From Clostridia bacterium (GTDB lineage Bacteria > Bacillota > Clostridia > TANB77 > CAG-508), in the NCBI GenBank assembly GCA_051891195.1, contig JBJFEZ010000008.1:340-64339 (forward strand): DNA of 64,000 nucleotides. Reading direction: 5' to 3'. The notes beneath the pieces were generated by a model. It was not told the DNA's origin and made no database searches. It was given only the letters and a program-made list of their open reading frames with translations. A program made the translations under genes and the position numbers. Numbering within the stretch: the stretch's first letter is position 1; each line of letters starts with the position of its first letter. Positions 1 through 64,000 of the stretch are shown piece after piece.

Positions 1-962
1 CATTGTCCCATTTTTAAAGTTATATTTTTAGTAAAGAAATTTCCTAATGGAAAATTATTATATTTTGTTCCATAAACTCCTACTAGTGCAACGTGTCCGC
101 ATTTTCTAACTGCTTGTGATGCTATTTCTATTGCAGATTTTGAACCACCCTGTAGCTTTAATGCCGTTTCTAGCTTTTCTACTAATGACATTTTTCCGTC
201 AACGCCTACACAGTCAATAACGCAGTCTGCTCCTCCTGATGTTATTTCTTTTATATATGCTCCTGTTTGGTCATATTCTTCAAAGTTTACTATTTCGGCT
301 CCATATCCTTTTGCGTGCTTTAATCTATATTCTACCCTGTCTACTGCAATTACTCTTTTTGCACCTTTTAATATGCACCATTTTATAGTAAGAAGCCCTA
401 CAGGACCACACCCCAAAACTACAACAGTATCGTCTTTTTTTACATTTGCAATTTCTGTTCCCCATAATGAAGTTGGTAGTATATCTGTTAGAAATAGAAC
501 TTGCTCATCTGATAATTCGTTTGGAACTTTTTTAGGGCCTACATTGGCATGTGGTACTCTTAAATATTCAGCTTGTCCGCCTGCATAATCCCCATATAAT
601 TTACCAGCTCCTAATAGTCCTCCCACTTCTCCATACTCATTTGTATTATTGCATTGACTAAATTCTTGATGATTGCAATAAAAACAGTGTCCACAAGCTA
701 CCGGAAATGGTACAATTACTCTGTCCCCTTTTCTTAGATTATTTACATTCTTTCCTATCTCTTCAATAATTCCCATAGTTTCGTGCCCTAATATAAAACC
801 GTTGTACATTTCTTTAGCTAGCCCGTGTACTAAATGTAAGTCAGATCCACAAATAGACGTAGATGTTACTTTAATTATTATATCATCATCTTTTTCTATT
901 TTTGGAGTAGGAACTTCTCTATATTGTACTTTTTGTATTCCATCATATACAAGTGCTTTCAT
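1..962 (-). CDS. Zn-dependent alcohol/polyol dehydrogenase (MDR family); 3' end runs off the window
   Basis: Own translation from ATG at 962 (GGAGG 7 nt upstream): MKALVYDGIQKVQYREVPTPKIEKDDDIIIKVTSTSICGSDLHLVHG..ILGHE..CGHCFYCNHQEFSQC. Catalytic and structural Zn motifs are present. Confidence 0.8.
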   Translation of the reverse strand, partial: MKALVYDGIQKVQYREVPTPKIEKDDDIIIKVTSTSICGSDLHLVHGLAKEMYNGFILGHETMGIIEEIGKNVNNLRKGDRVIVPFPVACGHCFYCNHQEFSQCNNTNEYGEVGGLLGAGKLYGDYAGGQAEYLRVPHANVGPKKVPNELSDEQVLFLTDILPTSLWGTEIANVKKDDTVVVLGCGPVGLLTIKWCILKGAKRVIAVDRVEYRLKHAKGYGAEIVNFEEYDQTGAYIKEITSGGADCVIDCVGVDGKMSLVEKLETALKLQGGSKSAIEIASQAVRKCGHVALVGVYGTKYNNFPLGNFFTKNITLKMGQ

Positions 963-1156
963 TTAATACCTCCAAATTGTTTATATTAGCTTTTGTAGTT
1001 ATTTGCTTTTTATACATTTATGTTGAATTATCAAATAAAAGCTAGTAGCCAAATTTTTTTTATAGTTACTAGTGTTTACTTGTTATACAATAAAAACAGT
1101 TTCAAGAATAAGTCAGTTGACAAAATTTCTTGAAACTGTTTGTCTCTTTTGGTTAC

Positions 1157-1372
1157 TTACTTGTACTGTGCATGATGTCGTACTGCAATAAAGCCTTGCG
1201 GTGTTTTTTCAGTCCATGCAGCCAGCTCAATCCAACCATCTTTATAACTATGAGTAGCTCTAATATTATTAAGAGCTTTTATTGCTAATTCTTCGGTTGG
1301 GCTTGCATTCACTGTACGGAAAGTCTCCTCGTATTGTAGTTTCTTTCCATCATGGTACATTGGTGCTTTCAT
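1157..1372 (-). CDS. hypothetical small protein (71 aa)
   Basis: Intact ORF with an RBS-like GGAGG upstream. No family recognised. Confidence 0.45.
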   Translation of the reverse strand: MKAPMYHDGKKLQYEETFRTVNASPTEELAIKALNNIRATHSYKDGWIELAAWTEKTPQGFIAVRHHAQYK

Positions 1373-1449
1373 TTTCTAAATACCTCCTTGAGTATTATAT
1401 ATATTATACCATTTGAAAAAAAGTAAATCAAATGTAATTTACATAATGT

Positions 1450-1575
1450 TTACATATGTCCTTTTGGAAATCCCCAATGTCCTTCTGTTTGCCGAATTAG
1501 CAAAACTTGTTTATTGTTTATTATAACGCACCCGCAGGATTTTTCTTTTTTAATATTTTGTCTGTTCTTATTATC
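1450..1575 (-). pseudogene. Nudix (Ap4A-hydrolase-like) N-terminal fragment
   Basis: Frame reads ..EKSCGCVIINNKQVLLIRQTEGHWGFPKGHM*. It has no ATG and stops just before the Nudix box. Contains an in-frame CGG at 1494-1492. Confidence 0.4.
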
Positions 1576-1810
1576 TTATTACCTCACTTTCAAAATACTT
1601 TTCTTGGAAGTTTGTTAATTCTAATATTTGCTTATCTGTGTATTTTTTACCTTTAGGCACTACAATAAGCTTATCATCATTGTCATTTATTCTATGTATT
1701 ACTGCTATACACTCTCCTTCAAATTCTTCTATCGGTTCATTTACTCCTAAAATATAGCAGTCTATTTCTTCTCCATCTCCACTTACTGTGTTAGGTATAT
1801 ATATTATTTT
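1571..1810 (-). pseudogene. inorganic pyrophosphatase-like C-terminal fragment without start codon
   Basis: Reads IPNTVSGDGEEIDCYILGVNEPIEEFEGECIAVIHRINDNDDKLIVVP.., a family I PPase-like core. It lies in the same frame directly after the TAA of the upstream MazG-like ORF and has no ATG. Confidence 0.4.
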
Positions 1811-2119
1811 TTACTCTGATTCTTGTAAAAATATTTTTTCTTTAAAAGCTCCTCTTTTTTGCTCTTTTTCTTTTCTTATAGTTTCAAAGTTTTCTAAAGA
1901 AATATTCATTGAATTTAGTATTCCATAAATCACTTCAACAATATCAGCCAATTCTTCTACATTGTTGTCTTCCAAATATTCTTTTACTTCTTCTTGTAGT
2001 TTTTTATTTAGCTCGTTTCTATAGTCTTCTTCATTTAATGTTTTAGTTTTTACTAATTTTCCTTCTGCTCTTATTATGTCTGGTATTTTGTCTCTTACAA
2101 GTTTATTATATGTTTTCAT
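1811..2119 (-). CDS. MazG-like / PRA-PH-like nucleoside triphosphate pyrophosphohydrolase
   Basis: MKTYNKLVRDKIPDII..EE..EELADIVEVI is the typical all-alpha NTP-PPase signature. Confidence 0.7.
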   Translation of the reverse strand: MKTYNKLVRDKIPDIIRAEGKLVKTKTLNEEDYRNELNKKLQEEVKEYLEDNNVEELADIVEVIYGILNSMNISLENFETIRKEKEQKRGAFKEKIFLQESE

Positions 2120-2328
2120 TTAAATTTTTCCTTTCTCTTTATGCTTTGCTTTTAGTTAATTGATAGCTTTGCTATTTCAACTGGATTTTTGCTAACACTT
2201 GTTAATACTAATTCCTTAATATTTTGATATTTTTCATTTATTGTATATTCCATTTTCCCTCCAAGCGCTTCTATAAATTAATAATTATAGCTATTATTAT
2301 ACCATAAATAGCATATAAATTTTAATTT

Positions 2329-3168
2329 TTAATGTTTTCTATTTTGGTTTGATGTATATGTTTCATTTGTATTATACATTTGATTATATTCTTGTATTTC
2401 TTGTGTTTGTCTACTCATACCTTTTCCACAAGCCGGATTTGTTAAAGGACAATGTCTACCACAACCTGTACAGAATAATTTTGATAAATATTCCTCTATT
2501 GTTGGTTTATCAGTTACCGTTGATGAATTAGTTTGAGTGTTTTTATCTTCATCACTTTCATTTTCTTTTTGTAATGTGTTGTTTATTGGTTTTTCTGTGT
2601 TTTCAATTTCATAATGTAAGTCTATTTCTTTTCTTGGAATCATTAATTTTTTTACAATATTACATTTTAATAACATTACAATAACAATTACTGCTATTAC
2701 TCCTAACATTATTTTTTCTGTAAGACTATCTTTTTTTATCTTAATTGCATTTCTTATAAATTCCCAATGTACTCCTATATGTATTAATAGTACTATTGCT
2801 AACCAGTATGCAAAAAAGTGATGCCACTGACTTGCAGCTCCTATGTTATTTGTTGTAATATTAGTTAAAATATGTGTAGATATTAATATACCTGTAATAA
2901 CATTTAATATTACTAATATTAACAATATTATATCTATTACATACATAATTTTAGTTTTTGTTTTTATTCCTTTTTTAAATAAATTTATAGTAATTGATTT
3001 TATCCATTTTAAATTTAAGATTTTGTGAAATATAAATAGAAAAAATACTACAATTCCTAATATTTCGTGCAGTTTTATTCCTGTAAAAGATAGATTCATA
3101 AGACAAATCATTATTATACCCATTACAATATCTAGTATTATTTTTCTTTTCAATTTAAATTCTCCCAT
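2329..3168 (-). CDS. polytopic membrane protein with C-terminal Cys cluster (DUF4405-like)
   Basis: Several hydrophobic helices. C-terminal CTGCGRHCPLTNPACGKG motif. Confidence 0.6.
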   Translation of the reverse strand: MGEFKLKRKIILDIVMGIIMICLMNLSFTGIKLHEILGIVVFFLFIFHKILNLKWIKSITINLFKKGIKTKTKIMYVIDIILLILVILNVITGILISTHILTNITTNNIGAASQWHHFFAYWLAIVLLIHIGVHWEFIRNAIKIKKDSLTEKIMLGVIAVIVIVMLLKCNIVKKLMIPRKEIDLHYEIENTEKPINNTLQKENESDEDKNTQTNSSTVTDKPTIEEYLSKLFCTGCGRHCPLTNPACGKGMSRQTQEIQEYNQMYNTNETYTSNQNRKH

Positions 3169-3443
3169 TCTTATTATATTACTTTATTAGCTTTAATTTT
3201 ATAATTGTTTTTTGAATATTTTGTGTAGTTCTTGTAAAAAATCTATAATTGATAATTACTTAACAATTTCGCCTTTCCAGTCTATTATTCCACCAAATTC
3301 AATTAAATTGGTATATCCTAATTTTTTTAATTTTTCTCTTTTTTATTTAACATCAAAATCACTCCTACAACTATTACAATTATTATTAACATACTACATA
3401 TTGTTTTATTCATCTTGACCTCCCTATGAATTGTAAGTTGTTG

Positions 3444-3869
3444 CTAAGTCAAATATTTGAACACTTGCTCCGGATATATCTTTAACTCTCCATTTACAAA
3501 GTTATCTATATCAATCCATATTGCATCAGTTTCACAATTATCATCAATTATATGATATTTTTCTTTATAATCCGAATCATTTATATCAACATTATAAAAT
3601 AATATTAATTCGTGTGCATTTTTTCCATTATAAGTAAATATATTTTCAGAAATACCTAAAAATTCTCCCACATTAATATCTATATTAAGTTCTTCTTTAA
3701 ATTCTCTTTTTAAAGCATCTTTGCTATTTTCTAAAAATTCAATACCTCCACCTATACTTCTATAGAATGTTTCATTTTTAGTTTTATCATATCCTTCACT
3801 GACTAAAATTTTATTATCTTTTTTTACTATGCCAAGTACAATAGGTCTTATCTCCTTAAATTTATCCAT
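3444..3869 (-). CDS. NUDIX hydrolase
   Basis: Nudix box GGGIEFLENSKDALKREFKEELNI (GX5EX7REUXEEXGU). Confidence 0.8.
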   Translation of the reverse strand: MDKFKEIRPIVLGIVKKDNKILVSEGYDKTKNETFYRSIGGGIEFLENSKDALKREFKEELNIDINVGEFLGISENIFTYNGKNAHELILFYNVDINDSDYKEKYHIIDDNCETDAIWIDIDNFVNGELKIYPEQVFKYLT

Positions 3870-4016
3870 ATCTAAACTTTACCTCCCTACAAATTACTAT
3901 TTTTCATCCAAATTATATCACTTTTCCTTTAAAAAATAAACGAATTAAAACTTAAATTTTTTCTCCTAATTTTCACTTCAAAAAACTTTCGCCACTTTTT
4001 TAGTGCAATAAAAAAA

Positions 4017-4040
4017 TCAAGGAACTTTAAATTCCTTGAT
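4017..4040 (-). terminator. hairpin terminator downstream of the displaced tRNA 3' half
   Basis: tcaaggaa/ttccttga stem, followed on the minus strand by a T-run. Confidence 0.5.
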
Positions 4041-4045
4041 AAATC

Positions 4046-4091
4046 TGGTTGTGTGGGTAAGACTCGGACTTACGACCTTCGGGTTATGAGC
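4046..4091 (-). other. displaced tRNA-fMet-like 3' half (anticodon loop to CCA) at attL
   Basis: Aligns base for base with 42962-43007. It is identical over 19 bp, then has 8 substitutions, including compensatory T-stem changes (GATAG/CTATC versus GTAAG/CTTAC). Confidence 0.75.
4073..4091. repeat. attL core (19-bp direct repeat cgaccttcgggttatgagc)
   Basis: Exact copy of 42989-43007. Confidence 0.85.
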
Positions 4092-4218
4092 GTGTTTTAA
4101 GCAAAAATAGTCATTTTACTTTTTTATGTTAAAATCAATATATTCTTAGATATTACTGCATTTGACAATAATCTTATAACAGCATAAAAATACATATAAA
4201 TGTTTGTTTTTTCATAGT

Positions 4219-4240
4219 AATTACGTCAAAATTACGTCAA
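4219..4240. repeat. two tandem AATTACGTCAA repeats (putative integrase arm-type sites, P' arm)
   Basis: The same 9-mer TTACGTCAA occurs three times at 42885-42913, next to int. Confidence 0.6.
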
Positions 4241-4347
4241 TTTTTCTGTAAAGATTTGTAAATTTGTTTGTCTTCTTTTCAGTAAATTTATAATATAAAA
4301 AGACCAGCTCCGAAGAGCCAGTCAAATCTATTAGTGTTATTATATTA

Positions 4348-4536
4348 CTATATCGTTTTTGAATTGTCAAGGATTATTTCTCTGCATAGATTTTCAAAAC
4401 TTATTCCGCTAATATATTTCAAACTTTCGCTGGAGAGATATCCTTCTTGAGTTGCTACTTTATTCCACTCTTTTTCAGTTAGCATTCTTGATAGTTCTTT
4501 TATCTTTTGTAGTGACTTCTCAAAATATTCTTTCAT
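4348..4536 (-). CDS. hypothetical 62-aa protein (resembles a homing-endonuclease-associated HTH repeat)
   Basis: LTEKEWNKVATQEGYLSSESLKYISGISFENL pattern. Last minus-strand ORF before attL. Confidence 0.45.
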   Translation of the reverse strand: MKEYFEKSLQKIKELSRMLTEKEWNKVATQEGYLSSESLKYISGISFENLCREIILDNSKTI

Positions 4537-4767
4537 AAAATCACTCTCCTTTTACATATTATAGCATTTTATGTAAAGTTTGTGTGTCGAACGGTGTCGT
4601 TTAGATAAAATTTCTATAATCAATTTTTTCCTTGATTTTTCAATGAAAAACGACCCTCTAAAATCAATTTTAAGCCTTTTTTATTTTTGAGACATATAGT
4701 TTGTTGTATTAATTTTATATATTTTTTATATTTTTGACAAATTTCTACATTTTTTTCATTATTGTCC

Positions 4768-4776
4768 TGGTATAAT
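4768..4776 (+). promoter_or_regulatory. extended -10 (TGgTATAAT) for the zinc-ribbon moron
   Basis: tggtataat lies 22 nt upstream of ATG 4798. RBS aaaggggga. Confidence 0.4.
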
Positions 4777-4797
4777 TATATAAAAAGGGGGATTTTT

Positions 4798-5388
4798 ATG
4801 TATTGTAGGAAATGTGGAAATAAATTGTTAGACTCCGATAAATTTTGTGCTAAATGTGGTAATAAAATAATATTAGAAGAAAAAAATTCTAAAATTAAAG
4901 ATGTTAAAAATATTGAAAGTCAAGAGCAACTACAACAAGTATCAACTCAACTTTCTCAAGAAGACAACGTTAATTTAGACAATAATTCAAAAAAGTTACC
5001 TATGAACTGGTGGAAATTTTGGCAATATTTTAGACTACCAGTTGGACTTCTAATATCTATATACAACTTATCATATTATAGTGAAGCTACTATAAACTTT
5101 ATTACAATAATTGTTTTTATTGCTAATATAGTATTAATATGCTTAATTGGATATGCATTCTACGGTTTAATTGAAAGAAAAAAATTCGGATATAATGTTT
5201 TAATAACTGTTCTATTTTTAGAACCATTATGGAACTGTTTTTTTAATTGCTTAGAAAATTGTGATAGCTCTACGCAGATAGCAGAATTTATTATTACATT
5301 TTTATTTGCCTTTGGCTTTATTTGTGCAGTATGGGTTTATCCTAATTATGTTTATTTTACCAAAAGAAAAAAATTGTTTTGTATGTAA
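4798..5388 (+). CDS. zinc-ribbon membrane protein (prophage-end moron)
   Basis: MYCRKCGNKLLDSDKFCAKCGNKI zinc ribbon followed by about 4 TM helices. Own promoter and terminator. Opposite strand to all late genes. ATG 4798 is preferred over the TTG at 4762. Confidence 0.7.
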   Translation: MYCRKCGNKLLDSDKFCAKCGNKIILEEKNSKIKDVKNIESQEQLQQVSTQLSQEDNVNLDNNSKKLPMNWWKFWQYFRLPVGLLISIYNLSYYSEATINFITIIVFIANIVLICLIGYAFYGLIERKKFGYNVLITVLFLEPLWNCFFNCLENCDSSTQIAEFIITFLFAFGFICAVWVYPNYVYFTKRKKLFCM

Positions 5389-5419
5389 AAGAGGACATTT
5401 AAAAACGTCCTCTTTTTTT
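5389..5419. terminator. bidirectional hairpin between convergent genes
   Basis: aagaggac..gtcctctt stem flanked by A and T runs. Confidence 0.6.
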
Positions 5420-8400
5420 ACCATTCTACTGTACCATCTTTATATACTGTAAATCCTTTTAATTTACTATATAATTTTAATTTATCTTCTTTACTTAAAT
5501 TTGAACTTTTAATATAATTTGCTAAAGTAGTTCGTTCGCTACTCTCTAATTTATATTGAGTTCCTAACAATAGCAATCTTTGTGTATATGATATTTTCAT
5601 TTCGTTTAAATATGTTCTTCTTTTTTTCTCTGCACTTCCAGTTATTGTTTTTCCTTTTAATGTACCATCATCTTTCTTGTCTGAAGAAAAATCTTGTTGT
5701 TTATAGTTTAAGTATTTATCTATATTTAATCCGTCTTCTGTAAAAAAGTTTTTAATTAAAGGATAAGTTTCATCTTCTGAAGATAATATATAATTTTCAT
5801 ATAGTACTGTTTTTTCTTTGTTTGAATAATTGGAGTCTACTAAAATTTGTATTTTTTCGTCAGCATTCTTTACTCCTGCTGTATTTATCTTATAGCTATA
5901 ATATGTTGATGCTTTTACATCTTTCAAAATTTCTCTTGTCTTAGAATATTCTTTGGTATCTAATCCTAGCACATCATATTTTGCTTTTGAATATGAATCT
6001 GAAATAATTTCGTTTATTACTTTTGCCTTTTCATCATTGCTTAACTTTTTATAGTTTTTACTAGTCAATAGACTATTTAGAGATTCTTCTACATATTTCC
6101 CACTAACTTTTTGAAAATTACTTCTTTGTGTTGATGTCATTGTTATTTTTTCGCCATTACTATTTATATAATATGGAGCTGTTCTTGGAAATATTGTTGT
6201 ATCTCCTGTTTGCATATACACATTATAAATTTCTTCTCCGACTTTACTTAATTGACCTTTATTCGTATTTGCAGGATTAAACATTACATTCCATAAATTA
6301 TTATTGCCTCCATATTTTTGTATATCATTTCCTAGAGTGTCTACTGCCACAGGTAATGTTTGACTTAACCCAGGAATTTTAGCTTTTATTGAATTTATTG
6401 CACTTTGTACTGGTTCATTATATTCAAAAGATGTTCTTTGTGTGCTATCTATCATATCTGCAATTTGCTTACTAAATGTAGGTATTGCTCTAGCTGGTAA
6501 TTCTAATATAGCTTGTGAAAGGTTTTCTAAAGTAGTTCCATTTCCATTTAAAACAGTATTTAAACTTTCCATAAATGATTGCTGTAGTAACTGTTCTGTT
6601 CCTATGTCCATAGCTTTAATTGCTTTTTCTATAGCGTTAGCATCTGGATTGTCTTTACTATATTTAACATAGTTTGTCATTATTGCTAAAGGTGTCGCAA
6701 CTGGTTGAGCCCAATCGTATGTGAAACTTTTATCACCAATTTTTATTGAATAACTGCTAATTCCCAAAGAATTTTTCATAAAGTTTTTAATGTCTTTGTC
6801 GTCATCAGATTCTCCTGTTGCTATGCCTGCTTTTGCTAAACCATATGCTAAAACGTAAAGAAGTGTTCCTGCCAATCCTTTACCAACATTTTGAACAAAA
6901 TTATGCTGTAGTTGTGCAGAATACTGTCCATTTTGTAATGAATTTGTAAATTTCTTTGCATCTAAAGCTAATGTCTTTGTTAACCCTACTGGCGAATAAT
7001 CTACAATAGCTTTTGTTAAATTTGCTGGTGTTTTTGCAAATGGAATTAAAACATCTCCTAGTCCGTAGCCTTTAATGTTTGCTTTATTTAAAATGTTTCT
7101 TATGCTTAAAACTGCTTGAGTATAATTATTACTATCTTGCCAAGTTCTTTGTAAAGCCTCATTAGTTGCTATATCGATCATATCTTGGTTAACTTCTGTA
7201 GTATTATTTAAAACCATCTGATTATTAATAGAATTAGTAAATGTTGCTTCATAAAATCCTCTATCTCCAACATCTAATGCAAAAGATAATATGTTATCTA
7301 CCCTATTAAGTGCTTTGCCAATCCCATTGTCTTTAAAACTTTTTCCTTCTCCTATTTCAAATCTATTGTCTTCAACATTTCTTGTATTGATACCTTTTTT
7401 AAAATCATCATATGATTCAAATACACCTTTTCCAAAACCTTTAGCATATCCCTTAATTCCCTCTTTAGTAATTCCAGTTGTTCTTATTCCTGTTTTTTTA
7501 GAAATTAATTTATCTAATGCTCCAGCAAAAACATCACTTGTTGCATTTACAGGTAATACAACAGCATTCCCCATAACATTTCTTACTTGTGTTTTAGGAT
7601 TAAATAACATTGATATACGCATCCACGCTTTTACACTTTGACCTGTTGTAGCTGGAATTTTATCACTTACGAGTTTTTGAATTTGTGCTAGTTTTACATT
7701 TTTCTCTCTTCCATCTTCTAACTCAGAGACTTCTTTCATTGTATCTAGTATTGTCTGAGTTTCTTCTTGAGTTAAATTAAATTTGTCTTGATTAGCTTCT
7801 ATCCATTCTTTAGATTTTCCCTCTACCATTTTACTATATACTTCATTTAGTTCACTTTGTGCATAATAAAACATACCTTCCGGTGTCAACCTTGAAAGTA
7901 TGTTATAAGCTTGTACAGCTTGACCTGCGCTCGTTCCCATTTGTCTCATTTTTTTTGCAACTTCTACAGCTCCCTGATAATCTCCAGAGTCTTGATATTG
8001 CTTTAATAATATCCAGCCTTTTGCAACATCTTCTGCACTTGTATTTTTATCATTTTTGCTAAACCAATTTAATGTTTCTTTTTCTCCTCCGTCTTTTAAA
8101 GAATTATAAGCTTTTTCTAATGTTTTTTCATTAGTAATTCCTTTATAATATCTTATATTCTCCTCTTGTGACATAACTTTTCTTAAATCTTCATTCAAGA
8201 ATTGAGAATCCACTGCAATATTAGATAAGAAGTTACTTTGTTTGTTTCCTCTCTCATATTTTTTTGAATTTAATTTTGGTGTTGTATTTGCATCTTCTCT
8301 TGACAAATTAGAGATTTCACTAGGATTTAATATTTTATTTTTTTGCTGTCTAGTATATTCTCCCGTTTCTAATGTATTATTTTTTGCAGTTGGAGCTTGT

Positions 8401-11400
8401 TGTTTGTCTGCTATTGGTAATTTTACTTCTTGTATTGTTTGTCCTTTTCCTGTACTTTTATAGTTTTCGTCTAGGTATTGTTGCCAAGCATTATTTTTTT
8501 GAACTGAATATCTAAATTGCGCTAATTCACTTTGTTTTGGAAATTCTCCGTTTTTAAAATAATACTGTATATCGCTAATTATCTTACTCGAAGATGTACC
8601 AGCTTTATATTCTGCACTATCATAAGTAGTATTAGTTTTGTCTATGTCTATATAAATCTCGCCATTAACACTATCTATATATTCACGCAATTTATTATAT
8701 TGCTTCATGTTTGGTTCTATTTTTAAATTAATTCCTCCACCTTCGGGAATAATTCTTATATTTCCCATATCAATAAATGTATTCATATCTACATCTATTT
8801 CATTTATTTGTCTATGGTCTAAAGTTCTGCTTCCAGATGGTCCACCTTCGTGCCTTCCAGAAAAATCAATTTGATTTCCGTTAGTATCAATATAGGGCGT
8901 TTCTTTAAAATTCTTTGTAATTCCAAAATGTTCTTCTGCATCTCTCACTATGTTGTCAGTACTTCTCGTATCCGTTGAATTACCCATTAATATACTATTT
9001 ATAGCCTCATATTGGGCTTGATATTCATTATACGCATTATCATAGTATCTTATTTTATCTGCATATTTTTGTGCTTTATCCATTATGTCATTTACTTCTT
9101 TTGGTACCACATCATTAGTAGCAAAATCATTTAGGGCATTTTTAAATTCTTCTGTATTTTGAAATTCTTTATATTCTTTTCTTAGTCTATCAACTTCTTG
9201 CAACATATTTTCTTTATTTTCTATTACTTCAGTAATTTTTTCATTTAAAGTTTGGTTATCTAAACCAATATATCTATGTAATTGTTTTTTTGCTTCTTCA
9301 CTTAGCTCTGTATTATTTTTAGACAAATTAAAAGAACCTGAATTATTTTCAGATTCTTGAATAGAATATTTAGTAGTATTGACATTTTCATTTTGAGGTG
9401 TTATACTATTATTAATAGAAGAGTTAGCAACGGATACAGTTTTTACACTGTAATTGCTAGCTCTTTCTTTTATGTTTGTTATATCATATAATAGCTTTCC
9501 GTTTTTTCCATTAGCAATATTTAACCATCCCGAATATGTTTTGTCTCCAACTTTGAATACTGTTTCGTAATAATCCCAACCATCTTTAGCAAATATATGC
9601 CTACCGTCATCTGGCTCACTTTTTATGAATTGAGATATTTCTAATAGGTTATCTAATTCAGTAGAAGCTTTCATTTTAGAAGAGTAAGTCGTATTATCTA
9701 GCCCATTTTTAGGATGTGTATATTCAGTTGCTGTTTTTCTTGATATATTTATAGTATTATCATCTTTTAGTAATCCATTTTCTCTAAAATTATTTAAAAT
9801 ATATTCTTGTGCTATTTTAGTTTGTTCTTTAATACTTTTCCCTTCAAAAATATTTTGGTCTGTATCTACTCTTACATATTTATTTCCATTGCTATCAGTT
9901 TGAATACTATATTTTGAATTATTGTTATTGCCTTTATAATCTTGTCTATAAGCATTTTCAAATTTGTTTTTAACATCTGCCCAAAATAACCTTTCGCTAC
10001 TATATCCTGTTAATTTGTTTATTTTATTTAATTTATCAACAACCCAATTATATATTTTTCTTCCTAATGTTGGCTTTTCCATTGTAAGATTATTAATGAA
10101 GTTTTGGTCTCCTAATTTATTTCCTAAAATATCAGCAACAGCTTCATTATCTACTAAGCTTTGAAATTCTATATTATTTCTATCATACACTTTAGAATAT
10201 ATATCTTCCAATGATTTTCTTGCTTTTTCAAAATCTACATATCCTTTGTCATAATTTAATATTAAATCTTTTAGTTCATTATATTCTGCTGTGCCTTCTA
10301 AGTCGTGTGTTAATTCGTGCATAATTACATTTTGAAGTGTTTTATTTGTATCTGCATTAGGGTTTAATATTATTTCTCTTACTTGTATTCCGTCAACGTC
10401 AGTGCTAGTTTTCCATATAGCATTAGTATTATTATCAGTAAATAAATCAGCATTATATGTTGTTTTTATTCCTCTTTCTTGTGTAACTCTATTTATTGAT
10501 TTTACTGTTTTATTATTAATATCTATATTATATTTTTTAGCACTTTCTTCATAATTTTTAGTTAGATAATTGTTTTGTTCGTTTGCAACTGGCAATATAT
10601 TGTCTATCTGTTCCATATTTTGATTTTGAGGCATTTTTATTCCAGAAGGTATAATTTGTTGTTCTTGAACGTTATTTACGTTATTAGTTGTATTTTGTTG
10701 CAAATTTTGATTATTTAAGCTTTCCTGTACTTGAACTTTATTTGCATTGTATGCTTTTTTTCCATAACCTCCAGTAAGTGCATTTAACACTATTGTACTT
10801 AACATTGTTGTAATAGCTGTTTCGCTCCAATCAGATATTGAATATGAAGCATTTGGGTCTACTGTTCCTTTGTCTATAGCTGTTCCTAGAACATCTGAAA
10901 TTGTTTCCTCTAATATTTCTCCTGGTATATCTAAACCTTTTTTTATTAAGAAATTAGCAACTTCATTTTTAACCTTTTTATCTATGCCGTTTGTTATAAT
11001 GTCATCTAATGCTCCTTTTCCAAATATATTTACACCACCTGTTAGCATTTCTGATCCTATTTCTATCATAGCCTTAGTGTTACCTACTTTTACAGCTTGG
11101 TCTAATTCTGCGCCTTTATTTAAAGCTTCTTGTGTTGCTTGCCCTTTAGCACTCATTCCCATAGTTGCTAATCCAGCAGTAGGACTTCCTGTTAATGCAG
11201 TTACTCCTATAGAAGGCAACATATTTCCTACTGCTTGAGATGCTCCACCTAGTAATCTAGTTAACTCATCTTGTTTCTCTGCTTCTTCTGCAATGTATTC
11301 TTGTAATTTTTGACTTGGTTGTGATATTACATTATTTATATTCAAGATTTCTTCACTTGCTTTTGGAGCTATCTTTCCTACTATTTGATTACTAGAATTG

Positions 11401-12149
11401 AATAAACTCTTGGCAGGAACATCATTAATCACATCGTCTGTAGCATTTATTCCTATATTAGCCATTTTTTGATATATATTTTTATCTTTGTCTGATATGG
11501 TTTGTAATATTTCATTTATTCTTTCAGGGGCTTTTTTTAATGAATTTGTCATTCCTGACATTGGATTCGTCATATCTAAAAGTGATTTAATAAAATTTGT
11601 TCCTACCTCAAGCGTTTCTTTTTCTTCGCCTTTATTCATCTCATTTGCCATATCGGTTAATCCAGCTTGTGCTATTCCTGTTATTCCTGTTACCGCTCCG
11701 CTTCCTGCACTTTTTCCAATAAAAGATAGTTTATCTCCTACCTTTTGTAAATAATTTCTGTCATCTGTTATACCTTTTGTTAATTTATACATATCACCGT
11801 CTTTTAATCCTTTGAAGCTATTTTTTTCTTCCGTTGTAGATAACCTTGCTGTTGGTAAAACATCTACTTTAGTTGGTATATTTTGTCTATAACTCGCATA
11901 TGATGTTTTGCTTTTTTTATTACTCGCAGTTGGTAGTTGTACTGTAGTTTTATCTTTTTTTAGGTTTTCATTAAAAGCACTATTTTTCTTTGTATCTATC
12001 TCATTATTTTTCGTTGCATATTTATTAAATAATTGATTTGCTTTTTTTTGCTCTTCTTGAACTTTTTTGACGTTTTCTTCTCTATTTGCTCTTAACTGCT
12101 TTAAATATTCTTCCTTTTCTTTTTCATCTTTGAATTTTGTTATAGGCAT
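5418..12149 (-). CDS. giant (2,243 aa) virion-associated polyvalent protein with zincin HExxH motif
   Basis: Uninterrupted ORF, RBS aggagg. N-terminal Gly/Ala-rich TMP-like segments. IMHELTHDLEG metallopeptidase motif. Several blocks resemble phage polyvalent-protein domains. Confidence 0.75.
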   Translation of the reverse strand: MPITKFKDEKEKEEYLKQLRANREENVKKVQEEQKKANQLFNKYATKNNEIDTKKNSAFNENLKKDKTTVQLPTASNKKSKTSYASYRQNIPTKVDVLPTARLSTTEEKNSFKGLKDGDMYKLTKGITDDRNYLQKVGDKLSFIGKSAGSGAVTGITGIAQAGLTDMANEMNKGEEKETLEVGTNFIKSLLDMTNPMSGMTNSLKKAPERINEILQTISDKDKNIYQKMANIGINATDDVINDVPAKSLFNSSNQIVGKIAPKASEEILNINNVISQPSQKLQEYIAEEAEKQDELTRLLGGASQAVGNMLPSIGVTALTGSPTAGLATMGMSAKGQATQEALNKGAELDQAVKVGNTKAMIEIGSEMLTGGVNIFGKGALDDIITNGIDKKVKNEVANFLIKKGLDIPGEILEETISDVLGTAIDKGTVDPNASYSISDWSETAITTMLSTIVLNALTGGYGKKAYNANKVQVQESLNNQNLQQNTTNNVNNVQEQQIIPSGIKMPQNQNMEQIDNILPVANEQNNYLTKNYEESAKKYNIDINNKTVKSINRVTQERGIKTTYNADLFTDNNTNAIWKTSTDVDGIQVREIILNPNADTNKTLQNVIMHELTHDLEGTAEYNELKDLILNYDKGYVDFEKARKSLEDIYSKVYDRNNIEFQSLVDNEAVADILGNKLGDQNFINNLTMEKPTLGRKIYNWVVDKLNKINKLTGYSSERLFWADVKNKFENAYRQDYKGNNNNSKYSIQTDSNGNKYVRVDTDQNIFEGKSIKEQTKIAQEYILNNFRENGLLKDDNTINISRKTATEYTHPKNGLDNTTYSSKMKASTELDNLLEISQFIKSEPDDGRHIFAKDGWDYYETVFKVGDKTYSGWLNIANGKNGKLLYDITNIKERASNYSVKTVSVANSSINNSITPQNENVNTTKYSIQESENNSGSFNLSKNNTELSEEAKKQLHRYIGLDNQTLNEKITEVIENKENMLQEVDRLRKEYKEFQNTEEFKNALNDFATNDVVPKEVNDIMDKAQKYADKIRYYDNAYNEYQAQYEAINSILMGNSTDTRSTDNIVRDAEEHFGITKNFKETPYIDTNGNQIDFSGRHEGGPSGSRTLDHRQINEIDVDMNTFIDMGNIRIIPEGGGINLKIEPNMKQYNKLREYIDSVNGEIYIDIDKTNTTYDSAEYKAGTSSSKIISDIQYYFKNGEFPKQSELAQFRYSVQKNNAWQQYLDENYKSTGKGQTIQEVKLPIADKQQAPTAKNNTLETGEYTRQQKNKILNPSEISNLSREDANTTPKLNSKKYERGNKQSNFLSNIAVDSQFLNEDLRKVMSQEENIRYYKGITNEKTLEKAYNSLKDGGEKETLNWFSKNDKNTSAEDVAKGWILLKQYQDSGDYQGAVEVAKKMRQMGTSAGQAVQAYNILSRLTPEGMFYYAQSELNEVYSKMVEGKSKEWIEANQDKFNLTQEETQTILDTMKEVSELEDGREKNVKLAQIQKLVSDKIPATTGQSVKAWMRISMLFNPKTQVRNVMGNAVVLPVNATSDVFAGALDKLISKKTGIRTTGITKEGIKGYAKGFGKGVFESYDDFKKGINTRNVEDNRFEIGEGKSFKDNGIGKALNRVDNILSFALDVGDRGFYEATFTNSINNQMVLNNTTEVNQDMIDIATNEALQRTWQDSNNYTQAVLSIRNILNKANIKGYGLGDVLIPFAKTPANLTKAIVDYSPVGLTKTLALDAKKFTNSLQNGQYSAQLQHNFVQNVGKGLAGTLLYVLAYGLAKAGIATGESDDDKDIKNFMKNSLGISSYSIKIGDKSFTYDWAQPVATPLAIMTNYVKYSKDNPDANAIEKAIKAMDIGTEQLLQQSFMESLNTVLNGNGTTLENLSQAILELPARAIPTFSKQIADMIDSTQRTSFEYNEPVQSAINSIKAKIPGLSQTLPVAVDTLGNDIQKYGGNNNLWNVMFNPANTNKGQLSKVGEEIYNVYMQTGDTTIFPRTAPYYINSNGEKITMTSTQRSNFQKVSGKYVEESLNSLLTSKNYKKLSNDEKAKVINEIISDSYSKAKYDVLGLDTKEYSKTREILKDVKASTYYSYKINTAGVKNADEKIQILVDSNYSNKEKTVLYENYILSSEDETYPLIKNFFTEDGLNIDKYLNYKQQDFSSDKKDDGTLKGKTITGSAEKKRRTYLNEMKISYTQRLLLLGTQYKLESSERTTLANYIKSSNLSKEDKLKLYSKLKGFTVYKDGTVEW

Positions 12150-12160
12150 ATTTACTCCTC

Positions 12161-13339
12161 CTATTTAGTTGCTTTATAGCCATAATAAGCTAATAATTCT
12201 TCCGCACTTGCAAAAGTTTTTCCTGTATATCCATCTTTTATAGGCTTTGTTATTCCAGGTCCTTGAATTACTTTCATATTATTTAACACTTCTTGATAGC
12301 TTTTGTCTGTTGAAATGCTTGTATCATTATTTGAACTTATTGAAATTTTTCCAGTAGTTCCTCCTGAGCCACTACTTCTTGAGCTACTACTTGAACTGCT
12401 ACTTCTAGCTAAGTTTTTTTTTGAAAGTTCATATTCTTTTAGCCAGTTACTTTGAGCTAATGCATCTTGTTGTTTTTGATATTCAAATTCTGCTAATGCT
12501 TGTTGATATTGTTTTTCCCAATTACTTTGAGATAAAGCATCTTGTTGTTTTTGATAATCGTAATTTGCAAATTTTATATAATTACTTAATGCATCTTGGT
12601 ATTTTTGATATGCTAATTCATTGCCATATTTCTGTAATTCTAACTTTGCATTTTCTATATCTGCCAACAATTCATTTTGCTTTATTGCATACTGTAGATT
12701 TGTTTCATTTACTTGCTTATTAATGTTATCTATGGACTTATCTCTGCTTGTTTGTAATGTTGCTAAATTATTTCCATATGAATTTTCTAAATTAGAATAT
12801 GCACTATTCACAACTCCAGTTGTATTAAGACCAGCCTGTGATAACTGTTGTTGTAAATTTTGTTGACCTAACATTTTATTAATATACGCTTGTCTAGCAT
12901 TATCGTTATATGTTTGCATTACATCGTCTTTTTGTGCATTTATTTTGTCTACAGCCAATGTTTGCTGATTTGCTAAGGCTTGTTTCTGTTGTTCTGCAAT
13001 TTTTTCATATTGAGCTAATAAAGAATTAGTATCATTACCAACATTTGCAGTTTGATTTTGAGCATATGCTTGAGCTAACTCTTGTGTACTTTGTGTTGGT
13101 GTTTGCACTACTGGTGCTGGTTGAATCGTTTGTGTTGTAGGTTTTGAAGCTGTGTTCGTATTGTTAGTACTATTAGTTGTTCCTGAAGTAGTACCTGGTA
13201 TATTTAGTGTTTTTCCTGCATATATTAAATTAGCATTTTTAATATAAGGATTTAATCCCATTAAAGTTGATACGTTTGTATTATATTTTTGTGCAATTCC
13301 TGATAATGTATCTCCGCTTTTTATTTTATATGTTGCCAT
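12161..13339 (-). CDS. LysM-domain, Gln-rich coiled-coil repeat protein
   Basis: N-terminal LysM ([23 protein letters not shown]), tandem [13 protein letters not shown] repeats, poly-Ser tract. ATG 13339 is preferred because GGAGG lies 5 nt upstream. Confidence 0.7.
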
Positions 13340-13357
13340 ATTTACCTCCATAAAATA

Positions 13358-13381
13358 AAGCTAGGCTCTAAACCTAGCTTT
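13358..13381 (-). terminator. hairpin immediately after the endolysin stop
   Basis: agctagg..cctagct stem, then T-rich sequence on the minus strand. Confidence 0.45.
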
Positions 13382-14284
13382 TTATTTTAATAATAATTCT
13401 GTAGTTTTTGCTCCTACATAACCGTCTACTGTTAATCCGTTTGCTTTTTGAAATGCTTTTACTGCATTTCTAGTTGCTGGACCATAACTTCCATCTATTC
13501 CATACTTTCCTAAAGAGTATCCTTTCTTTAAGAGTCTCTCTTGAATAAATCTTACGTGATTATTTACAATTACTTTTTTTAACAAACTATAATGTAAATA
13601 ATATTTGTTAGCTTTTGCTTTACTGTCTGCTCCATAGCTATTGTCTTCTGCTAGTCCACACTTATATACTTTGTTCATAACTTTTTGCCATTCTAGTACG
13701 GTTGTGTCTTTTTTGACTGGTTCTTTTATTGTAGGTTCTTTAGTATCTTCTTTGTATTTTGGTCTTCCATAACCCGCTATGTAATTTGCATTTAAAGGGT
13801 ACTCTTTTTGGCATACCATTGTTGAATATCCATTTCCGTCTTTGCTTGTATTTCCTTCTATAGTATAAACTTTCTTACTGTCTACTTTATAAACTAATCC
13901 AGTATGGTATATATCGTCGCCATTTCCAAAGAATATTTGGTCTCCTACTTTAGGTGTATTATATAGTTGTCCTTTACTTTTATAAAATCCCATTGAGAAA
14001 TAACAACCTGCTCCTGTACTTTTCTTTGGTTGGCACAATAACTCTAATGCTTTGTCTACTCCAAAAGATTGTACAAAACACCAGTCTACGAATACATCGC
14101 ACCAGTCATAGCCGTTTTTCTTTCCATTATAAAAGCCCGTGATATTATCTAAATCACGAGCATATTTATTATAATTATTTCTTCCTGCATTTTCTGTTTT
14201 GCTATCTAAATTAGAATTTGTTTTTTTCTCAATATAGCCTACTTCTTTTAAGGCTATATCTATTACTTTTTGAGCTTCGTTCAT
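13382..14284 (-). CDS. endolysin: CHAP/NlpC-P60-type amidase/peptidase plus C-terminal PG_binding_1
   Basis: Catalytic Cys context NGYDWCDVFVDWC, HTGLVY..IEGNTS, and C-terminal YGPATRNAVKAFQKANGLTVDGYVG. Confidence 0.85.
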   Translation of the reverse strand: MNEAQKVIDIALKEVGYIEKKTNSNLDSKTENAGRNNYNKYARDLDNITGFYNGKKNGYDWCDVFVDWCFVQSFGVDKALELLCQPKKSTGAGCYFSMGFYKSKGQLYNTPKVGDQIFFGNGDDIYHTGLVYKVDSKKVYTIEGNTSKDGNGYSTMVCQKEYPLNANYIAGYGRPKYKEDTKEPTIKEPVKKDTTVLEWQKVMNKVYKCGLAEDNSYGADSKAKANKYYLHYSLLKKVIVNNHVRFIQERLLKKGYSLGKYGIDGSYGPATRNAVKAFQKANGLTVDGYVGAKTTELLLK

Positions 14285-14287
14285 TGA

Positions 14288-14593
14288 TTATTCCTCCTTA
14301 TTTGATTTATTTAGACATCCATCGTCCAGTAAATCGTGTGCTACTTTTCTTGTATTGTCATAAATCATTTGCACTATTTGTTTAAAACTGTCTTCTCCTA
14401 TAAATAATCTAATAATATTTGGTATGTAGTTATACAAGTTTTCACATACGTAATTGAACTTGTCCTCTGTAATGTTTTTCTCTGCCTCTAAAAACAAAGC
14501 GTTTGCTTTATTTCTTAAACTTTCTACTTTAATTATTAATAACAATAATATAAATACTATTAATGCTACTATTCCTATTAGAACGTACTCCAT
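14288..14593 (-). CDS. putative holin / lysis membrane protein
   Basis: N-terminal TM helix. Lies directly upstream of the endolysin. Confidence 0.5.
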   Translation of the reverse strand: MEYVLIGIVALIVFILLLLIIKVESLRNKANALFLEAEKNITEDKFNYVCENLYNYIPNIIRLFIGEDSFKQIVQMIYDNTRKVAHDLLDDGCLNKSNKEE

Positions 14594-14609
14594 AATTTTT
14601 ACATTCCTT

Positions 14610-14915
14610 TCACTTTAATATTTTATATTGCTCTGATATATAAGCCATTTCGTTATCTATATAGTGATTTTTTTGTTTTAACTTTTCTATCAGTGTTTCA
14701 TATTGGTCATACATCTCAAAGATTGCTTGAAATTCTTCTCTAGTCTTTATTATTCCATTTCTTAAATCTCCTGCAAAGCTACATATTTCATAACGATACT
14801 GCAGTCTCTGATTGTTATATAATCCACTTAATTTTACATCTAAGACCTTACTTATAGAGGCTACAATCGTTATTATAGCTGTTATTGTTCCTCCGATTGC
14901 TATTATTTTTTCCAT
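14610..14915 (-). CDS. putative holin / lysis membrane protein
   Basis: N-terminal TM helix MEKIIAIGGTITAIITIVASI. Located in the lysis cassette. Confidence 0.5.
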   Translation of the reverse strand: MEKIIAIGGTITAIITIVASISKVLDVKLSGLYNNQRLQYRYEICSFAGDLRNGIIKTREEFQAIFEMYDQYETLIEKLKQKNHYIDNEMAYISEQYKILK

Positions 14916-14932
14916 TCTTTTTTTCCTTTCTT

Positions 14933-15310
14933 TTAATTTTTCAAATAATGTACTTCTGCTATCGCATAGTAAGTTTTATAGTTTTGTGTATATGTTGTAA
15001 CTTTAATGTCATAGGTTTCTATACTGACATTGACCGTATAGTCATTAACCTTGTTAGAAACTGTCTTATATGCCCAACCACCTACATTAACAAATACTTC
15101 AAAATAAGTGAACTCTACATTTGTAAGTCCTGTTTCTATAGTAGTTGTTCCTGGAGAATTTGAAAGTAACTGTTTAAATCTTTTTCCATACTCTTTTTTG
15201 CCGTCTATAATACGTCCCGTTTCAAATTCTACACCTGTTGTAATTTTTTGCATACTTCTAGGATAATATAAATTTCCTTCACTATCTTTAAAATATCCAC
15301 TATAATTCAT
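14933..15310 (-). CDS. receptor-binding-tip-like paralog 3
   Basis: Shares N-terminal MNYSGYFKDSEGNLYYP with the two upstream ORFs. The C-terminus is unrelated. Confidence 0.6.
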   Translation of the reverse strand: MNYSGYFKDSEGNLYYPRSMQKITTGVEFETGRIIDGKKEYGKRFKQLLSNSPGTTTIETGLTNVEFTYFEVFVNVGGWAYKTVSNKVNDYTVNVSIETYDIKVTTYTQNYKTYYAIAEVHYLKN

Positions 15311-15336
15311 ACTTATTATTTATTTAATCAACTTAA

Positions 15337-15729
15337 TCACTTCCATTTTCCTATTGCAATAGCTTTGATTTGAGTGCTAGTTCCTGTAGCCCTTGGGTAG
15401 AAATCATATCCTATTAATGTTGCATATGTTTTGTTTATCTCTGTCACACTTCCCCAGCTACCACTTGTACCCCAACGAAAACTTCCACAATTTACAACTG
15501 GTGCCGATATAAATACTTGAGGAAAAGTCCATCTTCTTGTTCCGAAGTATAGTGCTGAAGTACCATACTGAGTGTTTATTGATTGGTCTGTCGCTGTAAT
15601 GTTTAGGTAGCATATCATCGTTCCATCTACAAACTTGATATAATGTCCATTTTCATTACTTCCGCTTTCCACAATTCCAGGATAATACTTATTGCCTTCA
15701 TTGTCTTGAAAGTAACCTGTATAATTCAT
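15337..15729 (-). CDS. receptor-binding-tip-like paralog 2 (tail-fibre knob-like C-terminus)
   Basis: N-terminal MNYTGYFQDNEGNKYYP. The C-terminus ..WTFPQVF..VVNC..IAIGKWK resembles tail-fibre gp53-like C-terminal domains. Confidence 0.6.
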   Translation of the reverse strand: MNYTGYFQDNEGNKYYPGIVESGSNENGHYIKFVDGTMICYLNITATDQSINTQYGTSALYFGTRRWTFPQVFISAPVVNCGSFRWGTSGSWGSVTEINKTYATLIGYDFYPRATGTSTQIKAIAIGKWK

Positions 15730-15740
15730 ATATTTTCATA

Positions 15741-16189
15741 TTAAGCACTTTTAGATATTAATGTCTTACCAGAAATGAGATTTTCAAATTCTTCTTTTGT
15801 ATATCCTTGCCAACGAATAGTGACATTGGCACTAGCTAAAATTTCTATAAACCAATTATCATTATAATTTGGGCTATATAAAAATATATAATCTTTGTTG
15901 TTGTCTGTATAAACATAAAATATTTTTTTATATGAACTTAAACTCCAAGGCACTACAGTTGCAACTACTACTTTTCCGTTTTTATCTACATTGGCAAAAC
16001 CTGCTATTCCACTATCATAATAGTCAGTATTGCTAATAAACATCGTTAATTGTCCTGCTAAACTGCTATCTTTGCCATTATGTACTTGTGTGCCTATCAG
16101 ATAATATCTATTTCTCATTCCTTTAAATCTCATTCGTGAATTAGGATAGTATTTATTTCCCTCAATGTCCTGAAAATATCCACTATAGT

Positions 16190-16193
<4 letters not shown>
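15741..16193 (-). CDS. receptor-binding-tip-like paralog 1
   Basis: N-terminal MNYSGYFQDIEGNKYYP. Its ATG overlaps the stop of the leader ORF (ATGA). Its own SD lies only 1 nt from the ATG. Confidence 0.6.
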
Positions 16194-16351
<158 letters not shown>

Positions 16352-16379
16352 ACACTCCACCTTCCTTTCTTTTTTATTT

Positions 16380-17879
16380 TTAGCTCCAGCTATCTGTCAC
16401 TACAAAGGAAAGGACTTTATTCCCTCCCATATAGATTTGTTTTGTAAATTTACTTTCTAATGCTACTTCAAGCAAGTTTTCATCTGCTCCAGCCTCTGAA
16501 ACCTTACCAATTGCCATAGATTTGCCAGAAGCGTTAAAATCCATTAATGTAAAGCCTGTTCCAATAGGTTGTACTATTGATGAACTGGTAAAATAATCAC
16601 CTACATAAAATTGGAAATCATAAGAGTTGTCTGCACTAAATGTTAGTCCACTTAAAATCACATTACTTTTATCTAAACTATAGCCACTATTTGATATTGT
16701 CACATATGTATAAGAACTGGCTGAGCTTAGTTTATATCCTATTTTAAAAACATGGCTATTTTTACTATTAACTGAACTTACACTCGCTTTAAATGTATAT
16801 TTTACGTATGTTCCCTCTTCATTAACTGTTCCATCTGAATTACACCTTGTTACGCTAGCAACCGATATACTAGGATTTGAATATGCTACACAAGTATATG
16901 TTGTTGTCTTTGTCGCTGTTCTTCCACGACTATCAGTAACAGTTACTGTAATTGTTTTTGTACCAGAACCTGTTAAAACATTTGAAATAAAATCACTTGA
17001 ATTATATGTATTGCTATCAATTCCTGTTATTTTATAACTTTTGATTGTTGAACCATAACTACCAGAAGCAGTTGTCACCACTCTTAGTTTTGACTTGTTT
17101 TGTACATAACACCCCCAACTCGATGGTACTGCTGAATTAGCTTCACTTAAAGCAATAGAACTTATTGAAGGAACCACACTGCTTGGTACAGTCAATGTTA
17201 GACTTACTGTTTTTGTTCCTACTAAAGTACTACCATTATATGTTTTACATGTAATCGTACAAGTTCCACTCGTTGCAGATGGTATTTGATTTGCTAAACT
17301 TAATGGTGGCGTCCATGTTGTACTTGCTCCCACACTAGAAGCTATTGTTCCACTTGTATTTCCAAAGCTGTATTCTAAAGTATGTGTAAAACTATCACTT
17401 TTTCTATTTGTTGTAATTGTCACACTGCTTCCCATTGCTACACTGCTAGCTGACAAAGTAGGTTCACTTGCTCTTGGAATTGTAGCAGGTGCTACTGTTA
17501 CGCTTGCACTACCACTCTTTAACGAATAAGTACCAGTTGCAGTAGTAGTGAATGAAGCTGATTTAGTTGCTGAATATGTACCATCAGAATTATGTGTTAC
17601 TGTAATTGTTCTTTCTCCAAATACTTGCCAAGTGTTTGTATTACTCATATCAAAGGTTTTAGCTGATAATGCTGTTCCGTCAATTGTACTTGTTTGATTG
17701 TATCCTTTCGTTGCGTATGATGAACTTGTTGACCTTACTTCTAATCTTAAAGTTATATTTGAAGTATTATTTTCAATACTTTGAGAATTTACTTGGTATC
17801 CTAATCTTGCTTGATAATAGCTTGATGTAGCTCCTCCACCTAGTTTACATGTTCCAATACTTCCATATGTATATGCCAT
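16380..17879 (-). CDS. Ser/Thr-rich tail fibre / spike protein
   Basis: 499 aa with beta-rich S/T/G composition. Located in the tail module. Confidence 0.55.
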   Translation of the reverse strand: MAYTYGSIGTCKLGGGATSSYYQARLGYQVNSQSIENNTSNITLRLEVRSTSSSYATKGYNQTSTIDGTALSAKTFDMSNTNTWQVFGERTITVTHNSDGTYSATKSASFTTTATGTYSLKSGSASVTVAPATIPRASEPTLSASSVAMGSSVTITTNRKSDSFTHTLEYSFGNTSGTIASSVGASTTWTPPLSLANQIPSATSGTCTITCKTYNGSTLVGTKTVSLTLTVPSSVVPSISSIALSEANSAVPSSWGCYVQNKSKLRVVTTASGSYGSTIKSYKITGIDSNTYNSSDFISNVLTGSGTKTITVTVTDSRGRTATKTTTYTCVAYSNPSISVASVTRCNSDGTVNEEGTYVKYTFKASVSSVNSKNSHVFKIGYKLSSASSYTYVTISNSGYSLDKSNVILSGLTFSADNSYDFQFYVGDYFTSSSIVQPIGTGFTLMDFNASGKSMAIGKVSEAGADENLLEVALESKFTKQIYMGGNKVLSFVVTDSWS

Positions 17880-19309
17880 TAGTTAACACCTACCTTTTTA
17901 AAAGACGTATTTCCGTTAGCACGTGGTATAAATGCAAAGTTACCTATTTTAAGGCTCTCTGTTACCTCTATTTTTGTTACATATAATTGATTGTTTGAAA
18001 AGTAAGCTACTTCTGAACCGTTTTGCTGATACGAAATTCTATCATTTTGAATCTTAAGTATTAACTCATTATCTGACCTACCTAAAATGATATTTCCATC
18101 TTCAAAGCGAATGTACTTTGTTATCTCTGCAAATTTTTCATTCGTACCTTCTTCATTATTAGCTATACTTTCTATTATTTGGTTAAATAAAAAGTTAAAA
18201 TCTGTGTTGGTTTGCTCAAATTGTGTAGACACACTTACTTGATAGTCTGTTAAAGCTTTTCCTAAATCTTCTAACTTTTTTTGCATTTCTGAACTTAGAA
18301 TATCTATGTTATTATCTAAAGAATTAGTAACCTCTTCTATATTTTGTTGTAAGTTTGTTAAAACCGTTGTTGTTTCTGTAACTGTTTGTTTAACTTCTCC
18401 TAAGTCTGTTGAAATATCTACTGTTCTTTTTGATATCGTTTCAACGTTATTTTCAATAATATCTACTCTAGTATCATATACAGGTATCCAATTTGTTCCA
18501 TTGTATCTATATAATTTATTGTTGTTTAAAGTATCTATCCATAAATCTCCTACTCCCATATTTTCTGTAGGTTCTGTCTCAGAATAGAAACTTTGTATCT
18601 TCCCATCAGCTACAAGCCTTGCTTCATTTGCTCTTTCAAAAGCCTTTTGTATTTCTGGGTCATCTAATAATTGCCACTCCGTTCCATTGTATCGGTATAG
18701 TTTTCCTTTAGTATATTTATCTACAGTCTCAGTTACATACCATAAATCTCCAATATGCTTTGCGTTTGGAATAGATGATTGATAAAATGTTATAATAATT
18801 CCATCTTCGATCGCTTCTTCTACATTTCCAATTCTATTTACTGCATTATTAAGATTATTAGCAACTTCATTAATACTAGCAATAGTTCCATATCCTAAAA
18901 TATTAACCCAATCGCTTTCATCATATTCTTTTCTGCTTACTATTGTAATTAATATTTCTCCTTTTTTCCCTGCTTTGTGGTCTGTGTCAGCTTGTAAAAT
19001 CCACATATCGCCTATGTTATAGTTGCTAGGTTGACTTAAATATGTTTTGTTCTTTTTCTCTGCTTCTTCTTTAGCTCCACTTTCTGTCGTCCAATCACTA
19101 TCTACATATAGCCCTATTAATCTTGTATTAACGCAAGTATAAAATGTATTTCCATCTATCCAAGTATCTCCAGCATAATATGGTGGAGTAGGTTTACTAG
19201 CATAGTGTCTGCTTATTGTTATTGTTCCTGAATCAAAAGCTTCATTACTAATTATCTTTTTTAAATATCCTAAATTTACTAAATCTTCATCATATTTTGG
19301 TTCACTCAT
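17879..19309 (-). CDS. tail fibre-like protein with repeated DxW..YRYNGTxW motifs and a coiled coil
   Basis: Repeats GDTWIDG, GDMWILQ, GDLWYVT..LYRYNGTEW and GDLWIDT..LYRYNGTNW, then a coiled-coil segment. Confidence 0.55.
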   Translation of the reverse strand: MSEPKYDEDLVNLGYLKKIISNEAFDSGTITISRHYASKPTPPYYAGDTWIDGNTFYTCVNTRLIGLYVDSDWTTESGAKEEAEKKNKTYLSQPSNYNIGDMWILQADTDHKAGKKGEILITIVSRKEYDESDWVNILGYGTIASINEVANNLNNAVNRIGNVEEAIEDGIIITFYQSSIPNAKHIGDLWYVTETVDKYTKGKLYRYNGTEWQLLDDPEIQKAFERANEARLVADGKIQSFYSETEPTENMGVGDLWIDTLNNNKLYRYNGTNWIPVYDTRVDIIENNVETISKRTVDISTDLGEVKQTVTETTTVLTNLQQNIEEVTNSLDNNIDILSSEMQKKLEDLGKALTDYQVSVSTQFEQTNTDFNFLFNQIIESIANNEEGTNEKFAEITKYIRFEDGNIILGRSDNELILKIQNDRISYQQNGSEVAYFSNNQLYVTKIEVTESLKIGNFAFIPRANGNTSFKKVGVN

Positions 19310-19310
19310 A

Positions 19311-21143
19311 CTAGTCTCCTTTATAATAGCTTCCTACTGTGTAAACTACACATATTGAATTAAAACTCATATTAGAATTTTCGTTATTTTCTAAATACAA
19401 AGAAAAGAAAGAAAGCTTTTTTGCCTTCTTTCTTATCATTATTGTTTTTGGAAAACTTGAATTGTTATATTCTTTAGCTAATACTTGTTTTGTTCCATTT
19501 TTTAGCTTATATCCTATTGTTAACTTTGAACTTGGGGCTTCTGTTGCTATTGATACTCTTTTTATATTCTTTTTATGGGCAGGTCTATTTAAATCTAATA
19601 TAATAGAGTTCCATTCTGCTACTACATTGGAATCAATATCTTTAAATCTGTTCTCATCTACATCATCTCTAAATACACATAAGTTTCCTGATTTATCTCC
19701 AAAATACAATACGTTGTTTCGTACAAACCATACTCTAACAGGCAGATTACTCCAAAAGTACCATTCATATTGATAATTACTATATTTTGAGTTTATATTT
19801 GTTGTTTTAAATCTACTGTCTGCTACATATACATTATCATTAATTGCTAAATAATATTTTCCATCATTAGTTATTCCCACAGCATCTTTTAAATTATTTT
19901 CTTTCTTTAATTTGCTATCAATGTAATAACTTCTATGATATACATATCTTTCATCTGTAATTGTTCCTGTGTTTAGTGCAAATATTCCATTTTGAGTTAA
20001 AATAAGAGGTTCATTTATTAATGTTGCGTGAGCATTTTTGGCAATATTTCCTTCCCCTTTTGTACTACCCTCTATAGAAAATACCTCATTTCCATTAAAT
20101 GTGCCATATCCTATATAAAAAATAGTACTATCAGAATCAGACACATCTTTTAATGCTGACATTTTTCCATCATTAGTTTTTACTAAGGCTGTTATTGGAA
20201 TAACCTCTAAACCAGTTTTAATGATATTGTTTACTGGAATATAAGTAATATCATCTATATGAGAATAAGTAATAATATTAGGATAATCTGGATTTCCTGC
20301 CATAAATATTCTGTTATTAGCTCCTGCATATCCATAAACACACATAATGTCGCATTTATTTACTTGTGATTTGTTTTCATCTATTACTTTAGTATATTTA
20401 ATTCTTACATTATCTCTTCCATCAACTGGAGATTTTCCTATTGCTGTATTAAAAACTACTTGCCCACTAGACAAGTTAACAGTATATGTACTAGTTGCTT
20501 TAGTAGTCCATTCTCCGCTGTCACTTAGTACTTCTACTTTATCTATTGATGTTATTTCTATGTCATCTAATTGATATGTTGTATCTGTTTCTGTGCTTGT
20601 AAATAAATTAATTCTACTATTTTGAACTAAATTAACATCTTCATATTTTTGACTAAGTAAACCATTTGGACTCCTTGCTATTTGTGTTGTTGGTATATAT
20701 CCTATTGTATCTAAATATGACACCTTATTAGTTGTTTTTAACAAATCATAAACAACTGCTCTTTTTCCATCTAGAATAAGTAATTTTGAACCTATTACTG
20801 TTCCTTGTGATATTTTATCTGCTAATCCTGTTAATATCTCAGTATAACTACTAAAATTAATTTGCATTTCATACAACTTTGTTCCACAGTGTACAACAAA
20901 AAATTCTCCGTTTACAGTATCTACATTCCATATGCCATTTATATTAGCTTTTTCTCCTAAATAAGCTAATACTTTATAACCATTTCTCTTTTCTATTGTT
21001 CCATTTTTATTTATAAAGTTTACTCCATATGGGGTTCTTCTTTTATCAATATCAGAAATTGAAGAAGAAAAGTCTACTCCTAAAAATCCTCCTAAATTTG
21101 ACTCATATGTCGTAGGAGAACTTGGTACATTAAAATTTGCCAT
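19311..21143 (-). CDS. large tail / nozzle-like structural protein (610 aa)
   Basis: Assigned by position between the head-completion and fibre genes. No specific family recognised. Confidence 0.45.
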   Translation of the reverse strand: MANFNVPSSPTTYESNLGGFLGVDFSSSISDIDKRRTPYGVNFINKNGTIEKRNGYKVLAYLGEKANINGIWNVDTVNGEFFVVHCGTKLYEMQINFSSYTEILTGLADKISQGTVIGSKLLILDGKRAVVYDLLKTTNKVSYLDTIGYIPTTQIARSPNGLLSQKYEDVNLVQNSRINLFTSTETDTTYQLDDIEITSIDKVEVLSDSGEWTTKATSTYTVNLSSGQVVFNTAIGKSPVDGRDNVRIKYTKVIDENKSQVNKCDIMCVYGYAGANNRIFMAGNPDYPNIITYSHIDDITYIPVNNIIKTGLEVIPITALVKTNDGKMSALKDVSDSDSTIFYIGYGTFNGNEVFSIEGSTKGEGNIAKNAHATLINEPLILTQNGIFALNTGTITDERYVYHRSYYIDSKLKKENNLKDAVGITNDGKYYLAINDNVYVADSRFKTTNINSKYSNYQYEWYFWSNLPVRVWFVRNNVLYFGDKSGNLCVFRDDVDENRFKDIDSNVVAEWNSIILDLNRPAHKKNIKRVSIATEAPSSKLTIGYKLKNGTKQVLAKEYNNSSFPKTIMIRKKAKKLSFFSLYLENNENSNMSFNSICVVYTVGSYYKGD

Positions 21144-21144
21144 A

Positions 21145-21576
21145 TTAGAACACCTCTACTATACTATCTTGATTTTCTATATTAGATAATAAATCTTGTA
21201 ATCCAACTTCAAATTCATTTCTATAAGCTGTAGCTTGTGAAATATCGTCATCTTTATATAATTGACTTGCTATATATAATGGAATTAGAACACAAGCATT
21301 TTCTGGTAGTGTTAACTCATAACTATCCAATGTTTTTTTATCTATCTTATCTATACTGGTTTTTTCCCACTGTTCTTTTTCCTCATTATATTTGTACATA
21401 TTCATTACATAAGGTTTGATTCTTTGTATTGCTTCGTTACACACAGCTGGCATAGCACTTAAGTACCATTTACAGTCATCATCTTGCTTTAATTTATCTA
21501 AATCAACTACAGTTATTGGTTCATCTTTTGCAAACATTTTTTCTAACGATATGATTTGTATTTCTCCCCAAGTCAT
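21145..21576 (-). CDS. head-tail adaptor candidate (143 aa)
   Basis: Assigned by position only. Confidence 0.35.
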   Translation of the reverse strand: MTWGEIQIISLEKMFAKDEPITVVDLDKLKQDDDCKWYLSAMPAVCNEAIQRIKPYVMNMYKYNEEKEQWEKTSIDKIDKKTLDSYELTLPENACVLIPLYIASQLYKDDDISQATAYRNEFEVGLQDLLSNIENQDSIVEVF

Positions 21577-21645
21577 AATTTACCTCCACTTTTGCTAGAC
21601 TTGAACTAGCTTATTTCCTTTAAAGTGATATATAAGGGCTAGATT

Positions 21646-21864
21646 TTATACTAACCCTGCATTTTTTAATTGTTCATAAACAGGAATAGATACTTCTGTT
21701 TCTTCTCCTCTTATTACTTTTGCATATTTTTCATTAATTCCAATAATAATTTCTTTATCTTTTGGATTTAACTTATCGATCGGAATGTGAACTTTAATTG
21801 TTTCTTCTTTTTTTAACTCTTTATTTGTTTTTTCAATTTCTTTTTCAATTTTTTTAGTTGCCAT
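21646..21864 (-). CDS. small structural-module protein (72 aa)
   Basis: Intact ORF downstream of the capsid gene. Confidence 0.4.
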   Translation of the reverse strand: MATKKIEKEIEKTNKELKKEETIKVHIPIDKLNPKDKEIIIGINEKYAKVIRGEETEVSIPVYEQLKNAGLV

Positions 21865-21915
21865 TATACGACTCCTCCTTATATAAATTAAAGGGAGCTA
21901 TTTTGCTCCCTAACA

Positions 21916-22878
21916 CTAGTCATTTACGCCTGTTTCTACTCTTACTAAAGCAAGAGGTTGTGTAATAACTGCTGTAAAACAGTTTTTCCAACCAGCACTT
22001 GCTCTTTGGTCTAATGGGTCTGCTGAACCAGCTGAGCCATTAGGTTTTACTATAATTTCTGGTTTTCCAGCTCCACCTTCTAGGTCAACACAAGCATAAG
22101 AGTCTTTTCCATAAGCATATGCAATATGTACAGGAATTTTAGAAGAACCAGCTGAAGAATCAACAGTATTTAAGTTAGTTGTTTCAAAGAATTTCATTCC
22201 GTGCATTTTTCCTAGCTCGCCTTTTTCCATTTGTTCTGGTTTAGAATATTTAGATACATCAACCCAAGCAGAGTCTCCCATTAAATCATAAGCAATATCT
22301 GGGTCAATTTGCATATGATAATATCCATCTGGAAATCTTTTAGCATTTGCATTTTTTAATTTTCTTACAATTTTCTTAATGTCGTTTGCTATTAGGTGTT
22401 TTGTTTGAGCTGACTCTAGTCCTGCTCTAGTTGTTGCACCACCAGCAAAATATACATTAGTACCTCCAGAAATAGCTGTTTGAATACGATTATCTACTAC
22501 TATTCCAGCTTCTTCTCCTAGTAATTGAGATGTTTCTGTAATTACTGGGTCAATTCCTGTCATTTGAATTAAATCAGAAATTAATACATAATCTCCTTCT
22601 TGTGCAACTGTTGCTGTTACAGTTGTCACATTTAAATCATTTCCATCTGGTGTTACACCTTCTGTTAAACTTGCACTTGGTGCAGTCAATGAATTAAATT
22701 TTCTAAAATTCATTGTTCTTCCTTGATTTTTTGGTAATTTTTTCTTTTGAGCATCTTTATAGAAGTTTAATTGTGGTAATAATCTCTCCAATAAAGCCCT
22801 TTCATAAAAAGTCTTGTCCTCTGGAGCTAATTGATTTGCTCCTGATACATTTGTTATTGTTTGTGTTTTAGTAGCCAT
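21916..22878 (-). CDS. major capsid protein (N4-gp56-like family)
   Basis: 320 aa following the scaffold gene. The pattern ..LPKNQGRTMNFRKF..LTEGVTP.. is typical of that family. Confidence 0.7.
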   Translation of the reverse strand: MATKTQTITNVSGANQLAPEDKTFYERALLERLLPQLNFYKDAQKKKLPKNQGRTMNFRKFNSLTAPSASLTEGVTPDGNDLNVTTVTATVAQEGDYVLISDLIQMTGIDPVITETSQLLGEEAGIVVDNRIQTAISGGTNVYFAGGATTRAGLESAQTKHLIANDIKKIVRKLKNANAKRFPDGYYHMQIDPDIAYDLMGDSAWVDVSKYSKPEQMEKGELGKMHGMKFFETTNLNTVDSSAGSSKIPVHIAYAYGKDSYACVDLEGGAGKPEIIVKPNGSAGSADPLDQRASAGWKNCFTAVITQPLALVRVETGVND

Positions 22879-22941
22879 TTTAAATTCCTCCTTATTTTTT
22901 TATTTTTAGCAATAAAAAAATAGCTACTTATAATTAAGCAA

Positions 22942-23763
22942 CTATTTTAATTCGCCATTTATGGCTTTTTGCATATATTTTTCAAACTGCTCACTTGACA
23001 TACTGTTCCAATCCATTTCTTGTGCTTCAGAATCTTGAATTGCTCCAGGTGTCGCAGTATTATTTGCTACAATTTGCTTTGCTGTTTCAACAGATTTTTT
23101 CTCATATTTACTAATTAGTTTTTTATAGTCTTCATAGATTTGTGCTAGTGGCACTTTACCTATTTTTCCATTAGCAAATAAATTAAAATCCTCGTCTTTT
23201 GTAAGTTCTTGTAGCTTGTTAGATGAATATTTTTCTACAAAATCTTTAGTATCGTTTTGATACCATTGCTTTTGTTTATCTTCTTCATCTTTTTTGATTT
23301 TCTCTTCGGCTTCTTGTCTAGCCTTTTCTTTTTGCAATTCCCTATAACCATTTATAGGGTCTTTGCCTTTTGTGTCTAATTCGTACATATCTAAATACTC
23401 TTTGACATCATAGTCGTCTTTAATTATTTCTCCAGTATATGGATTTTGTTTACCAATATACGATTGAATTTTGCCTTGTGCTAAGCCTTGCTCATATGCC
23501 TCTTTTTTAGCTTGTTCAATTTTTGCTTCAGCTTCTTTTTCAGCTTTAATTCTTGCCATTCTTGCGTATTGATTGTCTTCTTTAGACTGTTTTGTCGTTT
23601 CCTCTGTTGTATTTTCAACTGTTTCTTCAGAAGTTTCCTGTTTTTCTTGTTGTTCATTATTTAGTTCTACTTCTTCAGTTTCAGTAGTAGTACTTTCAAC
23701 TACCTCTTCTTGTTCAGCGACTTCAAGATTGTTTGCGCTTTCATTTACTTCTTCATTTTCCAT
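22942..23763 (-). CDS. scaffolding protein
   Basis: Acidic, E/K-rich coiled coil between the portal and capsid genes. Confidence 0.6.
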   Translation of the reverse strand: MENEEVNESANNLEVAEQEEVVESTTTETEEVELNNEQQEKQETSEETVENTTEETTKQSKEDNQYARMARIKAEKEAEAKIEQAKKEAYEQGLAQGKIQSYIGKQNPYTGEIIKDDYDVKEYLDMYELDTKGKDPINGYRELQKEKARQEAEEKIKKDEEDKQKQWYQNDTKDFVEKYSSNKLQELTKDEDFNLFANGKIGKVPLAQIYEDYKKLISKYEKKSVETAKQIVANNTATPGAIQDSEAQEMDWNSMSSEQFEKYMQKAINGELK

Positions 23764-23843
23764 AAGAAATCCTTTCTATTTGAGATTTTTACGCTATTCA
23801 CTGCGAATTTTATATAAAAACAACCCCATTATTATAGGGCTGT

Positions 23844-25619
23844 TTATATCATAGGTTGTTGTGCTTGTACCATATTAGCCTGTGCTGTTGGTGCAGGTGT
23901 TTCGGCTTGTTGTATAATTTGCATCACACATTGTAATATCTGTGGATTTTGCATTATTTTTTGACTGATTTCAGGCGGTAACATTACTTTTTGTCTTATT
24001 TCCTTTAGCTTAGCTTTAAATGGCATTGCTGTTTCTGGATATAACTCAATGTAATCGTCAAATGTTATATCTCCTCTTTGTAAAGCTTGTTCTAATAAAT
24101 TAATACTTAAGCTTTCACTATAAGCACTTCCAGGTCCTACATCAATCGTTGTTTCAAAATCCATATTTTGATACATACTTCCATTGAATATGTTTACTTG
24201 TTGTTTATTATCATTTTCTACTACATAAGATACATTAAAACGATAATACGCTTTAAAAAACTGTTCCCATACTCTTGCTATTTTTTCGTGAGTTCTCCAA
24301 AATCTTTTTTGCATATCTTCAATAGGAACTTTAGCTTGTGTTTGTAACGCTACAATAGCGCTACCACTCATATTTTTTCCTAGTACTTCTCCATTTGCTA
24401 CTTCTGTTGCTCCTGTTACTGTTCTTGTAATTTCTATTAATTTATCTGCAACAGTCAGTGGTGTATTATTAAAGTTAGGAGGGTCTAAGTATTTTATTCC
24501 ATCAAATCCTGGACTATAGTCTGTTATTACTTCTCCAGGCATATTAGTTATTTGTTTTCCTTGCAAAGCAATAGGTCTAATTTTTATTTTAGGAAATCCC
24601 ATATTTTGACTTGCCATTTGCATCATAGCATAATCAAAGTTAACAGCTTTTTGCGTAGGTATTAATTGCTCTACTTCTCCTATTCCGTATATTGATTTTT
24701 CTCTTTCTTCATAAGAATCAACTATTATAGGATATAAAGTCATTTTGAAGTCTGTAATTTCAGGTTTATCTATATCAACCTGTTCTTCATCTTCGTTTGT
24801 TTTTCCTTCTTCGTCTATTTCTATATCAACTTGAGTTGCATCTGGTGTAAGCGGTGTTTCATTTTGAATAATCATATTTTGAGTACTTTTTGTATAATAT
24901 ACCTCTCCATTTTTTCTAAAGTATTTTGTAAGTACTGTCGCATATTCCTCTCCATCTTGTTCTTCACTGTTATAGTTTTTTTCAGTATCATCGTCTGCTG
25001 TTATTAATTCTAACTCTGTTTTAGTAGCTCCATTTCTTTTAGCTATGTCTTTTAAAGTTTGTACATTTTCTCTACTTTGTATAATTATCCATTTTTGTTT
25101 TTGTTCATCTTTTTGCTTAGGATTTGCAAATACTATGCTTAAACAATCTATTATTTGACCATTTAAACCTCCATTAAATTTTGCCATACCTGTTTTTTTC
25201 TCTTTATCCCAAAAATAATGATAAATATATGTACCTTTTTTTAGCCCATCTGCGATTGCTTGATTGTCTAAATCTTCTTGTTTTATTTCTTTATTTATAT
25301 GTTTTGCAAAATTAGTAAACGAACTTGCCCCCTCTGTTGCTATTTTGCCTTCTTCTTGGTCATATATTAGTGGTTTATATATCATTGATATTTTACTAGA
25401 CAAAATATTTGCTTTCTTACCATTAACTATAAATTTAATTATATTTATAACTGGTCTTGGCATATTTTTAGTTCTTTCTGTTGCTTGTGGCCATTGTCTT
25501 CCTTCAAAGAAATCAACACATTGTTCGCAAGTTTCTTTTAAGCGTAACTTTTTTTGATATTCTAGTCCTTTTTGCCAGTCATTCCATATTTTTTTTGCTA
25601 ATTCTTCTCTATTTGACAT
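23844..25619 (-). CDS. portal protein
   Basis: 591 aa immediately after the terminase genes. Confidence 0.65.
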   Translation of the reverse strand: MSNREELAKKIWNDWQKGLEYQKKLRLKETCEQCVDFFEGRQWPQATERTKNMPRPVINIIKFIVNGKKANILSSKISMIYKPLIYDQEEGKIATEGASSFTNFAKHINKEIKQEDLDNQAIADGLKKGTYIYHYFWDKEKKTGMAKFNGGLNGQIIDCLSIVFANPKQKDEQKQKWIIIQSRENVQTLKDIAKRNGATKTELELITADDDTEKNYNSEEQDGEEYATVLTKYFRKNGEVYYTKSTQNMIIQNETPLTPDATQVDIEIDEEGKTNEDEEQVDIDKPEITDFKMTLYPIIVDSYEEREKSIYGIGEVEQLIPTQKAVNFDYAMMQMASQNMGFPKIKIRPIALQGKQITNMPGEVITDYSPGFDGIKYLDPPNFNNTPLTVADKLIEITRTVTGATEVANGEVLGKNMSGSAIVALQTQAKVPIEDMQKRFWRTHEKIARVWEQFFKAYYRFNVSYVVENDNKQQVNIFNGSMYQNMDFETTIDVGPGSAYSESLSINLLEQALQRGDITFDDYIELYPETAMPFKAKLKEIRQKVMLPPEISQKIMQNPQILQCVMQIIQQAETPAPTAQANMVQAQQPMI

Positions 25620-25622
25620 TTT

Positions 25623-25862
25623 TTAATCTCCTTTCTCTGTTGTCTCTCCTGTTAAATATTCATTATATATATCTTGTTGATTTACTTTATTTTCACTTTC
25701 CTTTGCTCCATTTAGCCATTCATCAAGTATTTCATTTTGAGTCTTTTCATCTTTTGGGTTTGTTTCTTTATTTATTTTGTTTTTCCTTAACTCTATTATT
25801 TTAGGTACAACAAAAGGAGCTATGCCTAATACATAACCCACTATAACTGCTATTAATAACAT
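25623..25862 (-). CDS. small membrane protein (79 aa)
   Basis: Start chosen at ATG 25862 (AGGAGG upstream). The longer track ORF overlaps terL. Confidence 0.4.
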   Translation of the reverse strand: MLLIAVIVGYVLGIAPFVVPKIIELRKNKINKETNPKDEKTQNEILDEWLNGAKESENKVNQQDIYNEYLTGETTEKGD

Positions 25863-25872
25863 TTCTAACCTC

Positions 25873-27219
25873 CTAATACCAAATATCTTCATCAGCTTCT
25901 TCTGTCTGCAATTCAAATGGTAATTCTTGTTTTTTAGGTGTAAAAATAGGCTCTTGTGTCCAATAAACACAAAAACCTCTTATTGCATCAGGTGCGTGTG
26001 TAATTTCGTGTGGTTCTGTTGCCACATCTCCTATTTTCTTTTCATCGTGCTGTAATTGTGGTATGCACCTTATTAAGTTTCTACAAGTATTAAATATCTT
26101 TAATCTTGATGTATCACAGCCCTGCTCATCTTTAAACACTTTTAGCCACTCTTTCATTTGTAGCCAACCTTGAACTCTATCATTGTTTGTCTTATATAAA
26201 TCAATTCCACCTTCTGCAAATATATCAGCTGTACTCTTTCCAGTCTCTTTATGTCTATTCCATAAGTCAGGTGGAGCTAAATACATATAAACATTTTCAT
26301 TTGTCATTTCTTTTATTTTGTCTCTTGCTTCAGATACCAATAAATTACTTTGATATACTTCTCTAAACACATATGCGTTATTATTATAATCTACTGCTAT
26401 CCAATAACCCGCTAACATATCTAATCCATAATCCATAACAAAGTATATATACCAATCCTTTGGTATTTCAAATGGTTCAATAACGTGTATATTTCTTTTA
26501 AATTCTGAAAAGAATTGTCCTTCATATACGTCCCATTCTCCATAAAGCATTGCTCTTTTTCTGTCTTCTGGCAAACTCTCTAATGCTTTTACATAGTCAG
26601 GGTCATTTTTCATTATATATTCATTTTCATATACTAATGCTGGTATAAAACTATATTCCCCAGGTATTTCTCCTTCGTTATATTCTTTGTCTATAAATAA
26701 TCTTTTTACCCAACTATGTCCAACTCCTCCAGGATTGCAAGTTAAATACATTCTTGGTTTTACTTGTTTCTTGCATTGTCCTGAAAGTCTATTGCTTTCT
26801 TTTAAACAATTAAACTGAAATTCTGTAAAATGTGTTGCTTCTTCCATAAATATTACTTCATAAGCTTGTCCTTGATATTGTAATACATCTGTTTCTGTAT
26901 CACAATATCCTAGCTTTATCCTACTACTATTTGGAAAATCAAATACTTTTTCTTGTGTTTTATATTGTGCTATTTTTTCTTTTTGTTGGCATTTTAATTC
27001 TTTTTGTAATGGTACAACGTGATTTTCTAAAAGTTCATTATATGTTCTTCTTAATAGAAGTATTTGTATTCCTGGATAATATAGTGCTAATAGTATTGCT
27101 TTTATTCTAGCAACAAATGATTTTCCTCCACCTCTTGCTCCACCATAACAAGTATATCTAGTCTTGCTTTTGCAAAATTCTTCTTGTTTTGGATATAAAT
27201 TAGGTACTTTATATTCCAT
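25873..27219 (-). CDS. terminase large subunit
   Basis: Walker A GGARGGGKS plus a C-terminal nuclease region. 448 aa. Confidence 0.85.
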   Translation of the reverse strand: MEYKVPNLYPKQEEFCKSKTRYTCYGGARGGGKSFVARIKAILLALYYPGIQILLLRRTYNELLENHVVPLQKELKCQQKEKIAQYKTQEKVFDFPNSSRIKLGYCDTETDVLQYQGQAYEVIFMEEATHFTEFQFNCLKESNRLSGQCKKQVKPRMYLTCNPGGVGHSWVKRLFIDKEYNEGEIPGEYSFIPALVYENEYIMKNDPDYVKALESLPEDRKRAMLYGEWDVYEGQFFSEFKRNIHVIEPFEIPKDWYIYFVMDYGLDMLAGYWIAVDYNNNAYVFREVYQSNLLVSEARDKIKEMTNENVYMYLAPPDLWNRHKETGKSTADIFAEGGIDLYKTNNDRVQGWLQMKEWLKVFKDEQGCDTSRLKIFNTCRNLIRCIPQLQHDEKKIGDVATEPHEITHAPDAIRGFCVYWTQEPIFTPKKQELPFELQTEEADEDIWY

Positions 27220-27614
27220 TATTGTGATAATTCCTCCACTTTTCTATCCATTCTTATATTTATATCTGTGTTTACTGTACTCTTTCCTTCTGCTAAGTTT
27301 CTTTTGTCATATAATGTTCCTATTACTGTACTTAAATTATTAACAGGTATTTTTTCTTCTTTATTATCTAGAACTTGTTCAAGTCTATTTAGTGCTTTAT
27401 CTATTAATCTTGTTGCCTTTTCTGCAAATTCGTCTTTTTTTTGTTCGCGAAGTTTCGTAAACTCTTCTTTCTCAATATTCTTTTTATATATCTCTTCTAC
27501 TGTTTTTTGTGGCATATCTAACTGTCTTGCTGTCTCACTATAATTACCTGTAGAAAATACAGAAAGCATTACTTTATATATAGTTTCATTATCTGTTTTC
27601 TTACCTTTTGCCAT
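27219..27614 (-). CDS. terminase small subunit (HTH)
   Basis: N-terminal HTH (YSETARQLDMPQKTV). Lies directly upstream of terL. Confidence 0.6.
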   Translation of the reverse strand: MAKGKKTDNETIYKVMLSVFSTGNYSETARQLDMPQKTVEEIYKKNIEKEEFTKLREQKKDEFAEKATRLIDKALNRLEQVLDNKEEKIPVNNLSTVIGTLYDKRNLAEGKSTVNTDINIRMDRKVEELSQ

Positions 27615-27626
27615 AATCTCACTTCC

Positions 27627-27752
27627 TTAAATAATTGAATACATCGTCCTGTGATGTTTTAAATAGTCCATAGCACTCCAATATGTTAAGCCTTTTTCTT
27701 TAGCCTTCTTGATATAATCTTCTGCGGTTTGTTTTGTCCATTTTCTTGACAT
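27627..27752 (-). CDS. small ORF (41 aa)
   Basis: RBS gaggaa. Reads MSRKWTKQTAEDYIKKAKEKGLTYWSAMDYLKHHRTMYSII. Confidence 0.3.
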   Translation of the reverse strand: MSRKWTKQTAEDYIKKAKEKGLTYWSAMDYLKHHRTMYSII

Positions 27753-27821
27753 TGATTATTCCTCTTTTCTTTTATTTTTTTATTATCTTTACATCAATCC
27801 TTGTTAAAACATTTCATCTTC

Positions 27822-28355
27822 TCATATTTCTTTGAAGTTATCATCTAAATTTACTTGTGGAGATGAAATTACTTCCATAGCGCCAATTCCCCATTGATTA
27901 TTTATAACAAAATAACTCATAAATTCGTGTATATAATCTTCATTTATTATGTAAAAATCATTTGTTTTTCTTCCCCATCTCTCAATAGCATAGCAAACTT
28001 CTGGTAGTGATTTTTTCACATCTCCATATTTATATTGTTTATCATATCTAAATCCTACTGTTACATTTACAATTATAGTTCCTGTATTTTTAGTTCTTTT
28101 ATTGTAAAATGGTATATGTACCAACATCTTGATTTCTTTCAAAATATCATGATAATCTTTGTCTGATATTTTATTTTGTATTATCTTTTCTATTCCTTCT
28201 CTTGGAATTGTTATATATCCCCAATTAAAAATAATATCACTTGGCTTGTCTTTAAAAGGATATTGTTTGCCTTCATTATTTTCAAAATCATACTTGATTC
28301 CTAAAAAGTCTAAAATTTCTACTGTATTATAATATTTTGGTTCTGTATCTCCCAT
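27822..28355 (-). CDS. hypothetical protein (177 aa)
   Basis: Intact ORF between the tRNA and the packaging genes. No family recognised. Confidence 0.45.
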   Translation of the reverse strand: MGDTEPKYYNTVEILDFLGIKYDFENNEGKQYPFKDKPSDIIFNWGYITIPREGIEKIIQNKISDKDYHDILKEIKMLVHIPFYNKRTKNTGTIIVNVTVGFRYDKQYKYGDVKKSLPEVCYAIERWGRKTNDFYIINEDYIHEFMSYFVINNQWGIGAMEVISSPQVNLDDNFKEI

Positions 28356-28391
28356 TTTTTCTACTCTCCTATACTCTTATTTTTAAATTTC

Positions 28392-28589
28392 CTAATTCCA
28401 GCTAGGATTGTACAATCCCATTACTGATTTACTAAACTTTGCTGTACGTTCTAAAGGCTTCTTATAGCCTTGTATTTTGTCTTTGTCTTTTTCGTAATCT
28501 AAGCACTTTATTATTACTAGATTATCTTTCTTTGTTTCTACTATTCTGCCTTTACAATTTCTCTCTGTACATGTTTCACATAGTTCCAT
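28392..28589 (-). CDS. small Cys-containing protein (65 aa)
   Basis: MELCETCTERNCKG.. RBS ggaggag. Confidence 0.4.
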   Translation of the reverse strand: MELCETCTERNCKGRIVETKKDNLVIIKCLDYEKDKDKIQGYKKPLERTAKFSKSVMGLYNPSWN

Positions 28590-28707
28590 GTTTTCTCCTC
28601 CATATAAACACTATATAGTCAACTACGACTGCCTCAACAATCCTAATGCGCCAATCTAGATTTTATATAAACGCACCTTTAATAGCCGACTAAATACTAT
28701 TTATATT

Positions 28708-28781
28708 TGGCTTGGGAACTTAGACTCGAACTAAGAATGACAAGGTCAAAGCCTGTTGTTATACCATTTAACTATTCCCAA
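28708..28781 (-). tRNA. phage-encoded tRNA-Gln (anticodon UUG)
   Basis: Hand-folded cloverleaf. Acceptor TTGGGAA/TTCCCAA, D stem GTTA/TAAC, anticodon stem ACAGG/CTTGT with loop CTTTGAC, T arm CTTAG-TTCGAGT-CTAAG, encoded GCCA end. Confidence 0.8.
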
Positions 28782-28839
28782 ATATAGCAAAAGACGCTTT
28801 TATACGTCTTCAGAAACTTTTTCTACTACTTGGTAGATA

Positions 28840-28877
28840 AGTAAAATAAAAGAGCTAGCTGTAATAACTAACTCTTT
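28840..28877 (-). terminator. rho-independent terminator after the late-regulator gene
   Basis: aaagagttag..ctagctcttt stem followed by TTTTATTTT on the minus strand. Confidence 0.55.
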
Positions 28878-28950
28878 AAACTATTGCTATTATAATAATA
28901 ACATTTTTAAAATGTGGGATTCAATGGGATTTTGTGGGTTCTTACTTTTT

Positions 28951-29403
28951 TTATAATTTTGAGTACAGATAAAGTGCTTCTCCGTGCAATTCACAAGCAT
29001 AATCTCTTGAATATCCTAATTGACTTGCAACTTCTTCCCAACTCTTTCCTCTAGTATAGCGATAAAATAAAATATTTTTATATGGTTGCTCCATACTATC
29101 TATTTTTTCATCAATCTTAAATTTGTTTAATAATAGTTGTTCCATTTTTTTACTACAATCTATTTTTAGTTCTTCTAATCTACTAATAGCATCTCCAAAT
29201 TTATCTGGACTTTCACTAGAACTATTAGTCTTCGTTAATGACAATGTAGGTGTTATCTTTTCTAATTTACTTCTTGTTTCTTCAGTGTCATCAAATTTTT
29301 CCTCTATGTACTTAATATTCTCTCTATACTCATTTAATTCTCTTTTAGCCTCTGCTATTTTAACTTTTTCTTCTTCTGTTAAATTTCTTTTTTGTCTTGC
29401 CAT
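28951..29403 (-). CDS. ArpU/RinA-like late transcription regulator (sigma-70 region-4-like C-terminus)
   Basis: C-terminal YRYTRGKSWEEVASQLGYSRDYACELHGEAL. Located at the early/late boundary. Confidence 0.5.
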   Translation of the reverse strand: MARQKRNLTEEEKVKIAEAKRELNEYRENIKYIEEKFDDTEETRSKLEKITPTLSLTKTNSSSESPDKFGDAISRLEELKIDCSKKMEQLLLNKFKIDEKIDSMEQPYKNILFYRYTRGKSWEEVASQLGYSRDYACELHGEALYLYSKL

Positions 29404-29418
29404 TCTTCTGTACCCTCC

Positions 29419-29589
29419 CTATTTCATTTTTCTAAAATCACATAAGCTTTTAATAAGCTTTGTAATTTGATTATTTACATCTTCCTTTGAGTATCTTCCT
29501 GTATCTTGTCTCATATGTTCATAAAATATATATGTGAATTGTGTATATTCATCGTTTATTTTTCTGAATTTCTTTTCTTTCTCTGTCAT
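29419..29589 (-). CDS. small ORF (56 aa)
   Basis: RBS gggaggtaaaca. Reads MTEKEKKFRKINDEYTQFTYIFYEHMRQDTG.. Confidence 0.35.
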   Translation of the reverse strand: MTEKEKKFRKINDEYTQFTYIFYEHMRQDTGRYSKEDVNNQITKLIKSLCDFRKMK

Positions 29590-29691
29590 TTGTTTACCTC
29601 CCTATTATTTTATTTCTTCTGCACTATATATAGCATACATAGTTATACCTATACCGTATTCCTAATATTAAACCTAATATAAACATAACTT

Positions 29692-45527: not shown

Positions 45528-46787
45528 TTATTCTGTTCCTAAAATGATAGTAATGTTTGTATCTGCTTCTTCCCCTGTTGATATGTTTTGTGTTTCTATT
45601 AATAGCTTCAATTCTTCGTTAACTGCATTTTCAACATTTCCTCTATTAATAATTAGACTTTCCCCTACATTTGATGTTGTAGATGTTGTAACATTAGTAT
45701 ATCCTGCTTTTTCTAATCTATTTTTTATTCTTTCTAGTCTAATTTCGCTTCCACTTCCATTTAAAACTTCTATTTTTATTGAAGCTTTGTCTATTCCTGT
45801 AGTGTCTATACCACTTGTGTCTATTTCTTTGTCTTGTAGTTCTGGATTTAAAAAGATTTCATCAATTAATTTTTTTGTTTCATTTGAATAAGCCTCGTAT
45901 ACCCACACATCATTAGCATAAACTGATTCTCCTGGTAAATATTCTGTTCTTAAATGATCTGTGTTAAATTCTACTATGTATGGAACATAGTCTTTAATTG
46001 TGTCAAAGCTCATATTAGTTTCAACATATTGCTCAGCAATACTTATAAATTCATTTATTTTTAAAATATTTTCTACTTTTAATGTTTGTTTTGCTACAGC
46101 TTTTAAGAATTCTCTTTGTGTTCTTGTTCTTCCAAGATCCTCCATTCCATATTCGTATGAATATGTTGAACCATCATTGTTGTGTCTAAATCTAACTAAT
46201 TGTTCAGCTTTATCTCCATCTAATACTTGAACTCCTGCTTTTAAATTTATATGTAAGTTTTGTTTGCTAGAATCATATTTCATATCAATAGGCACATTAA
46301 ATGTTACTCCACCTATTGCGTCTACTAATGCTTTGAATGCTGCTGTATCAACTTTTATATAGTATTTTATATCTAATCCGGTTAATTCGTTTATTTCTTT
46401 TAAAACATTTTCTGCACCTGTTTGATATACTGCATTTATCTTGTCCCAGGCAGTTGCTTTGTTTATGTCATACCCAATAAATGTGTCTCTTGGTATTGAT
46501 AAAATAGATGCTTGCTGTTTTTGAGGATCATATTCTGCTACCATTATTGTATCTGTTAAGTTTTGGCTTTGTCCTAATAATACACAATAAATTTTAGGTA
46601 AACTTTTTAAAGTTTCTTCGTTATGCCCAATAGCTGTTGCTAAAATTCCTTTAAGTCCTCCTCCATTTTTATGTACTTTATATGCAAATATTCCCACTAC
46701 TATTAATAGCATTAAAACTAGTACTAATAGTATTTTTCTACCTATTTTTCTTTTTTTCTTTTTTTCTTTTTCCTTCAATTTTTTCAC
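45528..46787 (-). CDS. LytR-CpsA-Psr (LCP) family protein
   Basis: N-terminal TM. NLTDTIMVAEYDPQKQQASILSIPRDT. Confidence 0.8.
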   Translation of the reverse strand: MKKLKEKEKKKKRKIGRKILLVLVLMLLIVVGIFAYKVHKNGGGLKGILATAIGHNEETLKSLPKIYCVLLGQSQNLTDTIMVAEYDPQKQQASILSIPRDTFIGYDINKATAWDKINAVYQTGAENVLKEINELTGLDIKYYIKVDTAAFKALVDAIGGVTFNVPIDMKYDSSKQNLHINLKAGVQVLDGDKAEQLVRFRHNNDGSTYSYEYGMEDLGRTRTQREFLKAVAKQTLKVENILKINEFISIAEQYVETNMSFDTIKDYVPYIVEFNTDHLRTEYLPGESVYANDVWVYEAYSNETKKLIDEIFLNPELQDKEIDTSGIDTTGIDKASIKIEVLNGSGSEIRLERIKNRLEKAGYTNVTTSTTSNVGESLIINRGNVENAVNEELKLLIETQNISTGEEADTNITIILGTE

Positions 46788-46857
46788 CTGTTTTCTTATT
46801 TATTATGAGTATTAGTATAACAAAAATCTTGTCAAATGACAAGATTTTTACATTAAT

Positions 46858-47520
46858 TTAAAATATTATTTTTAGTAGTAAATTGTTATCATACATCATA
46901 CTTCCTATGAATGATTTCTTTATACCTTCTATTATGCCAGTTCCGTCCATCATTGGGCTAAATAATGAAATTATTGCAAATATTATATATATAATTATTA
47001 GTGATTGTAATAGTCCAAATAATATTCCTCCTAATTTATCAAATTGTTTTATTACAGGTAATTTTGTTAATAAGTTTGCTAGTCCTTTTATGAATAATAA
47101 AATTATTTTACTAATTATAAATAATACTATTGCTACTGCTACATTTATAATAGTAACAGATATGTCTCTTGCAGTAGCATCTATAATGGCATTTTTTGCT
47201 TCGTTTCCTGCATTTTCTACTGCTTCATTTATGTAGTTCATCATTACATCTGGCATACTTTGTTTTGTTTGTTCTTTATCCTCTTTAGGTGTTTCTTCTT
47301 GTTCTAAAATACTCTGTCTTATAGCTTGCTCTAGGTTTTCATCCCAATTAGTATTATCAATTACAAAGTTTGAAACTGGTTTAAATAAAATAAATGCTAT
47401 TATTAATGCTAATACAAATGATACTATTTTTAGTAATGATCCTGTTAATCCTTTACGATATCCTAATAAAATACATAATGCAATAATTGCAACTATTACT
47501 AAATCAATTATTATACTCAT
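46858..47520 (-). CDS. cvpA: CvpA-family membrane protein
   Basis: MSIIIDLVIVAIIALCILLGYRKGL.. polytopic protein. Confidence 0.65.
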   Translation of the reverse strand: MSIIIDLVIVAIIALCILLGYRKGLTGSLLKIVSFVLALIIAFILFKPVSNFVIDNTNWDENLEQAIRQSILEQEETPKEDKEQTKQSMPDVMMNYINEAVENAGNEAKNAIIDATARDISVTIINVAVAIVLFIISKIILLFIKGLANLLTKLPVIKQFDKLGGILFGLLQSLIIIYIIFAIISLFSPMMDGTGIIEGIKKSFIGSMMYDNNLLLKIIF

Positions 47521-47534
47521 ATAAATCCCTCTTT

Positions 47535-48728
47535 CTATAAATTAATTAATTCTATTTTGTCTCTATATACTATACCAGCAACTCCATCTCCAAGTACAAT
47601 GTTTTTTATTACTTGTGATGAATAATATCTTTTTACTAGCCATCCGCTTGTATTAACAAAATCAACTTCATTTCCTAAGTTAAAAGCCATTATGTTATTA
47701 CTGCAATCTACACTTTTTACTACTTCTTCAACAGTGTATACTGTTTCTTTATCATTACTAATGTTTTTTAGTTCAACTACTGTATCTGCACTAAAAATTC
47801 CTGTAGATTTTTCATATGTACGAAATATGTAATCATTTAATTCTATGTCTGCAAATGTAATTTTATTAATTTCTTCATTTAAACTTAATATTTCATAGCT
47901 CTGTCCATTATTTATTTTATAAATACTATCATCATACATACAAATTAAGTTGTCTTTATTTTGATATTTTATTTTTAAAACCAATTGATTTTTTAATGCA
48001 TTATAAATATATTTTGGTTCCACATCTGTTTTTGTAGCTTCTTTAATTGACATTATTTTTATATTAGACTGTATTGCAGTTCCTGAATAATTGATTTCTG
48101 CATAAGCTAAATTGCTGTTATCTGGCGAAATGCAAGCATCTATTGCTATTGTATTTGATAAATAATTTTTAAATAATTCATTACCTTTTTCATCATATGT
48201 AATAATAACTGATTTATGTGTTGTTCCTGTTACTATTGCGCATACATATCCGTTTTTATTAACAGTTACTCTACTTAAATTTCCGTCTATACTTTTTTCC
48301 CAAATTATATGATCTTCAGATATTAAATATAACTTTTGATTATCTTTTTCACCAATAACTAGATATTTATTTTCAGTATCATAAATTGGATTGTTAATTT
48401 CTATTTTAACTTCTTTTTCCTTTTTTCCTGATGAGTTGTATTGAGATAATGTGTTTTCAGCTAGTATGCAAATATATTTATTATATGGAATAATGTTTAT
48501 ATTAGAATCATAATCTATTTCAATCATAGGTATATTTTCTTCTGTGACATTTTTGCGAAAAATATATTTATCCATAAAATTTCTAAAGTTTTTATTTCCA
48601 TTATATAAAATAATAGTAACCACAAGTAATATTGCAAGTATACTTATTGCAATTATTACACCAATCTTTTTTTTATTTATTTTTTTGTTCTGCTTAAATT
48701 CTATTACTTTTTTCATATTTAATCGCAT
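47535..48728 (-). CDS. membrane-anchored hypothetical protein (397 aa)
   Basis: Single N-terminal TM and a beta-rich ectodomain. Confidence 0.5.
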   Translation of the reverse strand: MRLNMKKVIEFKQNKKINKKKIGVIIAISILAILLVVTIILYNGNKNFRNFMDKYIFRKNVTEENIPMIEIDYDSNINIIPYNKYICILAENTLSQYNSSGKKEKEVKIEINNPIYDTENKYLVIGEKDNQKLYLISEDHIIWEKSIDGNLSRVTVNKNGYVCAIVTGTTHKSVIITYDEKGNELFKNYLSNTIAIDACISPDNSNLAYAEINYSGTAIQSNIKIMSIKEATKTDVEPKYIYNALKNQLVLKIKYQNKDNLICMYDDSIYKINNGQSYEILSLNEEINKITFADIELNDYIFRTYEKSTGIFSADTVVELKNISNDKETVYTVEEVVKSVDCSNNIMAFNLGNEVDFVNTSGWLVKRYYSSQVIKNIVLGDGVAGIVYRDKIELINL

Positions 48729-48823
48729 TCCTTTTTTAGTTACAAATCTTTTTTAATTTGTATTTAATATATAATACTTTTAGCTAAAATACAAGTATTT
48801 TAAGTTTAAAAAACATTGTAAAA

Positions 48824-49846
48824 TTATTTTACTTTAAGAATACTATAAATTTGCGCAAGTCCTAATATTCCAAAAATAGGGTACAATAAGTTAACTAATT
48901 TAGAAAATCCTAATGGTGCAATTAATATAGATGAAAAGCAAATTAAGAACATAGTTTTTTTGTATTTCTCTTGAGTTACATTTTTTAAAAATCCATACCC
49001 TGATGCTATTGCTGAAGTAAATATAGCAATAAGTATAACTATTCCATAAATTATAGGATACATATTTCCAAACTCTTTTGTAATTAGTATCATTGGTAAT
49101 TCAATATTTTGAACATATCCGCTTCCTCTTAAAAGCAATAAAAATAAGCAAATTCCAAGTGTAGATAATATAACACTACATAATATACTAGATTGTTTAA
49201 TTTTATTTTTTATGTTCATATGGTTTGGCATATCTATTAAAATTGGAATTAATAAAATACTGTTATAACTTGCATATAAAATACTACTAAATAGCCAACC
49301 AAAATTATATGTAATTGTATTATTTTCAAAGTATTTAACTGTAAATGGTATGTTTTTTATTCCCAAATATACTATAAATACTGCTAAAAATGGAATAAGA
49401 ATAGCATTTATTGAAACAATTCCTTTTGTGTCATTTATAAATGTAATGTAGCAAAGCACTGCTATAATTATTGCCGTTATATATATTGAAACTCCAAATT
49501 CTTGTTTGAAATATGCACAAAATCCGGCTATCATAATATAAAACGAAATTAACAAAAAGCATTGTATTATTATTTTTATAATTTTATTTATTTTTTTATT
49601 TGGATTTAATACCGCTAAAAATTCAGAATATGTGTGTACAGATTTATTTTCTACAATAGAAATAACTTTATAAATAATTACTCCTGTTAATAGGCACGAT
49701 ACTATCATACCTATAATACCTGTTGTTCCATAACTATTAAAAAACAAGTAAATTTCTTGTCCTGATGCAAACCCTGCACCAATTATACTTCCTATTATTA
49801 CAAAAACTATTTTTAATGTATTTTTCATAATTAAAAACTCCCTCAT
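48824..49846 (-). CDS. YkvI-family membrane protein
   Basis: IGSIIGAGFASGQEIYLFF. About 10 TM helices. Confidence 0.65.
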   Translation of the reverse strand: MREFLIMKNTLKIVFVIIGSIIGAGFASGQEIYLFFNSYGTTGIIGMIVSCLLTGVIIYKVISIVENKSVHTYSEFLAVLNPNKKINKIIKIIIQCFLLISFYIMIAGFCAYFKQEFGVSIYITAIIIAVLCYITFINDTKGIVSINAILIPFLAVFIVYLGIKNIPFTVKYFENNTITYNFGWLFSSILYASYNSILLIPILIDMPNHMNIKNKIKQSSILCSVILSTLGICLFLLLLRGSGYVQNIELPMILITKEFGNMYPIIYGIVILIAIFTSAIASGYGFLKNVTQEKYKKTMFLICFSSILIAPLGFSKLVNLLYPIFGILGLAQIYSILKVK

Positions 49847-49871
49847 AATATATATGAGAGAGTTTTTAATT

Positions 49872-51323
49872 TTATTTCTTTCTTCTTCTAACTTGCCATA
49901 TTACAATTCCTAAAATTATAATTGCTAATGGAATAGCATATATAATTATTGTAACAATTCTTTCTTGTAATGCAGTAACATCATAAGTAGTAACTGCTTG
50001 TGGAGTTTTACGAATTGTAATGTTTTCTTCTCTTCCTGTTAAATATGACACTGAATTTAGTATAATATCTTCATTGTTATATGCATTAATAGCATACATA
50101 TAATATTGTGAACTTATTGGTATTTGTGTATTTGTAGCAAAAACAGTATTAGCAAATACTATAAGTTTAGATGATTTTTCTTCGTCTATAGTTTTTGTAA
50201 GCATTGCTGCAATTATATTATTTGCTGCATCCTCATCAGTTTTTATTTTACTTAAACTATTTGAAGTTAAGTCTGTACGATAAAACGCTTTATCACTTAC
50301 AGTTGCTATTGTTTGTAATGTAACATTTTTTGCTTTTAAATCTTCTGTTGATGCAAAACTTAGCTTACCTGCATTTAACATACATACATTTAATTCCATA
50401 TTAACATTTTTTATAATCTCTGAATCACTATTAACTTTTGCAATTATAAAGTTTGGTGCTCCAGATATCATATTGTTGCTACTTCCTTCAATAATAATTC
50501 CTTCTGAGTTAGTAATTCCGTATTCATCTAATACTTTTTGGAAGTTTGGTGTTTTTACTTTGTTTAAATTTGGATCTAATAATAGTAAAATTTCTCCACC
50601 TTTGTTAATATATTTTAGAATTTCATCTTTTTCTTTTTCTGTGATATCTTCTTTTAGTGCTGTTAATACTAATAATTTACAGTCTTCTGGTACACTTCCT
50701 GTTTTTAATAAATCAATATATTCAACTTCGTTTGCTTCTGAAGTTAAGCATTCTTCCAAATAATTAAAATATGTGTTAGGATACAAATTATGTCCTGTTA
50801 AGAAACTTATTTTAGGTTTTACGTTTGTAGTAACATCTAATATAGCATTAGTCATAGCTTCTTCTGTGATGTCTATTTCTTTTCCTGTTGTATAATTATA
50901 TGTGTATAAATTGTATTCATATAATATTTTTGTTTTGGTTTCACTTTGTATTGCAATAAATGAAGTAGTATCTTCTAAGCCATATTCTGTTTTCCATTCA
51001 GTTTTAGAGTTTAAATTTTCTAGTTTTTCTACTTTAATGTTTTTATTTAGTGCAGCATACTTATTTGCAAAATCATTTACATATTCATACATATTATATA
51101 CTGTAATTGTAACAGTTTGATTTAAATCTTTAAGTTTATCTTTAGTAGCTTGTGATATAGAATATATTTTATCTTCTGTAAAGTCTAAATCTGTTATATT
51201 AGCTTTTTTTACTAAATAGCTAATTCCTAAGTATGCACATATTATAATGGCAAATAATAAAATTGTTAATACTATACTTCTTAGCCATTTCTTTTTTATA
51301 ATTTCTATAAATTTCTTTCCCAT
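49872..51323 (-). CDS. GldG-like ABC-transport auxiliary protein
   Basis: N- and C-terminal TM helices. Lies next to an ABC-2 permease and ATPase. Confidence 0.6.
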   Translation of the reverse strand: MGKKFIEIIKKKWLRSIVLTILLFAIIICAYLGISYLVKKANITDLDFTEDKIYSISQATKDKLKDLNQTVTITVYNMYEYVNDFANKYAALNKNIKVEKLENLNSKTEWKTEYGLEDTTSFIAIQSETKTKILYEYNLYTYNYTTGKEIDITEEAMTNAILDVTTNVKPKISFLTGHNLYPNTYFNYLEECLTSEANEVEYIDLLKTGSVPEDCKLLVLTALKEDITEKEKDEILKYINKGGEILLLLDPNLNKVKTPNFQKVLDEYGITNSEGIIIEGSSNNMISGAPNFIIAKVNSDSEIIKNVNMELNVCMLNAGKLSFASTEDLKAKNVTLQTIATVSDKAFYRTDLTSNSLSKIKTDEDAANNIIAAMLTKTIDEEKSSKLIVFANTVFATNTQIPISSQYYMYAINAYNNEDIILNSVSYLTGREENITIRKTPQAVTTYDVTALQERIVTIIIYAIPLAIIILGIVIWQVRRRKK

Positions 51324-51342
51324 TTTTCATTTTCCTTTCCTA

Positions 51343-52026
51343 TTATTTTATTGATTTTTTTCTTTGCATAATAATTATTGTAAATAAAATAAATACTACT
51401 GCTAATCCCAATAAATTAGTAACTTCTGTCATTGATATAAGTCCTGCTGGGAATTTTTGATAGTTACTCATTAAATTAATAATAGAAAATTTATCACTAA
51501 TATTTGGTAGAAACCAAGAAACTACAAAAAATACTATTGTAATAACTGCTGATATAATTTGATTTTCTGTTAAGCTAGAAATAAACATACCTATTGCAAT
51601 AGCTGCCATAGCTACTAATAAAAATCCTAACATCATAACAAGTACTAGTACTATGTTTGGAGCTTTAAAAAAGCTTAAAATAGCATAATACACAAGTGAT
51701 ATTACTAATATTATAGCAATTAATGTAACTGCTGCAAAAAATTTGCCAAGTACTATTTGAGTAATGCTTTTTGGTGATGTTAAAAGTAATTGTTCTGTTC
51801 CATTTTTTCTTTCTTCTGCAAACATTCTCATCGTTATTATAGGAACAATAATTAATAGTCCATACATTGCTGTGTAAAAGTATAATGCCCCCATATCATA
51901 AGCTCTTGAACTAATTGTTGTTAGTGAAAAGAATAAACTAAATACTAACATAAATACTCCAATAGCTACGTAACCAATAGGAGATAGGAAATAACTTTTT
52001 AATTCTTTTTTATATATTGCAAACAT
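51343..52026 (-). CDS. ABC-2 type transporter permease
   Basis: 6-TM protein, translationally coupled to the ATPase. Confidence 0.7.
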   Translation of the reverse strand: MFAIYKKELKSYFLSPIGYVAIGVFMLVFSLFFSLTTISSRAYDMGALYFYTAMYGLLIIVPIITMRMFAEERKNGTEQLLLTSPKSITQIVLGKFFAAVTLIAIILVISLVYYAILSFFKAPNIVLVLVMMLGFLLVAMAAIAIGMFISSLTENQIISAVITIVFFVVSWFLPNISDKFSIINLMSNYQKFPAGLISMTEVTNLLGLAVVFILFTIIIMQRKKSIK

Positions 52027-53153
52027 TATTCTTTACCTCCTTTATTTTCTTTTTTATTTTGCTCTTTATTTTCTAACTTCTTTTTTGCTTTTTCTTCTTT
52101 CTTTTTTTCATATTGCTTTTTTTCTTCTGATTTTTGTTTGTTCTTTTCTTCTCTTTTTTCTAATTTTGTTTTAGATTTTTCCTTTTTCTTTTCTGGTTCT
52201 TGCTTTGTTTCTTCTTTTTGGTCAGAATTAATTAATTTTATAAAAGCATCTTCTAGGCTTGACTCACTCTTTTTAAGCTCTAAAATTGTAATTTCTTCTT
52301 TTGGTAGCACTTCAAATAAGCTCTTTCTTAGATCTACTTCTTGAGCTGAAGTAATAGAGTATTGTTTACTTCCATCTTGATTTTCTTTTAATAGTTTTAC
52401 CTCTTCTATTTGAGCTATTTTTTCTTTTATTGAATTCATATTTTCTTTTTTATCTTCAACTGTAACAATAATTGTGTTTTTCTCTTTTGTTTTATTCTCT
52501 AGGTTTTCAGGAGTATCTATTGCAATAATTTTTCCGTTATTTATAATAATTACTCTTTCACAAATTTGGCTTACTTCTGATAAAATATGGCTACTTAATA
52601 TTACAGTATGTTTTTTACCTAATTCTTTAATTAATGTTCTAATTTCTGTAATTTGTTTTGGGTCTAGTCCTACTGTTGGTTCATCTAATATAATTACATC
52701 AGGGTTACCAACTAATGCACCAGCCATGCTTACTCTTTGTTTATATCCCCTAGACAGATTTCTAATTAACTTATTTTGTACTTCTTTTAGTCCTGTTTCC
52801 TCTAGTATTTTTGGTACCATTTCTTTTCTTTCTTTTGACTTAACACCTTTTAATTCTGCCATATAATTAACAAATTCTTTAGCAGTTAATTCTGTATATA
52901 AAGGTACTCCTTCTGGCATATATCCAATTTGTTTTTTGGCTTTATTAGCTTTTTTTGAAATGTCATAACCATTAATAATAATTTGCCCCTCTGTAGGTTC
53001 AATAAAACCTGTTATCATATTCATAGTTGTGGTTTTTCCAGCTCCGTTTGGTCCTAAAAATCCAACTACTTCGCCATCTTTCACATCAAAGCTAATATTA
53101 TCAACAGCTTTAATGTTAGAATATTTTTTTGTGACGTTTTTAACTTCTATCAC
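52026..53153 (-). CDS. ABC transporter ATP-binding protein with a Lys/Glu-rich C-terminal tail
   Basis: Walker A GPNGAGKTT, signature LSRGYKQR, Walker B ILDEP. The last ~70 aa are K/E low-complexity. Confidence 0.85.
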   Translation of the reverse strand: MIEVKNVTKKYSNIKAVDNISFDVKDGEVVGFLGPNGAGKTTTMNMITGFIEPTEGQIIINGYDISKKANKAKKQIGYMPEGVPLYTELTAKEFVNYMAELKGVKSKERKEMVPKILEETGLKEVQNKLIRNLSRGYKQRVSMAGALVGNPDVIILDEPTVGLDPKQITEIRTLIKELGKKHTVILSSHILSEVSQICERVIIINNGKIIAIDTPENLENKTKEKNTIIVTVEDKKENMNSIKEKIAQIEEVKLLKENQDGSKQYSITSAQEVDLRKSLFEVLPKEEITILELKKSESSLEDAFIKLINSDQKEETKQEPEKKKEKSKTKLEKREEKNKQKSEEKKQYEKKKEEKAKKKLENKEQNKKENKGGKE

Positions 53154-53298
53154 ACTAGATTCCTCCTCTTTCTTATTTCCGTATGTTTTTATACTTTGTA
53201 TATATTATCACTATATTAAATTTGTAGCAATGCTTTTAAAAATATTTCACATAGAATTTACATTTATGAATATATATTCAATTAAAGGAGAGCTTTAT

Positions 53299-53907
53299 AT
53301 GGACTTTATATATCCCTTTTTTATTGCATTTACAATGGTTTTTATAAGTGAACTTGGTGATAAAACACAGCTTTTAGTTTTGTCTTTTTCTGGAAAAGAT
53401 AAAACCTTTAAAATATTATTAGGCGTTGCTTTAGGTTCTCTTTTTAGTCACGGTATAGCTATTTTATTTGGTAGTACTGTTTCTTTACTTGAAAATTCTT
53501 TTTTGCAATTTATAATTGCATTTATAACATATTCTTCTTTTATATTAATGGGAATTCTTACTTTACTTCCTAAGAAAGAAAAATTATCAATGGAAGATAG
53601 TAAAAAGGAAAATTTTTTAAACAAAATTACAAGTTTAAAAATAAATTACTGTTTGTTAATAGCCTTTTGTATTGCTGTTGGTGAACTAGGTGACAAAACC
53701 TTTTTTGCTTCTATAGGGCTTGGCGTTCAATACCCTAATTTTAAATTTTCCTTAGTTTTAGGTGCAGTTTCAGCAATGGTTGTATGTGATTTTATTGCAA
53801 TTATTTTTGGAAAGTTTTTAAATAGATATATATCAGAAATAGCTATACAAAAATTATCAGGCATTTTATTCTTAATATTTGGTGTAATTGGATTCTTTTC
53901 AATGTAA
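53299..53907 (+). CDS. GDT1/TMEM165 (UPF0016) family cation transporter
   Basis: Two E-x-G-D-K-T motifs (ELGDKTQ, ELGDKTF). Start at ATG 53299 with RBS aaaggagag. Confidence 0.75.
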   Translation: MDFIYPFFIAFTMVFISELGDKTQLLVLSFSGKDKTFKILLGVALGSLFSHGIAILFGSTVSLLENSFLQFIIAFITYSSFILMGILTLLPKKEKLSMEDSKKENFLNKITSLKINYCLLIAFCIAVGELGDKTFFASIGLGVQYPNFKFSLVLGAVSAMVVCDFIAIIFGKFLNRYISEIAIQKLSGILFLIFGVIGFFSM

Positions 53908-53971
53908 ATTTTCTTTAAAATGTAGAAAAAAGTATAATTATGTTATATAATGTGTCTGAAAGGAAATATGT

Positions 53972-54691
53972 ATGGAAGAAAATAAACCTATAACAATTCA
54001 CCAAATATTTTGGTATTTTGTATTATTTAGTATTTTAGGACTAGCTATAGAAACTATTTATGGATTTATAACTATGGGAATTATTGAAAGTAGAAAAGGT
54101 TTAATATGGGGTCCTTTTTGTCCAGTATATGGAGTAGGCGGAGTCTTTTTAATTGTTCTTTTAAATAAAATAGACAGAAAAGATTTTTTAAAATTATTTA
54201 TTTATGGTTTTCTTATAGGTTCTGCTGTAGAATATATATTAAGTTATTCATTAGAGGCTATTTATGGAGCTAGATTTTGGGATTACGCATATACAGGAAA
54301 AGATATAAATGGTAGAATATGTGTGCTATATTCTTTGTTTTGGGGAGTTTTATCTATTTTTTTAATGCGTTTTGTAAAGCCTAGAACAGATAAATTGATT
54401 AATAGAATATCCAAAAATATAAAAGGATCTGTTGAAATAGCCTTAGCAATTTTTTTAGTAATAGATACCTTAGTAACAGTTTGGGCTATTAGCACATATG
54501 AAGATAGAGCTTTAAAAACATATTACAATGAACCAATAGTTTATTCTGAGGGTAATGGGTTTATAACTAATATAATGAATAAAATAGAAAATGAATATTT
54601 TACTAATGAACGTATGCAAAAAATATTTCCAAATTTAAGAGTAGAAACTAAAGATGGAAATCAAGTTTTATTAAGAGATCTTATTAAATAG
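53972..54691 (+). CDS. membrane protein (putative ABC-transporter type IV / PF06541-like)
   Basis: WGPFCPVYGVGGV motif. Polytopic. Confidence 0.5.
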   Translation: MEENKPITIHQIFWYFVLFSILGLAIETIYGFITMGIIESRKGLIWGPFCPVYGVGGVFLIVLLNKIDRKDFLKLFIYGFLIGSAVEYILSYSLEAIYGARFWDYAYTGKDINGRICVLYSLFWGVLSIFLMRFVKPRTDKLINRISKNIKGSVEIALAIFLVIDTLVTVWAISTYEDRALKTYYNEPIVYSEGNGFITNIMNKIENEYFTNERMQKIFPNLRVETKDGNQVLLRDLIK

Positions 54692-54728
54692 TTATTATTA
54701 AAAATGCCAGTCATAATGCCTAGCATTT

Positions 54729-55019
54729 TTATTGTGGTAATATAATTTTTGGGTCTTTTTTTCTTGGTTTATAAAGTGTTATTTTGTTTCCTACTTTTTG
54801 CACAAAAGCAGAATTAGTAGAAATTGCAATTTGTTCCCCTAAAATTTTTACATCTTCTGGTGCAGTTTCTAATACATTTATTTTTATTAATTCTCTTGCT
54901 TCTAATGCATTATTTAATTGTTTTATTATTTCTTCTGATAGTCCTGCTTTTCCAATTTGAAATATAGGATTAATTGAATTTGCTAAGCTTCTTAAATATG
55001 CTCTTTGTTTACTAGTCAT
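54729..55019 (-). CDS. yhbY: YhbY-like CRM-domain RNA-binding protein
   Basis: MTSKQRAYLRSLANSINPIFQIGKAGLSEEIIKQLNNALEARELIKI. Confidence 0.8.
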   Translation of the reverse strand: MTSKQRAYLRSLANSINPIFQIGKAGLSEEIIKQLNNALEARELIKINVLETAPEDVKILGEQIAISTNSAFVQKVGNKITLYKPRKKDPKIILPQ

Positions 55020-55143
55020 ATTATTGTTCCTCTTTCTTGTTTTTTTACTGTTATATTATATCACAAAAAAATTATTTATGGAATATTTTACTAAATATTT
55101 CACACAATTTATTATATTTAAATATAATTTACCAGGTGATTTT

Positions 55144-56079
55144 ATGCAAAAATATAGAAATTTCAATATTGTTCCTACAAATCAAGCTTATTATTATGAA
55201 CTTTTAATGCAAAATATCCAAAGTTTAAAAACAGCATATCCATTTTTAGAAACAGGCAACATAGGTTATAGCGTACTTGGAAAGCAACTTCCATACATAC
55301 GTATTGGTATAGGCAGTAAAAAAATTATGTATAATGCAGGTATGCACGCAAATGAATGGATTACTTGTGTATTACTTATGAAATTTGTAGAGAATTTTTG
55401 TAAAAGTTATGTAATGAACGGTAATATTTATGGAAAAAATGCACAAAGTTTATTTAATAATGTTTCTCTATACATTTTGCCTATGATGAATCCTGATGGC
55501 ATTGACTTAGTAAATGGTAGAGTTGATAAAAGTAGCAGTATATATAATAACTATTTAGCAATATCTAATAATTTTCCTAACGTGCCTTTTCCTAGCGGTT
55601 GGAAAACAAATTTTAATGGTGTGGATTTAAATTTACAGTTTCCAGCAGGATGGCTAGAAGCTAGAAGAATAAAATTTGAACAAGGTTACACTAAACCTGC
55701 ACCAAGAGATTTTGTTGGTAATGGTCCTTTAACTGAACCTGAAAGTTTAGCAATATATAACTTTACTTTAGAGAATCATTTTGCTCTTACTATTTCATAT
55801 CATACTCAAGGAAAAGAAATTTATTGGAATTTTCAAAATATAAATCCACCAAATGGGTATGAAATAGGAAGAATTTTTGCAAATATCAGTGGTTATTCTT
55901 TAACAAATGTACCATATAATTCTAGTTTTGCAGGTTATAAAGATTGGTTTATTCAAAATTACAATAGACCTGGTTATACTATAGAGGCAGGAATTGGCGA
56001 AAATCCTTTGCCTATCTATCAGTTTGAGCAAATTTATTCTGATAATGAGGGTATTTTGGTTTATGGTATGAGTATCTAA
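55144..56079 (+). CDS. M14-family peptidase (gamma-D-glutamyl-diamino acid endopeptidase-like)
   Basis: HANEWIT (HxxE) zinc motif. Start at ATG 55144 preferred. Confidence 0.65.
   Translation: MQKYRNFNIVPTNQAYYYELLMQNIQSLKTAYPFLETGNIGYSVLGKQLPYIRIGIGSKKIMYNAGMHANEWITCVLLMKFVENFCKSYVMNGNIYGKNAQSLFNNVSLYILPMMNPDGIDLVNGRVDKSSSIYNNYLAISNNFPNVPFPSGWKTNFNGVDLNLQFPAGWLEARRIKFEQGYTKPAPRDFVGNGPLTEPESLAIYNFTLENHFALTISYHTQGKEIYWNFQNINPPNGYEIGRIFANISGYSLTNVPYNSSFAGYKDWFIQNYNRPGYTIEAGIGENPLPIYQFEQIYSDNEGILVYGMSI

Positions 56080-64000: not shown

Follow-up and report, generated by a model that had tools for sequence, protein, structure and literature searches.

A giant polyvalent phage protein with a conserved two-part frame and exchangeable cassettes, probably ejected with DNA, in a Clostridia prophage

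The giant gene and its locus

The largest open reading frame in the list compiled for the 64-kb window, by which is meant the whole stretch of DNA analysed, lies at one end of a prophage and encodes a protein of 2,243 residues, hereafter the giant. The gene and its immediate surroundings comprise the following features.

5418-12149, minus strand: giant polyvalent-protein gene, one uninterrupted reading frame beginning at ATG, 2,243 codons and a stop codon
12150-12163, minus strand: LysM/giant junction, read from the sequence as a TAG stop (12161-12163), a GAGGAG Shine-Dalgarno element and the ATG at 12149
12161-13351, minus strand: partner gene for a LysM and Gln-rich coiled-coil protein of 396 aa (Pfam LysM at aa 8-52)
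13382-14284: CHAP/PG_binding endolysin, upstream of the LysM gene and the giant
5390-5419, no strand assigned: hairpin AGAGGAC-N10-GTCCTCT flanked by runs of A and T, read from the sequence

The giant ORF is real, and every feature named in a preliminary description of this DNA is found in its sequence. Taking the att cores at 4073-4091 and 42989-43007 as the ends of the prophage, the ORF fills about 17% of some 38.9 kb, the share first given for it; in-frame CGG is absent as stated (codon count 0), and AGA predominates among the arginine codons (n=49). Lysine accounts for 13.7% of residues 1-300, in agreement with the reported Lys-rich N-terminus, and the Gly/Ala-rich segments are recognizable at aa 300-530 (10.4% Gly, 8.7% Ala). 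The entire chain is devoid of cysteine, as is the LysM partner, in which a Pfam search found no catalytic domain.

In the close relatives (L001-L003), the LysM gene is always directly upstream of the giant and the order capsid, tail, holin, CHAP endolysin, LysM, giant is identical. The two genes had been described as translationally coupled; their junction is indeed tight, with an 11-nt gap and the GAGGAG directly following the TAG, but the reading frames do not overlap. The lysis ORFs and the LysM gene do lie upstream of the giant, as had been reported, with a small ORF in the holin position whose identification rests on relatives. At the other end, the hairpin sits between the stop codon of the giant and the convergent gene at 4762-5388; its 10-nt loop is beyond the limit of the hairpin scanner and it was found by direct reading of the sequence and is likely to be a two-way terminator closing the late operon.

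A place on the lysis side had been flagged as atypical for a virion gene. Distant relatives and Bacillus phage Page have the giant before the endolysin or beside tail-fibre genes. More precisely, it stands beside tail-fibre genes that directly follow it in L013 and L040 and immediately before the endolysin in L063, L070 and L072, while a further member of the family (L086) belongs to a P22-like podovirus. These arrangements resolve the worry raised by the position: that the giant follows the lysis genes here reflects a local rearrangement. The structural module yielded neither a tail tube gene nor one for a tape measure, in keeping with the earlier remark that an obvious tape measure is lacking; clear homology of the giant to a canonical tape measure was also looked for and not found.

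Two conserved frames around exchangeable cassettes

Along the protein, from the N-terminus to the C-terminus, the following regions are distinguished.

11952-12149, minus strand: Lys/Glu-rich long N-terminal helix, aa 1-66 (helix 9-66 in the AlphaFold model)
10770-11798, minus strand: Gly/Ala-rich region, aa 118-460, helical in the AlphaFold model
9915-10589, minus strand: zincin-like (gluzincin-type) metallopeptidase domain, aa 521-745, predicted from invariant residues and the AlphaFold model
9486-9836, minus strand: large polyvalent protein-associated domain 3 (LPD3, PF18798), aa 772-888
8985-9302, minus strand: coiled-coil cassette, aa 950-1055 (model helices 965-1054, pLDDT 70-92)
8433-8924, minus strand: cassette with no assigned function, aa 1076-1239 (tblastn 30% identity, E 4e-7)
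5421-8402, minus strand: all-helical conserved C-terminal module (C-frame), aa 1250-2243, from relatives' identity and model
6819-6875, minus strand: glycine-zipper-like helix LAGTLLYVLAYGLAKAGIA, aa 1759-1777 (Kyte-Doolittle peak 1.49)

The first 66 residues differ among relatives, and most of the relatives' HSPs begin at about aa 275-325. The conserved stretch at about aa 285-465 constitutes an N-terminal frame, and an HMM built from these residues matches 238 of the 262 family proteins assembled for the analysis; a match to phrog_14422 at aa 303-389 is weak.

The zincin motif noted at the outset is present as VIMHELTHDLEG, with HELTH at aa 611-615 (nt 10305-10319). Residues N596, P597, H611, E612, H615 and E669 are invariant across 10 diverse relatives, and E669 is a candidate third ligand of the predicted domain. 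In the AlphaFold model, three strands (562-595) lead into the HExxH helix 601-617 and E669 is carried by helix 660-678; no significant Pfam or PDB match to this domain was found, profile searches included. The blocks said to recall polyvalent-protein domains are substantiated by LPD3, which a Pfam scan of a fragment places above the cut-off (E 1.1e-7, 32.5 bits, cut-off 27) and which a scan of the whole protein missed; it is modelled with a pLDDT of 75-92 and is also present in relative P0002. Rhodobacteraceae phage LS06-2018-MD07 has the cassette at aa 1076-1239 too, in its giant "methyltransferase" polyvalent protein, whose gene adjoins that of an annotated internal virion protein. In relatives, the interval between the two frames is occupied by LPD3, LPD23, MuF_C, SprT, ParB_N, ART-PolyVal, PBECR3/4 or pol-beta NTase domains, and BLAST breakpoints concentrate at aa 725-775, 925-950 and 1200-1225 of the giant.

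The C-terminal region to which no function had been assigned spans roughly 1,000 aa and is the most conserved part of the protein. It is 65-83% identical in relatives, even where the N-terminal halves are unrelated, is always C-terminal, measures 800-1,000 aa across the family, and has its best-conserved core at about aa 1480-2065 (nt 5955-7712), which is kept in the most distant members. Counted as 50%-identity clusters, the family comprises more than 1,475 close clusters and 9,845 distant ones at E<=1e-3, and this very large family has no database entry. The AlphaFold model of the module is of good quality (pLDDT 79, pTM 0.64), almost all-helical and predicted to be globular. About 70 residues are invariant, most of them polar (R, D, N, T, K), in motifs such as NPKTQVRN, DxGDR, IPFAKTPAN, GExDDDKD and YDWAQP. 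The glycine-zipper-like helix is the sole strongly hydrophobic helix of the giant and is followed by the invariant acidic loop GESDDDKD, where G530, D535 and D537 (module numbering) never vary. The module has no Pfam, PHROG or PDB-sequence match, 28 of its members likewise have no Pfam match there, and a Foldseek comparison of the model with solved structures gave no match at E<0.3. Against BFVD, the same model finds 53 fold matches that include phage polyvalent proteins and annotated internal virion proteins.

Comparison with known giant phage proteins

Phage-type polyvalent proteins were described as a class by Iyer, Burroughs, Anand, de Souza and Aravind (2017, J Bacteriol, PMC5512222), and the giant is a new member of this already described class. 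Like other members, it consists of one giant polypeptide encoded among late or packaging genes, combines an HExxH metallopeptidase hub domain with LPD3, and has relatives that exchange ART, ParB, MuF_C, PBECR and SprT cassettes; for it, as for the class, the prediction is that it is packaged and delivered together with the DNA. It departs from the class in that its two constant frame modules match no Pfam LPD or other model and its zincin domain reaches no Pfam metallopeptidase model.

A second comparison is with the LPD5/LPD38-type podovirus giants, namely phi24B gp47, Burkholderia JC1 gp69 / Bcep22 gp75 (~4,500 aa) and Page gp20. By capsid, the closest isolated phages are the Bacillus Pageviruses (42% identity to the Page capsid protein), in which an SLT/NlpC lysin is followed by the 1,679-aa gp20 (LPD38) beside the lysis genes; the C-terminus of Page gp20 is homologous to phi24B gp47. 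Mass spectrometry has located both phi24B gp47 (2,811 aa), a proposed ejection protein (bioRxiv 10.64898/2026.04.10.717836), and JC1 gp69, which bears LPD3 and LPD38 (PMC9144972), in virions. These proteins resemble the giant in several ways: each is the largest gene product of a short-tailed phage, is encoded where the virion module ends and borders the lysis genes, and goes together with a function in binding or lysing the wall, either as a partner or by fusion; JC1 gp69 contains LPD3; and the portions examined have no cysteine. The giant differs in that a non-catalytic protein with LysM and a coiled coil takes the place of an SLT/NlpC lysin as its partner. Comparisons of the C-terminal module with the virion-proven giants by BLASTP, hmmsearch, jackhmmer and hhalign all gave E values of about 0.2 or worse, so that the link to them is one of analogy and fold-level hints.

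Such hints come from proteins of Pelagibacter phage Eyrgjafa and of the T7-like Synechococcus cyanopodoviruses S-RIP1, S-CBP3 and S-CBP2 that are annotated, mostly on positional grounds, as "internal virion proteins". The BFVD/Foldseek search matches them at E 2e-11 to 5e-10 over 850-1,040 alignment columns, with modest TM-scores of 0.27-0.41 and 13-15% identity. They too are large helical proteins of phages without a tape measure but, unlike the giant, carry no effector cassettes. In comparison, the coliphage N4 virion RNA polymerase gp50, with separate regions for encapsidation and injection (PMC5512222), is a giant podovirus virion protein with a metallopeptidase domain, as the giant would be if its presumed virion status holds; no polymerase fold or motifs were found in the giant, whose C-terminal module is all-helical.

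Cysteine avoidance extends well beyond this one protein. Across 512,747 residues of the family the cysteine content is 0.031%, whereas the remaining proteins of this prophage contain 0.9%, and none occurs in the fetched portions of the giants of Page, phi24B, phiARM81mr, CF418P1 and a Vibrio phage. Such avoidance fits the unfolded passage of proteins through a narrow channel.

Proposed ejection with effector cargo, and its alternatives

The giant had been proposed to be polyvalent and perhaps an injected multi-effector or channel protein, a proposal that LPD3, the invariant gluzincin signature, the relatives' cassettes, the late-gene synteny and the fold likeness of the C-terminal module all support. 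Domain architecture, cassette swapping, late-gene synteny, fold resemblance and cysteine avoidance are observed; packaging, ejection, conduit formation and self-cleavage are inferred. We consider it likely that the giant is a polyvalent phage protein, with a two-part frame and swappable cassettes, that is packaged in the virion and ejected with its effector cargo.

One alternative is that the giant is a structural protein outside the capsid, external or in the tail lumen. Mounted in or on the short tail, it would work with the LysM protein as a plug akin to a tape measure, as a central needle or as a device for penetrating the wall. Such a role is suggested by the Gly/Ala-rich helical N-region, which resembles those of tape measures, together with the weak phrog_14422 match, by a LysM partner predicted to bind peptidoglycan, by the tail-fibre genes following the giant in L013 and L040, and by the annotation of the lysin neighbour in Page as "lytic tail fiber". 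It is nevertheless unlikely: no tube, sheath or chaperone genes were found in the prophage, the C-terminal module is predicted to be globular instead of a single long coiled coil, a size of 250 kDa and interchangeable enzyme cassettes (ART, ParB and RNases in relatives) suit delivered cargo better than a component of the tail, and phi24B gp47, abundant by mass spectrometry, is absent from the external cryo-EM density. The giant could also stay in the head without being ejected, as an assembly factor of the inner-body, scaffold-like or portal-associated (MuF/SPP1 gp7-like) kind, its cassettes then working in the producing cell or capsid. The MuF_C domains of relatives and the high conservation of the C-terminal module, as expected of a part docking to portal or capsid, point that way, while Pfam scans did not find the portal-binding MuF N-terminal domain in the giant, relatives bear effector cassettes of types whose known site of action is the freshly infected cell (PMC5512222) and cysteine avoidance fits translocation, which together make this role improbable.

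We regard it as very unlikely that the giant is a moron expressed by the lysogen and absent from the virion, with a role as a toxin or in defence or exclusion. Its attL-proximal place past the lysis genes, where a plus-strand moron (4762-5388) is its neighbour, and a hairpin at 13357-13381 between the endolysin and LysM genes would suit such a protein, but the gene is on the late-operon strand with tight ribosome-binding-site spacing, no promoter signal rises above chance (76 sites against 71 expected), phage contigs that are not integrated (L001) and other podovirus types preserve the synteny with structural genes, and both the size of the family and its C-terminal frame are what virion polyvalent proteins typically show. 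The C-terminal module, finally, is more conserved than is usual for ejection proteins, and with its many invariant polar residues it could be an enzyme instead of a passive conduit or packaging frame, for example a virion-carried one with polymerase-like or wall-modifying activity and an analogue in the N4 virion RNA polymerase; virion RNA polymerases of the N4-like type always come fused to a metallopeptidase domain (PMC5512222). An almost all-helical model that matches no solved enzyme at E<0.3, and hence no solved RNA polymerase, and the lack of a Pfam match in the 28 members leave little probability to this idea.

As ejected cargo, the giant would be synthesized late, on one transcript with the LysM coiled-coil protein, and packed into the capsid of a short-tailed phage lacking a tape measure; it probably travels inside the head and is expelled into the bacterial cell along with the DNA. 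At infection it would exit by way of the portal and tail channel in a largely unfolded state, preceding or accompanying the DNA, whose passage over the thick Gram-positive wall and membrane the frame may assist, the single glycine-zipper helix providing the membrane contact and the LysM partner the wall contact. The cassettes would then serve as early effectors, possibly released by the zincin, which may cut the chain at conserved [K/R]-Y-S-[I/V]-Q junctions.

The giant gene and its late operon

The largest open reading frame of the window, hereafter the giant, is a single frame of 2,243 codons that starts with ATG and occupies positions 5418-12149 of the minus strand; it contains no in-frame CGG codon, and AGA is its main arginine codon. 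Lysine makes up 13.7% of residues 1-300, a Gly/Ala-rich stretch covers residues 300-530, the zincin motif VIMHELTHDLEG places HELTH at residues 611-615, and a long C-terminal region carries no annotation; the features listed for the protein in the preliminary description are thus all borne out. The giant contains no cysteine, and residues 1759-1777 form its sole strongly hydrophobic segment. The genes that lie upstream of it are set out below.

Genes upstream of the giant, all on the giant's (minus) strand
25873-27219, minus: TerL
23844-25619, minus: portal
21916-22878, minus: major capsid protein
minus: 610-aa virion protein
minus: 476-aa fibre-like protein
minus: 499-aa DUF859 tail protein
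minus: three small tip-like ORFs
minus: two small ORFs in holin position
13382-14284, minus: CHAP/PG_binding endolysin
12161-13351, minus: LysM protein, 396 aa

The structural genes of the prophage include neither a tape measure nor a tube, a sheath or a pair of chaperones, and the particle is therefore considered podovirus-like. The sequence GAGGAG directly follows the TAG stop codon of the LysM gene, with the ATG of the giant 11 nt further downstream, and a hairpin with flanking A and T runs separates the giant's stop codon from the convergent gene at 4762-5388; the close spacing on one side and the hairpin on the other show that the late transcription unit ends with the giant. Another hairpin, with an 11-bp stem and terminator-like on either strand, occupies positions 13357-13381 between the endolysin and LysM genes, where it may reduce transcription of the LysM-giant pair.

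The only Pfam domain of the LysM partner is LysM itself, which is followed by a Ser/Thr/Asn linker, a Gln-rich coiled coil built of duplicated QKQQDAL(S/A)QSNW units, a poly-Ser run and a small C-terminal domain. A PHROG 'transglycosylase' match spans the LysM domain and the low-complexity part of this protein, and a catalytic domain was accordingly rejected.

A two-part frame with exchangeable cassettes

A word-indexed search returned more than 1,475 homologues of the giant, 1,500-2,650 aa in length and many of them from contigs of 38-40 kb. Pairwise comparison of these relatives reveals that the last ~1,000 residues are 65-83% identical even where the first halves are unrelated, that a second conserved block lies at about residues 300-530, and that the middle differs between members. 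Residues 1250-2243 (the C-module), used as query of an exhaustive HMMER search, recover 9,845 clusters (50% identity) at E<=1e-3 and, at the stricter E<=1e-30, 3,756; in every case they align with the C-terminus of a protein of 800-3,200 aa. An HMM of residues 285-465 (the N-frame) matches 238 of the 262 family proteins collected. As both elements are constant among relatives, the family can be described as a two-part frame whose intervening and preceding segments vary in content.

This variable content includes LPD3, LPD23, SprT-like, MuF_C, ParB_N, ART-PolyVal, PBECR3/4 and nucleotidyltransferase domains. It is by this repertoire that the polyvalent proteins of phages are defined, a concept of virion-delivered proteins that has been in print since 2017 (PMC5512222) and is not new here. 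The giant has further attributes of that class: it is multi-domain, with LPD3, a domain of zincin signature and, in the models, five or more structured blocks; its domains are shuffled, since the Pfam domains of relatives differ and breakpoints cluster; and it is encoded with the late and packaging genes of a phage possessing a portal and a terminase, with TerL, portal, capsid and tail genes upstream on the same strand. The giant is thus a member of the published polyvalent-protein class and belongs to a very large, still unannotated family with a two-part frame of its own. No Pfam, PHROG or PDB entry was found for this family, which is labelled 'hypothetical' everywhere. The earlier proposal of an injected, polyvalent protein is supported as far as sequence analysis reaches.

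The zincin-like domain, LPD3 and the other cassettes

A Pfam scan of the whole 2,243-aa protein returns nothing, LPD3 included; scanned as a 161-aa fragment, the same protein yields LPD3 at residues 772-888 (window 9486-9836), with 32.5 bits against a Pfam cut-off of 27. Giant low-complexity proteins are therefore better scanned in tiles, as LPD3 surfaced in the fragment only. The AlphaFold model of residues 1-1200 (mean pLDDT 62) shows domains arranged one after another; within it, residues 521-745 are predicted to form three strands, the HExxH helix and then more helices; the strands preceding that helix (562-565, 577-583 and 589-595) are predicted with pLDDT values of 73-88. Ten diverse relatives, down to 29% identity, share invariant N596, P597, H611, E612, H615 and E669. 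Judged by sequence, the invariant H611, E612, H615 and E669, together with N596 and P597, are the gluzincin pattern, and the model places HExxH within helix 601-617 and E669 within helix 660-678, as is characteristic of gluzincins. The domain has no Pfam match, even as a fragment; the best match of its profile against the PDB is the WLM/Wss1 protease (E 0.54), restricted to the motif helix, and a Foldseek search of the N-terminal half against the PDB, run on the multi-domain model, did not pick up the zincin domain or return any match. With neither a curated profile nor a solved structure matching, the domain is called zincin-like on the basis of its signature and predicted topology.

Further along the chain, a coiled coil occupies residues 950-1055, and residues 1076-1239 constitute a cassette similar to a section of the giant 'methyltransferase' of Rhodobacteraceae phage LS06-2018-MD07 (30% identity, E 4e-7), a marine podovirus in which this protein of more than 3,000 aa adjoins an annotated internal virion protein. 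The cassette is undescribed and is common to phages of Gram-positive gut bacteria and marine alphaproteobacterial phages.

The C-terminal module and its relation to known virion giants

Approximately 70 positions of the C-module, many of them polar, are invariant over 28-50 diverse members, in stretches such as NPKTQVRN, DxGDR, IPFAKTPAN, GExDDDKD and YDWAQP. Pfam has no match in 28 members, PHROGs have none to the query module, and among PDB sequences a 50-member profile finds nothing beyond low-complexity matches. The AlphaFold model of the module is nearly all-helical (pLDDT 79, pTM 0.64). Foldseek finds no solved structure at E<0.3 (best E 0.33) and 53 predicted viral structures (BFVD) at E<=1e-3. 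These include metagenomic polyvalent proteins labelled MuF_C, ART-PolyVal, LPD3, LPD38 or nuclease, and proteins bearing the annotation 'internal virion protein' in Pelagibacter phage Eyrgjafa and in Synechococcus phages S-RIP1, S-CBP3 and S-CBP2 (E 2e-11 to 5e-10, TM 0.27-0.41).

By capsid protein, the closest isolated phages are the Pageviruses of Bacillus megaterium (42% identity). In phage Page, an SLT/NlpC 'lytic tail fiber' gene is followed by the 1,679-aa gp20 (LPD38), directly before the holins; the Page counterpart of the LysM partner is an SLT and NlpC/P60 lysin, whereas no catalytic domain can be recognised in the LysM partner itself. The C-terminal region of gp20 has homologues in the giants of Aeromonas, Achromobacter and Vibrio podoviruses and of phi24B-type phages. 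Among proteins of this kind, phi24B gp47 (LPD5, LPD1, LPD38, MuF-C) is abundant in virions by mass spectrometry yet invisible in cryo-EM and has been proposed to be a capsid-packaged ejection protein (bioRxiv 10.64898/2026.04.10.717836), and JC1 gp69 (LT-like, LPD3, LPD38) was detected in virions with 51 unique peptides (PMC9144972).

The C-terminal regions of these virion-proven giants, however, have no detectable sequence homology to the present C-module. BLASTP against C-termini of the Page gp20, phi24B gp47 and JC1 gp69 type gives a best E of 0.22; three hhalign runs against LPD38/LPD5-type C-terminal regions (600-800 aa) give E 0.22-0.59; hmmsearch matches nothing in either direction; five rounds of jackhmmer, bridged by sequences from Paenibacillus, Cohnella, Caulobacteraceae and others, never recruit LPD38-type giants; and the LPD38 Pfam model matches neither the 28 members nor their distant homologues. 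The weak alignments, at about E 0.2 or worse, are collinear though. As every comparison is non-significant, the C-module was not accepted as a homologue of Page gp20, phi24B gp47 or LPD38, and its relation to the LPD38 giants is one of position, architecture and possibly fold rather than demonstrated family membership. Two other readings of the giant were rejected: a tape measure, opposed by the lack of tube or frameshifted chaperone genes, by the multi-domain build of the giant and by a C-module modelled as globular (pTM 0.64), and a virion RNA polymerase of the N4 or crAss type, for which a single-subunit polymerase fold and motifs would be expected and which is at odds with the all-helical model of the C-module and with its failure to match any PDB sequence or fold.

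Gene order in relatives

Three independent contigs carrying close relatives (loci L001-L003) share the order capsid, 74 aa, 143 aa, 612 aa, 323 aa, DUF859, 118 aa, holin, CHAP, LysM, giant. One of them runs on into early genes, so that it represents a phage genome and not merely a prophage end. In distant members, the giant is followed by the endolysin (loci L063, L070 and L072) or by tail-fibre genes (L013 and L040, the latter from the cultured Christensenella hongkongensis HKU16), and in the environmental podovirus ctQWt234 it stands between a P22-type 'stabilization protein' block and the endolysin. The position downstream of the lysis genes, found puzzling in the preliminary description, is therefore explained as a local rearrangement of a gene belonging to the virion block.

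Cysteine avoidance and a recurrent junction motif

The 262 family proteins contain 159 cysteines in 512,747 residues (0.031%), compared with 0.9% in ten other proteins of the prophage. The LysM partner has no cysteine either, nor do the giants of Page, phi24B, phiARM81mr, CF418P1 and two Vibrio phages in the parts of them that were compared. Such avoidance, common to giants unrelated in sequence, fits proteins that would have to be unfolded to pass the portal and tail channel on their way to a space outside the cytoplasm.

The motif [K/R]-Y-S-[I/V]-Q occurs three times in the giant, each time at a module boundary, and the BLAST breakpoints against relatives pile up at these three sites.

Sites of the [K/R]-Y-S-[I/V]-Q motif in the giant
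9900-9914, minus: residues 746-750, 61 alignment ends
9357-9371, minus: residues 927-931, 35 alignment ends
8499-8513, minus: residues 1213-1217, 75 alignment starts

Across the family, YS[IVLM]Q is found 94 times against ~16 in shuffled sequences (~6-fold), counts that are not independent, since the set contains many close relatives; the consensus around the motif reads NTTKYS(I/M)QESENN. These junctions could be recombination joints, sites of self-cleavage by the zincin-like domain, or both, and are offered as a lead rather than a result.

A proposed role in DNA delivery

How short-tailed phages, which have no tape measure, get their DNA through the thick wall of Gram-positive gut bacteria is poorly understood; the giant's family is a strong candidate for the device involved. 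In the most likely mechanism, we infer that the giant would be made late in the phage cycle, packed into the capsid and ejected together with the DNA; the N-frame and C-module would serve DNA delivery across the Gram-positive envelope, possibly by forming a conduit, and the cassettes, perhaps freed by self-cleavage, would act as early effectors in the newly infected cell. A more specific and rather doubtful version holds that the N-frame and the Cys-free C-module might together be an unrecognised single-polypeptide DNA-delivery device of podoviruses infecting Gram-positive bacteria, of the fold class of the internal core proteins of marine T7-like phages, with the effectors strung between them and cut by the zincin at [K/R]-Y-S-[I/V]-Q. 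If this were true, many 'polyvalent proteins' would be ejectosomes carrying cargo. The family can also be viewed as a natural chassis on which cassettes of anti-host enzymes are swapped, which is useful for the annotation of gut viromes and for finding new early effectors.

Distribution of the family

A taxonomic scan for the C-module, limited to one genome per species, places it in uncultured gut Clostridia, MAGs of Bacilli/'Tenericutes', Christensenella, Oscillospiraceae and Lachnospiraceae and, at 22-30% identity, in Paenibacillus, Cohnella, Alkaliphilus, Caulobacteraceae, Calditrichales, Desulfovibrio and others. The ~9,800 clusters of the family (50% identity) similarly reach gut Clostridia, RF39-type Bacilli, Christensenella, Oscillospiraceae and more distant phyla. 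Contig CALVKK010000001.1 (109 kb), from an uncultured Bacilli MAG, bears two copies of the C-module ~36 kb apart (loci L024 and L057), which suggests two related prophages side by side. Another C-module, 52% identical (locus L038), lies on a 40,030-bp contig binned in a Candidatus Gastranaerophilales (Melainabacteria) MAG; its length matches that of a complete genome of the giant-bearing phage type, and the contig may thus derive from a phage binned in error instead of pointing to a Melainabacteria host.
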